From NCBI GenBank assembly GCA_963708075.1, contig OY970194.1, positions 2,176,001 to 2,240,000 of the forward strand: 64,000 bases of DNA. Reading direction: 5' to 3'. The notes under the pieces are model-generated. The model saw only the letters and a list, made by a program, of their open reading frames with translations. It was not told where the DNA came from and did not search any database. The translations under genes and the position numbers were made by a program. Below are positions 1 to 64,000 of the stretch, piece after piece (positions within the stretch are counted from its first letter, which is position 1; each line of letters starts with the position of its first letter). Source of the stretch: Sedimentisphaerales bacterium (GTDB lineage: Bacteria; Planctomycetota; Phycisphaerae; Sedimentisphaerales; Anaerobacaceae).

Positions 1-3000
1 CCATCGAAGCCCGGTTGACCAGCTGTGCCGGGAATCGGCGCATTCGGGTCCACGGGCTGAGGCAGATTCGGATCGTTCGGGTCCGCGTCCGGTGGAGCAT
101 CCAGAGGATCGTTCGGATCCGGAGGATCCGCAGGATCCGGCTGGGGCTGAGGGGCTTGCGGAGGAACATTGGCATCCGCACCTGTCTGGCCCTGGGCCAG
201 GCAGTTCTCGATCACGAGGTTTGCCAACGTCGGACTGCTTCCCCTGAAGCAGGCAATCGCGCCGCCAAATGCATCCCGACCATCGGCGCCATTGTTCCCG
301 GTAGCGCTGTTCGGATCCCCACCGCTGACCAAGCCGTTACGAATGGTGAATCCCTGTATCACGGCCTCCGGGCCTTCGCCGTTCTGGAAGACGAATGCGC
401 GGCCTAGCCCGCTGCAGTCAATGATTGTGTGGGCCACCGTGTACGGATCGGTCGGGTTCTCGCTGGTTAGAACGATCGACTTGCCGCCGAAATCGAGGTC
501 ATGAGTCTGGTACGTACCTCCCAAGACGATGATCTTGTCGCCGTGAGAGCGGGCGTGCTCAATGGCCTCGGCAATGGTCTTATACTGGCCGGGGACCGCC
601 AGGCTCCTGCCTTGCATGAAGCTGACCGTGACCACTTTGTCGCCGGTCATCGTAACCGTGTTGTCGTTGGCCCAGGACTTGTCGTTGTCGGTCCCTTGCC
701 ACTTGTCGACGATGTACGTGCTCTCGGGCTGCGCCGTCAGATCCACCACCGTGCCTTCGCGGTAGAGTCCCGCCACGCGATGGTAGTCCGGCAGCAGCGA
801 CCCGTTCCTGCTCGACACCTTCGTCGTCAGGCGATACACCGGGATCTGCTCGAATTCGATCTTGATGTCCATCGGCCCCATCACCGTGATGAGGATGTTG
901 GGGTCCCTGGTCGTGTCGTTGCCGATCCCGACCCAGCGTTTGATCCGGTAGCCGTCCTTCACGTGCGCGGTCAGCCGCACCACCTCGTACTGGCGGAAGG
1001 AGCCGCTGCTTGGCTCGACGGAGCCGCCGGCCTCATTCGCATCCACCGGTGCGTCGCTGGCATTGACCACCGTGACCGTCAGCGGGAAAGACTGCGCCGG
1101 ACCCGCCCCATAATGGGCGCCCATGTCGATGGCTGCGGTATCCTTGACGCCGTCCGTTCTCGTGGTCATCTCGTGCAGCTTCTGGGCCACGGGCGCAGCG
1201 GTTTCCGGATCACCCATGTCAATGCACGGGCTGCTGATCAACTGCCCGGCCTCCATCTGGCTGAGGTAGTATGCGCCCAGAGGTCCTTTGGTAAATTGCG
1301 GATCGGCGAAGATGTTGCCGGTGCCGAGATCGTCGATGTCTTCGATGCAGGAGTATGTCGCTGTGGCGCCGACGAGATCATCGCCATTGCCCCAGATGAT
1401 GCAGTTCGTAATGATTGGATTGGAGCCGTCGAAGGCCCAGATGCCGCCGTCGCGGGCCAGATTGTTCTTGTCCAGGACGATCGTGCAATTGGTGATCGTC
1501 GGCGAGGCGCGGACGAGGTCGAACTGACCGCTGCCATTGATCGCCGCGTTGTTGGTGACGAAACAATTGACGAACGTTGGCGAGGCATCGGTGCAACTGA
1601 CGCCGCCGCCCACGTTCATGCTGGTATTATTCCGGATGATGCAATCGCTGATGCTCGCTTCGCTCTGTTCGAAGTTCAAGCCGCCGCCGACGGCGAATTC
1701 GCCGAAGGCCGTGTTGTTGCTGATGACGCAATTGGTGATTTCCGGCGAGCCGGCGAAGCAATCGATGCCCGCGCCGTAGTCGCTCGCCTGGTTGTAACTG
1801 ATGATGCAGTGCGTGATGGTCGGAGAGGCGCCTTCGATGCGGATGCCGGCGCCGATGGCCGCTATGCCCCAACTGACAGTGAAGCCCTTGAGCACGCTGC
1901 CGCGTCCCTCGCCACTGGCGAATGTCACAACAGACCCTTCTGTGAACATGCCGAAGATGACGGTCGTGTCGGGATAAATGACCGGATCGGTCGGCGCCAG
2001 CGGGTTTCCGCTGCGCACGGTGATAGCCTTACCCTTGAAGTCGATGTGCTCGGGATAGATGGTGGTGCTGCCGGGCCTGCCCTCCGCAATGATCTCGTCT
2101 CCATCGACGGCCTCATCAATCGCCGTCTGGATCGAGAAGTAGAAATTGGAGGGATTCCGCGTGTTGATCACACGGGCAACTTGTCCCTGCGGCACGGCCT
2201 TGAGGGCCTTGGCCACGTTGAGACGTCCCTGCGACAGGCACAAGCCGGGCAGAACCGGGTCCACCGTCTGCATCAGCGCGTGCTTCACGCGATAGTGGGA
2301 CAGGTTGGGGGACTGCGACCAGAGCAGCGCGCATGCTGCTGAGACGTGCGGCGCCGCTACGGATGTGCCTGAGAGGGTCCCATACTTGGTCGTCACACCA
2401 TCCGCCTTCATGGCGGCCGTCTCTTCCGTCGGCGTCGTGCTCAAGACACCCTCGCCGGGCTCGCCAAGATCGACCGACCTCCGTCCATAGTTCGAGGTGG
2501 AAGCAAGCCGATCCTTGTTATTCGTGGCCAGGACCGAGATGATGTTGTACAACTCATAGCAGGCCGGATACACTGGAGAATTGTCGATGTTCCGCGAATC
2601 GTTGCCCGCGGCGGCCACGACCAGGACACCCTTCTTGCCGGCCTCCTCGATCGCGTTTCTCAGGCTCTCACTGTACTCCGTCGAGGCCCAGGAGGCGTTG
2701 ATGATCTTCGCCCCCGAGGCGACCGCGTACTCGATGGCGGCGACCGCGGCATTAAGGTTGACACCGTTGGCGTCGCCGACCTTCAGCGGCATCAGGCTGA
2801 CCTGCCAGCAGGTGCCGGCGATGCCCGTCGCGTTGTTCGCAGCGGCGCCGATAATGCCGGCCACGTAGGTGCCGTGGTATGCATCGTCCTTGAAGTCCAC
2901 CGTATCGGTCAGGAAGTTGTAACCATTGCGATCATCGATACGACCGTTGCCGTCATCATCCACGTCCGGCTTGCCCGTTTGCTCCTTGGCGTTCACCCAC

Positions 3001-3611
3001 AGGTTGGCCTTGAGGTCCGGATGCTCGGGGTCCATGCCGGTGTCGAGGATGGCGACGATAACGTTCCTCTTGCCGGTCTGGATGTCCCATGCCTCGGGCG
3101 CGTCGATATCCGCGTCCGCCAAACCGCCATCCTGGCCGGTGTTGTCCAAATTCCACTGAAGCTTGAAGTTCGGGTCGTTCGGCACACGCTGGAGCTGGTA
3201 GCGGTAGTTGGGCTCTGCGTACAGCACGTTTTCGCTGGCGGCAAATTGCAGCATTGCATCCGCGGCGGAGACGCCGGGCGGCAGTTTCACCAGGGTCAGT
3301 CCGGGCACGATCTCGTCGTACTGGCCCGCTACAGATGTCCCCTCCATGATCTCATTGGAGATCGTCTCGCGCACGGCGCGCGCAGTCCGAGGACCATACA
3401 GGTCCGAACGAGCAGACGTTAGATTATCCCCCGTGGCGAAGCGAACGAGCAATTCGCTCTGCCCATCCGAAGTGACGCCGCCATAGCCGATGGCGTCCCA
3501 CAAGGAAAGCGACAAATCATCCGCTGTCAAGGCCGTCCGAGCGCAAAAAACCAGCACCGAGCATACCAGTAACCGCCAGGTGCCGGAACGCCCCTGAGTT
3601 CGCTGTTTCAT
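1..3611 (-). CDS. Giant secreted S8 (subtilase) protease with right-handed beta-helix regions, InlB-B-like repeats and a Pro/Asp linker; 3' end lies outside the window
   Basis: Absent from the ORF track because it has no stop in the window. Manual translation from ATG 3611 (GGAG upstream) gives a signal peptide, the triad VAILDTG / HGTYVAG / GTSVAAPHV, oxyanion AAGND, SIQTAID...IDFKGKAITVRS and SPTITNC repeats. The frame is consistent down to position 1. Confidence 0.9.
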   Translation of the reverse strand, partial: MKQRTQGRSGTWRLLVCSVLVFCARTALTADDLSLSLWDAIGYGGVTSDGQSELLVRFATGDNLTSARSDLYGPRTARAVRETISNEIMEGTSVAGQYDEIVPGLTLVKLPPGVSAADAMLQFAASENVLYAEPNYRYQLQRVPNDPNFKLQWNLDNTGQDGGLADADIDAPEAWDIQTGKRNVIVAILDTGMDPEHPDLKANLWVNAKEQTGKPDVDDDGNGRIDDRNGYNFLTDTVDFKDDAYHGTYVAGIIGAAANNATGIAGTCWQVSLMPLKVGDANGVNLNAAVAAIEYAVASGAKIINASWASTEYSESLRNAIEEAGKKGVLVVAAAGNDSRNIDNSPVYPACYELYNIISVLATNNKDRLASTSNYGRRSVDLGEPGEGVLSTTPTEETAAMKADGVTTKYGTLSGTSVAAPHVSAACALLWSQSPNLSHYRVKHALMQTVDPVLPGLCLSQGRLNVAKALKAVPQGQVARVINTRNPSNFYFSIQTAIDEAVDGDEIIAEGRPGSTTIYPEHIDFKGKAITVRSGNPLAPTDPVIYPDTTVIFGMFTEGSVVTFASGEGRGSVLKGFTVSWGIAAIGAGIRIEGASPTITHCIISYNQASDYGAGIDCFAGSPEITNCVISNNTAFGEFAVGGGLNFEQSEASISDCIIRNNTSMNVGGGVSCTDASPTFVNCFVTNNAAINGSGQFDLVRASPTITNCTIVLDKNNLARDGGIWAFDGSNPIITNCIIWGNGDDLVGATATYSCIEDIDDLGTGNIFADPQFTKGPLGAYYLSQMEAGQLISSPCIDMGDPETAAPVAQKLHEMTTRTDGVKDTAAIDMGAHYGAGPAQSFPLTVTVVNASDAPVDANEAGGSVEPSSGSFRQYEVVRLTAHVKDGYRIKRWVGIGNDTTRDPNILITVMGPMDIKIEFEQIPVYRLTTKVSSRNGSLLPDYHRVAGLYREGTVVDLTAQPESTYIVDKWQGTDNDKSWANDNTVTMTGDKVVTVSFMQGRSLAVPGQYKTIAEAIEHARSHGDKIIVLGGTYQTHDLDFGGKSIVLTSENPTDPYTVAHTIIDCSGLGRAFVFQNGEGPEAVIQGFTIRNGLVSGGDPNSATGNNGADGRDAFGGAIACFRGSSPTLANLVIENCLAQGQTGADANVPPQAPQPQPDPADPPDPNDPLDAPPDADPNDPNLPQPVDPNAPIPGTAGQPGFD

Positions 3612-3712
3612 ATCTCCACTTCCGTTCAATTGTGCCTGCGTCTGTACAGCGTCTGTACTAAGGAACCCTCACATGCAGACTATCTCTATCTGCCAATGGA
3701 AGCCCATCCGCG

Positions 3713-6700
3713 TTAAAGTCCGCTCCCGGCCCCCGGACTCTCCTCCAATGCCGCGATCGCCTCTTGGTCCATCTCATCCTGCAGAATGATCGTCGGTTTG
3801 ACCAGGATCAGCAGGACTTTCTGATCGCGGACCGTGCTGCGGTTGGAGAAGAGCAAATTCACAATGGGGATTTTGCTGAGTATCGGCACTCCCGACTCCT
3901 TATCCACTGCCACCGTGATCTTGTGGCCGCCCAGCAGCAAGGTTCCCCGGTCGGGAACGCTCACACGAGTCATCACGTTGGCGGTCTCCGTCTCGGGAAC
4001 CTCCACCGGATACGTGAGGACCGTCGCGGCCGTGTTGGTGGTGGTGCCATTGGTCGTCGTTCCGCCGGCGTTTCCCGGAATAGGCGCCGAGACGATGTGC
4101 TGTTTGAAGCGAAGCAGGTCCGTCTGGGTCGTGATGATGTTCAGCAACACGTGTTTCCTGTCTTTGGTGATCGTCGGGGTGATCGTCAGGTTGCTGCCTA
4201 CCGGCTGGTACCCGATACTCTGAGGCGTGTAGATGCCCTGCGTCGAGAGGCCGCCGCTCAACGTGCCCTGCGTGCCCTGCGTCACCGTCGGGGGTAAGGC
4301 ATAGGAAATATAATCCTGGAGATAGAAGAACGCCGACTCCCCGCTCAACACCGTCACTTTCGGCGCCGAGAGCGACTCCGAGTCGGTCCGCGCCTGCGTA
4401 GCCCGAAGCAACAGGCTCGCCTGCAGATTGTCCAGAACCGAGCCGTAGCCGGCCTGCAGTCCCAGCGCCGGCGTGGAGCTGAGAACCCGGAATACTGCCC
4501 GACACATTCGTCTGCGTGGGCCGAACGTTCAGGAACGAATCCTGCTCCACTGTCACGACGCCCCAGTTGCCGCCGAAGTTGTACGAGAAGTCCAGATCCA
4601 GCCCGATGTCCTCCAGGAAGTTCTCCGTAACGGCGAGGAACCTCGCTTCGATGGAGACCTCGTTACCCAGGGACTTGCGAAGCTGATCGAGCATGTCCCG
4701 GATCTGCTGATGCACCTCGGGGGTCTGGTAGACCACCAGTTTCTTCGGCTGCTGATCCGGGTAGGGTGTGATCGTTCCCTCGCCGGTTTCACTGAGGTCA
4801 AACCAGGTATCCGGCTCGATTGTCTGCTCGATCAGATATCGGAGGCTCTGGGCCATGATACCGCTCATATAGCCGGTCATGCCCATGCCGCCGCCCATCA
4901 TCCCGCCGCCCATGCCGCCGCCCATCATGCCGCCGCCCATGCCACCCATCATCCCGCCGCCCATGCCGCCCATGCCGCCGCCGTAGCCGCCCATGCCGCC
5001 ACCCATGCCGCCACCCATGCCGCCCATGCCACCCATCATCCCGCCGCCCATGCCGCCCATGCCGCCGCCGTAGCCGCCCATGCCGCCACCCATCATCCCG
5101 CCGCCCATGCCGCCCATGCCGCCGCCCATGCCACCCATACCGCCGCCATAGCCGCCCATGCCGCCACCCATGCCACCCATCATCCCGCCGCCCATGCCTC
5201 CCATGCCACCCATCATCCCGCCGCCCATGCCGCCCATCATCCCGCCGCCCATCATCCCCATCATGCCCATCTGGCTTCCAATTTGAGCATAATTAGCGGG
5301 CTCGCCGACAAGATCGCTGATGTCGTAGACACGCGTTTCCATCTTCTTTGCAGGCAGCGAGTAGTTGGTGCCGACGGTGATCACGCCTCTGTTCACGATG
5401 TAGTCGAGCTGAATGTCCGCCTGTGGGTTGGACATCGCGTTGAGCAAGTTCTCCAGGGCAGTGCCCACCTTGACGCTCGGCAGGCCGTCCATACTGATCG
5501 GCGTGCTCGGCTCGATCAGGGCGTTCTCCGACAGATCGCGCCACAGGACAACGATGTTCAGCGGCGGCTCCACCGATTTCCTGACGATTTCAATAGCCTC
5601 GCTCAACGGCATCTCCGGCGTAAGCGCCGACAGATCGACAACCTTCTCGAGTTGGTCGTAAATGAGTATATTCGCCGGATCCAGTTGGATCGGCTCCTCG
5701 GGCTCGCGCGTCGGTTTCTCGATGATTTCACGCCATTCCTTGGGGTACGTCATTTCCTTGTGGTACGGAATCTTGGCCTCGTCAGCCTCGAGCAGGATGT
5801 TCGCCCGTTCCCTGGCGCCCAACCGGCGCATCTCGAGCTGCTTGCGCAGATAGATCGTATCTTCGGTCGCCTGCTTCATCCGCAGCGCCTCGTCGTGAAG
5901 AGGATCGATGGCGAGAATCATTTCAAGCTGACCGAGGGCCGCCTCATATCGCTGCTGCTGCTGATACGCCTTGGCGCGCTCCATCAGTTCATCGATTCTC
6001 TGCTTGCGATCGATCTCCGCCTGCTTGCGGAGGTCCTGCTGCGTCTGAGCTGCTTCCAGGCGTCTCTGCTCAACGAGTTGCTTGTCCCTGATCGCCTGTG
6101 CTTCGGCGATGCTCGCGTTGGCTTCCTCGCACTGCACGGTATACTGGCGATACAGTTCCTCGCCCAACTGGCCCTGATATTCATTCACGCGGCGCTGGGC
6201 ATCGAAGACGACCTCCCGGGCCTTGTCAAACTCGCCCTGGGCGAGACTTCTCTGGCACTGATTGACGGCGTTAGTGACAACCGCCTGGGTATGGCTGCGA
6301 ATGATGCTCCTTCGGCGATTGATTTCTCCAACGAAACCACCGGCGTCCGGCTCCGCCGGTACTGCTGCGGCCGGTTCACCTGCAGCCAGCGATGTCTGCG
6401 GCGCTGCGGGCGTCTGTGACATTGCGGATGTAGCCAGCAGCCGGTCAATAGCCTCGATGTAGTCCTCCGGGCGCTTGCCCTCGGCGGCTGTGAACTGTCC
6501 GCTGCGGGCCACTTCAACGAATCCCCGCCGAGCTCCCTCCAAATCACCGGCGGAATAGAGTTCCAGACTGCGGTTGTACAAGGCCTGAATGCGTCCGGCC
6601 TCGCCCTGTGCCGGACCGGCAGGCTCCGTGGCGGCGCGATACGGCATCGCCGTAGGTATCGGCGACGCAACGGGCAGCATCGAAGGCGCCGTTGGGGCCG

Positions 6701-7481
6701 TCACTCTCGTCTCCGGCTGCGGAGCGGCGATCGCTGTCTCTGCGTTGTCGATCTCCGCCAGGTACCCTCGGATTGTCGTAGCAACAGACGCCGGCAACCC
6801 CTCGCTCTTGAGCAGCTCGGTGAACCCCTGCCGGGCCTTCTTGAGATCGCGGGAATGGTAAGCGAGCATACTCTGGTAATACAACTCGCCGATCCGGTCC
6901 GTTTCCTGGGTCGTGACGCCACTCGGCGCAAGAGCGTTCTGAGTGTTCGCGCCGCTGTCCGGGGACGTGCCGGCCTGCGGGCTGACGCTGTCACTGGCCG
7001 TGCCGGTGATTCTCGACTGCCCCGACGTGCGCAGCAACTGCGCCACTTCGAGACGCTCATTCTCGCTCAGGAACGTGCTGCTCTGGATGCTCTCCAAACG
7101 AGCACGCCCGCGCGCGGTATCACCCTTGCGAAGCAAGTCCTGCCCGGCCTGCTTGGCTTCCAGTGCCTTCTTACGCTCCGCCGCTGCCCGGCTCGCTTTC
7201 TCCGCCAGAGACTGCAGCTTGCGCTGATCCAGAGGATCCAGACGATCCGCAAATTTCTGAGCTCCCTGGAACATCTTCTCCGCATCTGCATAGTTGCCGC
7301 GGTCGTACTGATATGTCCCCATTTGCATGTAACGTTGAGCGAAGTCACGCTCAGACGCATCATCATTGTTCTGCGATGGGCCCGCCTGGACAAAGGCTGT
7401 CGCGACAAGAAAGACCGATGCCAGGATGGTGGATGCGGACCCTCTCCGCAGAAACTTCGCGAATACTGTTGGCCTGTCCAA
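3713..7481 (-). CDS. Large secretin (type II/III secretion family) with N-terminal TPR-like region and Gly-Met tract; one frameshift near 4485
   Basis: ORF 3900-7481 (AGGAGG + TTG, signal peptide, ETRVYDISDL, VSIEARFL) continues in ORF 3713-4507 (APKVTVLSGE, GTLLLGG, GVPILSKIP..LF, LLILVKPTII). Confidence 0.88.
4862..5270 (-). repeat. Low-complexity coding tract of about 135 codons of (G)GGM/GGMM/GGY units
   Basis: Arrays of GCCGCCCAT/GCCACCCAT; a block of about 60 nt recurs at an 87-nt offset (near 4943 and 5030). Confidence 0.97.
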
Positions 7482-7784
7482 AACCTAACCTCCTGCCAAT
7501 AAAATCATCACCCTTTTTACGGAAAGACCTTGCACAACCGTTACTTATTAAGTACCTCCAAGCGAAGGTCGTAGGCCCCAGTCATGCCTGTAATTTATTA
7601 AAATAGCGAATTTTTTGCAAGAGAAAAATTGCACCGCAGCTTGTTTGGCCGATAAAATCTAACATTTCCAGTACCAAACGCAAAGTCCCCCGATGCTTAG
7701 GGTGAAATTGGGGCCATGTAAAAGAGCGGATTATAGGCGCCCTGGGCAATAGGATGTGACAGAGACATATTGGAGCAGGCAATC

Positions 7785-8570
7785 ATGGAAGAGCCGCTTA
7801 TTCTGGCAGTGGAGACATCCAGCCGGGTCGGGTCCGTTGCCCTCGCCCAGGGACCGGCGTTGTTGGCACAGAGCACGTTCTCCGGACCCCTGCAACATAG
7901 TGCCGAAATCTTTCCTGCCATCAGTCAACTCCTGAACCGCTTTCATTTCGTGCCAGGCGACATTGCCCAAGTACATGTCGCTATCGGCCCCGGCAGTTTC
8001 ACAGGCCTGCGCATCGCAGTCACGATGGCCAAGGCCGCGCATCTGGCCAACGCGACGGCCATCGTGACGGTGGACTCGCTGGACGTCATTGCCGCCAACA
8101 TAGGGGACGTATCATCGGCCCCGGCGTTACAGGATTCCGGCGGCGTCCTGCTCGATCGTGTTGCGACGGTGCTGGACGCCAAGCGAGGGGAGTTCTATGC
8201 CGCCGTGTATCAGCGGGTCAGGCGAACGGACCAGACGGTCCCGGCGGGCGATGCAGGTTACCTGATCCCCGCGCCGCAGCAGCACGTTTGGCAAAAAATT
8301 GTGCCCGACTGCCTGATTACCGCCGAGGAGCTGGTTGAGAGATTCGGCGAGGATGGGCCACTTGGCGTGCTGGGCGATGGCCTGCTATACCACCGCGACC
8401 GGTTCATCTCCCATAATACCCGCATTTTTGACGAGCAGTACTGGAGCCCGCAGGCATCCAATGTGCATCACCTCGGCTATCAGAAGGCCCGGGCCGGCTT
8501 GTTTGCCGATCCGCTGACGCTGACCCCCTTCTACCTGCGAGGCCCCCTCGTAACACTCAAAAAATCGTGA
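7785..8570 (+). CDS. tsaB: tRNA threonylcarbamoyladenosine biosynthesis protein TsaB
   Basis: ILAVETSSRVGSVAL, HSAEIFP, GPGSFTGLRI, LDAKRGEFY, LTPFYLR. Confidence 0.95.
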   Translation: MEEPLILAVETSSRVGSVALAQGPALLAQSTFSGPLQHSAEIFPAISQLLNRFHFVPGDIAQVHVAIGPGSFTGLRIAVTMAKAAHLANATAIVTVDSLDVIAANIGDVSSAPALQDSGGVLLDRVATVLDAKRGEFYAAVYQRVRRTDQTVPAGDAGYLIPAPQQHVWQKIVPDCLITAEELVERFGEDGPLGVLGDGLLYHRDRFISHNTRIFDEQYWSPQASNVHHLGYQKARAGLFADPLTLTPFYLRGPLVTLKKS

Positions 8571-8736
8571 ATCCCCTACTAGATATTTGTTCACTTGCCG
8601 CCGTCGCTGTGGTATAGATGAGGCGTTGACGGGCATTCGCATGAGAACTGTCTTCTTATGACACCGACTGAAGAGAACCCGGTGTGAACGGGAATGCCCC
8701 CCTAGAAATCTCGGATCTTTGCAAGGGGAATGCGAG

Positions 8737-9147
8737 ATGAACATCTATGTTGGGAACCTCTCCACTGACACCAGTGAGGATGAATTGCGACAGGCGTTCG
8801 AAGCCTTCGGCGAAGTCGCAAGCGTCCGAATCGTAAGGGACGGAGCCACCGGCGAGTCCAGAGGCTTTGGATTCGTCGAGATGCCCGCTGAGGAGCAGGC
8901 CAAGACCGCCATCCAGGAGATGAATGGCAAAGAACTCAAAGGCAGCGCACTGACGGTCGAACAGGGTCGCGCCCGACCGGCGGCCGGCGGCGGTGGTGGA
9001 AGACCTCCTCGCGGTCAAGGTCCTCGTCGCGGTCCCGGCGGCGGCGGCGGCAGGCCCGGTGGTCGTCCCGGTGGCGGCGGCGGACGCGGTGGTCCTTCTC
9101 GAGGCCCCAGCCGAGGACCGGACCGAGGCGGCAGACCTCGCTATTGA
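8737..9147 (+). CDS. Single-RRM RNA-binding protein with Gly/Arg/Pro-rich tail
   Basis: RNP2 IYVGNL, RNP1 RGFGFVEM, RGG-type tail. Confidence 0.95.
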   Translation: MNIYVGNLSTDTSEDELRQAFEAFGEVASVRIVRDGATGESRGFGFVEMPAEEQAKTAIQEMNGKELKGSALTVEQGRARPAAGGGGGRPPRGQGPRRGPGGGGGRPGGRPGGGGGRGGPSRGPSRGPDRGGRPRY

Positions 9148-9325
9148 TCGCTCGTACTGACGGGCAGCGGGTACCAACGCTCATTATTACGGTCATCAGG
9201 GCATGGAAGCCGGAGATTCGAGTTGGCATTTCTTGCCTGGGTAAATAGGAGTCACGCGAACCGAATGATCTCGTGATGCGGGGTCATTCGCCCGAGACAA
9301 CAGGTGGCGCAAGGAGTCTGTCGAC

Positions 9326-9793
9326 GTGGCGAGACAGAGCGCCGGGATACTGATGTACCGCAGGCGGGCCGGCCGGATGGAGGTGTTTCTCATCCATCCG
9401 GGCGGGCCATTCTGGTCCAGAAAGGACGATGGGGCGTGGTCTATCCCGAAGGGCGAGTTCACGTCCGAGGAGTTGCCGCTGGATGCTGCAAAGCGGGAAT
9501 TCCAGGAAGAGACAGGCTTCACGGTCTCCGGTGATCTTATTGCCCTCGAGCCCATCAAGCAGGCCGGCGGGAAGATCGTGCACGCCTGGATGGTCGAGGG
9601 CGACTGCGACGCCGCCGCTGTCAAGAGCAACGCATTCTCCATGGAATGGCCCCTTCACTCCGGCCAGTGGAAGACCTTCCCGGAGGTGGACTGCGCGGGT
9701 TGGTTCACACTCGAGCAAGCCGAGATGAAGATACTGAAAAGCCAGCGTCCCCTGCTCGATCAGTTCCGCCGACTGATCAAGGAGCAGGAATGA
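9326..9793 (+). CDS. NUDIX-family hydrolase
   Basis: HPGGPFW, WSIPKGE...AAKREFQEETG Nudix box, FPEVD. Confidence 0.92.
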   Translation: MARQSAGILMYRRRAGRMEVFLIHPGGPFWSRKDDGAWSIPKGEFTSEELPLDAAKREFQEETGFTVSGDLIALEPIKQAGGKIVHAWMVEGDCDAAAVKSNAFSMEWPLHSGQWKTFPEVDCAGWFTLEQAEMKILKSQRPLLDQFRRLIKEQE

Positions 9794-10146
9794 GTCTCAC
9801 GGGAAGAAGCCGTATCGCCATTGGTCTGACTGCCTGCACACTGGTTGGCATCCTGATTGCCGCTATTCTACTGCTCCTTCACGGAACGTGGAGGTCAGGA
9901 ACTGCCGTGACCAACGTAATCGTGCAGATGCACAACGGCCGTCAGTCTGTAACCTGGACGCTCATCACTCACAATCTGGTCGGCATTCGGGTGACAGCAT
10001 CCGACCCTTCTTACTCCGGCACATGGGCTGACCAGGATATGTGGTCGCGGGGCAGTCACTGGGATGAAATCACAGTGACTGAGGAACTCCTGTATCCACT
10101 CAAGCGTTCAGACACGACTGAAGGGCGTAAGGAGAAAGCCGATTAG
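9790..10146 (+). CDS. Hypothetical protein with N-terminal membrane anchor
   Basis: ATG overlaps the NUDIX stop (ATGA) with GGAG upstream; hydrophobic IAIGLTACTLVGILIAAILLLL. Confidence 0.55.
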   Translation: MSLTGRSRIAIGLTACTLVGILIAAILLLLHGTWRSGTAVTNVIVQMHNGRQSVTWTLITHNLVGIRVTASDPSYSGTWADQDMWSRGSHWDEITVTEELLYPLKRSDTTEGRKEKAD

Positions 10147-10202
10147 CGTGTCACCACCCCGAGGACCCTGACCACCACCGTTCCGCGGTTTCGCGGCACA
10201 GG

Positions 10203-12983
10203 TCACTTCTTGACGGCTTTGACGGCGGCTTCGGCGTCGATCCGGCCGTAGCCGTAGTAATCATTTCGACCGGAGACGTAAGCCGTCTCTCCGATCTTCC
10301 GGCACGTCTGTCGCATGATCGTGCGGACCTCCTCGGCCGTCAGATTCGAGTTCTTCGACAGCATGAGGGCCGCTACGGCCGATGCCAGCGGCGTCGCGGA
10401 GGATGTGCCGCCAAATGTAAACGAGTAGTTGCCGGGCTCCTCCCCCGGCTCCCCCATGAGGTCGGTCGTCGTAATGCCTTTCTCGCCGCCATTGCTCGGC
10501 GCCACGAAGTCCAGCTTGGGGCCATACTGGCTATAGTAGGAACGGACGGCAGCGTCGGTGCAGGCGCCCACCGCGATCGCATACGGACTGTTGGCCGGGT
10601 AGGAGACCTCCAGGCTCTCCCTTCGAATTCCTGAGAATTTGCGAGCCAGGATCCAGTCCACAAAGAACCGCACCTCATCGCCTGAGCCGAGCCACATCAA
10701 TGGCACGGACTGCGTCACTTCGGCATTGCCCTGAGAGCCGGACCAATCCGTGGGCTGGCTGCTGCCGGAAGTCTCCTCGCCGATGATGGCCCTCGTCTGG
10801 TCCGCCATCCAGAGCATACACAGGCCGCCATAGTCCGTGCCCGATGCGCTGATGGAGATGTCCACCGCAAGGTTATACGCCGGGTCGTACATGAACTCCT
10901 GCGTGAAGTCAAACCGCACGAGGTTCACCATCGTGGCGTAGTCCAGCTCGAAGGCCGTCCCGACGTTCAGAGGTACATTCTTCGCCTGAAGCACAGTGGT
11001 CCAGCCGGTGTTATCCCAAGTGGGTTGGTAATAGGCGTTGCGGCCGTTCGGGATTTGTTTCAGACGAATCGTCAGAGCGGCCAGCCGCTGCCGGGGCGGA
11101 TCGACAAGGTAGAACTCGGCGAATCGCAAAGGCCGGGCAGGCATGGGCTCATATTCATCCCAGCCGAGTTCCTCGCGCAGGCAGATGAACTGCATCCGGC
11201 GATATTTCGCTCCCAGGGGGCTGAACGGCCACTCTGACTGGCCAAAACCCCAATCGACCAGGTCGTACTGTCCCACCTGACAAGAGTAGGATTCCTCCGA
11301 CGAGGGCCACAGCCAGAACTCCATGTCACCTTCGGTCAACGTCTGGGTCGTTGCGAGGAAACTATGGCCGCGATCACGAATCGGCCCCGCGCGCACCGAC
11401 CGCACGTCCTCCTTGTCCCTTCCAATCAGGGCGTGGTTACCATCGACCTCGTCCTGTACACTGATCCACGGAGCGTCGCCGCCGGTGCTCCAGCCGGCGG
11501 GAAGCGTCTGTCCTTTGAATCGCTCTATGCTGCCGTCGGGCCAGATGACCGCGTCCAGCCAGACGGTGTCCTGTCCCGCGGACCCGGTTGCACTCTTGAT
11601 GTATTCCCACCGGAAATCGTACGTGCCCTTCTCGAGCTGGCTCACATCAACCGCGTACCAGCCCATGGCATCGTTTCCCGCGGCGCAGAGCACCGGACAG
11701 CCCTTCCCCCCGCGTCCCTTCCGGGCGGCGTAGGCCAGGGCCGAGTTGGTGATATTCGTCTCGGAGAAGCCCAGAGACATGGAAATCACATCGGCCCCGC
11801 GCCAGGTGCCCGTGCCGTTGGCGGTTCGCCCTGCGGCGTAGTAGATCGCCTCCGCCACGGCCGGATAGAGGATATCCGTTGCCATCAGCTCCACACCGGT
11901 CTTGAGCACTTTCAAAGGCATCAGCCGGCAGCCGAATGCGCCCCCGACCACTCCCTTGCCGTTATTGCCGCTCGCCAGGGCGACCCCGGCCACCTGCGTC
12001 CCATGGGTCTCATCTGCATCGGACGGGCTCGGATTGTTATCGTTGTCGTAGAAGTCCCAGCCGTTGCAGTCGTCCTGCCAGCCATTCAGATCGTTGTCCT
12101 TCGCGTCACCGCTGATTTCGCGGGTATTGCACGGCAGGGCATCCTTCAAATCCTCATGATCGGTTTCCACGCCGTCATCGATGATAGCGATAATGACCTG
12201 GTCGCTGCCCCTGACGATGTCCCAGGCCTGTGGCGCGTTGATGTCTTTGAGATGCCACTGATTGGGATCGAAAAGTGGGTCATTCGGCGTGAATGCCTGC
12301 CTGGCTACCTCCCCCGTGAACTCCGGTTCCACCCATTCGACGGCAGGGTCCGCCGCGAGCGTCGCACAGACGGCGAACAATTCCTCGGCCGTCGAGTGCA
12401 CGGCGGAAAGGACATACTGGTCATCGGTGCCGCGGATTCGCCGCTCCAGCCGGGTCCCCAACCGCTGATTCATGGCCGCGACCTCGGGCTCGAAATAGCC
12501 TGTCGCCAGCTTCACGATGACGTTTCCCGTGGGGATCATCTCCAGCCCGCTGATGCCGTGGACATACACGGGGACCACATCACCGAGGTCGGCCTGTTCC
12601 TGAAGCCGCCGCAGCGATTCGGTCTGCTCCTCCAGCGACTGGAATTTCCTGGTCGTCAGAATCGTCGCTTTCGCCTTGCTGATCCGTCGCTCGATGCGGT
12701 AGGACCGATCGCCTGCCCGGATCACATCCGGGATCGCCGCCGCCGCGATCTCACGACTATCACCGTGCAGGACAGCCACCTTCTCGCGAGACCGAAACAG
12801 AGGAATCTCCCGCTGTCCAACGCGGAGTGACTCGCCCGCATAATACGCTCCCTCGGGCCTGCCCCCGGCGTGCCCGGCGGAGCTTGCAGCCACGGATACG
12901 TCCTGCGTCACCGCGCAGAAAACCAGCCCGATACACATTGCAGCAGAGAACAAGCCCAGACGACCGGGAACTGATGCTTTCAT
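10203..12983 (-). CDS. Secreted S8 serine protease with about 350 aa inserted within the catalytic domain
   Basis: IAIIDDG, HGTQVAG, AAGND, then insertion, then VSYPA...FVAP...GTSSATP, YGYGRIDA; signal peptide from MKASVPG. Confidence 0.9.
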   Translation of the reverse strand: MKASVPGRLGLFSAAMCIGLVFCAVTQDVSVAASSAGHAGGRPEGAYYAGESLRVGQREIPLFRSREKVAVLHGDSREIAAAAIPDVIRAGDRSYRIERRISKAKATILTTRKFQSLEEQTESLRRLQEQADLGDVVPVYVHGISGLEMIPTGNVIVKLATGYFEPEVAAMNQRLGTRLERRIRGTDDQYVLSAVHSTAEELFAVCATLAADPAVEWVEPEFTGEVARQAFTPNDPLFDPNQWHLKDINAPQAWDIVRGSDQVIIAIIDDGVETDHEDLKDALPCNTREISGDAKDNDLNGWQDDCNGWDFYDNDNNPSPSDADETHGTQVAGVALASGNNGKGVVGGAFGCRLMPLKVLKTGVELMATDILYPAVAEAIYYAAGRTANGTGTWRGADVISMSLGFSETNITNSALAYAARKGRGGKGCPVLCAAGNDAMGWYAVDVSQLEKGTYDFRWEYIKSATGSAGQDTVWLDAVIWPDGSIERFKGQTLPAGWSTGGDAPWISVQDEVDGNHALIGRDKEDVRSVRAGPIRDRGHSFLATTQTLTEGDMEFWLWPSSEESYSCQVGQYDLVDWGFGQSEWPFSPLGAKYRRMQFICLREELGWDEYEPMPARPLRFAEFYLVDPPRQRLAALTIRLKQIPNGRNAYYQPTWDNTGWTTVLQAKNVPLNVGTAFELDYATMVNLVRFDFTQEFMYDPAYNLAVDISISASGTDYGGLCMLWMADQTRAIIGEETSGSSQPTDWSGSQGNAEVTQSVPLMWLGSGDEVRFFVDWILARKFSGIRRESLEVSYPANSPYAIAVGACTDAAVRSYYSQYGPKLDFVAPSNGGEKGITTTDLMGEPGEEPGNYSFTFGGTSSATPLASAVAALMLSKNSNLTAEEVRTIMRQTCRKIGETAYVSGRNDYYGYGRIDAEAAVKAVKK

Positions 12984-13200
12984 CGTATGTCCCCCCAATT
13001 CGATACGGACAAACCGCTCCTCAATCGCCACCTCGCTCAGTCTCGTCCTCCTCATGCAGAGATCACGAGAACAAAACGGACCCACTCAGCATCGTTCTTG
13101 GATACCTATTATATACAGCGGAAGATCGGGAATCAACCTGGATCTGTCCGCGCGGCGGCCCAGGGTGCGACTATGTTTCGTGGGCGAACAGCCCTCTGTC

Positions 13201-13296
13201 TGCCATGCTGAGCGAAGCGAAGCATCTGGCCCACGAACGGAACCAACGCTTGTTACCACGCTCAGCCCAGATCCTTCGCTGTCGCTCAGGATGACA
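13201..13296. repeat. REP-like palindromic element, family A (TGTCATCCTGAGCG...GATCT arms)
   Basis: Inverted arms TGCCATGCTGAGCGAAGCGAAGCATCTGG and CCAGATCCTTCGCTGTCGCTCAGGATGACA; related copy at 60481. Confidence 0.85.
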
Positions 13297-13341
13297 GGGT
13301 GGACGCTTGGCCCCCCCACGAAAATTAGTCGCACCCGCGGC

Positions 13342-14151
13342 TCATCGCCCTGGGGCGGCTTGCTGGTTCGGATCGGCTGGACTGAAGGACGCGGCGGCTT
13401 TGACGTGGCCGTGCCGATCCGGCAGGAAGGTCAGGATAGTATCCACCAAATCCCGGGCGGCCAGTCTCGCCGATTGCTCGGATCCTGAGCTGATCTGGAC
13501 CTGCGCGACGTAGCGAGCCAAGTCTCCGGAGATGTTGGGGGTCCGGTCAAAGACGCCGGAGAAATCCCGCTCCCGGAGAGTGATCTGCCCGTTCAGGACG
13601 TAGAAACTAAGTATGAACACCTGTCCGTATGCCGGGGCGGGTTTGTGGAACTGATGGCTCAGGCACTTGATCACCTGCCCGGAACAAGTGGTGACTTCCG
13701 TCGGGGTGGTATGATCACGGATCCACCCATGAGCGGGAAAACAGACATCCGGCCGATGCCCCAGTAGTCCGCTGGGATATGAGGAGCAGTAGACCACGTA
13801 GACGTCGGCCCAGGCCCCTTCCGCTATGTTCGTGTATCGACGACTGACGTAATCGTCGGCAAAATTGGCCCTCATGTACTCCTCGGTCGTCGACGGAAGA
13901 GCCACTTCCCGGCCGATCCATGGGTCAATCCGCATCGGAATAGTACTCAGGGGCATCGGCAGCACCACCGGATTATCACGGATTTTCTGCAATCCGGACG
14001 CTGCCACCCGATAAGCAACGCCTGCACCGATCAACAGCACAAAGGCCACCACGCCGGCTAGCCAAATCGACGCGCCGGACGTGTGCACACCCTTCACCGG
14101 CGCCTCCCATGCAGGCCCGCCTGCGGACCGGTCGGTATTGGAGTACGTCAT
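13342..14151 (-). CDS. epsI: Exosortase-associated EpsI-family protein
   Basis: N-terminal TM, P..I.PWIGRE, ADDYVSRRY, VYVVY, HRPDVCFPAHGW. Confidence 0.8.
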   Translation of the reverse strand: MTYSNTDRSAGGPAWEAPVKGVHTSGASIWLAGVVAFVLLIGAGVAYRVAASGLQKIRDNPVVLPMPLSTIPMRIDPWIGREVALPSTTEEYMRANFADDYVSRRYTNIAEGAWADVYVVYCSSYPSGLLGHRPDVCFPAHGWIRDHTTPTEVTTCSGQVIKCLSHQFHKPAPAYGQVFILSFYVLNGQITLRERDFSGVFDRTPNISGDLARYVAQVQISSGSEQSARLAARDLVDTILTFLPDRHGHVKAAASFSPADPNQQAAPGR

Positions 14152-14380
14152 AATGAGCATCCTCAATGTCAGCTCTGAGTCTTGGACTCTTGTCTTATGT
14201 GTACATCTATCGCTCTCATCGACCGTTTGTCAACTGGGCATTCGACGCAGGCGGCAGGTCCGCGACAGGCTCGAACCTCAGGATCGCTCCGGTTTGCGTC
14301 GTTTTCCTCCGCTTTGTAGGGTTTACGTAGGTTTGAATCGACGCATCCTCGTTTCCTGGGGGGTCAGGATAGGAGAACGA

Positions 14381-15160
14381 ATGTCAACGATCAGTGGACC
14401 ACAGGCAAGACTGCACGCGCCGGGCAGGTCCCATAAGCATAGCGGCTCCGAAAGCCTCGTTGAATGGGCATCCCATCTCGAGGCCGTGCAGCCGGCCTGC
14501 GCTTCGGGCGTGAGACATTCCGCGTCACTGGCCGTCGAGACGGGGGTGGTGGCCGTCGGCACCATGGCCGCCATTCGATTTCTGAACGTGCCGCCTGCTC
14601 TGGAGCTCAAATGGCTCCTGATCCCGTGCCTGCTGGTCATCGCCGCCCTGCTGCCGACGTGGCTCAGAGGGCGTCAGTTCCCTTCCATGGGCCTTGACCG
14701 CGAACACGCAGGGGCTTCGCTGACTTTGGTGTGCCTGACGTGCCTCTGTGCCATTCCGGCCGTCTTTCTCGGCCTCTGGCTGATGGTCCGAATGCAACTG
14801 CCAATCCCTCTAAGACCGGTGGTTGCGGGGCCCGATGGCTGGTTTACGTGGCTGATTTACCAGTTCTTGTACGTGGCCGTGGCGGAGGAGGTGTTCTTCC
14901 GAGGCTATCTCCAGGCGAATGTCATGAAATGGCTCGGGGATACGCGCCCGGCTGCGCGATACGCCGCAGTCGTCGTCTCCGCCGGCTGTTTCGCGTTGGC
15001 ACATGTCGTCGTTCAAGGTCAGATAACCTCTCTGTGCACCTTTCTGCCGGGTCTCATCCTCGCCTGGTTATTCCTCCGGACACGTTCCCTGCTGGCGCCC
15101 ATCCTGTTCCACGGGCTGGCTAACGTCTCCTATGGCATCATTGCCTTGATTGTAATGTAG
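14381..15160 (+). CDS. CPBP (Rce1/Abi-like) intramembrane glutamic endopeptidase, myxosortase-like
   Basis: AGGAG + ATG; multiple TM segments; YQFLYVAVAEEVFFRGYLQ, FALAH, HGLAN. Confidence 0.88.
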   Translation: MSTISGPQARLHAPGRSHKHSGSESLVEWASHLEAVQPACASGVRHSASLAVETGVVAVGTMAAIRFLNVPPALELKWLLIPCLLVIAALLPTWLRGRQFPSMGLDREHAGASLTLVCLTCLCAIPAVFLGLWLMVRMQLPIPLRPVVAGPDGWFTWLIYQFLYVAVAEEVFFRGYLQANVMKWLGDTRPAARYAAVVVSAGCFALAHVVVQGQITSLCTFLPGLILAWLFLRTRSLLAPILFHGLANVSYGIIALIVM

Positions 15161-15351
15161 ACTTTCGATGGATGAGCCCGTGGTCGGGGCCCAATCCGGA
15201 TGGCTGATACGGCCCGATAAGGTACGGCTGTTCATACTGCCATCCCCTCCGGGGGCACAGACATCCCGGCTTTGGCCTCTTCTAATTAAGTGGGGACTTC
15301 TCTGAGACGATACAGTCCACTGGACAAACTCAGAAATGAATGAGAACGATC

Positions 15352-16241
15352 ATGAACGAGAAACATGCGTCAAGGCTCTTCTGGGCGATCAAGGCCCTGC
15401 TGGCCGGGATTCTGCTGTATGTCGCCGTGGCGGTGATCGTGACGCCATTGTACCTGGGCAGAGCGCTCAATCCGTTGCCTGCGGATGGCGATGAGCGCAA
15501 TCTGGAGCCGACCTCCACAGAGCCACGGAGCCGGCCCCCCGCCGACCTCTCCGCCATTCTCCAAAACGATCTCTTCGCAGGGGCAAACTCCCCGGTGCTT
15601 CAGACGGACACCCGCTCACTGACTTCTCCCAACGTCGCCTCGGTGGAGGACGAGTTGGGCCTGAAGCTCATCGGAGCCATCGCGGGTGATTCCGACACCT
15701 CTCGCGCTGTCATCCAGAACAAGGCAACGGGCCTCGCACTGCCCTACAAGATCGGCGACATGGTGGCGGGCGGAGAGATCGAATCGATCGAGTGTGACCG
15801 GGTGGTGATACGCTATGCGGGCCGACGAAAAGTACTGCCTCTGCAGAGCGGGGCTATCAGCCCGGCGAAGGGACGTTCCAGTGAGAGCAAGCCGCAAAGC
15901 GCCGAATCCGGAGGAAAGCGCGCATCGGCCGAGCAGCAGCCGCCTCAGAATCGGCCCCGCCTGGGCTATGTGCAGGAGGTGTTTCACAAGGCGAAGATCG
16001 AGCCATACGTGCGAAACGGCCGGACCGAAGGGCTGAAAATCACCGGTTCTCGAGGAGACGCCTCTGACCGGACTATTCGGTTCTCAAGAACGGCGATGTC
16101 GTCCAGACGCTCAATGGGCAAGCTCTCACCAGCAAACAGAAGGCGTTTCAAGTCCTCCAGAAGGCAAAGATGCAATCGAAGTTACAAATCGAACTGCTTC
16201 GCGATGGGAAAGCCAAAGAGCTATCATTCGATCTGCAATGA
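15352..16241 (+). CDS. gspC: Type II secretion protein GspC (TM, HR and PDZ-like domains); two +1 frameshifts near 16047 and 16081
   Basis: LKLIGAIAGD...AVI...YKIGD HR domain. Removing one T at each GGTTCTC gives KITGLEE...GLKNGDVVQTLNG...IELLRDGK...FDLQ then TGA. Confidence 0.82.
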
Positions 16242-16254
16242 ATCGGAGAACACC

Positions 16255-18567
16255 TTGAATACTTCACGTCGTCATCCTGGAACGCTCGTGCAAGACACGA
16301 GCAAAGTGTTTTTGTGGAGCATCGCGCGGCCTGTGGGCCTGCTGATGCTTGCATCATGCCTCCTGGTCTGCACTAGCTGCGGCGTTCGACCCAAGCCGGT
16401 CGACGGCACCGAGGTCTCGCCCATTCAGTTGGGAACTCCTTCGGAGCAGCCGCCGGCCGAAGCCGGTGCGACAACCGTCGAGCCAGTCCCCGTCCAGCCT
16501 GCAAAGGAGTCGTCCCCTCCGCCCGGCATCACGCCTGTGGGCAGGAGCCAGCCGCGGGAGGAGCTGCTGCAGATGACCGCCATGGATCTGTCGCAGCGAC
16601 AAGTGCAGCGGGTAGAGCCGGCCAAGCCGATGCAGGGGATTGTGCCGGTCAAGCCGGCCCAGCCTCCCCTGAAGCAGGATGCCGCACCGCCGGCAGTCGA
16701 GCTGGCGAAACCTCCGGAAACGCTGCCGCTGCAGGTGCAGACGTGTGACGTCGAGATGCCCCTGCTCAAGAAGCCCGGGATGGCGGATCAACTGGTCTCC
16801 GTCAATTTCGACAACGTGGACATCCGAACCGTCCTGAAGACCGTCGGCGAGATCACCGGGATCAACTTCATCCCGCATCAGAGCGTAACGGGCACGGTGA
16901 CGGTCATGTCGCCCACGCCCATCCGCCTCGGCGATATCTACGCGTTCCTGCAGTCCATCCTGGATGTCTACGGGTACGCCGCCGTGGAGACGGACAACGC
17001 CGTCAAGATCATCCCGAAGGCGGACGCCGCCAAGAACTCCGTGCAGGTCCGTATCGGCGCCGACCCCGAGTACATTCCGAGGAATGACGCCATTGTCACG
17101 CAGATCATCCCGCTGAAGTACGCGGATGCGACGGAAGTGAGCCAGCTCATTCAGCCTGTCCTTGCCACCGGGGCCCAGATGGCCGTCTATACGAGGACGA
17201 ATTCCATCATGGTCACGGACACCTCGGCGAACATCCATCACGTCGCCCAGGTCATTGGCCGGCTCGACGTCGTCGGTTCCAAAGAAAAGGCAGTCCTGCT
17301 GCCTCTGACGCACGCCTCGGCCAGAGTCGTCAGCGAGCAGATTACGCAGATTCTGGAAAGGACGAGAGGTGGAGCCGCACAGGCCGCACGTCCGCGTCCC
17401 GCCCCGACACCGGGCCAGGAGGCCAACATCCTTCCGGATGACCGCACCAACTCACTCGTCATCGTCGCGGGCGAGCAGGACATCGAGATGATCACGCAGC
17501 TTGCCAAGCAGCTTGACATCGAGCGGCCGAACGGAACGAACAATGTGCGCGTGGTCTATCTCAAGAACGCCGACGCCAATGAGGTGGCGCGGTCCCTTGA
17601 AGCGACTCTGGTGAGCATGAAGCTGACCACCGCCGAGGCTGCCACGCAACAGATTCAGATCACCGCGGATAAGAGCACGAACTCGCTCATCGTCCTGGCG
17701 CCGCCTCAGGATTTCGAGGTGATCTCCGAGATCATCGACAAGCTTGACACAGTTCGCGAGCAGGTGTTCGTCGAGACACAGTTCTTGGAAGTGACAGAGG
17801 AGGCGTTGCAGGAGATCGGTGTGGATTGGGCCACTCTCGATGAGGCGGTCGCCGACAGCATACGCGGCTTCGGATTGACGAACCTCGGGCCGCGGGCCGC
17901 CTTCATCAATGGCACTGCCGAGGGGCTCTCCGTCGGCGCATGGAAAGGGACGGCGGGCAACGTGCGCATCGGGGCCATTCTGCAGGCGCTGAAGAAGGAG
18001 TCCGGTGTCAACATCCTTTCGACCCCGCAGATCCTGACCTCCAACCACCGCAAGGCGATCATCATCGTCGGAGAGAACCGTCCGTTCGTCACCCAGTCGA
18101 GGATCACCGAGAACACGGACCCCGCCACGCCCACGGTCATCCAGGGCTTCGAATACAAGGACGTCGGTATCACCCTTGAAGTCACGCCGCACGTCAGCCA
18201 GGGCGGGTTGATTCGCCTGGAGGTCAACAGCGAGTTCACGAAGCTGATTGAGGACGTGGCTACGCAATCGCTGAACACGCCGGTGACCGCCAAGCGAACG
18301 GCCAAGACGGCCGTGACCATGAGCAGCGGCGCAACCGTTGTGATCGGCGGACTCATCCGCGACGACAAGATCCGCACTACCAAGAAGATCCCCCTGCTTG
18401 GCGATCTGCCCCTAATCGGGGTGGCATTCCAGTCCCAGAGGGACCGTACGCAGAAGACCAACCTGCTCATCTTCATCACCCCGCACGTCATGACGAGCCA
18501 GGAGGAATTGGAGCAGATCACCAATACCAAGCGGGAGATGATGCCGGAGTTCGAGGCAACCGAGTGA
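16255..18567 (+). CDS. gspD: Type II secretion secretin GspD
   Basis: GGAG + TTG; VNFDNVDIR, TQIIPLKYADA, DDRTNSL, NILSTPQI, YKDVGITLEVTP, KIPLLGDLP, LLIFITPHV. Confidence 0.93.
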   Translation: MNTSRRHPGTLVQDTSKVFLWSIARPVGLLMLASCLLVCTSCGVRPKPVDGTEVSPIQLGTPSEQPPAEAGATTVEPVPVQPAKESSPPPGITPVGRSQPREELLQMTAMDLSQRQVQRVEPAKPMQGIVPVKPAQPPLKQDAAPPAVELAKPPETLPLQVQTCDVEMPLLKKPGMADQLVSVNFDNVDIRTVLKTVGEITGINFIPHQSVTGTVTVMSPTPIRLGDIYAFLQSILDVYGYAAVETDNAVKIIPKADAAKNSVQVRIGADPEYIPRNDAIVTQIIPLKYADATEVSQLIQPVLATGAQMAVYTRTNSIMVTDTSANIHHVAQVIGRLDVVGSKEKAVLLPLTHASARVVSEQITQILERTRGGAAQAARPRPAPTPGQEANILPDDRTNSLVIVAGEQDIEMITQLAKQLDIERPNGTNNVRVVYLKNADANEVARSLEATLVSMKLTTAEAATQQIQITADKSTNSLIVLAPPQDFEVISEIIDKLDTVREQVFVETQFLEVTEEALQEIGVDWATLDEAVADSIRGFGLTNLGPRAAFINGTAEGLSVGAWKGTAGNVRIGAILQALKKESGVNILSTPQILTSNHRKAIIIVGENRPFVTQSRITENTDPATPTVIQGFEYKDVGITLEVTPHVSQGGLIRLEVNSEFTKLIEDVATQSLNTPVTAKRTAKTAVTMSSGATVVIGGLIRDDKIRTTKKIPLLGDLPLIGVAFQSQRDRTQKTNLLIFITPHVMTSQEELEQITNTKREMMPEFEATE

Positions 18568-18670
18568 GGAATATTCAAGAGGTACCAACGATAGGCTATA
18601 CCGTCGAGCGGCAGGCATCGCGTGGATTCGATTCCCGGTGCGTGCCCTCGCGTTTGTGAAGAGGGTGTAA

Positions 18671-20275
18671 GTGAGTCCCCAACTGGCTGAGCGAAAGAAG
18701 CTGCGAGAGCTGCAGAAGATCTCTGCGGAGCAGTTGAACCCGAACGTGGTGAAACGGCTGCCGTGGGAGTTTCTCAAGAAGCAGTGCGCCATCCCGATCC
18801 AGTTGGAAGGCGGCGAGATGGCTGTCGCTCTGGCGGACCCTCTGAACGTCGAAGCCTATGATGCCATCGTGGGCATCCTGGGCCGGCCGTGTCCCCGCGT
18901 CCTGTGCCCGGCCCCGGAGATCGAGCAGGCGATCAGCCGGTGCTACTACTACGCGATCAACACGGAGGAGAAATACTACAGCCCGGATGCGCCGGAATCC
19001 GCCACAGGCGGCGCAGAAACCAGCATCAGCACGGTCCAGACACATGCCGAGGACCTGCTCAGCATCGCCCAGAAGGCCCCGCCGGTTCAACTGGTCAACA
19101 AGATCCTGTTCCAGGCGATGCAAAGCCGCGCCAGCGATATTCACGTCGAGCCCTACGAAAACGAGGTGAAGATCCGGTTCCGCGTCGACGGCGTCCTGCA
19201 CAACGTGCTGACGCTGCCGAAGAGCCAGGTGGGTCCGCTCTCCTCGCGCGTAAAGATCATGGCGAACCTGAACATTGCAGAGCAGCGTCTGCCGCAGGAC
19301 GGCCAGAGCCGTGCGAAAATCGGCGAGGAACTCATGGACATCCGCGTCTCCGTGATTCCCACCGCCGGCGGCGAGCGCATCGTGCTCAGGCTGCTCGACA
19401 GGGGCCGGGGCAATCTCGGCCTGGAGGACGTAGGATTCGGACCTGAGCCCCTGCAGATTTTCCGGCGGCTCATCACGGTGCCGCACGGTATCCTCCTGAT
19501 CACGGGCCCGACCGGCAGCGGCAAGACAACCACGTTATACGCGGCCCTTCACGAGCTCAACGACCAGGAACGAAACATCCTGACGGTGGAGGACCCGGTC
19601 GAATACCAGTTGCCCGGCATCGGGCAGATGCAGGTCCGGCCGAAGATCAACCTGACATTCGCCAATTGCCTGCGACACATCCTCCGCCAGGACCCGGATA
19701 TTATCATGATCGGTGAGATTCGCGATCGCGAGACCGCGGAAATCGCCATCCAGGCCTCTCTTACGGGCCACCTGGTCCTGAGCACGCTGCACACGAACGA
19801 TGCCGCGTCCGCCGTCACCCGGCTGATCGACATGAATATCGAGCCGTACCTGATCTCATCCACTATTGCCGGCGTCATGGCGCAGCGCCTGCTGCGGGTC
19901 ATCTGTCCCGACTGCAAGAAGGCTTATCGCCTGCAGGAGGGCGCCGCCGTAACGGAGGAGCTGCGACGGCTGGGAGCTGAGAACCCTGAGTTGTATCGAG
20001 GCGAGGGTTGCGACAAGTGCCTGCAGACCGGATACCTCGGACGCACCGGCATTTTCGAGCTCATGCTCGTGGACGATGAGATCAAAGAGATGGTCACCCA
20101 GCAGCGCGGCTCGCACATCATCAAACAGGCGGCGATCCGAAAAGGCATGACGACGCTGCGGGAGGACGGTATGCGAAAGGTCCTGGCGGGGATTACCACG
20201 CTGGAGGAAGTCTACCGCGTCACGCAGGATGCTGTGCGGGCGAAGGATGAGGTGAAGCCGAATGCCTGCCGCTGA
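18671..20275 (+). CDS. gspE: Type II secretion ATPase GspE
   Basis: ASDIHVEP, RLPQDG, GPTGSGKTTT, LRQDPDIIMIGEIRD, LSTLHTND, two CxxC motifs. Confidence 0.97.
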   Translation: MSPQLAERKKLRELQKISAEQLNPNVVKRLPWEFLKKQCAIPIQLEGGEMAVALADPLNVEAYDAIVGILGRPCPRVLCPAPEIEQAISRCYYYAINTEEKYYSPDAPESATGGAETSISTVQTHAEDLLSIAQKAPPVQLVNKILFQAMQSRASDIHVEPYENEVKIRFRVDGVLHNVLTLPKSQVGPLSSRVKIMANLNIAEQRLPQDGQSRAKIGEELMDIRVSVIPTAGGERIVLRLLDRGRGNLGLEDVGFGPEPLQIFRRLITVPHGILLITGPTGSGKTTTLYAALHELNDQERNILTVEDPVEYQLPGIGQMQVRPKINLTFANCLRHILRQDPDIIMIGEIRDRETAEIAIQASLTGHLVLSTLHTNDAASAVTRLIDMNIEPYLISSTIAGVMAQRLLRVICPDCKKAYRLQEGAAVTEELRRLGAENPELYRGEGCDKCLQTGYLGRTGIFELMLVDDEIKEMVTQQRGSHIIKQAAIRKGMTTLREDGMRKVLAGITTLEEVYRVTQDAVRAKDEVKPNACR

Positions 20276-21446
20276 GCCACAGGTACTGATCGATCAGGAG
20301 CTGGAGCGAACGCTCATGCCGCCGCCGATCGAGCCCCCGGCGCAGCCTCGGGCACAGCGAGCCGAGAACGTCCGCGGAATCGGCACGAAGGCCTTGTGTC
20401 GTTTCGTGCGCCAGTTGTCCACACTTCTTCACGCCGGCATGCCGCTCGTGCCTGCCCTTTCGGCCCTCGTGGAGCAAATGCAGTGCCCCGCCAATCCCAG
20501 GGGCAGGCGATGGAGGACGGCTCCAGACCCGCTGGCACAAATCGTCGAGCGGGTTCGGGACAGCGTCAACGAAGGCCACAGCCTGGCGGAATCTCTGAGC
20601 CGGTATCCCGGCCTGTTCTCACCGCTGTTCGTCAACATGGTGTCGGCGGGAGAGAGAAGCGGCGCCATGGAAGAGGTGCTGTCGCGCCTGGCGGATATCC
20701 TGGAAAGACGAGTGCAGTTGCTCGGCAAGATCAAATCGGCCATTGCCTACCCGGCCATGATGGCTCTGGTCGCGGTGGGCGTCGTCGTCTTCCTGCTATC
20801 ATACGTGGTGCCGAACATCACCCGGCTGTTCACCGAGATGAATCAGCAACTGCCCCTGCCGACGCGGCTGCTCATGGGAGCCAGCAGCGCCGTGCAGACC
20901 TATTTCGTCCTGGTGCTTGCCCTGCCCTGCCTTGCCGCCGCCGGTGTGTATGCAATCGGCAGGACCCGCGAGGGAAAACAGCGGATGGATCACATCAAGC
21001 TCGCCCTGCCGTTATTTGGGCCGCTGCTGCTGAAGCTGGAAGTGGCGCGATTGACGAGAACCCTGGGCACCTGCATGAAGAGCGGCATCCCGGTGACCAC
21101 CGCCATGGACATTGCCCGGCGCGTCGTCCAGAACCAGGTCATCGCCGGCGCCGTCGCCAGGATCGAGGACCAGATTCAGAGGGGCGACACAATCGCCAAT
21201 GCCCTGCGATCGACGGGCATGTTCCCGCCGGTCGTCTTTCATCTGCTCGCCACCGGCCAGATGACCGGCAGCATTGAAAATGCCATGACGGATATCGCTG
21301 AAATGTATGAAATCGAGGTCGAGAATTCCGTCAGAACGCTCACGACGCTTCTCGAACCTCTGATCCTGCTCGTGATGGGCGCCGTCGTCGGCTTCATCGT
21401 CCTGTCGGTCCTGCTGCCCATCTACCAGATCAACCAGGCCCTGTAA
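20262..21446 (+). CDS. gspF: Type II secretion platform protein GspF
   Basis: RQLSTLLHAGMPL, GERSG, AIAYP, LPLPTR, LLEPLI. Confidence 0.95.
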   Translation: MPAAEPQVLIDQELERTLMPPPIEPPAQPRAQRAENVRGIGTKALCRFVRQLSTLLHAGMPLVPALSALVEQMQCPANPRGRRWRTAPDPLAQIVERVRDSVNEGHSLAESLSRYPGLFSPLFVNMVSAGERSGAMEEVLSRLADILERRVQLLGKIKSAIAYPAMMALVAVGVVVFLLSYVVPNITRLFTEMNQQLPLPTRLLMGASSAVQTYFVLVLALPCLAAAGVYAIGRTREGKQRMDHIKLALPLFGPLLLKLEVARLTRTLGTCMKSGIPVTTAMDIARRVVQNQVIAGAVARIEDQIQRGDTIANALRSTGMFPPVVFHLLATGQMTGSIENAMTDIAEMYEIEVENSVRTLTTLLEPLILLVMGAVVGFIVLSVLLPIYQINQAL

Positions 21447-21447
21447 C

Positions 21448-21535
21448 TATTGATTATTGATTATGGATCATTGATTATTGGATAGGACTACCAGCCATGA
21501 ACAAATCATCAATCATCAATCATCAATCATCAATC
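21448..21535. repeat. Inverted heptamer arrays (TTGATTA)n / (AATCATC)n around the gspG start
   Basis: Left arm 21448-21480; right arm 21503-21535 encodes SSIINHQSSI. Confidence 0.9.
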
Positions 21536-21946
21536 GCGAAGGGTTTCACACTGATCGAGCTGATGATCGTGGTCGTGATCCTGGGTCTGCTGGCGACGAT
21601 TGTCATGCCGAAGATTCTGAACCGGCCGGAGCAGGCCCGCCGCGTCAAGGCAAAGGTCGATATCCGCAATATCCAGTCGGCCTTGGCATACTTCAAAACG
21701 GATGTCGGACGCTTCCCGACCACCTCCGAAGGACTCGAGGCGCTCGTGAACAACCCGGGCCTGCGGGGCTACGACAACGACGGTTATCTCGAACGCGTCC
21801 CGCTGGACCCGTGGAGCCACAAGTACGTCTATATCAGCCCGGGAATCAAGAGCAAAGAGTACGATCTCAAGTCGTTTGGGAAAGACGGTGAGGAGGGCGG
21901 TGCAGGTGACGACAGCGACGTGGAAAGCTGGAATATCGAGAGCTGA
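21497..21946 (+). CDS. gspG: Major pseudopilin GspG
   Basis: KGFTLIELMIVVVILGLLA, FPTTSEGLEALV, PLDPW, SFGKDGEEGG. Confidence 0.97.
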   Translation: MNKSSIINHQSSIAKGFTLIELMIVVVILGLLATIVMPKILNRPEQARRVKAKVDIRNIQSALAYFKTDVGRFPTTSEGLEALVNNPGLRGYDNDGYLERVPLDPWSHKYVYISPGIKSKEYDLKSFGKDGEEGGAGDDSDVESWNIES

Positions 21947-22349
21947 GGATCGCCCCCGCGCATCCAGGGCGTTCACGTTGATCGAGGTGATTGCCGCATT
22001 GGCGATCGTCTCGATCGCGCTGTTGGGCCTGCTCCAGTTTCATTTGATGAACGTCAGAATTACGGACACGGCCAGAACGACGGCGTTGGCGGTCCTTGTG
22101 GCCCAGGAAAGGGCGGCCGAGGCAGCCAGTGGCGGATGGCCGGCAGTCGGCGCGAAATCGGGCACGACAGAAATGGATGGCTCGCAGTTCAACTGGCGGG
22201 CGGAGGTGACCAACTTCGATACGCTTGCGTCCTGCGGCATTGGGCACAACGCCTTGCGGCAACTGTCTGTCAGCGTTACGTGGCACGATGGTCCGGGCTC
22301 AAGAACCGTCCAAACGACAACCTATCTCGCGGATCATAGAATCCCATGA
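21876..22349 (+). CDS. gspI: Minor pseudopilin GspI (start codon uncertain)
   Basis: RAFTLIEVIAALAIVSIAL; position between gspG and gspJ. Confidence 0.8.
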   Translation: MGKTVRRAVQVTTATWKAGISRAEDRPRASRAFTLIEVIAALAIVSIALLGLLQFHLMNVRITDTARTTALAVLVAQERAAEAASGGWPAVGAKSGTTEMDGSQFNWRAEVTNFDTLASCGIGHNALRQLSVSVTWHDGPGSRTVQTTTYLADHRIP

Positions 22350-23068
22350 GCCGTAGGAACAATGCGGGTTTCACATTGCTGGAGATGCTCATCGCATTGA
22401 CGATCATCGCGACGATTCTGGCCATGGTGTACGGCAGTTTCGCGGCGACGACACGCTCCATCGATGCCTCCGGGGCTAGCCTGGCGCGCGTCGAGCGAGC
22501 TTGCTTCGCTCTGCGTCTGATGAGCCGGCAGGTCCGCTGCGCCTACGCCCCACACTCGCACGAGACGAGGATGGCAGGTGATTCCGGGTCGATGTTTGAA
22601 GCCGCCGAGACTTCTCTGCGTGCACCGTCCATATTGTTTCGAGGCGGTTCTCGCGACCCGCGTGGCGAGGTCCTGTCGTTCGTCACCGGCAGCGGACTCG
22701 GTACAAGCCCGGATGCCCCCCGCGGGCTTTTCCGCGTAACCTATTGCTATGATCGGGCGGCCTCCACACTCGCCATCCGCAGGCAGGGGCAGGCGGACTC
22801 ATCTGCAAGTCAGCCGAATTCGAGACATTCAGACTTGCTGTTGAGCAACGTCACGAACGTGGAGTTGGAATTTCATGACGGGCGGCAGTGGCAGCAGACG
22901 TGGGACGCCGTTCAGAAACACGAGCTGCCGCGGGCAGTCAAGGTGGAGATTACGGTCACTGATGAAGCGGGCCGCCCGCATTCGCTCGGGACCGCCATCC
23001 CCATAACCCAAGAGACGTATCCTGAATCCAGGAACACCAAACGAGCTGTGGCGGCCGGGCAACCATGA
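22346..23068 (+). CDS. gspJ: Minor pseudopilin GspJ
   Basis: AGFTLLEMLIAL; C-terminal WQQTWD...LPRAVKVEI. Confidence 0.88.
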   Translation: MSRRNNAGFTLLEMLIALTIIATILAMVYGSFAATTRSIDASGASLARVERACFALRLMSRQVRCAYAPHSHETRMAGDSGSMFEAAETSLRAPSILFRGGSRDPRGEVLSFVTGSGLGTSPDAPRGLFRVTYCYDRAASTLAIRRQGQADSSASQPNSRHSDLLLSNVTNVELEFHDGRQWQQTWDAVQKHELPRAVKVEITVTDEAGRPHSLGTAIPITQETYPESRNTKRAVAAGQP

Positions 23069-24054
23069 AATCGAATATGCCGGAAACTAATCGCAACGGA
23101 TTCATCCTTATTGTGGTGCTCGGCGCCATTGTGGCGCTTTCGGCCCTGCTATTTGGCTTCCACCGCACCGTCCGGGCGAAGCTGGGCACGGTGCACAGTT
23201 TCTATCTGGCGGAACAGGCGGGCAACTGCGCGCGTGCCGGCCTGAACGTCGCGGTGGCCGCGGTCAGAGCCTCGCAGGACCTTTGTTACGACAGCCGGTT
23301 CTCGAAGCTGGTCACAGGCGAGACCTTGATCCCCATTGCCGGGGGGACCTGCTCCGTGACGGTCGTCGAGGAGAGCGGCTTGCTGAACATCAATTGCCTG
23401 AAACGTCCGACCGGCGAGCTTGACCGCACGCGGATCGACCAACTCCTGCGGCTGATCGACCTGTTGAACCACCAGGAGTCCGATGCACCACAGATCGAGT
23501 ACGGGATCGTACCGGCCATCATTGACTGGACTGACCGCGATAACGACCTGACGCACCTGCCATTCGTACAGCGCGACAATCTCGGCGCAGAGGAGGATCA
23601 TTACAGGACGGTGAATCCGCCCCGCCGGTGCAGGAACGGGCCCGTGGATGTCATTGACGAGTTGCTGCCGGTCAAGGGTATGACGCCGGATGCGCTGGCA
23701 CGACTGCGGGACCTGCTGACAACCTTCGGCGATGGCAAGGTCAACATCAACGCGGCGCCGAAGCTGGTGCTGGAGTCCTTGAACGAGCAGATGAATCCGG
23801 CCGTGGTCCAGATGATCCTGAACCGACGCCGGCTCAAGCCATTTGCCAACATCGCGGAACTGAGAGAGATGCCCGGCATGACCGATAATCTCTACCGGGC
23901 GATAAAAGATACGATCACCACCGGGCAGGAGGAACGGTATTACCGCGTGCTTTCCGGAGGAACTGTCGAGGATCTGAGCATCACCGTCGAAGCCGTATTA
24001 CGAAGAAATACAAAGGCCGGAAATGTCGATATTGTCCAGTATAGAGAACTTTAG
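23065..24054 (+). CDS. gspK: Minor pseudopilin GspK
   Basis: GFILIVVL, ESGLLNIN, AIIDWTDRD, ELLPVKGM, KVNINAAP. Confidence 0.93.
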   Translation: MKSNMPETNRNGFILIVVLGAIVALSALLFGFHRTVRAKLGTVHSFYLAEQAGNCARAGLNVAVAAVRASQDLCYDSRFSKLVTGETLIPIAGGTCSVTVVEESGLLNINCLKRPTGELDRTRIDQLLRLIDLLNHQESDAPQIEYGIVPAIIDWTDRDNDLTHLPFVQRDNLGAEEDHYRTVNPPRRCRNGPVDVIDELLPVKGMTPDALARLRDLLTTFGDGKVNINAAPKLVLESLNEQMNPAVVQMILNRRRLKPFANIAELREMPGMTDNLYRAIKDTITTGQEERYYRVLSGGTVEDLSITVEAVLRRNTKAGNVDIVQYREL

Positions 24055-24082
24055 AAACAGCCGGTCACGGCTGAGGCGCGTC

Positions 24083-25555
24083 ATGATCAAGAGGTGTATT
24101 GGCATAGACGTCGGTCGCACTTACGTGCGTGCCGTGCAGATGGCTCGAACGCCGGAGGGGCTTGTCCTCGAGAAGGCGTTCGGCATGCAGACACGCCGCA
24201 GCACTGACTCCATGCCCAAAATCCTCCAGTCCCTTACGACGGAGCACGGCTTCGATCAGCACGCAGACGTGGCGGTCTCCATGCCCTCTCAGGCTGTATC
24301 CTTCGTGGAGATACAGACCGATGCGCCGGGACTGCAGGCGATGAAGGCGGGGCAGACGCTCGGCCTGCGAAACGACCTGCCCATTCCCGTCGAGGATGCT
24401 ATTATCCACCTATGCTCCGTGCGAACGCTGCCGAAGGATGCGTACAGCGTCCTGGTGGCTGTCACATCGACCGAGTCGATCCGGGAGCAACTGCAATCGC
24501 TCAGCGAGGCGAACATCCGGCCCGTGACCGTCGATTCCTCCATCATGGCAATGCTTGCCGCCCTGGCGGTGAATCATCCTGAGGTGATGATTGGAACAGC
24601 ACTGATCCTCTGCGTCGATGAATCGGTCCTTACCCTGGCGGTGATTCAGGAAGGGAGCATCCTGATCGTCAGGAACATCCCCGTCTATTGTGAAGAAGGC
24701 GCACAACTCTCCGCAGGGCAGACAGCCGAGATCGTCGAGCGCAAGGTCGGGATCACATGGCAGAGACTGTTCGGCGCCGACCCGGACGGCAGTCTGTATG
24801 TCGCCCTGGTTTCCGCGCCCAAGGCAGCCGAGCAACTCGTGCCGGCGCTGCGGGAGAAGATCGAATGCCGGATTCTCGTTGCAGACCCGTATGCCAAAGT
24901 CAAACGATCCGGCGACAAAGCGGACGCGGATTTCCCGCTGTGCACCGCGGAGGGGCTTGCCCTGCGGGCACTGGCCCCGGATTCAGAAGATCGCTGTGAT
25001 TTTCTCGCCGCTTATGACAGGCGGATGCACCCCGGCTGCCGCATCAGGAAGGAGTTGATCGCGTGCGCCGCGATGGTAGTGGTGACGGCGGCCATCTGGT
25101 TCCTGGGACTCTTCGTTCGCCTTTCCGCTCTCGAGTCTGAATACGGCCAACTGAAGAACCGAATTCAAACCGTATTCTACCAGGCCCTGCCACAGGAGAA
25201 GAACATCGTGGATCCCCTAGCCCAGATCCAGCAGAAGCTTGACGCCTTCCGCAAGGAGTATGAGGTATTCTCCTCCTTCCGGCCCGGGCGGTTCTCCCCC
25301 CTGGAGATCATGTACGCGCTGACCATCCAGACTCCCAAGGAGGGAAACCTGAAGTTCCACGACCTGCTCATCACGACAGATTCCGTGCAGGCCATGGGGA
25401 CCTGTGATTCGTTCGCCGTGGTCTCCGACTGGGAACGACGGCTGCAACAGGTTCCCGGGTTCGACGTTGTCGATATTCAGGACCAGAAAAAGGACGCCAG
25501 GACCGGGCAGGTCCAGTTCACCCTGTCCGTCGCGTCCTCGCGGATGGAGCAATAG
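24083..25555 (+). CDS. gspL: GspL/PilM-PilN-like assembly protein
   Basis: Actin-like N-terminus IGIDVG..VRAVQ, one TM, periplasmic C-terminal domain; follows gspK. Confidence 0.8.
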   Translation: MIKRCIGIDVGRTYVRAVQMARTPEGLVLEKAFGMQTRRSTDSMPKILQSLTTEHGFDQHADVAVSMPSQAVSFVEIQTDAPGLQAMKAGQTLGLRNDLPIPVEDAIIHLCSVRTLPKDAYSVLVAVTSTESIREQLQSLSEANIRPVTVDSSIMAMLAALAVNHPEVMIGTALILCVDESVLTLAVIQEGSILIVRNIPVYCEEGAQLSAGQTAEIVERKVGITWQRLFGADPDGSLYVALVSAPKAAEQLVPALREKIECRILVADPYAKVKRSGDKADADFPLCTAEGLALRALAPDSEDRCDFLAAYDRRMHPGCRIRKELIACAAMVVVTAAIWFLGLFVRLSALESEYGQLKNRIQTVFYQALPQEKNIVDPLAQIQQKLDAFRKEYEVFSSFRPGRFSPLEIMYALTIQTPKEGNLKFHDLLITTDSVQAMGTCDSFAVVSDWERRLQQVPGFDVVDIQDQKKDARTGQVQFTLSVASSRMEQ

Positions 25556-26115
25556 ATGATAGTTCTGACGAAACGAGAACGATTGCTTGCCCTCGGCCTG
25601 ACGGCCGGCATCAGCGTATTATCCCTGTATGCCATGGTGATCCGGCCCACCTATCACCGGATCCGGACGCTCGAACGCATCATCCCCGAGAAGCAGAGGG
25701 AACTGCACGCGCTGGAGGCCAAGAGCGTCGAATACATCACAATATGTAAGGGCTTTGAAGACTTTCGGGCCAAGGCGGCCGCCCAGGACCCAAACTTCCA
25801 GCTCCTGCCCTACCTGGAAACGCTCCTTGGGAAGCACGGACTCGACAAGAACGTCGTGAACATGGCGCCGGACAGCCTCCAACTGCAGCCTGGCTACGCG
25901 GAAACCGTCGTGAAAATCGAGCTTGACGGCGTCTCCCTGAAACAACTCGTCGGCTTTCTCAAAGAGATCGAGACCTCCAAGGTCTGGCGCAGATCGGAAG
26001 CCTGCACATCCGCAAGAACCCCACCAGCGACGCCCTGCTCGATTCCACCGTCGAAATCCACGGCCCGCAACCTGCCCAGAGCCCCGTGGTCCTTGATTTC
26101 AAAAGGCGTCCCTGA
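25556..26115 (+). CDS. gspM: GspM-like protein; frameshift near 25984
   Basis: LTKRERLL + TM, VKIELDGVSLKQLVGFLKEIE. The shifted frame continues AQIGSLHIRKNP...LLDSTVEI to TGA 26115. Confidence 0.8.
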
Positions 26116-26380
26116 GCCATCACCTGCATTGTATCCGCTCTATGGAACGACAACCCGGAATCCTGCTGTGGAATCGCACCTTTTCATCCCAGCGGGCGCC
26201 TTGTGCCGGTGCGTTTTCCGCCCACTCCGAGCCGAGAAAAATCTCCAAAATTTTTTGCACATAAAGTATTGCTTTTCGTACGGGTGCGCATACGATGGTT
26301 CCGGCGTTGGCAGGCTGGCTCGCGTGGAGTCCGCCTGTCGAGAGAACAGTTCAGAAACCTGTTTTAGAGGTGGTAATCGA

Positions 26381-26635
26381 ATGTGTGATGCATGCGGATG
26401 CACCCCCTGTACTGAGTGCGGCGCTCCCGTAGAAGACGGCGTTTGCTCCGGCTGCGGCGAGAAGCCAGGCAACTGCACCTGCGAGCCGCTCGAAGAAGAG
26501 CTCGCTTTCGAAGAGGAGGACTACGAGGACGAGGACGAAGATCTCGAGGATGAAGACGAGGAGGAAGAAGAAGAAGAAGAAGAAGAGGACGAGGACGAGG
26601 AAGAGGAAGAAGAGGAGGACGAAAAGGATTGGTAG
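26381..26635 (+). CDS. 84-aa protein with a 9-Cys N-terminus and poly-Asp/Glu tail
   Basis: GAGGTGG + ATG 26381; MCDACGCTPCTECGAPVEDGVCSGCGEKPGNCTCEP followed by an acidic run. Confidence 0.8.
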   Translation: MCDACGCTPCTECGAPVEDGVCSGCGEKPGNCTCEPLEEELAFEEEDYEDEDEDLEDEDEEEEEEEEEEDEDEEEEEEEDEKDW

Positions 26636-26879
26636 TGCGTAGTCTTACCAGCCTCTCCGGCTTTGCAGGAACCTGGCACGCCTCGACAACAGAAGTGTGC
26701 GTGGAGCGATTGCTTCGGACGGTCATCGCCGGATGACCTGCCTTGCTGTGCGAGGGGATCAGGATGGCCGTGATCCTCACGTCACAAGGGGATTATGCAC
26801 ACCATTACGGCCTGCATGGCGTCTGCCGGTAAAGGAAACGCAGAGGCGGTCGCACGAAGTGATTGGGTGATCGAATGTC

Positions 26880-26910
26880 AAGGGCCCCGTCGCAGAACGG
26901 GGCCCTTCTT
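26880..26910. terminator. Hairpin between convergent genes, probable terminator
   Basis: 11-bp stem AAGGGCCCCGT / ACGGGGCCCTT followed by T-rich bases. Confidence 0.7.
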
Positions 26911-26932
26911 ATTGGCATTTTTCAACCAGCGG

Positions 26933-27136
26933 TCAGCAAGGCCGAACGTCCGTTGCCTCTTGACCTTTTCGACCCGGCGCCGGAGTGTATTCCACAGCCT
27001 GACCTTCCTGGAGCGACTTGAACCCGTCTCCAGAGATCTTCGAATGATGGACAAACAGATCCTCACCGCCGTCATCCGGAGTGATGAAGCCAAAACCCTT
27101 CTTTTCGTTGAACCACTTGACTGTTCCTCTTGCCAC
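26933..27136 (-). CDS. Cold-shock protein (CspA family)
   Basis: [40 protein letters not shown]. Confidence 0.97.
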
Positions 27137-27241
27137 CTGTTCTTCTCCTTAGACCCACAGGGTCTATACAGCTCTTTCCCTCAGATCGTGACCAGGGGTA
27201 TCCTTCGAGGGAGGTAAGTATACTCCTTGACATAGGCCCGC

Positions 27242-27270
27242 ATTATACCCGCCGCCGGGGCTGGAGTCAA
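27242..27270 (-). promoter_or_regulatory. Sigma70-type promoter of the cold-shock gene
   Basis: TTGACT-17 nt-TATAAT, giving a leader of about 100 nt. Confidence 0.8.
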
Positions 27271-27574
27271 ACAATAACTGTCACGGCCTGGTTTGGGCAA
27301 CCCGCCCCGACACACGCCGCTCAGCGCAAGACATTGTGGCTACTCAGGTTACGGGGACAACAGGCGAGCGTACGACAGGCAGACAATTTCTTCACGCAAC
27401 GATTGACGGGGACATTGTCACGGGGCCAGCGAGGTGCGGTACCCGGGTGAACCGGCAATCTCAAGAGTCTCGAGCAGGCCGACCCCCGCGCATACTCATC
27501 GTGCCCCTGCTGTACCTCATGATTCCCAGGAGAGATCGCGACGCCTGCTCCGCGTCAGCCTGGACAGGATCGTC

Positions 27575-27793
27575 TTATGCCTTGGTCTTGAAGCAGTCGC
27601 CCCGCCAGCAACATTGCGTCCACGGGCAACTGCCGTTGGACCGGCCGTAACAGGGCGTGCACCCTTCCGCCTTCTGGATAGCATGGACCAGCTCAGTCTT
27701 CTTCATCTTGCTGCCATCAATCCCGAGTGCTTTCGCCTTGATCTTGATGTCCGACATGGTCATCGGTTTCGGTGCTACGTTTATCATAGTCAT
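27575..27793 (-). CDS. Small SAP/Rho-N-like protein with Cys-rich C-terminus
   Basis: AAGGAG RBS; IKIKAKALGI...MKKTELVHAIQKAEG, then CTPCY...C...CCWRGDC. Confidence 0.85.
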   Translation of the reverse strand: MTMINVAPKPMTMSDIKIKAKALGIDGSKMKKTELVHAIQKAEGCTPCYGRSNGSCPWTQCCWRGDCFKTKA

Positions 27794-28150
27794 CCTTGTT
27801 CTCCTTCTACTACAACTCCGATCAACGCCCGGGATCTTTTCCCGGGGCGTGTGTGATTCGCTGTGTTCACAAACGGCACTCGGCAAATCAGTTGTGCTTC
27901 GCGATCTCTTGCCATTGTGCCGGTATAACCCACAATATTTTTCGGCCAATTACGGCTCAATTCACCAGTCGCTTTCCGGAAAAAGCCCGTGTTTTGGCCG
28001 CTTTCGCCCGGCAACCGCATTTCTCCAATTCCTTGCGTTTTTTTCTCGGGCCTACAGCAGACTCTCGGTGCTCCCGCGAGGCTCTTTTTCTGTTGATGGG
28101 AAGACGGCCTTGTGGTAGTAGCATCGGCAAAGACTTTGTCGGAGATGGTT

Positions 28151-30772
28151 ATGAAATCACAGGCCAATCGAGAAGCCGCAATTCCGCGGTACAGACTTCT
28201 ATTGAGTATCTTTGCTGCCTTCTCCATGCTACGCAGTCTTGCCTGCGCTGCCTGGGGGCAGGACTTCGTGCCTTTCGTTATTCCCGCAAAAGTGAATCCG
28301 GAACAGGCAATCTGGGTCACAGACCATAGACCGATCAAGACGGACTCGGAGCGGCTGGCTGCGACTGAGCATTTCTACGACAGGGATGGGGCAGTGCGGA
28401 TCTGGGGTGTGAACCTGTGCTTCGGAGCGAACTTCCCCACGCATGAAGACGCCCCGTATGTGGCCGAGCGATTGGCGGCGGCAGGCGTCAATTCCGTGCG
28501 ATGTCACCACCTCGACACCTCCCGCTGGCCCAGCGGCATCTGGAACGCCGCCGATGGCAAAACGATCGAGCCGCAAGCTCTGGAGCGGCTCGACTATTTC
28601 ATCAATGAGCTTGCGAAGCGTGGCATCCGGGTGAACCTGAATCTGCACGTCGGACGGGCTCACAGCAAGTACCTGGGTCTGCCTGCGACGAACACCGACT
28701 ACGACAAGATCGTCGGCATCTTTACGCCGGCCCTGATCAACGCACAGAAGCAGTACGCCCGCGACCTGCTGACCCACGTCAATCCATATCGCGGGGTGCG
28801 ATACGCCGACGACCCCGCCGTCGCTTTCGTCGAGATCACCAACGAGGACAGCTTCTTCATGTGGGGCGCCGATGAGACTTTGCGGACACTCCCCCCCTAC
28901 TATGGCCAGATCCTCCGGGACAAGTTCAACGACTGGCTGAAGTCTCGCTACCGCTCCGACGAGGCAATGCGGGCCGCGTGGGCCGCTGGGACACAGCCGC
29001 TGGGGGCTGGACTGCTCCAGAATGGCACGTTCACGCAGTGGGATAACGGCCGGCCGAGGTACTGGAACCTGGAGCAACATGAGGGCTGCCAGGCCTCTCT
29101 TTCACAGCCGCGGACCCTGCGCAGCGACGCGGTACAGGTGAAGATCGGCAAGGCGGACAGTACCGAGTGGCATTTGCAGTTTAACCAGGGTGGTTTGACG
29201 GTAACGGAGGGGCAATACTACACGTTGTCCTTCGAGGCGTCGAGCGAGCAGCCGCGCAAGATTACGGCCTATGTGAGCCAGGCCCACGATCCATGGGGCA
29301 ACCTGGGCCTGAGCCGGCAGGCGGACCTCGGCACCGACTGGAAGAAGTTCAGCTTCGGATTCGTGGCGACCGCCAGCGACATCAACACGAGGGTTAGCTT
29401 CTCGTTCGGCGGTGACGCAACGACGTTCAATCTCGCCCGTGTGGAACTTCGGCCCGGCGGACAGACCGTTCTGGCAGAGGGTGAGTCTCTCGCCCTGGGC
29501 AATGTTGGCCTATTCCAGGAAAGCGAAAGCCGGCCGCGTACTCTCGACCGCATGATCTTCCTCGCCGAGACGGAGAAAGCCTACTTCGACGGCATGCGGT
29601 CTTACATCAGGAACGATCTCGGCTGCCGCGCTCTCGTCACCGGCACGATCGTCTTCGGGCCGCTCGGCTTGTACGCCCAGAGCGACATGGACTACATTGA
29701 CAGCCACGCCTACTGGCAGCATCCGAGTTTTCCCGGCCGGCCATGGGACTCGGCCAATTGGCTCATCGAGCAGAAGCCCATGACGGACTATCCGGATCAG
29801 GCGACGCTGTTCCGAATCGCCGCGGAAAGGCTGCTGGGCAAGCCCTTCACGCTCAGCGAATACAACCACCCTGCCCCGCTCGATGCACAGGCGGAATGCG
29901 TGCCGATGATCGCTTCATTCGCCGCCGCACAGGACTGGGACGGCGTCTGGCTCTTTGACTATTCAGGCTCAGCAAACGCCTGGAGCCGGCAAACCATGAG
30001 CGGCTTCTTTGACATCGACACCAACCCCGCCAAGTGGGGCTTCATGCGAGCCGGCGCCGCCATCTTCCGTGAACGGCGGGCACCACCACTGGCAACATCC
30101 CGAGGCGTGCGAATAACGCCCGGCGGCCTAACCGATGTGGCCACCCTTAGCTTGCAGTACGGCCAGGACCTCCTGCGAATTCTCAAGGCACGGGCAGGAA
30201 ATGCCACCAACGACGATATGTTGCAGTGCATTCTCATACCGTCATATGCATACAAGCCCTCGATAACAGGGTCGTTTGCACATAATCAGACAACGCTTGA
30301 CTGGTCTGTTGATGGGAATGGTCATGGCTTGTATCAGATGAAAGCCTCCTTGGTGGGAGTCTACATAGGACACGCCGGACGGTTTGACGAGGCAACCAAA
30401 GGCATTGTGCGAATTACAGGGCCGGAATTCCTGGCGATGACCATCACAGCTTTAGATCAGCGTCAGCAGATATCCATGAAGGACTGTGAGAGAATCCTTG
30501 TGACTGCCTGCGGGCGGTGTGAGAACGTCGGGATGCAGTTCTCGCCGGACCGGCGGACGGTCGGCCGCAACTGGGGAACAGCCCCGGCACAGATCGAGGC
30601 GGTTCGCGGCAGCATGGTCCTGCCGCAAGGTCAATGGACATGTCACGCGTTGGCTCCGGATGGCTCGCCGAAAGCGCTCGTGCCCATCACGTACGCAGAC
30701 GGCCAGGGCACGTTGATGCTTTCCCCCGAATACGGAACGATGTGGTACCTGCTCGAACAGAATAGGAGATAG
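28151..30772 (+). CDS. Secreted clan GH-A-like glycoside hydrolase with inserted CBM4/9-like domain
   Basis: RIWGVNL, GVNSVRCHH, VEITNEDS, DSHAYWQHP, TLSEYN; internal LLQNGTF...WHLQFNQGGL...YTLSFEA module. Confidence 0.8.
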   Translation: MKSQANREAAIPRYRLLLSIFAAFSMLRSLACAAWGQDFVPFVIPAKVNPEQAIWVTDHRPIKTDSERLAATEHFYDRDGAVRIWGVNLCFGANFPTHEDAPYVAERLAAAGVNSVRCHHLDTSRWPSGIWNAADGKTIEPQALERLDYFINELAKRGIRVNLNLHVGRAHSKYLGLPATNTDYDKIVGIFTPALINAQKQYARDLLTHVNPYRGVRYADDPAVAFVEITNEDSFFMWGADETLRTLPPYYGQILRDKFNDWLKSRYRSDEAMRAAWAAGTQPLGAGLLQNGTFTQWDNGRPRYWNLEQHEGCQASLSQPRTLRSDAVQVKIGKADSTEWHLQFNQGGLTVTEGQYYTLSFEASSEQPRKITAYVSQAHDPWGNLGLSRQADLGTDWKKFSFGFVATASDINTRVSFSFGGDATTFNLARVELRPGGQTVLAEGESLALGNVGLFQESESRPRTLDRMIFLAETEKAYFDGMRSYIRNDLGCRALVTGTIVFGPLGLYAQSDMDYIDSHAYWQHPSFPGRPWDSANWLIEQKPMTDYPDQATLFRIAAERLLGKPFTLSEYNHPAPLDAQAECVPMIASFAAAQDWDGVWLFDYSGSANAWSRQTMSGFFDIDTNPAKWGFMRAGAAIFRERRAPPLATSRGVRITPGGLTDVATLSLQYGQDLLRILKARAGNATNDDMLQCILIPSYAYKPSITGSFAHNQTTLDWSVDGNGHGLYQMKASLVGVYIGHAGRFDEATKGIVRITGPEFLAMTITALDQRQQISMKDCERILVTACGRCENVGMQFSPDRRTVGRNWGTAPAQIEAVRGSMVLPQGQWTCHALAPDGSPKALVPITYADGQGTLMLSPEYGTMWYLLEQNRR

Positions 30773-30776
30773 TCTG

Positions 30777-32865
30777 ATGAGAGACGATCCTTGGAAGACC
30801 CTCGGCGTCATGATTCTGATTCTTGTCACAGGAGCATATGTGACCTCTGCCCAGAACGACGCTGCGTCACAGATCCTCTTCGACTTCGGGCCCGGTTTCA
30901 ACATGAGCGCCGTTGAGACCAGCGATGCAAAGGCCACGATCACGGAGGCAGGGACACTGCGCATTGAAACGGGGCGGCAAGCGCAGTGGCCTGGGGTCAC
31001 ACTCAAGGCGCCGCAGGGCAAGTGGGACCTGTCGGCGTGCGAGTATATCTCGCTGGATGTCATGAATCGCGGCGGGAGCAAGGTGACCGTCCAGTGCCGT
31101 GTCGACAATCCGGGGGCCGACGGGACGAAGAATTGCGTGACGGACCAGGTTTCCGTGGACCCGGGGGCCTCGCAGACGCTGAGAGTTCGGGTCCTTCCCG
31201 TCCCCTGGAAGCTCGAGAAGCCCGTGGAACTCGTGGGTATGCGGGCGAACCCCGTCCATGCGGGCAAGATCGATACCGCCAATGTCACTCAACTGCTCGT
31301 CTTCGTGAGTCAATCGAAAGAGAACCACGTCTTTGAGATCGACAACGTGCGTGCGGGAGGCCGGGTGCAGGTCCTGGAGGCGGCGGCATTCCTGCCGTTC
31401 ATCGATGAGTTCGGGCAGTACGTACACAAGGACTGGCCGGGCAAGACGCACTCCCTGGAGGAACTGGTCGCGCACGGGCGGACGGAGGAAACGGACCTGC
31501 GGGCCAACGCACGGCCGCAGAGCTGGGATAAGTACGGCGGCTGGACCGGTGGGCCAGACTCCGGGGCTCGGGATTTTTCCGGGTCGAGAAGTACCGGGAC
31601 AAGTGGTGGCTCGTCGACCCGACGGGCCGGTTGTTCTGGTCGCACGGGATCGACTGCGTCCGCGGCGGCAACTCGACGCCGATCACCGGCCGCGAACAAT
31701 ATTTCCGCAGCCTGCCTGGCCAGGATTCGCCGTTCGCCAAGTTCTATGGCACAGCCAATTGGGCGCCTGTCGGCTACTACAAGGATCACTTGCCGTACAA
31801 GACCTACGACATCGGCCGGGCCAATCTCCTGCGCAAGTACGGCGAGGATTTCGACCAGGCGTTTGCGGATATCACGCACCGTCGGTTCGAGAGCTGGGGC
31901 GTCAACACGATCGCCAACTGGTCGGATGAGCAGGTCTACCTGATGCGCCGCACGCCCTACGTCGGGACGATCAGCTTCGAGGCGAAGAAACTCGAAGGGT
32001 CCGAGGGGTACTGGGGCAAGTTCTACGACGTCTTCGACCCGAGCTTTGAAGAAGAGCTGCGGGAGCGACTCGAACGTGAAAAAGGCCGGACGGCGGATGA
32101 CCCCTGGTGCATCGGCTACTTTGTCCACAACGAGCTGTCGTGGGGTGACGACATTTCGCTGGCAGTAGCGGCGCTCGTTTCGCCGCCGGAGCAGCCCGCC
32201 AAGAAGGTGTTCATCGGCGACCTGAAGGCAAAGTACGATGCCATCGAGAAGCTCAACGCCGCGTGGGGGACCTCGCATGCCTCGTGGGAGACCCTGCAGC
32301 AGAGCCAGCAAGCCCCGGATAAGAACAAGGCCAGAGAGGACCTGGAAGCGTTCTACACGAAGACGGCCGAGACGTACTTCAGCACGATCCGCCGGGAGCT
32401 TAAGAAGGCCGCGCCCAGCAGCTCTACATGGGCTGCCGGTTCGCCTGGGTCAATGACCGGGCGGCGCGGGCAGCCATCAAGTTCTGCGATGTCGTGAGCT
32501 ACAACCGCTACGATTACAGCGTCGAGAACCTCAAGCTGCCGGACAATGCGGATCTGCCCGTGATCATCGGGGAATTCCACTTCGGGGCGCTCGACCGCGG
32601 CATGTTCCACACGGGTCTTCGCAGCACGGAGAATCAGCAGGACCGGGCCGACAAATACACCGCCTATGTGCGCGGCGCCCTGCGGAATCGCGCCATCATC
32701 GGGACTCACTGGTTCCAGTACGTGGACCAGCCGACCACCGGCCGCGGCGACGGCGAGAACTACCAGATCGGCTTCCTCGACATCTGCGACAATCCGTATC
32801 CCGAGATCGTCCGGGCCGCCCGCGCCATCGGCCGCGACATGTACAATTACCGCGGCGAAAATTAA
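30777..32865 (+). CDS. GH50 beta-agarase-like glycoside hydrolase; frameshifts near 31556 and 32414
   Basis: FIDEFGQY...WPGK, (GFFRVEK)..WWLVDP.G.LFWSHG, WGVNTIANWS, IGYFVHNELSWG, IIGEFHFGALDRG, HWFQYVDQP, DGENYQIG, spread over three frames. Confidence 0.85.
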
Positions 32866-32870
32866 AGACA

Positions 32871-32903
32871 ACAGGGCTGCAGGCGTCCTGCCCGCAGCCC
32901 TGT
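32871..32903. terminator. Hairpin between convergent genes
   Basis: ACAGGGCTGC / GCAGCCCTGT stem. Confidence 0.6.
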
Positions 32904-32975
32904 CAGGCTACCACAGTTTCTCCAACCACCTGCGACCCCCGCGATCACCGGGACGCAAGCCATCTAGAGTCCGTC

Positions 32976-34187
32976 TTATTCCGGGACGATGATGATCTCG
33001 TCCACCCCGATGATTGACAGGCCGCCGTAGGTCGCGCCGTTGATGGTTCCGTATCCACCCGACAACTGATCCAGAATCAGGTTTTCAGTCTCCACGTGCA
33101 GAACGAGATCGATCCACCCGTCGCTATTGACATCCTGGCCGCTGGCCATGTATCGGTTGCCCTTGCCTCGCACGGCCACTCCAGCGCCGCCCAAACTCAC
33201 CGTCTCGGGGTCCACTGTCAAGGCATCAAAGCTGGCCGTTGAGAGGATCGCCACAGGCACCACACCGTTCGAGCCGAGATTGACGCTATTCGGATAACTC
33301 CCCGGCTTGATGTCGAGTGTGACCCACACGCCACTGACGGTGACAGTCACCAGCCCCGTGGCCGTGGCCTGACCGTCGCTCACAGTATATGTGAACGTAT
33401 CGGTCCCGCTGAATCCCGAGTTCGGTGTGTACGTCACCACAGTCCCGTTCAGTGCCGCCGTGCCGTGACTGGCCGACCCAACCGTAACAGTCAATGGGTC
33501 ACCGTCGGCATCATACGCACTCGCCAGCACATTGACTGTGACCGCCTGACCGACGTCCGTACCCACCGTGATGTCGCCGGCCACTGGAGCGGAGTTCGCG
33601 AGTTCGAACTGGAAATTGGGAGCTAGGAACGTGTTCGAGGTAGGAGGCTCCTCCACCGGTACCGGCATCCCTTGCCCCGTGCACCACAAGTCCAATCGGA
33701 CCGGGGTGATCAAGGTACTAAACGAGTGTTCGGGGGCATATTGTATGTCGTTATCCCACCAATTGGTGTACAACCCTCGGGTCCAGTAGGCGGCAATCAC
33801 GTAGGTCTGGCCCGCTGTAAGCCGGACGTTTTGCTCGCTGACATCAACGTACGTGTAGCCGTTCTCTCGCACAAGAAGCGGGTCCCTCCACCCTGCGCTG
33901 ATATAGCCGATTACTGTGCCGGAGACCAGCGGCGTACCGCTGCTATTGTAGATCGTGATGGAATGATCATACATCAGCAAGGAAGTGCCTATCCGGAAGA
34001 CATTCCCCAGCTTCGTGACGACGATGTCCTGTGTCGGCGTAAACGACCATCCGGTACTCTTCTCGTAGTAGCTTATGCTGGTCGTAACGGACGCCACGTC
34101 AAGGGCCGTCTCCGCAAACGCGGGGCCCGCAGATCCTGCGAGCACGACCAAAGAAATCACCACCAGCATTCCCACTTTTGTTCTCAT
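32976..34187 (-). CDS. Secreted protein with beta-sandwich N-domain, Ig-like (Big_9/cadherin-like) domain and C-terminal DIKPG..PN domain
   Basis: Signal peptide; GWSFTPTQDIVVTKLG; DADGDPLTV...YTPNSGFSGTDTFTYTVSDG; LDIKPGSYPNSVN...DVNSDGWIDLVLH. Confidence 0.8.
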   Translation of the reverse strand: MRTKVGMLVVISLVVLAGSAGPAFAETALDVASVTTSISYYEKSTGWSFTPTQDIVVTKLGNVFRIGTSLLMYDHSITIYNSSGTPLVSGTVIGYISAGWRDPLLVRENGYTYVDVSEQNVRLTAGQTYVIAAYWTRGLYTNWWDNDIQYAPEHSFSTLITPVRLDLWCTGQGMPVPVEEPPTSNTFLAPNFQFELANSAPVAGDITVGTDVGQAVTVNVLASAYDADGDPLTVTVGSASHGTAALNGTVVTYTPNSGFSGTDTFTYTVSDGQATATGLVTVTVSGVWVTLDIKPGSYPNSVNLGSNGVVPVAILSTASFDALTVDPETVSLGGAGVAVRGKGNRYMASGQDVNSDGWIDLVLHVETENLILDQLSGGYGTINGATYGGLSIIGVDEIIIVPE

Positions 34188-34414
34188 AGTACTCTCTCCT
34201 GCCATCATCTGCCCCAGAATTGTTATTTACGGATTGGCTCGAAAACTCTTCGGAAGCCTCTCTAAGGTGGCCATTCCAATGCAGAGGTGCCTACGGGGGT
34301 CGCGGGCGCACATTTAGCAGCGGCTTGTCACACATACACCTTCTCCTGGACCTGCAAATCTCTGAGGGACGCGTCCGATGTGAACCCTCATCCTCATGGC
34401 GATTACCGGATTCC

Positions 34415-34442
34415 AGTATATGCTTCACAACTGATTTGTCAA
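34415..34442 (-). promoter_or_regulatory. Sigma70-type promoter
   Basis: TTGACA-16 nt-TATACT. Confidence 0.6.
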
Positions 34443-34516
34443 AGATTATCGGTCTGAGGGGGAAGAATTCTTGAAGGAAAGTCCAGATTGGAGTGACTAC
34501 GAATACAGATTGAAGA

Positions 34517-35410
34517 TTATTTAGCGGACCTGTATTTCTTGACAAAGCCGGCGGGCCGGTAGCTTTCCTTGGCCTGGCGAAGTCCCGGATCGCCCAGGTC
34601 CTGCTCCCGGTTGATCAATTCGTATTTCTCGGGCAGGACAGAGACGAAGGCCTGGTTGACGTATTGGTAAATGCCTTTGAACTGCTTGTCATCGACGGCC
34701 TTTTCAAAATGGGTCACCCACATGCTGCCCTGGGCCAGTTCCTCGCCCAGTGAATACGCTGCCGGCTCATCGTTGACGTAGAAGATACCGCCGCAGAGCT
34801 GGAGTTCCTCCATTTTCTCAAGGGCCTCGCGGGCTGCTTCGTAGTCCCCTGCCTCCTCCTGCTGCTGCCTCCATGTGTCGAGGATTCTCAGTGCGTCACC
34901 GGCATATTCCGGGAGAAGCGGCTTGGCCGTGCAGGCATTACTGCGCAGGAAGGCATTCACGAGGTTCTTCTTCCTGTGAAACTTGCGGCCTGACAGGCTT
35001 GCCAGGTCCTCGCGGCGATACAGGTAATCGAAGTTGTCACGATCCTCCCAGACGCGGTAGCCCATCCCGGCAAGCTGCCGGGCCTGGGCCGGCGAGCAGC
35101 ATTTCGAGACGCGGTACCGGTCAAAAAGCTCATCGAGCACCTGGCGCCCGGGCAAGCCAAACGGCAGAATGAAGAACAGCTCGGCATCTTCGCCAACAAT
35201 CAGGAGAAGGTTCCCCTCAAGCTGCGCCAGCCGGTATTGGTGCACATGGCGGAACAAGTAGATGTTTGCGAAGGTAAGCTCCGACATTCCCTCCGGCAAC
35301 TCGTGAAATCGAGGATGCAACACAGGACGCTGCTCCAATGTGACCTCGGACAAGTCAACGTACTCTGCTATTGCCATATTCCCGTCCTTCGCTGCATGAC
35401 CCGATTCCAT
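34517..35410 (-). CDS. DUF2156 / lysyl-phosphatidylglycerol synthase C-terminal-like protein
   Basis: SELTFAN, DRDNFDYLY, LSGRKFHRKKN, HFEKA, INREQDLGDPGLRQAKESYRP. Confidence 0.88.
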   Translation of the reverse strand: MESGHAAKDGNMAIAEYVDLSEVTLEQRPVLHPRFHELPEGMSELTFANIYLFRHVHQYRLAQLEGNLLLIVGEDAELFFILPFGLPGRQVLDELFDRYRVSKCCSPAQARQLAGMGYRVWEDRDNFDYLYRREDLASLSGRKFHRKKNLVNAFLRSNACTAKPLLPEYAGDALRILDTWRQQQEEAGDYEAAREALEKMEELQLCGGIFYVNDEPAAYSLGEELAQGSMWVTHFEKAVDDKQFKGIYQYVNQAFVSVLPEKYELINREQDLGDPGLRQAKESYRPAGFVKKYRSAK

Positions 35411-35468
35411 CGCAATTCCTCCATCACGGCGACTCCACATGGAATCTTCAACGTGTTTATACGCTCTG

Positions 35469-35497
35469 TTGACCGCTACGGTCGGGCAAACTATAAT
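35469..35497 (+). promoter_or_regulatory. Sigma70-type promoter of sppA
   Basis: TTGACC-17 nt-TATAAT. Confidence 0.75.
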
Positions 35498-35524
35498 AAG
35501 TCCGTTCTTTTCAAGGAGTTGCAG

Positions 35525-36613
35525 ATGGATTCTGACCAGACCAACAACCCGTCGGAGCCGTTCGGCTCACCGCAAGGGCCGGGAAGCCCGCCGGAGCCAC
35601 CAGCCAGACCCCCGTACACCCCCCCGCCGTACGCACCGCCGCCTCCACGATCAGGAGTCAGCGGCTGGCGGATTCTCTGGGGCTTCTTCTTCGCCCTGTC
35701 CGTGCTGGCCAACGTCGGCCTTTTCCTCCTTTTGCTCGGTCTCGTAGCCGTATTCGCAACCCGGCAAACGAGACTGTATGAGGAGACCGTAGTTCGGGAT
35801 GGACCGGCGGACGCCAAGATCGTGATGATCAACATCGAAGGGCTGATGTACGATGAGCAGGCCGAGAGCGTCTATCGGCAACTGCAGTCGGCCCGCAGTG
35901 ACCGAAGCGTCAAAGGCCTGATCGTGCGGGTGAATTCCCCGGGCGGGACAATTTCCGCCAGCGACCAGGTATATCAGCAGATCCGCAAGTATCGCCGCGA
36001 CAACGGAAAGCCGGTGATTGCCTTCATGCAGAGCACCGCGGCTTCCGGCGGCTACTATGCCTCCGTGGCATGTGACGAGATCATCGCCGAGCCGACCGCT
36101 ATCACTGGTTCCATCGGCGTGCTCATGGGCCACTTCGTCTTCGGAGAGCTGCTCAAGGACAAGCTGGGGATTCTGCCGGTTTTCCTGACCATGGGCGAGA
36201 AGAAGGACTGGCCCAGCTCCTTCCGGCCCCCCACCGACCAGGAGTTGCAGTACGTCCGCGAACGTCTGCTGAAGCCCGCCTATGACCGTTTCGTCGAGGT
36301 CGTTCAGGAAGGGCGAGCGAAGGTGCTCTCGCCCGATCAGGCAAAGGCCCTGGCGGATGGAAGCATCTACGTGGCGCCGCAGGCGCTGGAGGTGGGACTC
36401 ATCGACAAGGTCGGGTACCTGGATGACGCGATCGATCTGGTGAAATCGCGGGCGGGCATTCAACGAGCCAAGGTGGTGGAGTATCGCCGGCCGTTCACCT
36501 GGTCCAACCTGTTGGGCGTGCAGCAGCAGGGTAAGGCCGCGTTCAAACTGGATCGCACCACGTTGTATGAACTCAGCACGCCGGAGGTCCTGTATCTCTG
36601 GGGCGCAAAATAA
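35525..36613 (+). CDS. sppA: Signal peptide peptidase SppA (short type)
   Basis: VNSPGG, AASGGYY, TGSIGV, GLIDKVG; N-terminal TM. Confidence 0.93.
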   Translation: MDSDQTNNPSEPFGSPQGPGSPPEPPARPPYTPPPYAPPPPRSGVSGWRILWGFFFALSVLANVGLFLLLLGLVAVFATRQTRLYEETVVRDGPADAKIVMINIEGLMYDEQAESVYRQLQSARSDRSVKGLIVRVNSPGGTISASDQVYQQIRKYRRDNGKPVIAFMQSTAASGGYYASVACDEIIAEPTAITGSIGVLMGHFVFGELLKDKLGILPVFLTMGEKKDWPSSFRPPTDQELQYVRERLLKPAYDRFVEVVQEGRAKVLSPDQAKALADGSIYVAPQALEVGLIDKVGYLDDAIDLVKSRAGIQRAKVVEYRRPFTWSNLLGVQQQGKAAFKLDRTTLYELSTPEVLYLWGAK

Positions 36614-36681
36614 TTTACGATTTATGATTTACGGTTCTTCCTTCAGCCGGCGTCCAAATCGTAAATCGAAAATCGTAAATC
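36613..36681. repeat. Inverted heptamer arrays (ATTTACG)n / (AAATCGT)n
   Basis: Left arm 36613-36633; right arm 36656-36681 abuts the next RBS. Confidence 0.88.
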
Positions 36682-36694
36682 CGGGAGGCATCGT

Positions 36695-38192
36695 ATGACA
36701 CGTGGATGTGGCCGCTCACCAGCAGCGACAGCCGGGATTCTCACTGCTATCGTCCTCGCATCGATCGTCGGCGGAGGATGTTCCTCCTCGAAGACACCGA
36801 AGATGCAACTGATTGGTGCGGACCCGAATGGCAAGGGCTTCATCGAGAGCAAGTCGAAACAGCCGTTTGTGCCCTTTGGCACGAACTACTACGACCCGAA
36901 CACGGGCTGGCCGCCGAAAGTGTGGCAGCAGTTCGATGTTGAGCGAGTGACGTACGAGTTCAACATCATGAACAAGCTCGGCGTGAACTGTGCCCGCGTC
37001 TTCCTGGCGGCTGCCACCTTCCAGCCGGACATCGGCACGATAAATCCCGGAGCCCTCTCGAAGCTCGACACGCTGATCAAAATTGCGCAACGCGAGAGTG
37101 CGGCTCATCTTGACCGGACCCGACCATTGGGAAGGCTCCCCCGAGTACTGGAAGCCGGATCGGTATGCCGGTGAGGACGCGATGAAAGCGCTGGACAATT
37201 TCTGGCGCGTTGTGGGCCGTCGCTATCGTGGCGAGCCTGCGATCCTGGCCTGGGACCTTCTGAATGAGCCTGAGATGCCGTGGTCCGTCGACGCCTGGGC
37301 GCCGCGATGGAATGCGTGGCTAGAGGCGAAGTACACGAATCGGGAAGGTCTCAAAGCTGCATGGGGCAACGAGCTCGGCGACGAGCAACTGGGGGCGATC
37401 AAAGCCCCCGAGAACGAGGCAAAGCAGGGCAACCCGCGTCTTCTCGACTGGCAGTTGTTCCGGGAGCATTTGGCCGATGAGTGGGTGCGACGGCAGGCGG
37501 AGGTGCTCCGCAAGGCCGATCCAACGCACATGATCACCGTAGGCTATATCCAGTGGTCGTACCCCGTGGTCCGTCCCGGCGATCCGGGCCTGTACTCCGC
37601 GTTCAACCCCCACAGGCAAAAGCAGTGGCTCGACTTCATCTCCGTTCACTTCTACCCACTGATGGGCCAGCCGTTCGATTCCAAAGACAGTTGGCAGAAG
37701 AATCTGGCCTACCTGCAGACCATGCTGGCATACTGCCAGACGGACCGACCGCTTGTGCTCGGCGAGTATGGCTGGTACGGCGGCGGCGCTGCCCCGGGCC
37801 GGGCGTACCTCGATGAACATCAGCAAGCCCACTGGATCGTGGCTGAGATCGAGGCATCGCGGCGACTGGTGCAGGGCTGGCTGTCATGGCCCTTTGCCGA
37901 TACGCCGGAAGCGACGGATATGAGCGCCTACGGCGGAATGGCCAAGACGAATATGGGGTACAAGGTCTGGGGCTGGTGGTTCCGGGCCTATGCAGCCGCG
38001 CTGTCTGCATTGCCCCAACCCACGCCTCCCTTGCCTTCATTCGATGCCGTGCCGTCCTTGACTACACCCGTGAACGATTTGCCTGCCATGTTCGAACAAC
38101 ATGCGGAACGGGTACAAGCGGCGCTGCGCCAGGCCGGACCGCTCCCGCAAATGCCCGCGCCGAAGCTCGGGGTAATTAAGCCGAACGAGTGA
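36695..38192 (+). CDS. GH5-like glycoside hydrolase, probable lipoprotein; frameshift near 37087
   Basis: Signal ending GGGC; FVPFGTNYY, LGVNCARVF, AWDLLNEP, DFISVHFYP, LVLGEYG. Confidence 0.82.
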
Positions 38193-38206
38193 CGTCAGGG
38201 CCGGCC

Positions 38207-39639
38207 TCAAGGCTGAAGATCACCAAAGAGGGTCAACGGGGAAACCTGTGTGATTCGTACGCGGGCAAAGTTGCCGGCCAGGGAAAGCGGACCATCGAAG
38301 ATGACAATGAAGTCTGTCGAGGTACGCCCGACCAATTGCACCTTCGCGTGAGGAACAGGAGAAGGGTCCCGCGAATCGGGTGAGTCCGCACTCCGCACTC
38401 CGCATTCCGAATTCCGAATTTGTTTCTTGCTCGGCCCCTCGACCAGGACCGTTACCTCCTGATTCAGAAACGACCGGTTCAGTTCGCCGCTGATGCGCTC
38501 CTGAACGGCCAACAGCTCGACATTCCGCTGTTGCTTCACGTCGGGAGGGACAGTATCGGCCAGCCGCTTCTCCGCCGTCGTGCCGGGTCGGGGCGAGTAT
38601 TTGAAAATGTAGCTGTTCTTGTATCGGGTCTTGCGCACGAGGTCGACGGTGGCATCGAAATCCTCCTGTGTCTCCCCGGGAAAACCCACGATGAAGTCCC
38701 CTGCCACGGCGATGTCGGGCACGACCGCCCGAGCCCGCTCGATCAGCTCGAGGTAGTGCGCGGCTGTATAATGACGATTCATGCGCGCAGGATGCGGTCG
38801 GACCCGCTTTGGGCGGGCATGTGCAGGTAATGGCAGATCTTCGCCGAGCCGGCCATCGCCTGCAGAATCTCCTCGTAGAACTCGTCGCTGGGGTAACTCG
38901 TGACGAACCGGACCCATTCGATCCCCTGCACCCGGGCCGTCATCTCCAGCAGGTCGGCAAGGCACCACATCTTTCCCCCGTCCTGGTGCTTGTATGAATT
39001 CACCGTCTGGCCGAGGAGCGTCACCTGCTTGACGCCGGTGTCGGCCAGTCTCTTCACCTGTTCCAGAATCGCCTCCGGCGGCCGGCACGCCTCCGGGCCT
39101 CGGACGTAAGGAACGATACAGTAAGTGCAGAAATTGTTGCAACCCCGCATCACGCGGACGAACGCCTGTCCCGGCATCTCCTCGATGCTGTGCGCCGACT
39201 CGAATCTCTCCAGGGCCGAAGCACCGTTAAGCCCCCCCTGCCGGATATTCTCCGTGACAGCCAGGCGTTTCTCAAGCCGGCCGAGCGCCTCGTGCAGCAA
39301 ATCCGCGATCTGGGGAATCTGGGCGGGCCCGCACACGATGTTGACAGCCTCATGTTCGAGGAGCTTGTCGCCCAGGCGCTGCGCCATGCAGCCGATGACT
39401 CCGACAACCATCTCAGGCCGGTGCTCTTTCAAGTGCTTGAGATGGCCCAGGTGTGAGAAAACGCGCTCCTCCGCGTGCTGCCGCACGGAACAGGTGTTGA
39501 TCAGAACGGCATCGGCCTCCTTGATGTCCTCCGTCAGGCAAAAGCCCGCCTCCTGCAGCGAGGACGCAATCAGGGCTGTATCCAGCTTGTTCATCTGGCA
39601 GCCGAAGCTCTTGATACAAATCGTGTGGCGTTTCGTCAT
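38207..39639 (-). CDS. miaB: tRNA-i6A37 methylthiotransferase MiaB; frameshift near 38783
   Basis: SFGCQMN, NTCSVR, GCMAQR, GCNNFCTYCIVPYVRG, HMPAQSGSDRIL / MNRHYT, DFIVGFPGET, YSPRPGT, TRAM domain. Confidence 0.95.
38385..38419. repeat. Five tandem heptamers (TCCGMAY) in frame inside miaB
   Basis: TCCGCAC x2, TCCGCAT, TCCGAAT x2; encodes IRNSECGVRSAD. Confidence 0.9.
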
Positions 39640-39744
39640 TTACAATGTACTACTTATCCTTTACCATGCATTGTTCGAGCCCGAGGGGCCGGAGGTGAAT
39701 CTCGCGTCTTGGCACGACCACCTCTGCAAGGTGATGCCAGATAG

Positions 39745-39772
39745 TAAACCGTAAATCGTAAATCGTCAATCC
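39745..39772. repeat. Heptamer array (TAAATCG)n
   Basis: Four degenerate units just upstream of ATG 39779; same unit as at 36656. Confidence 0.8.
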
Positions 39773-39778
39773 AGACGC

Positions 39779-40930
39779 ATGGTAAAGAACCAGAAGCGAA
39801 TCGAGCAGATTGCAGGAATCACCCTCATCGTGGCGATCGTCATCGGCTGTGGATTCGTGTTGCGGCCGTTCCTGTCCGCCATCCTGTGGGCGGCCATCTT
39901 GTGTCTTGCCACGTGGCCCCTGCACGAGCTGTTCCTCAAATGGCTGCGGGGAAGGCGGAATCTCGCCGCCGGGCTGATGACGGCCGTGCTGTCGCTGGTG
40001 CTCATCATACCGTTTGTCGTCGTGGGCTTCACCTTCACCGACAGCGTTCGTGCAGGACTGGAATGGCTCGATGTGCAAAAGACAGAGGGATTGATCCCGC
40101 CCCCGGCCTGGATCGAACGTATTCCCCTGGTCGGCGACAGGATCAGCGAGTCTTGGGCGGACTTGGCGGATGACCCTGGGCCAACCATCGGCTTGTGGAA
40201 ACCGCGGCTCAAGGCGGCCGGGCTGTGGCTGCTGCGACACAGCCTCGACCTGCTACAAGGCGTCTTCCAGCTTATTATGAGCGTGCTGATCGCGTTCTTC
40301 CTCTATCGCGACGGCGAGGGGGTCGTCGTGCGCCTGCGCGAGGGGTTCCAGAAAATCAGCGGCGACTACAGCCAGCACCTGGTGGACGTGGTCAAAACAA
40401 CGGTGCGGAGCGTCGTGTACGGCGTGATCGGCACGGGATTGGCGCAGGGCTTCGTGGCCGGCATCGGTTTCACCATCGCCGACGTGCCCTCCCCCATGCT
40501 CCTGGCGCTGTTCACCTTCTTCCTGAGCTTTGTTCCCGTCGGCCCGCCGATCGTTTGGATCGGTGCATCGATCTGGCTTTTCGCGCAGGGCTCAACCGGC
40601 TGGGGCATCTTCATGATCGTCTACGGCGTGCTGGCCATCAGCGGCGTGGACAACGTCGTGAAGCCATACATCATCAGCCGCGGCTCCAAACTGCCCTTTA
40701 TCGTGATGTTTATCGGCGTGCTTGGCGGCGTGGCGACATTTGGCTTCATCGGTATCTTTCTCGGCCCGACGCTGCTTGCCGTAGGCTTCAGCCTGACCCA
40801 GGAGCTTGTCGGCCATCGCCGTCGCAACTCGATACTGAAGCCGTTGCACGAGCCCGCACCTGACGACACGGCGGTGGCAGACAGTGCCGGTGCAAATCGG
40901 CCCGCCGTTCCGCAGCCGCCTGCGGAATGA
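39779..40930 (+). CDS. AI-2E family transporter
   Basis: PFLSAILWA, FFLYRDG, DNVVKP, GFIGIFLGP. Confidence 0.92.
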   Translation: MVKNQKRIEQIAGITLIVAIVIGCGFVLRPFLSAILWAAILCLATWPLHELFLKWLRGRRNLAAGLMTAVLSLVLIIPFVVVGFTFTDSVRAGLEWLDVQKTEGLIPPPAWIERIPLVGDRISESWADLADDPGPTIGLWKPRLKAAGLWLLRHSLDLLQGVFQLIMSVLIAFFLYRDGEGVVVRLREGFQKISGDYSQHLVDVVKTTVRSVVYGVIGTGLAQGFVAGIGFTIADVPSPMLLALFTFFLSFVPVGPPIVWIGASIWLFAQGSTGWGIFMIVYGVLAISGVDNVVKPYIISRGSKLPFIVMFIGVLGGVATFGFIGIFLGPTLLAVGFSLTQELVGHRRRNSILKPLHEPAPDDTAVADSAGANRPAVPQPPAE

Positions 40931-40973
40931 GTCTTCGATGGCTGCAAACCAAGGGTAGCCAGGCAAACGAACG

Positions 40974-42731
40974 CTACCCGCGACGGGTCCCGCTGGGTTT
41001 AAGTACACGCTCAGAGGCAAATACCTGGGAAAACGTGGCCCAGAGCACCTCCGGCTTGTCGGCACGGATGATCCTCTCGCGAATCTCCGGCTGCAGCATG
41101 GTTCGAACGATGAGCGCCAGGATCTGCACCTGAACATCGCTGCGTTGCGGGGTCAGGGCCAGAAAGATGAAATGCGTGGGCTTTCCGTCCGGCGAGTTCC
41201 AATCCTCGATTCCCGCTTCCGATCTGCCAAAGACAACGACCGGCCTGTCCAGCTTCTCAAGCCGCGCGTGCGGGATGGCAAGCCCCTCTTCCAGAGCCGT
41301 GCCCATTTCATTTTCCCGGTGTAGCACGGCCTCATAGATTTCGTCGGCATCGTACACCTGCTGCTGGATGGCCGCCAGGTCGGAAAGCTCTCGCAGAGCT
41401 CCATCTCTTGTGGCGGCTTTCAACTCCGCAATGATCGAATCCCTGTGGAAGAACTCCAGGATGCTTACTTCCTTACGCCTTGAGATGGAGTAGTTCAGCC
41501 ACGGCCCCAGGAGGACGGAGGAGAGCACGGCGGCGAAAATGATCGCAACAAATACCGGTTGCGTAATAATCCCATACTGAAGGGCAAGCAACGCAAACAC
41601 TATCTCCATAGTACCGCCCGGCGTGTGAGCAACCGCGACTGCGGCGCGGTCGCTCCTGGGGATCGCCGTGAACGACGTGCCCAACCACGCGCCGAGGTAT
41701 CTGCTGCCGATGCCAATGATGCTCACAAAGATCGCAAGGAACGGGTCGAAATACGCCAGAAAGTCGATTCGCAGCCCGATCCCCACGAAAAAGATGGGAA
41801 CGAACAGCGCATAAACCATCTGCGCGATCACCTGGCGTGTCCGCTCAGAGAGGGCCCTGGCCTGCCCGGCCATGACCCCGGCAATGAAGAACCCGAAGAG
41901 CGCGTGAATGCCGATCCGCTGAGTGATCGCGCCGCAAAGCACTCCGAGCAGAGAGATGAACGTCAATGCCGTGGCCGGCTCAGGCATCCCGCGCCGCTTG
42001 ATCCCGGAAATCGCCTCACTCGTCAGTCTCTGTCCGATGGACAGGCAGATGACGGTGAAGCCGGCGATAGCACCCAAAACCATGAGGATTTTCCCCGCTC
42101 CGGCCCCCGCCTGCGTAACGAGGCCCAGCACCAGCGTGAAGAGCACCCATCCGATGATGTCGTTCACCGATAAGGCGGACAAGATAAGAAAACCAAGATC
42201 CGTCTTTGACAGGTTTACCTCGTGAAGGGCCCTGGCGGCGACGGGCATCGCGGTGGTCGTCATAACAGCAGCCATGAACAGTGCAAACAGGATTCTGCTC
42301 TGCGGCTCGATCAGATAGAAGACCGGCAAGAGCAGGAAGGTTGGAATCGCAATGCCCACAGGAACAATGGTATCGGTCACCGCGATCTTCAGGGCATCTC
42401 CCTTCTGCCGCCATGCACTGGAGAAATCGACCTCCAGACCCGTTTCCAGCAGCAAGAAGAGCACGCCCAGCCATCCGACGGTCTCGATCATGTTCTGCTG
42501 GACCGGGTCCGGGGGAAAGATGGCTCCATGCACAGATGGAAGGAACCGGCCGAGAATAGACGGGCCCAGCACAATCCCTACGAGAATCTCGGCGGTCAGC
42601 GCCGGCTGCTTCCACCGGCGGAACAACTCCCCCAAGCCACGCGCCAGGCCGAGCAGAATAAAAAGCTGCACCAGGAACAGAAAGATGTTCTGCTCATCGA
42701 TGAAATGCCCCACGAGCTGCCGTGAATCCAT
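40974..42731 (-). CDS. Cation:proton antiporter (CPA2-like) fused to a PTS EIIA domain
   Basis: EILVGIVLGPS, LLETGLEVD, NDIIGW, PIFF; C-terminal RENEMGTALEEGLAIPHAR...SPDGKP. Confidence 0.9.
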   Translation of the reverse strand: MDSRQLVGHFIDEQNIFLFLVQLFILLGLARGLGELFRRWKQPALTAEILVGIVLGPSILGRFLPSVHGAIFPPDPVQQNMIETVGWLGVLFLLLETGLEVDFSSAWRQKGDALKIAVTDTIVPVGIAIPTFLLLPVFYLIEPQSRILFALFMAAVMTTTAMPVAARALHEVNLSKTDLGFLILSALSVNDIIGWVLFTLVLGLVTQAGAGAGKILMVLGAIAGFTVICLSIGQRLTSEAISGIKRRGMPEPATALTFISLLGVLCGAITQRIGIHALFGFFIAGVMAGQARALSERTRQVIAQMVYALFVPIFFVGIGLRIDFLAYFDPFLAIFVSIIGIGSRYLGAWLGTSFTAIPRSDRAAVAVAHTPGGTMEIVFALLALQYGIITQPVFVAIIFAAVLSSVLLGPWLNYSISRRKEVSILEFFHRDSIIAELKAATRDGALRELSDLAAIQQQVYDADEIYEAVLHRENEMGTALEEGLAIPHARLEKLDRPVVVFGRSEAGIEDWNSPDGKPTHFIFLALTPQRSDVQVQILALIVRTMLQPEIRERIIRADKPEVLWATFSQVFASERVLKPSGTRRG

Positions 42732-42828
42732 AACCCGCACCCGCAGATGAATGGATCATCTCTGTGCCGGGCTCTCCGGGAGCCTGGACGCTCCCTGTAC
42801 GCACATTTTGCAGCTCAGTTCTGCAGGC

Positions 42829-43920
42829 TCAATCCCCGAAGCAGGTGCCGACTGAGCGGGCAACCGCCACCAGGGGATTATCCGCAGGCACAATGCGCGG
42901 GCCTGTCGCCACATCCTTCAGCGGGACTTTCACTAAATCGCTGCCGCGTACGCCGACCATGTGCCCGCATTCGCCGTTGATGAGCAGATCCACAGCCTTG
43001 GCGCCGAGCGAGGTGGCCAGGACGCGGTCAAATGGCGTGGGGCAGCCTCCCCTCTGCAGATGGCCCATGACCACGACGCGGGTTTCAACCCTGCTGAGCT
43101 TTTCGATCTGTTCGCCGAGCACAAACCCGATGCCGCCGAGACGCACGGGATCGGTGCTCTCCTTGACGATTCGCTGGATGACGACGTCGCCGCCCCTGGG
43201 CTTGGCGCCTTCGGCGACGACAACGATGCTGAATCGCTTGCCCTTCCTGGCTCTATCTCTGACCTTGCTGACGATCACGTCGATATCGTAGGGGACTTCG
43301 GGGATGAGAATGATATCGCCGCCGGCGGCCACGCCCGCATGCAGGGCGATCCATCCGGCGGTGCGTCCCATCACCTCGACGATCATGACGCGATGGTGCG
43401 ACTGGGCCGTCGTGTGGACCCTGTCGATGCCCTCCGTCGCCACCGCCACCGCCGAGTCAAAACCGAATGTGATGTCCGTCCCGCGCAAGTCGTTGTCGAT
43501 TGTCTTAGGGACCCCGACAACGTCCACGCCGTCGGTCTGCAGCCGATGCGCGATGGACAATGTGCCGTCGCCTCCGATGCAGACAAGACACCTGGCCCCA
43601 ATCTTCTTCAGATTGCGGATTGCCTTGCGCGAGACGTCCTTGAGTTCCAACTGGTCCCCCCTCCGCACCGCATACCGGTAGGGATTCGCGGTATTGGATG
43701 TGCCGAGGATTGTCCCGCCGAGCGTCAGGATGCCCGAGACATCGTTGTAATGCAGCGTGCGATATCGATTCTCGATGATGCCCTCATAACCATCCTCGAT
43801 GCCGATGACCTCCATGCCGTAGTCCAGCATGGCTTTTTTCGCCACGGCCCGTATCACCGCGTTCAGGCCCGGACAGTCGCCGCCGCCGGTCAAAACTGCG
43901 ATCCGTTCTTTCTTCTTCAT
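42829..43920 (-). CDS. pfkA: 6-phosphofructokinase
   Basis: LTGGGDCPGLNAVIR, GGTILGT, GGDGT, PKTIDND, EVMGR, GHLQRGG. Confidence 0.96.
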   Translation of the reverse strand: MKKKERIAVLTGGGDCPGLNAVIRAVAKKAMLDYGMEVIGIEDGYEGIIENRYRTLHYNDVSGILTLGGTILGTSNTANPYRYAVRRGDQLELKDVSRKAIRNLKKIGARCLVCIGGDGTLSIAHRLQTDGVDVVGVPKTIDNDLRGTDITFGFDSAVAVATEGIDRVHTTAQSHHRVMIVEVMGRTAGWIALHAGVAAGGDIILIPEVPYDIDVIVSKVRDRARKGKRFSIVVVAEGAKPRGGDVVIQRIVKESTDPVRLGGIGFVLGEQIEKLSRVETRVVVMGHLQRGGCPTPFDRVLATSLGAKAVDLLINGECGHMVGVRGSDLVKVPLKDVATGPRIVPADNPLVAVARSVGTCFGD

Positions 43921-44032
43921 GTTCGACCTCCAAGCAAGTCCTGTATTGTTGCAGGGAGTATATGCAACGATGCAGCGAAAGAAAAGAAGATACGCAGACA
44001 TTGGGAGCATCCAATGGAATGGGCCTCTGCCA

Positions 44033-44105
44033 TGTCACCCCCGCGCAGGCGGGGGTCCAGGAACGTTCGATAGGTGACCGGATTCCCGCCTGCGCGGGAA
44101 TGACA
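44033..44105. repeat. REP-like palindromic element, family B
   Basis: TGTCACCCCCGCGCAGGCGGGGGTCC...GGATTCCCGCCTGCGCGGGAATGACA; near-identical inverted copy at 61009. Confidence 0.9.
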
Positions 44106-44136
44106 TACGATGGGCGGTACGTTACTTATCAAGTAC

Positions 44137-45471
44137 TTACGGCCGGAGGTCTCGATTCAACCGGCGCTGGAGGTCCTTGAGGCGGTTGACCTCGTCGAAG
44201 CCGAGTCGGAGGATGGGAAACGCCGTCTTGTTGTGCATCAGCGGCTCATCCATGTTGACCCAGCGCCGGCAGGCCTCGCCGTCCGCCGTGCCGGGAATCG
44301 GAGAGAAATCAGCCAGCATGCCGCGAATGCCGAGGCTGTGCACGAATCGCATGGAGGCTTCAAGCTCCTGCAGGTCGCTATCGGGGTGTCCAAGAATTTG
44401 ATAGGCCGTGACATTCGCCGGATCTGCGCCGGCGGCGAAGAGGTGCCTCACGGATTGGGTAAGCTCCTCCGAGAACACCTTGCCCCCGGTGCCCTGCTGC
44501 CACTGCCGCGAGGCGCTCTCGAAGCCAAGGTAGAATGTTCTGAAGCCGGCCCGCACCATGAGATCCGCCAATTCTGAGGTCACGAAGCGAGCATTGAGTG
44601 CGTTCGGCGTGTGAAAATTCACGCGGATGCCCCGCCGGATAACCTCCTGCAGGAAAGGGGCCAAGACCTTCTCCGCATCGCAGAGCAGCGCGTCATCATA
44701 GAAAGCGACATTCTTCGCTCCTCGCTCGACCAGAAGCTCTAATTCGGCCAGTGCTCGTCCCAATGGCCGCGGCTTGAAGCCCGCGTACACCTTCGGCACC
44801 GAGCAATAGCTGCACCGAAACGGACAGCCATCCGACAGCTTGATTGCCCCGACGCGGAGCAGATCGTACACCTCCCACAAAGCTGGCTGCTCTGGGTCGG
44901 GCGTCACCCCCAGTAATTGCCACAATGGCTCCAGGTCCGAGCCCACGACTACGAGATCAGCCCCCAGCCGTCGCGCGTGCTCCGTGCAGAGCGTCGCGTA
45001 GTTGCCGCCGAGAATGATCCGGGCCTCGGGGCAGACGTGCCGAATGTCCTCAATCACCTCCGCTACACCTGGATACCAGTATGTCATCATCGTCTGCACA
45101 AGCGCGAAGTCGAACGGGGCTTGCCTGCTGAGATACCCTTGGAAATTAGCACGAGGCCCACCGAATCTCCGGAAGTATCGAGGGATCTCCTTCAGAGGCG
45201 GCGGATTGGGTATCCGCTCGAAAGGAAACGTGCCCCGGCCCCACTGATCTGATTGCGGATTGGGCGGATCTTTCGATGCTATTCCGCAATCCGCATTCCG
45301 CAATCCGCAATCGCTCCACCAACGGTCCAGGTAATCGAGAAAGAGAAACTCCGCCTGTCCGCGCAGTTGCCCGGCGACAGTCAACAGCCCGTACGGCCTG
45401 AGCCAGAAATCGTAGGCGGCAAAGTCGTGAATCGGCGGATTCACCAGCAGGATTCTATGCTTCCTCGACAA
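44137..45471 (-). CDS. B12-binding-domain radical SAM protein
   Basis: ILLVNPPIHDFAAYDFWLRPYGLL, ILGGNYATL, GCPFRCSYC, AFYDDALL, LGFES. Confidence 0.9.
   Translation of the reverse strand: MSRKHRILLVNPPIHDFAAYDFWLRPYGLLTVAGQLRGQAEFLFLDYLDRWWSDCGLRNADCGIASKDPPNPQSDQWGRGTFPFERIPNPPPLKEIPRYFRRFGGPRANFQGYLSRQAPFDFALVQTMMTYWYPGVAEVIEDIRHVCPEARIILGGNYATLCTEHARRLGADLVVVGSDLEPLWQLLGVTPDPEQPALWEVYDLLRVGAIKLSDGCPFRCSYCSVPKVYAGFKPRPLGRALAELELLVERGAKNVAFYDDALLCDAEKVLAPFLQEVIRRGIRVNFHTPNALNARFVTSELADLMVRAGFRTFYLGFESASRQWQQGTGGKVFSEELTQSVRHLFAAGADPANVTAYQILGHPDSDLQELEASMRFVHSLGIRGMLADFSPIPGTADGEACRRWVNMDEPLMHNKTAFPILRLGFDEVNRLKDLQRRLNRDLRP
45251..45312. repeat. Inverted heptamer arrays (GATTGCG)n / (CCGCAAT)n in frame inside the radical SAM gene
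   Basis: Encodes DCGLRNADCGIASKDPPNPQS. Confidence 0.88.
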
Positions 45472-46893
45472 CCTTGAAGCCCATGAGATCGCTCAGATTC
45501 CTGATGCTCTGCATGTGGTCGCCGTAGAAGACGGCCCGGTGCAGCATCGCCATCACGCCGCCTTCCAGGACGCCGGCGCCCCAGTTGTGGAACATGCTGC
45601 GGGCATCCTTCACCTGGGTCACGAATTGCGTTCGGCAGCCCAGGTCGTTGTGCGTGACGTCAATGATCTTACCCGTGGAGATGAGCATCGAGTCCAGGTT
45701 GATTAACTTCGCGCACGTCACATCCTGCCCGACGCGATTCTCCACCTCCAGCGCGACGCCCTGGTCGCTGTCCGTCTGCGTGCGAATGTTGAAAGGCAGC
45801 CGCTTGCCCTTGGGGCCATCCATCTTCGTTGACGACGTGCAATGGAAGTGAATCAAGGCGTTTCTGGCGGTATCGAAGACGGGATCGGTGATGAAGCCCG
45901 GGACGTTAAACGCGTAGCCGAACATGAGCATCGTCAGGGTCGAGTCCATGTCACCCTCGCAGGCCCCGACCATGCCCAGATCGTTGAGCTTGCTGAACGC
46001 CAGGCATCCCTTGGCCGGCTTTCCCATGCAGCCGGAGCTGGTGACCGCCTGGGCCCCCTTCTCGATCATCATCTTCTTGATCGCCAGGTAGTATCTCGCG
46101 GAGCTGATGATCTCGTCTTTCGTGGGCTCGATGATCTTCCTGGCCTTGCTCAGCCAGTACTCTTCGGCTTCCTGCTGCGCCAGCTTGATGTCCACCGCCG
46201 CATGAGCCGCAACCGTCTCCTCGATACTGACCGGGATCATCTCGACCCCGAGTTTCGCCTTGACCTGCTCGGCCGAGCAGGCGGCCGTCGTGCCGAGAGG
46301 ACCATTCACGACGAGAATCTTCGTGCGGCGAAGGTGCGGGCCCACACGCATCAGGCCGGCCACGCGATCGAGCTCGCTCCAGTCGCTCGACGGCAGCAGC
46401 AGCACCTTCTTGCCTTCCTTTCGCCATTTCGGGAAGTACATCCAGCCGTGGCCGCTGAACGGCTGTGAGAAGACTGCCGTGGGCAGGCCCGCGTTGACGA
46501 TCTGGCTCATGGCTTGGGAAGGCGCATCGCCGCCGTGTCCGCAGAGATGGAACAGCAGCACGCCATCGGCCTCCTTCAGCTTGGGGATTATGGTGCTCGC
46601 CTCGACAGGCGGGACCAGCTCGCCGCCGATGAACTTGACGTCGCCGAGCTTCGCTTCAATGCCCGCCAGGTATTTCTCGAATTTGTCAATTTCCTCGGTC
46701 GGCCGGGACAGGTAGATGCCGCCCGTCCGGCCCACGTAGACTTTGTAGATCTTCACCGGCGGCATCTTCGGCGGCCATTCACCCGCCTGCCCCGCCATCG
46801 CTGTGGAGTTGCTCAGCACCGAACCCAGGAACATCGCGCCGCGCCCGCCGCTCCGGCCTCGAGGAACTCACGTCGATTCATCGCTGCGGTCAT
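45455..46893 (-). CDS. L-fucose/L-arabinose isomerase-like protein with twin-arginine signal; frameshift near 46836
   Basis: MTAAMNRREFLEAGAAGA joins MFLGSVL...AMAG after one added base; ACEGDMDSTLTM, FHC, CRTQ. Confidence 0.72.
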
Positions 46894-47156
46894 AGTGACA
46901 GTCTCCATAAAGGGTGTGGTTGGGACTCCAATCATCTCCGAGTTTTCGCCATGATATTGGTAGAATAAGAGCATTTCCATTCGGTTGTCAACGCCCAATT
47001 CAGTTGGGCGATGTCCTTTCCAGTCCCTCGGCCGGTATTGACCTGATAGGCCCACTTATGATAAAATGGGTAAGTGCTAGATTGTCGCCTTGCGTCCCCG
47101 CCGATGTGTAACATCAGTGGTGACAGGCAGTTACAGTACCGACAGGGAGATCACAG

Positions 47157-50100
47157 ATGAGAGTATGCCACAGGCCCATCCTTTCCATCATCGCATTGGC
47201 CCTGTTCCGCGTTGCCTCGGTTCAAGGCGAGTGCCCGTTGGGGGACCTCACTGGTGATTGCCGAGTCGACGCCCGGGACGTGCAGATTCTCGCTCAGCAG
47301 CGGCTGACCCCGCCGGGCGGCGACGCCGATCTGAACGGCAACGACAGCATCAATGCGACAGGTTTTGGCCTGCTCGCCATGGACTGGCAGCATTCAGGCA
47401 TCCCGCTTCGCATCAACGAGGTTCTGGCCTCGAACGCCGCCGCCACAAAAGACCCGCAGGGCGAATACGACGACTGGATCGAAATCCACAACGCCGGGCA
47501 GCAACCAATCGACTGCGCGGGCATGTACCTGACTGACGATGCAGCGAATTCCAGGAAGTGGCAGTTCCCCACGGGCAACCCCACGCTCACGACGATCCCC
47601 GCGGATGGCTTTCTCGTGATCTGGGCGGACGCCGACACGACAATCTCCGGCCTGCACGCCAACTTCAGCCTCAGTGCAGATGGCGATGAAGTCGCCCTGT
47701 ACGACAAGGATGGCGTGACGTTAGTCGATTATATCGCTTTCGACGAGCAGCAGGCGGATGTCTCCTACGGCCGGCTGATCGATCCGCCGGACGAGTGGGA
47801 GCAGTTCGCCATGCCGACGCCGGGGATGCCAAATGTCGCCGTCTATCAGGGCATCGTCTCCGCACCCGTTTTCAGTCCCGAGCGGGGCCTTTACAACGAC
47901 GAGGTCCTCGTGACCCTCCGCACCGCGACCGAGGGGGCAAGAATCTACTACACGACCGATGGGACGGAGCCATACTTGACGACCGGCCGCTTCCCAACGG
48001 GCAAGGTGTACCAGACTCCTCTGCGGCTGACCCAGACGATGTGCCTGCGGGCCAAGGCGATCAAAGACGGCTGGAAGTCCTCCACGGTCGCGACGCACAC
48101 ATATCTCTTCATACGCGATGTCGTCTCGCGGGCCCCAGACAACACCGCCCCCGGCTCCGGCTGGCCCACGGGCAATGTCAACGGACAGATCATCAACTAC
48201 GGAATGGATCCGGAGGTCACGCACGACGCCAGATACAAGGACCTTATCGACGACGCGCTGCTGGCCATCCCGTCCATCTCCCTGGTAACGCCGCTGAGCA
48301 ACTTCTTCCATGTGGATACCGGCTTCTACGTCCACCCAGGTGCCGAAGGCCGCGAGTGGGAAAGACCGGTATCCGTGGAGCTGCTAAACCCGGACGGCAG
48401 CGAAGGGTTCCAGATTGACGCCGGAATACGCCTCCGCGGCGGCTACAGCCGAAGCACCAGTAACCCCAAACACGCCCTGCGTCTGCTCTTCCGGTCGGAG
48501 TATGGTCAGGCCAAACTCAGGTTCCCCCTCTTCGGCGACGAAGGGGTGGACGAGTTCGAGAACGTCGATCTGCGCTGCAGCCAGAACTACTCCTGGAGCT
48601 TTGGGGGCGACAGTCAGGAATCGTTCGTTCGTGAGGTGTTCTCCCGTGACGTCCAGGGCGAGACGGGCCAGCCCTACACCCGGACCCGCTTCTACCATGT
48701 CTACATCAACGGGTACTATTGGGGCCTGTACCAGACTCAGGAACGGTCGGAAGCCTCCTATGCGGAGTCCTATTTCGGCGGCGACAAAGACGATTACGAT
48801 GTCGTCAAGGTGGATCGCAGCGTCGGGCGGGCCATGCTCGCCACTGACGGCAACATGGATGCTTTTCGGCGTCTCTATGATGCATTTACGCAGGGGCTCG
48901 CCGACAACAGCAGGTACTACCGGCTGCAGGGAATGGACCCCGACGGGACTCCGAACCCCGCCTACGAGCGGTTGCTCGACGTGGACAACCTGATCGATTT
49001 CATGATCATCGAGTACTACACCGGCGACAGGGATGGGCCCGGCTCCCGTTTCGGCAATATCCCCAACAACACATACGGCATCTACAATCGGGCACACCCC
49101 GACGGCTGGAAATGGTTCCATCACGACAATGAGCACGCCCTGGGCACCAGCCAGAGCGAGACGAATATGGTCACGCCGTTCACCACGGCCGGTTCACAAT
49201 GGCGATACTTCAACCCGCACTGGCAGCACGAGCGTCTGGCCAGCACCAACACGGACTACCGGATGCACTTCGCCGATCACGTGTACCGGCACTTCTTCAA
49301 CGGCGGGCTCCTGACGCCGGACGTCTCTATCGCCCGCATCCAGAGGCGGGCCAAGGAAGTGGAGATGGCCGTCATTGCCGAGTCCGCCCGCTGGGGCGAC
49401 TCCAAGAGATCCACGCCCCTTACGAAGCAGGACTGGCAGAATGAAATCAATCGCATCGTGAACAGCTATCTCCCCGGCCGGACAGGTGTTGTCCTGAATC
49501 AGTTCAAATCCACGGGCTGGTACCCGAATGTCAATCCGCCGACATTCGACCGACAAGGCGGCCACGTCCCGCCGGGCTCCTACCTGCAAATCTCCGGTTC
49601 GGCCGGGACGCTCTACTATTGTCTCGATGGCTCTGACCCGCGTCTGCCCGGCGGCAATGTGAACACCGATCAGGCGAAGTACTACACGGCGGCCATCAAA
49701 CTGAACACAAGCACACACGTGAAGACCCGGCTGTTCAGCAACGGTACCTGGAGCGCGTTGAACGAGGCGGTCTTCGCCGTCGGGCCGGTGGCCCAGAACC
49801 TGCGGATCAGCGAGATCATGTATCATCCGGCCGAGACCGGCAATCCCGACGATCCCAATACCGAGTTCATCGAGCTGACCAATATCGGCAGCTCGACGGT
49901 CAATCTGAACCTCGTGTCGTTCTCCAATGGCGTCGATTTCACCTTCCCCAGCTATGACCTGGCCCCGGGCGCCTACTGCCTGGTGGTCAGAGATAAAGCA
50001 GCCTTCCAAGCCAAGTATGGTTCCAGTCTTCCGGTTGTGGGCCAATACGCGGGCAGTCTGAACAATGCGGGCGAGCGGATCGAGCTGCTCGATGCCGCGG

Positions 50101-51278
50101 GAACGATCATTCACAGCTTCCGCTTCGAAGACAACTGGTTCGATATCGCCGACGGGCTGGGTTTCTCGCTTACAGTGAAAGACCCCGGGACGGCGGACCC
50201 GAACGGCTACGATAATAAGGGCCTCTGGCGACCCAGCGCCAAGGCGGGTGGCTCGCCGGGTACTGACGACAGCGGCCAGGTGCCCGTACTCGGCTCAGTG
50301 GTCATCAACGAGCTTTTGGCCAACTCCGGGCAGGAGTCCGACTGGATCGAGCTGCGCAATACAACCAGCCAGGCCATCAACATCGGCGGCTGGTATCTCA
50401 GTGATGACGCCAATGATCTGACCAAGTACACAATCGGCGCTGGCACGAGCCTTCCGGCCAATGGGTACCTCGTGTTCTATGAGAACCTCCACTTTGGCAA
50501 CAAATCCGATCCCGGCTGCAAGAAGACATTTGGCCTGCGTGCGAGCGGCGAGACGGTGTATTTGCATTCGGGTTCCGCAGGCGTGCTGACCGGCTATAGC
50601 GAGCAGGAGAAATTCGACGCTTCGGAAGCAGGCGTATCGCTGGGCCGCTATGAAAAGAGCACGGGCACATACAACTTTGTGGCCCTGAGCAAGGCCACGC
50701 CCGGTGCGGCTAACGCTGCTCCGAAGATTGGGCCGATTGTGATCAATGAGATCATGTACCATCCGACGACCCCTGCCGATGCGGAGTACGTGGAACTACT
50801 CAATATCAGCAATGAGCCCGTGACGCTGTACGATCCAGCGGAAGAGACCCCTTGGCAATTCAGCGATGATGCCGGGATTGAGTTCCTGTTCCCCACGAAC
50901 TCACCCGTAACGCTCACTGCGGGCCAGTACCTGCTACTGGTCAAAGACATAGACCGATTCAGCTCCAAGTTCGCCCCCCCTGCCGGCGTGCAGATCCTCG
51001 CCTGGAGCTTCGGCAATCTGGCCGATGGCGGCGAGAAGCTCCAGCTCAGCAAGCCTGACGGCACGGACGCGAACGGCGCGCGTCAGTGGATACGCGTGGA
51101 CCGCGTCGTCTACAGCGATGGCTCACACCCGCAGGATTTCGCGGGTAGTACTGACCCCTGGCCGGTTCAGGCAGATGGCCAAGGCTCGTCACTGAGCCGG
51201 ACGGCAGCCACCGCGTACGGCAACGACCCGGACAACTGGTACGCCGCGACGCCATCGCCCGGTCGGCGCAACCCCTGA
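47157..51278 (+). CDS. Secreted lamin-tail-domain / CotH-kinase-like protein with dockerin-like N-terminus
   Basis: GDLTGDCRVD...DLNGND; repeated INE(V/I/L)..N...DWIE(I/L).N modules; IYYTTDGTEP; RLRGGYSR, INGYYWGLY, HDNE. Confidence 0.88.
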   Translation: MRVCHRPILSIIALALFRVASVQGECPLGDLTGDCRVDARDVQILAQQRLTPPGGDADLNGNDSINATGFGLLAMDWQHSGIPLRINEVLASNAAATKDPQGEYDDWIEIHNAGQQPIDCAGMYLTDDAANSRKWQFPTGNPTLTTIPADGFLVIWADADTTISGLHANFSLSADGDEVALYDKDGVTLVDYIAFDEQQADVSYGRLIDPPDEWEQFAMPTPGMPNVAVYQGIVSAPVFSPERGLYNDEVLVTLRTATEGARIYYTTDGTEPYLTTGRFPTGKVYQTPLRLTQTMCLRAKAIKDGWKSSTVATHTYLFIRDVVSRAPDNTAPGSGWPTGNVNGQIINYGMDPEVTHDARYKDLIDDALLAIPSISLVTPLSNFFHVDTGFYVHPGAEGREWERPVSVELLNPDGSEGFQIDAGIRLRGGYSRSTSNPKHALRLLFRSEYGQAKLRFPLFGDEGVDEFENVDLRCSQNYSWSFGGDSQESFVREVFSRDVQGETGQPYTRTRFYHVYINGYYWGLYQTQERSEASYAESYFGGDKDDYDVVKVDRSVGRAMLATDGNMDAFRRLYDAFTQGLADNSRYYRLQGMDPDGTPNPAYERLLDVDNLIDFMIIEYYTGDRDGPGSRFGNIPNNTYGIYNRAHPDGWKWFHHDNEHALGTSQSETNMVTPFTTAGSQWRYFNPHWQHERLASTNTDYRMHFADHVYRHFFNGGLLTPDVSIARIQRRAKEVEMAVIAESARWGDSKRSTPLTKQDWQNEINRIVNSYLPGRTGVVLNQFKSTGWYPNVNPPTFDRQGGHVPPGSYLQISGSAGTLYYCLDGSDPRLPGGNVNTDQAKYYTAAIKLNTSTHVKTRLFSNGTWSALNEAVFAVGPVAQNLRISEIMYHPAETGNPDDPNTEFIELTNIGSSTVNLNLVSFSNGVDFTFPSYDLAPGAYCLVVRDKAAFQAKYGSSLPVVGQYAGSLNNAGERIELLDAAGTIIHSFRFEDNWFDIADGLGFSLTVKDPGTADPNGYDNKGLWRPSAKAGGSPGTDDSGQVPVLGSVVINELLANSGQESDWIELRNTTSQAINIGGWYLSDDANDLTKYTIGAGTSLPANGYLVFYENLHFGNKSDPGCKKTFGLRASGETVYLHSGSAGVLTGYSEQEKFDASEAGVSLGRYEKSTGTYNFVALSKATPGAANAAPKIGPIVINEIMYHPTTPADAEYVELLNISNEPVTLYDPAEETPWQFSDDAGIEFLFPTNSPVTLTAGQYLLLVKDIDRFSSKFAPPAGVQILAWSFGNLADGGEKLQLSKPDGTDANGARQWIRVDRVVYSDGSHPQDFAGSTDPWPVQADGQGSSLSRTAATAYGNDPDNWYAATPSPGRRNP

Positions 51279-51308
51279 TCGGCCGACCATCCATCGCGGA
51301 GGCGAGGC

Positions 51309-53496
51309 CTACTCCGTCGAGAGTTCGTAGTAGACGGCCTTGTAGTTGGCTTGCATGGTCAGGATGGTGGCATTTGATTCCACGGCCAGAGGGACCTCGC
51401 GAATTCGATTGCCGACGATATCGAGGGCCCAGGCTTTGAGCCGGCCCGCCAGATCGGATCGAATCTGCAGGCGGCCAGTGACAGCTTGGAGCAAAGCCGG
51501 ACCTTTGCCGACCTCGCGAAGCCGCCAGTATGGCGTCCCGAGCGGCGACTGCTGCGACGTAGTCTCGTATTCCATTCCTGTGTTGCGCGGGGCCTGTTGC
51601 GGTCACGAGGAGGCGGCGGGCCGATTTGACGGGGGCATCTCCATCCATTGCAGTGACATAGACGGCGCCGAAGTGCGTCGGGCTGCGCAGTGTCGTCGCT
51701 GCCAACTCGTGCGGGCGAACATGCAGGAACCCGATCACGCCCTGTGTTCGCGGCGTGTCGATCGTGACGCAGCCGGCGGAAGCATCCCAGGTGAGCTCGC
51801 CGGTGATGGACCGCGCGACCAGTTTCTCGGGGTCCCAGTACTTGCGGATGTCCTTTACGACGGGCTCGCGCGATTGCGGAACGAAACGGTAGCCGACCTT
51901 GCCAACGAGCGCTGCGGCAATGGGCGCGGGCTTGCGATCCTCGTCGAGACCGAAGACGCTCTGGTGGTCGTAGAGCGACTCGGCCACAAGGTCCGCCTCG
52001 CGGATGTCCTGCCGGTGCCACATGGCGGCCACGGCCGGGAATTGCAGAATCTGCGGCGGATTGCTGAACATGTCGAACGAGCCCGGCCCGAGGCTGTCCC
52101 GCCAGTCGGGGCTGAAGTATCCGAATTCGAGCAGGCCGTCCCAGCCCTGGAGCAGCCCGTAGGCCGCCATGAGGCCGGTGCCTTCGAGCGAGTGCTCGTT
52201 CGGCAGGCACGTGTTCCACTCGCTGATCGTCATCGGCAGACCCAGCACCTGCTCCCACGCTTTCTCGATCACCAGGTTGCCCCGCCCGAGGTAGACCAGC
52301 GTGTTCTGCTCAGGCTTTACGGCCTTGATCATCGGCTGGTTGTGGAACAGGGCCGTGGCGATCCGCCACTTCAGATTACCCTCGCCCTGCGGGTGATCCC
52401 AGTACCCGTGCCGGTCGATGTAGTCGAGCCTCGACTGGCCGAGCATGTGGACACGGGTCGCGAACTCGTGGGCCTGCCAGTTCGTCGCACTGATCGGGAC
52501 CTTCACGCCCGCATTGCGCATCGCGGCGACGCTATCGGCCCAGTACTTGTCCTCCATCTCCAGGTAAAACCGCATTTGGTCCTGGCCCCGGACTCTCTTT
52601 TCCGGGTTCGCCTGGAAATAGCGGCTGAAGAACTGCGTGCTGTTCAACAGGTTAATCCGCTGTCCCGATCCAAGCCCTTCCCCTTCAGCCAGCGACGACT
52701 TCCCATCGACAGCCCAAGCCTTTTGCAGAGCGCTATCGTCGCCATACTTCTTTCGCAGCCAGTCGGCGAATTTTTGGGCTAGCTCGTCGCGGAACGGCTG
52801 CGGAATCTCACCCCAGAACAAGGAGTCCTCATTGAGGACCTCGACCGCAGCCATCGTAGGATCATTGCAGTATCGCTTCTTCGTGTACGGGTTCATGTGC
52901 GTGAAGATATCGGCCATGCGGCGATGCATAATGCCCGCGATCTTCTCGTTGAAGAATTGAGCATGGGATGCCGGCCCCCCCTCAGGCAGCCCCGGGATCT
53001 CGTCGCCAGCCTTGAAGCGGTATATGAGTGGATAATGCACGTCGAGAATCATGTAGATGCCATTCTCGCCGAGCTTGGCAATCAGGTAGTCCAGCCGGTC
53101 GAAGCCCTGGGCACTATAATCGAACGACGTCTTGCCCGAGCGATCGTTGAGATTCTCCAGCCCGTGCATTCGCGTGATGTTGATGCCCTGGCGGCGCATC
53201 CGGCGGACGGCGTAATCAATCTGCTCCTTGGAGAAGCCGCCCACCTGGGCTCCCCAGAAACGCGTGGGCGTGCCGTCCTCAAAGACGAACCGGTCGCCCT
53301 TCACGGTTACAAAGCCGTGCTTGCCTGTCGGCGCCTCGACCCACCGGCTACAGTCCAGAATGGTCGGCCCGAAGTTGTCCTTCACCGGTTCCAGCGAGAA
53401 CCAATTCGCATCGGCTGCCGCCCGTTCGCCCCCGAGCGCGGCGCCACAGAGTAAGAACGCCACGAAACATGAACAGACACAGAATCCACGAGTCAT
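51309..53496 (-). CDS. Secreted clan GH-A-like hydrolase, paralog of 28151-30772; frameshift near 51585
   Basis: RFWG, GINITRMH, LDYLI..L...GI, NPYT, VEVLNEDS, DRHGYWDHP, TISEWN; continues in ORF 51309-51575. Confidence 0.8.
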
Positions 53497-53508
53497 CGGA
53501 ATCTCTCC

Positions 53509-54903
53509 TTATTGCTGGACCTTCACCTTACTGAGATGGTACCAATCATCCGGCCGGCAGCCTTCGATGGCCAGCTTGACCTTCGGCTCATCGGTCCGCT
53601 CGTCCAGGACGGCGATCATCAAGTCGTATTCGCCTTCGCTCAGGTCCTTTGGGACAGCAACGGCGCTATCGTAGAGGTTGTCGCCGGGGAGCCATGAGCG
53701 CAGGTCCGCGCCCGTGACAAGGATCGCGTTGCTCTGTCCGTTGTTCAGGCGAAGCGCCAGGCGGAATGGGCGATAGCACGGAGCCACGCCCTGGTTCTCC
53801 CACCATGAGGTGAACTTCAACTCACTGCCGGGTTTCACCGCCGAAGGATATGTAAACTTGCGAAGGGCGAAGCGATAACCCATCTTCTTAAGCCAGCGAT
53901 CCACCTGCGGCTGCCACTCCTGCGGCACGGGCGAGGACTTGGCGTTGAACGAGGAGATGTGCCACTTCAGGGATTGGTCGATGATGTAGTCGATGTCCCA
54001 GCCCTGATCTTTCCAGTGCTGCATCACCCAGCACACCTCCAGCGTCACGGGCGCCTTCTTCCAGGCATCCTGCATGCCGAAGTTGATGATTGCCTGAGGG
54101 TAGTAGTCGCACATGTGGCACCAGGTCTTGCTGAACCCGCCCATGTCGCCGAGGCAATCCACGCGCCAACCGACATCCCGCCTGGACAAGCCGTAACGGT
54201 TTGTCTTCTCATCCGTCAGGAGCATGACCAGCGGCGTCTTCTTGAATGCATCCAGGTAACTGTCCACAAGGGCCTCACGTGTTCTCTGCGTCAATTTCTC
54301 CGAACCGGCCCCCTCGCCCCAGGCTCCAACAATCGACAGATCGACGCTCTCCAGCACAGGGTGCCCGTCGTACCGGGCCCCGAGGTCCTGCACCATGTCA
54401 CCGAAGTGCTCGACGTAGCGGGGGTCTTCCGGATTCGTCCGCCATTTCTCAGGCAGCCCCTCCTCTTTGCCAACCATCTGTCGATACCAGTCGGGCACAT
54501 CGTTGTCCGCCCCGGTCCCGTACGGAGCGATGCGGAGCAGCAGCGTTTGCCCTCGTGCGCCGGCGGTTTCGAGGGTCTTATCGATGAGGTCCCAGCGATA
54601 CTCGTCTTTGGCCGGCTCGATGAACTTCCAGTACACGCGGAAGTAGGCCAGAGAGGTCATCGGATGGCTCTCATTCTCCAAGTTGCCGCCGAATTCCTGA
54701 TGGACAATTGGGTAGCCCTCAGTCCATTTCCTGCCCTCGTTCAGCTTGTCACCGTTGAACCGCTGAAAGGTCATGAAACCTATGCCGGGATTGACTAAAA
54801 CATCATCGATCACCTTCGGCCTGACGATCACCGTGTTCTGCGAGAAGGCCGGTAATGCACAGAATAACGCCAGAACAATCCAGACCCAGCATGCAGCACG
54901 CAT
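53509..54903 (-). CDS. Secreted DUF4832-type protein (glycoside hydrolase-like)
   Basis: LVNPGIGF, YFRVYWKFIEP, VGAWGEG, MGYRFALR, WWENQGVAPCY. Confidence 0.78.
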   Translation of the reverse strand: MRAACWVWIVLALFCALPAFSQNTVIVRPKVIDDVLVNPGIGFMTFQRFNGDKLNEGRKWTEGYPIVHQEFGGNLENESHPMTSLAYFRVYWKFIEPAKDEYRWDLIDKTLETAGARGQTLLLRIAPYGTGADNDVPDWYRQMVGKEEGLPEKWRTNPEDPRYVEHFGDMVQDLGARYDGHPVLESVDLSIVGAWGEGAGSEKLTQRTREALVDSYLDAFKKTPLVMLLTDEKTNRYGLSRRDVGWRVDCLGDMGGFSKTWCHMCDYYPQAIINFGMQDAWKKAPVTLEVCWVMQHWKDQGWDIDYIIDQSLKWHISSFNAKSSPVPQEWQPQVDRWLKKMGYRFALRKFTYPSAVKPGSELKFTSWWENQGVAPCYRPFRLALRLNNGQSNAILVTGADLRSWLPGDNLYDSAVAVPKDLSEGEYDLMIAVLDERTDEPKVKLAIEGCRPDDWYHLSKVKVQQ

Positions 54904-54912
54904 TGCACTCTC

Positions 54913-56361
54913 CTATGGATGGATGTTTCCGGATACATGGGCACTGTTTTCCGCGATGCGGGGCGCAGCACCCAGCAGGTTATTCACGACCATGTTGTCT
55001 TTGCCGCCGGCAAGCACCAGAGGGCTTGATTTCGCATCGGGCCGATCCTCGCGAATGAGGCAGTCCGACACGCGGCTGTCCGTCACATCCTTGAGCAGCA
55101 GTCCCACGTTGTCGCAGTCCAGAATCGTGCAGCCCGTGATATTCATCCGCTTGCAGCTCTCGATCAAGAGTCCGGCCGGCTCGCGCCACACGTTCGTGAT
55201 GTGCAGAGCCGAGAGCGTGCAATCCTCGCAGTTGCGCAGAACCAGGCTGTTTTTGGCGTCGAGACTGTCGCCGTAATTGTAGCGGGGGTTGCGGTCAAAG
55301 TTGTTGGGGCCGATGATGATATTCGAGCAATCCTCCAAAAGGAGGTTGTGCGTGTATCCCATCCAGAAGGTATTGCCGGTGAGGGTCACGCCGCGACAGT
55401 CCCTCAGGTGGACGTTCACCTTCACGTCGCTCAGGACGTTGCCGGTGATGGTGATATTGCCCTCGCGAACGAGCTTGAGCTTGCTGGTGGGATTGCTGCC
55501 GCCAAGGATCCGGATGTTCGCCGAGTCCGGGGAGGGGCTGTTGTGCTGAATCGTGCAGCCGGTGATAGCCACCTCGGCCGTCCCCTCGGCGCCCCCCGTG
55601 CAGTCGATCAGGACGTTCGCGGTCGGAGGCGTCTTGGGGCTCATGTTGCTTTCGATGTCACAACCTGTGATGTGGATGTTACGCACATTGCCGGCGCGCG
55701 ACACGATGCCCCCGCCGCGATTGTAGCTGATGTGACAGCCCGTGATGTTCGACTGGTGCAGATTGGCGTTGTCATAGAAGATGCCGATCCCGCGATTCTC
55801 ATAGAGATGACAATCCGAGATGATGATGTTGCGGTTGTTGCCCACCAGGTGGATGGCGTGCAGGACATTGCGGACGTGAACGCGTGTGAGGGTCAGCTCC
55901 ATCGTCCCGACAGCCTCAACGCCTATCGCCTCGGGATGATCCCCCTCGATGGCCACGCCATCGACCAGGGGCATGCGCTGGCGTCCCCAGACATCCTTCG
56001 AGAACCCGGCAGGGTCGGCGGACTTGAAATGCGTGCCCACGAACTTGAGCACCGGCCCGGGCCCCGCCATGACGATCTGCGCCACCGCCCCGCCGTTAAT
56101 GGAGGTGTACCCGACCTTGTCCAGCTCGATTACAATCGGCTTTGTGATGCGGTACACGCCCTTGGGCAGTTGCACCAGCCCCACCCCGGCATCGACCGCC
56201 TTCTGGATCGCCGCGGTATCGTCGGCTTTGCCATCCCCCATGGCGCCGAGGCCGCGAACGTCTGTAGGGGCGGGTTTCAAACCCGCCCTCACCGTCCCCG
56301 CGCCAACCACAAGGGTGAGAATCAGCACTGAGGTCACCAGAGCGATTCCTGACCGTCTCAT
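54913..56361 (-). CDS. Secreted right-handed beta-helix (pectin lyase-like) protein
   Basis: GAMGDGKADDTAAIQKAVD...LPKGVYRI; ITGC/ITGN repeats. Confidence 0.88.
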   Translation of the reverse strand: MRRSGIALVTSVLILTLVVGAGTVRAGLKPAPTDVRGLGAMGDGKADDTAAIQKAVDAGVGLVQLPKGVYRITKPIVIELDKVGYTSINGGAVAQIVMAGPGPVLKFVGTHFKSADPAGFSKDVWGRQRMPLVDGVAIEGDHPEAIGVEAVGTMELTLTRVHVRNVLHAIHLVGNNRNIIISDCHLYENRGIGIFYDNANLHQSNITGCHISYNRGGGIVSRAGNVRNIHITGCDIESNMSPKTPPTANVLIDCTGGAEGTAEVAITGCTIQHNSPSPDSANIRILGGSNPTSKLKLVREGNITITGNVLSDVKVNVHLRDCRGVTLTGNTFWMGYTHNLLLEDCSNIIIGPNNFDRNPRYNYGDSLDAKNSLVLRNCEDCTLSALHITNVWREPAGLLIESCKRMNITGCTILDCDNVGLLLKDVTDSRVSDCLIREDRPDAKSSPLVLAGGKDNMVVNNLLGAAPRIAENSAHVSGNIHP

Positions 56362-56423
56362 GAAGTCACTCCTGTTCTGCAGTCTGCCCGTGTCAATAGG
56401 GCGGGTTTGAAACCCGCCCCTAC
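56264..56423. repeat. GTAG-family REP doublet; perfect 26-bp inverted arms, 108-bp spacer
   Basis: GTAGGGGCGGGTTTCAAACCCGCCCT at 56264-56289 and its exact reverse complement at 56398-56423. Confidence 0.93.
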
Positions 56424-56531
56424 CGTTCGCAACATACTACTGATTTGACGCGAGAGTGGGTATTATATAAGTTGCCAATGGTCAGGAGTCGGCCATCGGA
56501 CGATGAACGATAACTGATATGGAGGTCGGCT

Positions 56532-57743
56532 ATGTCTCGCAAACTCAGCACTTGTGTTGTCTGCCTCTTCACAGTCTTCTCTTTGCTTTGCCCCGTGGCG
56601 ACCGCCCAGTCACGCCCCGGGAAGAAAATCATCGAGTACGGCTGGGACGTGCCCTATCCGGACTTCGTGCGTGACAACATCCGCGAGATGGAGAAGCGAC
56701 CCTTTGAAGGGATCATTTTCCGAACGAAGGGATTCGACCACGCCTTCGACGTGCGGCCGTGGAACAAGGCGGACCTCCAGCCGCAACTGGACACGCTGGC
56801 CCAGATCAAATGGGGCAAGTTTACGGACAATATGCTCACCCTCTATGCGGCCAACAAGTGGAACATGGACTGGTTCAACGATGAGCACTGGAAGGTCATC
56901 ACAGAGAACATGAAGCTGTTCTCGCTGGCCCTTAAGAGCGGCAACTGCGTGGGCGTGTGCTTCGATCCCGAGCCGTACGGCCAGGACCCATGGGCGTATC
57001 CCGGCTCCTACAAGGACAAAGCCTTCCCCGAGGTTGCCGAGCAGGTCCGCCGGCGGGGACAGCAGTTCATGGCCGCACTGCAGGAGCACAAGAGCGAATT
57101 GAAGGTCCTGAGCTTCTTTCTCATGGCCCTGTTCCGCGACATCGTCGATGAGCCTGACCCGAATGTCCGGGCCCAGAGGTTGCAGAAATACTCCTACGCC
57201 CTGCTGCCGGCGTTCGTCGTGGGCATGCTCGAAGGCGCCTCGCCCGGCACGATCCTCATCGACGGCAATGAATCCGCGTACTACCATGAGAACTCGCTCG
57301 AATTCTACAAGGATTACCACCTGATGCGTCAGCGGGGACAGGCCCTCGTGCCGGAGGCGCTCCGGAAGAAGTACAACACGAACGTGCAGGCCGGCATAGC
57401 CCTGTATATCGATCAGACGCTCGCCAGGCGCACCGATCGCAAGATCACAAGCAACTTCCTGAGCCCCGACCAGCAACTGAAGTTTTTCGAGCACAATGTG
57501 TACTACGCTCTGACTGCAACTGATGAGTACGTCTGGTGTTACAGCGAGCGCATGAACTGGTGGCTTCCGGCCGAGAAGGCGGGTCCCAACGGGGCTTTGC
57601 CTCCCGGCGTGGAGGAGGCCTTGGTCTCAGCCCGGCAGAAGTACGACGCGGGCAAACCCCTCGGCTACGACATCAGCGAGATGATCCAGGGCGCACGTGA
57701 AGCGAGGCGAAAAGCCGAAGCGGATTCCAGGAAGATGCCGTAA
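56532..57743 (+). CDS. Secreted hypothetical protein
   Basis: GGAGG + ATG, signal peptide, 403-aa ORF with KKIIEYGWD and FDPEPY; no function recognised. Confidence 0.8.
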   Translation: MSRKLSTCVVCLFTVFSLLCPVATAQSRPGKKIIEYGWDVPYPDFVRDNIREMEKRPFEGIIFRTKGFDHAFDVRPWNKADLQPQLDTLAQIKWGKFTDNMLTLYAANKWNMDWFNDEHWKVITENMKLFSLALKSGNCVGVCFDPEPYGQDPWAYPGSYKDKAFPEVAEQVRRRGQQFMAALQEHKSELKVLSFFLMALFRDIVDEPDPNVRAQRLQKYSYALLPAFVVGMLEGASPGTILIDGNESAYYHENSLEFYKDYHLMRQRGQALVPEALRKKYNTNVQAGIALYIDQTLARRTDRKITSNFLSPDQQLKFFEHNVYYALTATDEYVWCYSERMNWWLPAEKAGPNGALPPGVEEALVSARQKYDAGKPLGYDISEMIQGAREARRKAEADSRKMP

Positions 57744-57773
57744 CTCCTGTGACAGAAAAGGTTAGCGCTCTTC

Positions 57774-57802
57774 TTGCAGAGGCGGGCGGCCTCGTGTAAA
57801 GT
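57774..57802 (+). promoter_or_regulatory. tRNA promoter
   Basis: TTGCAG-17 nt-TAAAGT. Confidence 0.55.
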
Positions 57803-57814
57803 AATGTGAAGCCC

Positions 57815-57899
57815 GGAGCAGTGGCCGAGTGGCTCAAGGCGGCGGTCTTGAAAACCGTTGTACCGAAAGGTACCGGGGGTTCGAATCCCTCCTGCTCCG
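57815..57899 (+). tRNA. tRNA-Ser(TGA), CCA not encoded
   Basis: GGAGCAG/CTGCTCC acceptor stem, anticodon loop CT-TGA-AA, long variable arm GTACCGAAAGGTAC, GGTTCGAATCC. Confidence 0.97.
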
Positions 57900-58025
57900 T
57901 TTCATCAGCGGTAGTCGTGTCTACACATCTCACCACGATTTGCTATTTTCACAGAATCTTTCGCTTCGTGACAAAATACGTAGTTTTGCATATTGACACT
58001 GCGTCCGTCGATGGGACAATGGAGA

Positions 58026-58156
58026 CTGTCGCTCGTGCAACATGATACTAAATTGGTTTCAATCGGAGTGAAACTGACATCAAGGCACGCAGCGACGGGG
58101 AGAACAGGGTGATGAACGACTGCCTTCGGGGAGTATTCCCTGTGTCTCCCTTTTTT
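58026..58156 (+). ncRNA. Candidate two-hairpin small RNA
   Basis: Upstream TTGACA-16 nt-GACAAT; long interrupted hairpin; second hairpin with C-UUCG-G loop ending in T6. Confidence 0.65.
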
Positions 58157-58291
58157 ATTTCCCGCCGTCAGACCATGCCCGATCTCGCCGATTTGTACGG
58201 AAGCGATTCATAGGAAAGATCGCCGGCGTCTCGCAGTACGAGGCGACAGCGATCTCTCTTCGTGGTATTCGCTTGCAGAGGTTACGATCCG

Positions 58292-58420
58292 CTAGTGATC
58301 GACCGTGACCTCAATCTGCTGAGTATCGGTGCTGAGATGAACGTCTTCGTCGGCGTCGATCTTGCAGCCGGCCAGGACTATGCCAACGAGAAAGAGGAGG
58401 CAAACGAGCAGCCATTTCAT
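58292..58420 (-). CDS. 42-aa lipoprotein
   Basis: GGAGGG RBS; MKWLLVCLLFLVGIV-LAGC lipobox; acidic mature peptide. Confidence 0.72.
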   Translation of the reverse strand: MKWLLVCLLFLVGIVLAGCKIDADEDVHLSTDTQQIEVTVDH

Positions 58421-58657
58421 GCGTGTACCCTCCATGGGCACAGTGCAGTTCCCATTTCCGATGCGATGCAACATACATCGCTCAAATACCCAGTTCACGT
58501 GACGCAGGACGAGACGCGGACGCCTGCCTGCGCCTTGCGAAAGAGTACGCCTGCTCAGGGACTACCGGCACCCATCCTTTTCCCTATGTGAGGGAAGGCA
58601 TTTGCCGAGACATGGGCGGCCGGTGGGATGTGGAATGAGGGGTTCCCCGCGAGTGAG

Positions 58658-58915
58658 TTACTCCTTGAGCAGCGGCTCGGAGTCCTCCTCCTGCTCGGGC
58701 GGCTCCTCGCGCGAGATCTTCTCGATGCGCTTCTCGGCCTTTTGCAGGATGCCCCGGCAGTGCTTGATCAGGGCCATGCCCTTCTCGTACTGATCGAGGC
58801 TGTCCTGCAGGGGAATCTCGCCCTGCTCGATCTTGCTCACGATGTCCTTGAGCTGGTGGATCGCCTGCTCGAAGGTCAGCTTGTTGATTTCGTCGCGGTA
58901 TTTTCGTTCAGTCAT
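58658..58915 (-). CDS. xseB: Exodeoxyribonuclease VII small subunit
   Basis: LTFEQAIHQLKDIVSKIEQGEIPLQDSLDQYEKGMAL...AEKRI. Confidence 0.95.
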   Translation of the reverse strand: MTERKYRDEINKLTFEQAIHQLKDIVSKIEQGEIPLQDSLDQYEKGMALIKHCRGILQKAEKRIEKISREEPPEQEEDSEPLLKE

Positions 58916-58926
58916 GGGGTCTGCTT

Positions 58927-60339
58927 TCAATCATCGGATGCATCCGGGGTCTCGGTGTCGGCCTTGAGTTCCCTTTTCAGTTTGTCCGTAACCCGGCTTT
59001 CAATCAGATTATCATTGGCCAGCTCGGTCACCAGGAGATCGTCCGTCCGGACGTCCTCTGTGGTCCGCACGACCCGGCCCGTCTGCTTGTTCATCGTTAT
59101 GCTGTAGCCGCGGTTGAGAACCGACTTGGGGTTCAGAGCGGCCAAGCGATTCTCTCCCGCGGTGATTTTCAGTTCCCTGTTGCTCAGGACTCGCGTGACC
59201 GCGGCGAGGCTGCGGCCCTTCAATTCGTTCAGCTCCACCATCATCCTGCCGAGCAGCCGGTGCGGCTCAATTCTCGCGACCTGCTCGTAATAGTCCTGCA
59301 TCAGCTTCTGCGTCCGGATGAGCACCGTCCGCATGGCATCGCCGAGGTCCCACGTCAGATCGTCGAGATACTGCTCGCGATTGAGGACCGGCAACAAGGG
59401 AGTCCGGAACACAGCGCTGGCCAGAACAGTCCGCAGGTATTCGCAGGAGATGTCATGCCGGGCCCGCATACTGCCAGTCAGGCGTTTCTCCTGGTGAACC
59501 AGGTCACTGAGCACGTCGTCCACATTCGGCACGGCCACCACGCCCGCCTTCGTCGGCGTCGAGGCCCGGGCATCCGCCACCAGGTCGGCCACGGTCACAT
59601 CAACCTCATGGCCTACGGCGCTGATGATTGGAATCCGTGAGGCATAAATGGCGCGGGCCAGAACTTCCTCATTGAAGGCCCACAGGTCCTCCAGCGATCC
59701 GCCGCCCCGGCCGACAATCAGCACGTCCAGCTTCAGTCTCTCATTGCGCCGGTTCACGTCGCCGATAGCGGCTGCAATGGCCTCGGCCGCCCCCGGCCCC
59801 TGCACGGGCACCGGGTATAGATACAGCCGCGTGCACGGCCAGCGGTTGTGAACGCTGTCGGCGATGTCGTGCACCGCCGCGCCGGATTCGCTGGTCAGGA
59901 TGCCGATGCGCTGCGGATACTTCGGCAGCGGTTTCTTGTGCGCATCGGAGAAGAGCCCCTCCGCTTCGAGCTTCTTGACCATCTGCTCGAACGCCAATTG
60001 CAGGGCGCCCATGCCCGCCGGCATCATCTCCTCGACGATCAGCTTGTACCGGCCCTGCGGCACATACAGGTCGATGTTGCCGCTGACCACGACGGCCAGG
60101 CCGTTCGCAGGTTTGAATTTCACCCGGGCAAAGCTCGTCCGCCACATCGCACACGGCAACACCGATTCCTCGTCCTTGAGGCAGAAGTAGCGATGGCCGC
60201 TGCCGTGCTCTTTCCAGTCGGTGATCTCGCCTTTGACGGTGATCCACGCCGGCAGGTGGGTGTCCAGCACCTCCTTGACCAGCGAGTTGACCTGCGTAAC
60301 CGTGTATATCTTCGTTCTTGTCTGTGCCTGTGTCTGCAT
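58927..60339 (-). CDS. xseA: Exodeoxyribonuclease VII large subunit
   Basis: SGHRYFCLKD, LEAEGLF, GRGGGSLEDLWAFNEE, SAVGHEVD, STPT, VLNRGYS. Confidence 0.97.
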   Translation of the reverse strand: MQTQAQTRTKIYTVTQVNSLVKEVLDTHLPAWITVKGEITDWKEHGSGHRYFCLKDEESVLPCAMWRTSFARVKFKPANGLAVVVSGNIDLYVPQGRYKLIVEEMMPAGMGALQLAFEQMVKKLEAEGLFSDAHKKPLPKYPQRIGILTSESGAAVHDIADSVHNRWPCTRLYLYPVPVQGPGAAEAIAAAIGDVNRRNERLKLDVLIVGRGGGSLEDLWAFNEEVLARAIYASRIPIISAVGHEVDVTVADLVADARASTPTKAGVVAVPNVDDVLSDLVHQEKRLTGSMRARHDISCEYLRTVLASAVFRTPLLPVLNREQYLDDLTWDLGDAMRTVLIRTQKLMQDYYEQVARIEPHRLLGRMMVELNELKGRSLAAVTRVLSNRELKITAGENRLAALNPKSVLNRGYSITMNKQTGRVVRTTEDVRTDDLLVTELANDNLIESRVTDKLKRELKADTETPDASDD

Positions 60340-60480
60340 GAGCGTTCTCAGTGAGCGGCCATCCAACGGAAACCACGTTGCCCAAAGCCATTATAAACGA
60401 TGGCCCCCCTATTCACAACCACCCGTGGTTCAAGCTGTATGACTACTCACGCAGGTTCCGAGCGGTTCTTCTGCACTTGT

Positions 60481-60582
60481 TGTCATCCTGAACGGAGCGT
60501 AGCGGAGTGAAGGATCTGGCCCGTGCACTTGAGAAGCCTCTCGTTCGTTACCCAGATCCTTTGCCTTCGGCTCAGGATGACA
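60481..60582. repeat. REP-like palindromic element, family A
   Basis: TGTCATCCTGAACG...GAAGGATCTGG / CCAGATCCTT...CTCAGGATGACA. Confidence 0.88.
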
Positions 60583-60619
60583 TAGTCCTGCCTCTGGAAG
60601 GTCCGCCCATCGATATCGA

Positions 60620-60957
60620 TCATCTCCTACGGCTGACTCTGAGGACGTAAACCGCAAATTCGCCCCGGACTGGAACCTGGATCAGCCCATCGCGGCAGGC
60701 AACTTTGGCCACCGGAGTACCGAATATGGCCTTGGGATCGAGCAACTCAACCGTATCACCATCACGGAGCAAATCGTCGGTCTTTACGTCGACTGCATCT
60801 GCTTTACCCCAGTTATAGACAGCCAGATATAGCCGGTTCGGATCGTATTTGTTCGGCAGCAGGATGGATTTGTCGCCCATCGGACGCGCTACGTTCTCCG
60901 CGAGGGCGAGATTGTCCTGCTGGACGGCCTTGCGGTAACCATACTACGTGCACACAT
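60620..60957 (-). pseudogene. Internally deleted gene remnant
   Basis: AAAAGGAG + ATG 60957 (MCARS...) is out of frame with a stretch of about 107 codons (YGYRK...PNKYDPNRLYLAVYNW...) that reads like the C-terminus of a larger protein. Confidence 0.55.
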
Positions 60958-61008
60958 CGCGGTAATCTCCTTTTGAATCGAGAGCCTCCAAACCATGAAG
61001 CCTGACAG

Positions 61009-61080
61009 GTCATTCCCGCGAAGGCGGGAATCCATCCACCTATCGAACGGTCCTGGCCTCCCGCCTGCGCGGGGGTGACA
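61009..61080. repeat. REP-like palindromic element, family B
   Basis: GTCATTCCCGCGAAGGCGGGAATCCA...CCCGCCTGCGCGGGGGTGACA. Confidence 0.9.
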
Positions 61081-61268
61081 TAATGAGGTTTACTCTGTCA
61101 GAGGGTCACAAGTCAGGACCCTCGGTTTTCTCTTGCTCGTCCGGCGGGCACGGGGTTAGTATCGTTCCTGATCGCCGCCGGTGATCGGCCTCTTGACAGA
61201 TTACCGCCGGGCGAGGCAAACATCCATATGGAAAACGAGCGACTGCAATGCTCAAAGGAGACGACATC

Positions 61269-62549
61269 ATGTCACGCATCCGACACGAACTCCCATGCGT
61301 CACGACCATTCTGCTGGCGAGCTTATTCACAGCCGTGGGCGTCGCCCAGGAGGCGAACTACGATGAGGCGAAGGTGCCCAGGTACACGTTGCCTGACCCG
61401 CTGGTCTGTGCGGATGGGACGAAGGTCACGGACGCTCAGACGTGGCAGCAGAAGCGGCGGGCGGAGATTCTCAAGCTCTTTGAAGAGCACATGTTCGGCA
61501 AGGCCCCGGGCAAGCCGCAGGCGATGACGTTCGTCACCACGTCGGTCAGCAAGAACGCCCTCGACGGCCGAGCCACACGCAAGGAGGTCACGGTCTACTT
61601 CACCGGCCGTGAGCAGGACCCGAATATGAGCATCCTGATCTACCTGCCCAACAGCGGGCCCAAGCCGGTGCCGCTGTTTATCGGGCTGAACTTCGGCGGC
61701 AACCACGCGATCCACACCGACCCGGGCATCACGATCACCAAGAGTTGGATGCGCAGCGACGGCGACCACCGTGCGACGGCGGACTCCCGCGGCAAGGAAG
61801 CCAGTCGTTGGCCGGTGGAGCGCATCCTCGAACGCGGCTACGGCCTGGCGACGATCTACTACGGCGATATCGACCCCGACTTCGACGACGGCTTCAAGAA
61901 TGGCGTTCACCCGCTGTACTACAAGGAAGGCCAGACCAAGCCTGCCCCGGATGAATGGGGCTCCATCGCCGCCTGGGCCTGGGGCTTGAGCCGGGCACTG
62001 GATTATCTTGAGACTGATCCGGACGTCGATTCCAAGCGCGTCGCCGTCATGGGCCATTCCCGACTCGGTAAGACTGCCCTATGGGCCGGGGCGGAGGACG
62101 AACGATTCGCCCTGGTGATCTCGAACGATTCCGGCTGCGGCGGTGCAGCCCTTTCCCGCCGGGCGTTCGGCGAGACCGTCGAGCGCATCAACAAGTCCTT
62201 CCCCCACTGGTTCTGCGACAACTTCAACAAGTACAACGGCAAAGAAGATGAGTTGCCCATCGACCAGCACGAACTGATCGCCCTGATGGCGCCGAGGCCT
62301 GTGTACGTGGCCAGCGCCGAGGAGGACCGCTGGGCCGACCCGCGAGGCGAGTTCCTCTCCGCCAGGGACGCCACGCCTGTCTACAAGCTCTTCGGCAAAG
62401 AGGGCCTGCCCGCCGAGGACATGCCCGCCGTCAGCAAGCCGGCGATAGGCACCATCGGCTACCACATCCGCCCCGGCAAGCACGACGTCACCAACTACGA
62501 CTGGGATCGTTACATGGACTTCGCCGACATGCACTTGAAGGCCAAATGA
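61269..62549 (+). CDS. CE15 glucuronoyl esterase-like protein, secreted
   Basis: [59 protein letters not shown]. Confidence 0.92.
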
Positions 62550-62570
62550 GAACCTGAGCAGGAGCAGACT

Positions 62571-63878
62571 ATGAGAGTTGGACTGTCTGTCAATCGGTTA
62601 TGGCTACCCGCCATGCTGTCGCTGTTCGCCATCGGCGCCACTCGCGCGGCGTCGGAGTCGGCGTCGATAGCGGAGAAGTATGTGCCCAGGCTGGAGAAGA
62701 TTCTCACGGAGAACATCGAGCCGTTCTGGCATGACAAGAGTCTGGACCGGCAGAACGGTGGGTATATCATCAGCTTCGACCAGCAAGGGAAGTTGAAGGA
62801 GCCGGTGACGAAGATGATCGTCACACAGGCCCGGCAGGTGTGGCTGTTCTCACGGCTGGCCAGAGCGGGCTATGAGCCGCAGAAGCATCTGGAGGCCGCA
62901 AAGCTCGGGTATCGGTTTCTGAGAGATAAGATGTGGGACTCGACAAACGGCGGGTTCTACTGGGAGGTGGACATCACCGGCGACAAGAAGCTCAAATCAA
63001 ACAAGCACCTCTACGGCCAGTCCTTCGCACTCTACGCGATTTCCGAATATGCGCTCGCCAGCGGGGACAAGGAGGCCTTGGACTTCGCCATCCGCTTCTT
63101 CAACCTGCTGGAAGAGAAGTCTCACGACAAAGTCCACGGCGGCTATATCGAATCATTCAGTCCGGACTGGACTCCCCTGCCCGCAAGCGACAACTCCTAC
63201 ATGGGCGCGCCCTCGGACCTGAAACTGATGAATACGCACCTGCACCTGCTTGAAGCGATGACGACGTTCTATCGCGCCAGCAAGCTGCCGGCCGCCCGCG
63301 AGCGGCTGCTGGAGCTGATCAATATTGAGAGCAACACCGTCGTGCGAAAGAACCTCGGCGCGTGCACCGATAAGTACGACCGGGACTGGACGGCGAGGCT
63401 GGACAATAACTACGCCCGCGTCTCCTACGGCCACGATATCGAGAACATCTGGCTGCTGATGGACGCGTGCGACGCTGCGACCCTATCGAACTACCCCTTC
63501 ATGGACCTGTACAAGACGCTCTTCGAGTACTCGCTGAAGTACGGCTACGATGCGGCCAACGGCGGCTTCTACTATACCGGCCCGTTCAACGCCCCCGCCG
63601 ACGACCGCAGCAAATCCTGGTGGGTTCAGGCCGAGACAATCGTCAGCGCCCTGCACATGCACCAGTACACGAAAGACCCCAAGTACTTGTCGATCTTCGA
63701 GAAGACCTTTGAGCTGATCGAGACAAAAATGGTGGACTGGGACACCGGCGAATGGTTCGGCACCATCACGCCCGAGGGCCGACCGCAGGGCGACAAGGCC
63801 AACCCGTGGAAGGCCGGCTACCACAACGGCCGGGCCATGATCGAATGCATTGAAATCCTCAAGGCCTGGAAGAACTGA
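62571..63878 (+). CDS. AGE-family epimerase (cellobiose 2-epimerase-like)
   Basis: QARQVWLFS, KHLYGQSFALYA, MNTHLHLLEA, SYGHDIE, WWVQAE, WKAGYHNGRA. Confidence 0.92.
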   Translation: MRVGLSVNRLWLPAMLSLFAIGATRAASESASIAEKYVPRLEKILTENIEPFWHDKSLDRQNGGYIISFDQQGKLKEPVTKMIVTQARQVWLFSRLARAGYEPQKHLEAAKLGYRFLRDKMWDSTNGGFYWEVDITGDKKLKSNKHLYGQSFALYAISEYALASGDKEALDFAIRFFNLLEEKSHDKVHGGYIESFSPDWTPLPASDNSYMGAPSDLKLMNTHLHLLEAMTTFYRASKLPAARERLLELINIESNTVVRKNLGACTDKYDRDWTARLDNNYARVSYGHDIENIWLLMDACDAATLSNYPFMDLYKTLFEYSLKYGYDAANGGFYYTGPFNAPADDRSKSWWVQAETIVSALHMHQYTKDPKYLSIFEKTFELIETKMVDWDTGEWFGTITPEGRPQGDKANPWKAGYHNGRAMIECIEILKAWKN

Positions 63879-63911
63879 CCTGCATGAAACAGCGTTGAAA
63901 GGAACCAAACG

Positions 63912-64000
63912 ATGTCCGACTTGAAGAACCGTATCCTGGGGATTCTTCAGCAGCCGCAACTGGCCGGGTTGGCAACGATCACGCAGGACGGCAAGCCTTG
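63912..64000 (+). CDS. 5' end of a probable pyridoxamine 5'-phosphate oxidase-family protein (partial)
   Basis: AAGGA + ATG; MSDLKNRILGILQQPQLAGLATITQDGKP. Confidence 0.6.
   Translation, partial: MSDLKNRILGILQQPQLAGLATITQDGKP

Follow-up and report, generated by a model that had tools for sequence, protein, structure and literature searches.

Between a tRNA-Ser gene and a convergent lipoprotein-like ORF, the window (the whole 64,000-nt stretch of DNA analysed here, from genome G000) holds what is close to certainly a real, conserved RNA gene, whose transcription at this site is predicted. The features of the locus are as follows.

57814-57900, + strand: tRNA-Ser(UGA), merely adjacent; found at 8 of the 19 close homologue loci
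57972-57988, + strand: putative operator CAAAATACGTAGTTTTG, with core AAATACGTAGTT at 57974-57985 and TACGTA 16 nt before the -35 box
57993-57998, + strand: -35 box TTGACA; TTGAC invariant in 19/19 aligned promoters
58012-58020, + strand: extended -10 element TG-G-GACAAT (TG 58012-13, GACAAT 58015-58020); A2, A4 and T6 invariant
58026-58156, + strand: small RNA, type A copy; start placed at 58026-58028 by inference, end at the U6 tract
58028-58096, + strand: hairpin 1 (core helix P1, UGAU/AUCA, apical stem)
58062-58068, + strand: apical loop AUCGGAG, candidate CsrA site with GGA at 58065-67
58097-58156, + strand: hairpin 2 and U6 terminator tract (GGGAGA-ACAGGG / CCCUGU-UCUCCC, UGAUGA bulge, UUCG cap)
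58214-58258, - strand: strong hairpin (-27.5 kcal/mol for a 60-nt stretch) behind the lipoprotein gene
58292-58420, - strand: convergent 42-aa lipoprotein-like ORF (LAGC), outside the RNA system

The first-pass annotation had described a TTGACA box and an extended GACAAT element separated by a 16-nt spacer, preceded by a near-palindrome; the promoter is present at 57993-58020, and the near-palindrome is CAAAATACGTAGTTTTG. Promoter-like sites near the RNA number 3 in 3 kb, compared with 1.1 in shuffles. The fold predicted for 58022-58157 on the + strand reaches -50.8 kcal/mol (z = -4.49, 0/200 shuffles as good), and the - strand fold of the same stretch has a z of -3.59. Both hairpins and the U6 tract named earlier recur in this fold with every helix, but two details had to be redrawn: hairpin 1 closes at 58028/58096, because G58097 pairs in hairpin 2, and beneath the CC-UUCG-GG cap lies an internal loop with the UGAUGA bulge. 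P1, the core helix of the family, pairs 58028-58038 with 58085-58096 around one bulge. In the apical loop the GGA is 98% unpaired according to the fold prediction, with an A three bases before it, where two would be ideal. A simple terminator scan did not list hairpin 2. The absence of a credible ORF also held, as the overlapping short ORFs lose their start codons or shift frame in homologues; a 9-codon or 34-codon peptide was likewise rejected by eye.

Transcript evidence comes from one study, the soil metatranscriptome X20, in which one 151-nt contig spans 58015-58165 and differs from it in 2 places; apart from cover of the tRNA, nothing else falls in 57750-58700. Because this contig overhangs the predicted start by 11 nt and the U-tract by 9 nt, and a DNA run (X5) contains a similar 151-nt piece, it may represent DNA or a longer transcript. 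Of the 15 records that align to 57905-64000, only 2 reach a similarity of 95%. Overlapping the operator, at 57948-57977, is another promoter-like site (TTCACA-18-CAAAAT), and AATCTT at 57955-57960 is conserved in close homologues; these may form an upstream promoter or a second protein site, which could explain why the RNA contig starts at 58015.

It had further been suggested that the RNA could act with the 42-aa lipoprotein gene; a related reading takes it for an antisense regulator or antitoxin of the lipoprotein. The two are arranged convergently in the window genome and in loci L092 and L137. However, 136 nt and a separate hairpin, likely the 3' end of the lipoprotein gene itself, lie between them; among the 15 close homologue loci whose downstream sequence extends for 580 nt or more, the gene comes after the RNA in 2 and is absent from the other 13; and in relatives it stands apart, its homologues in G013 and G007 being located at xseB, away from the RNA copies of those genomes. 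Neither the overlap nor the linkage to a small toxin gene that would mark a type I antitoxin is seen here. The suggestion thus finds no support, and an antisense role appears hardly credible. The ORF has no Pfam match. Lipoprotein homologues ending in QVEVTVQQ (L022, L007, L018) lie behind xseB and before tRNA-Leu in other members of the genus, so that a rearrangement has occurred between the lipoprotein gene and the RNA; the RNA was sought in relatives through synteny with xseB and with tRNA-Ser and was not found.

The terminator-like hairpin at the end of the RNA, the early start of the X20 contig and a 288-aa ORF downstream in the sense direction in 6 of the 19 close loci (xseB lies directly there in 1) would all suit a cis-acting leader, either a riboswitch or attenuator for the downstream gene or merely a terminator of the tRNA-Ser transcript. 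Yet the downstream gene is convergent in the window and in many other loci and is of many unrelated kinds, with no consistent same-strand gene of one function as a riboswitch or attenuator class would have; in addition, a conserved promoter belongs to the RNA itself, and most family loci lack the tRNA. We consider such a leader or terminator very improbable. Inspection by eye of the 420 nt that follow tRNA-Ser(UGA) in 28 relative genomes showed no copy of the RNA. Integrase-like sequence was seen by eye directly 3' of this tRNA in L036, L043 and L048 (G001, G002 and G005), so the tRNA looks like an insertion hotspot. Upstream of it in the window, the protein encoded at 56532-57743 (+) has 403 aa, begins with a signal-peptide-like stretch and matches no Pfam family.

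Homologues and distribution of the RNA family

The hairpin 2 pattern gave 106 metagenome matches, 19 of which are homologues; the remaining 87, including L118, L132 and L180, which had passed the first filter, were dropped as chance matches. Alignment A1 consists of 18 full-length close homologues and the window copy. Upstream of the RNA, its promoter boxes are conserved, the spacer and the 6 to 8 bases after the -10 box vary freely, and conservation resumes at 58028, which places the RNA start at about 58026-58028. Within the RNA, 97.6% of 615 cells pair and 15 cells changed on both sides compared with 4.2 in shuffles, although the pair-level counts are weaker (52/500 shuffles as high) and the search pattern had fixed part of hairpin 2. 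The 19 close metagenome homologues keep the -35 and -10 boxes and the fold while the neighbouring genes change, so the RNA is a stand-alone gene. The earlier proposal of a stand-alone small RNA of about 130 nt is thus borne out by conserved boxes with free spacers, by covariation in a conserved structure and by shuffled neighbours.

None of the known classes compared here accounts for this RNA. Rfam found only tRNA in the whole window and nothing credible in 57700-58700 at E-values up to 10; 20 family loci at the gathering score and 5 at loose E-values, covering both type A and type B copies (defined below), matched no family. The RsmY model reached 11.6 bits on the wrong strand against a cut-off of 57. 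It had been stated that the RNA is not SRP, 6S or tmRNA, and indeed no such model matches it and the true copies lie elsewhere in G000: 6S (77 bits) at C1:379861, small SRP RNA (71 bits) at C1:1130030 and tmRNA at C1:4734368. Like these and Y RNA, which are housekeeping RNAs of the abundant type, the family has a similar size and strong promoters, and its type B copy is distributed likewise; unlike 6S, SRP RNA and tmRNA, it matches no model and is not limited to one copy in the genome, and unlike the host of a Y RNA, G000 (93% complete) has no Ro60/TROVE match. K-turn or C/D box elements, hammerhead, fluoride and c-di-AMP riboswitches and the SRP Alu domain were rejected by eye against their familiar consensus patterns. 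The available text of the literature on small RNAs and CsrA in Planctomycetes, Sedimentisphaerales and Phycisphaerae, PMC13443453 included, does not describe the RNA, and the supplementary motif lists of RNA screens could hold the motif.

BLAST with the RNA gave nothing in 40 relatives and only short matches in 400 genomes of the class (best E 6.5e-4), two of which (G259 and G409) later proved to be true homologues. Covariance model R1 revealed a paralog in G000, but under strict filters it picked up distant copies in just 4 of the 40 relatives; the broader model R2, built from 43 diverse rows, was needed to go further. In the R2 alignment, 91.7% of 903 cells are paired, with 58 double changes compared with 24.7. 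Matches to R2 occurred in 27/29 genomes of family f1 and 4/4 of f7 (31/33 in these two Sedimentisphaerales families) and in 0/7 of f2, f5 and f8; G001 and G013 supplied training rows for R2, yet hold further copies. A core pattern run over 301 genomes of the order found 61 matches in 45 genomes, all in f1 or f7, whereas the reversed control gave 2. A further 40 genomes of f2 to f6 and f8 yielded only five weak short matches (f2, f4, f5 and f8; 17.7 to 20.3 bits), and a sample of 149 other genomes from the phylum a single weak one under strict filters (24 bits); all were set aside as terminator- or fragment-like. The GTDB-wide pattern gave 66 matches, of which 56 carry planctomycete labels and score 49.9 to 108 bits; the other 10, at most 21 bits, were dropped. 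Viral contigs gave 0 matches.

After fragments L296-L298 and some later-found copies were excluded, 126 distinct RNAs were kept from 172 matches. Their genomes are labelled Sedimentisphaerales, Anaerohalosphaeraceae, Phycisphaerae or other Planctomycetota, and the genes flanking the loci are diverse and in both orientations. Copies of every type share the sequence of P1 and of the terminator-helix base, an invariance of the core that is partly built in by the search patterns. Whatever its function, the RNA is an uncatalogued family, near-universal in two families of Sedimentisphaerales.

Palindromic and operator-bearing copies

The copies fall into types that differ in promoter and loop. The 58 rows of type B share a CCNNGG loop; their promoter is close to consensus and lacks the operator, and P1 encloses two small hairpins. 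The hexamer in the loop reads CCGCGG (51 rows), CCAUGG (3), CCUAGG (2), CCCGGG (1) or CCGUGG (1), so that all variants, on about six separate branches, are self-complementary, one of them through G-U. A six-base palindrome occurs in the loop region of 67 of the 99 operator-less rows, compared with 33 expected from shuffles. Related copies L269, L272 and L277 lost it, and a stray CCACGG occurs in L285 outside the type B loop.

We infer from this pattern that the type B loop would form a kissing homodimer. As in the kissing loops of HIV-1 DIS and HCV 3'X DLS, in the available descriptions of these, the hexamer stays self-complementary through its changes; unlike in those RNAs, the palindrome is absent from the window copy and from all 25 operator copies. 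The kissing-loop dimers in the literature available to us are mostly those of viral genomes, and the type B dimer here is predicted. Natural bacterial RNA dimers are described as rare, and the persistence of the palindrome through some six separate changes suggests one here.

Type A, to which the window copy belongs, comprises 32 rows in one weakly supported group (84/71), 25 of them with the strict operator and 0/25 with the palindrome; 36 rows have neither. All eight A-bearing genomes searched with R2 (G000, G001, G013, G259, G409, G484, G492 and G584) also hold a B copy, so the A copies are extras. G000 itself has three copies. Besides the one in the window, the copy at C1:5132447-5132577 + (L197/L280) has the same operator and four ANGGA sites, and that at C1:6059091-6059220 + (L279) is a type B paralog with a consensus promoter and a CCGCGG loop, making it a candidate kissing-dimer RNA. 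L290 and L292-L294 (G001, G016, G014) form a third, long-branched subtype with GGAGGA in the apical arm and with neither operator nor palindrome.

In all 23 operator rows outside G000, TACGTA lies exactly 16 nt before TTG, where the filter allowed 16 or 17. The core AAATACGTAGTT fits 9 of the 10 specified positions of the GerE consensus RWWTRGGYN2YY, as given in the available text of PMC2695774; a 7-2-7 NarL-type reading fits some copies but was rejected, since its right half is degenerate in the g20 copies. A matrix built from the 23 rows marks 157 sites in G000, 9 of which have a -35 box at the same offset, compared with a 0.42% background, and 5 of the top 11 matrix sites are among these 9. 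Some operator-bearing promoters precede long ORFs with signal-peptide-like starts (by eye), and the sites point to an undescribed regulon, part of which consists of such genes. As regards activation by a GacA/UvrY orthologue, which marks the Csr/Rsm RNAs, G000 offers the positioned GerE-like operator and 14 LuxR-type domains. Small LuxR-type genes, two of them confirmed by Pfam, lie beside the A copy of G013 (L195). The operator would be the activator site of a LuxR/GerE-family protein. Nine further sites of this operator on C1 of G000 are at 1510725(-), 2055260(-), 6365689(+), 7418062(+), 4377335(+), 1424069(-), 4885215(+), 6546997(-) and 2055901(+); several stand directly before a -35 box, and some are tandem TACGTA repeats 10 bp apart. 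By eye, the A copies L093, L113, L114, L163 and L232 also lie among small stand-alone LuxR-type genes.

Candidate CsrA sites and the proposed function of the window copy

CsrA is present in 79/80 genomes, with one in the C1:1009819 region of G000, where FliW, Hfq and Ro60 gave no match (93% complete). FliW was found in 0/53 genomes of f1, 0/20 of f7, 17/18 of f2 and 0/28 of other families, and no full-length RNA was found in the FliW-bearing f2. Residue 55 of CsrA is K in 9/9 RNA-positive genomes and N in 3/3 FliW-positive ones; N55 is needed for FliW binding, according to the available text of 10.1101/2020.07.02.184341. Four genomes with neither RNA nor FliW have K, K, D and N. The anti-correlation of RNA and FliW may amount to about one evolutionary event, because f3 to f6 and f8 have neither and the RNA-negative G034 and G241 also have K55. 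Separately, L380 (G334) has three CsrA copies, the best with Asn55, and no match to FliW or to the RNA. RNA antagonists of CsrA are treated as gammaproteobacterial in the available papers, and FliW is suggested for Planctomycetes in the available part of PMC4682653. For two large families that have CsrA and no FliW match, the RNA family supplies named, short candidates for CsrA control.

All 25 distinct operator-bearing RNAs contain A(N)NGGA outside the terminator base (strict ANGGA in 21/25), compared with 47 of the 101 other RNAs, mostly as paired ACGGAG in B copies; ANGGA at the terminator-helix base of B copies, where all its bases are predicted to pair, was left out of the count of CsrA sites. 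Of 19 diverse type A rows, 18 retain the apical GGA although they differ in the sequence on either side of it, in the N base (U, C or A) and in the length of the arm. Only L197 departs from this, with AGA at the apical position and four ANGGA elsewhere, three of them at least 0.6 unpaired; two lie in the loops of small hairpins, CGCU-ACGGAU-AGCG and GCGCC-ACGGAU-GGCGC (CACGGAUG/UACGGAUA), which suggests L197 as the best CsrA-sponge candidate among the three G000 copies. The commonest type A motif, CA-ANGGAY-UG, can form the ANGGAN hexaloop described for RsmE in the available text of PMC7652899; around the motif, L207 has UACA/UGUA and the g20 copies UUCA/UGAA. Sites predicted to be open occur in 14/25 operator rows, 1/58 palindrome rows and 12/43 others (7 of these 12 being type A by tree), compared with 24% of 500 shuffles, and the Fisher p of 1.7e-5 overstates the difference because the rows are kin. 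The other 11 of the 25 operator copies, ten from g20 and L230, have no predicted-open A(N)NGGA, their GGA being predicted as paired.

That the looped GGA could bind CsrA had been one option of the first-pass annotation, and it is plausible. The best reading of these data is that the window copy is an inducible CsrA decoy that would bind through its looped GGA, although we hold it at slightly less than an even chance. An activator of the LuxR/GerE family, sitting on the operator immediately before the -35 box, would switch on the type A copies and a small regulon; the two stacked helices would serve as a stable scaffold holding the GGA loop outward; CsrA dimers would be drawn off GGA-containing ribosome-binding sites, and the targets would be translated. 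Having one good site per molecule, the RNA would make a weak sponge by itself and would act jointly with its paralogs, such as L197 with its four ANGGA. The A(N)NGGA in every operator RNA, the apical GGA retained in type A, the enrichment of open sites relative to the palindrome copies, hosts that have CsrA with K55 and lack FliW, and the likeness to RsmX/Y/Z in size, paralogs and activator site would favor a decoy, although the type A members are not independent, because type A is one weakly supported group. The 11 operator copies lacking an open site and the roughly single event behind the anti-correlation with FliW count against it. Also against it, the GGA of the window copy is predicted to lie in a 7-nt loop and not in an ANGGAN hexaloop, as a single exposed site; extra loop bases can lower CsrA affinity and known antagonists carry many sites, according to the available texts of PMC7652899 and 10.1101/2020.07.02.184341.

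The near-universal B copy shares the scaffold with almost no open GGA, so the scaffold probably exists for another reason. One possible, on balance doubtful, account is that the shared two-helix scaffold binds another protein or complex, the A copies being regulated extras of the B RNA and their GGA incidental or structural. The sequence kept in P1 and the terminator-helix base, the near-universal occurrence of the B-type or a similar plain-promoter copy, its presence in all eight A-bearing genomes, and the prediction of the GG in G-U pairs in g20 are consistent with this account; yet it leaves unexplained the GGA that survives remodelling of the arm and the four sites of L197, it lacks a partner, with no Ro60 and no Hfq match, and the core invariance behind it is partly search-built. 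A broader scenario, which we regard as unlikely, is that a housekeeping RNA of a new class in two Sedimentisphaerales families, with a palindromic kissing loop, was duplicated, and that the duplicates lost this loop and gained CsrA loops and a LuxR activator, giving Planctomycetota an independent Gac/Rsm circuit on a reused scaffold after the loss of FliW.

An Hfq-independent base-pairing RNA, with the GGGUGAUGAA bulge or the apical loop as mRNA seed, is less probable still. Most type A copies and several others without the palindrome retain GGGUGAYGAA, partly unpaired, in which the seed could lie, but the RNA is mostly paired, G000 has no Hfq match, and the B copies have GGCCYACAA at that place.

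RsmX/Y/Z are of similar size, occur as several paralogs and have an upstream activator site. Returning to the decoy reading, the window RNA may work like RsmX/Y/Z of Pseudomonas, but it is not a Csr/Rsm member, because it matches no model and has too few sites. Like RsmX/Y/Z and the enterobacterial CsrB/CsrC, as the available texts of PMC7652899 and PMC4682653 describe them, it is a stand-alone, noncoding RNA with an intrinsic terminator, several paralogs, a GGA (here predicted to be looped) and an upstream activator site (here inferred), in a host with CsrA and without FliW. Unlike them, it does not carry many GGA sites in many small hairpins; the window copy has one predicted-open site, and the family one or two on a long rigid helix with no Rfam match. 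Its operator abuts the -35 box and is unlike the UvrY palindrome, and the RNA belongs to another phylum, where it is kin to a scaffold RNA without an open GGA.
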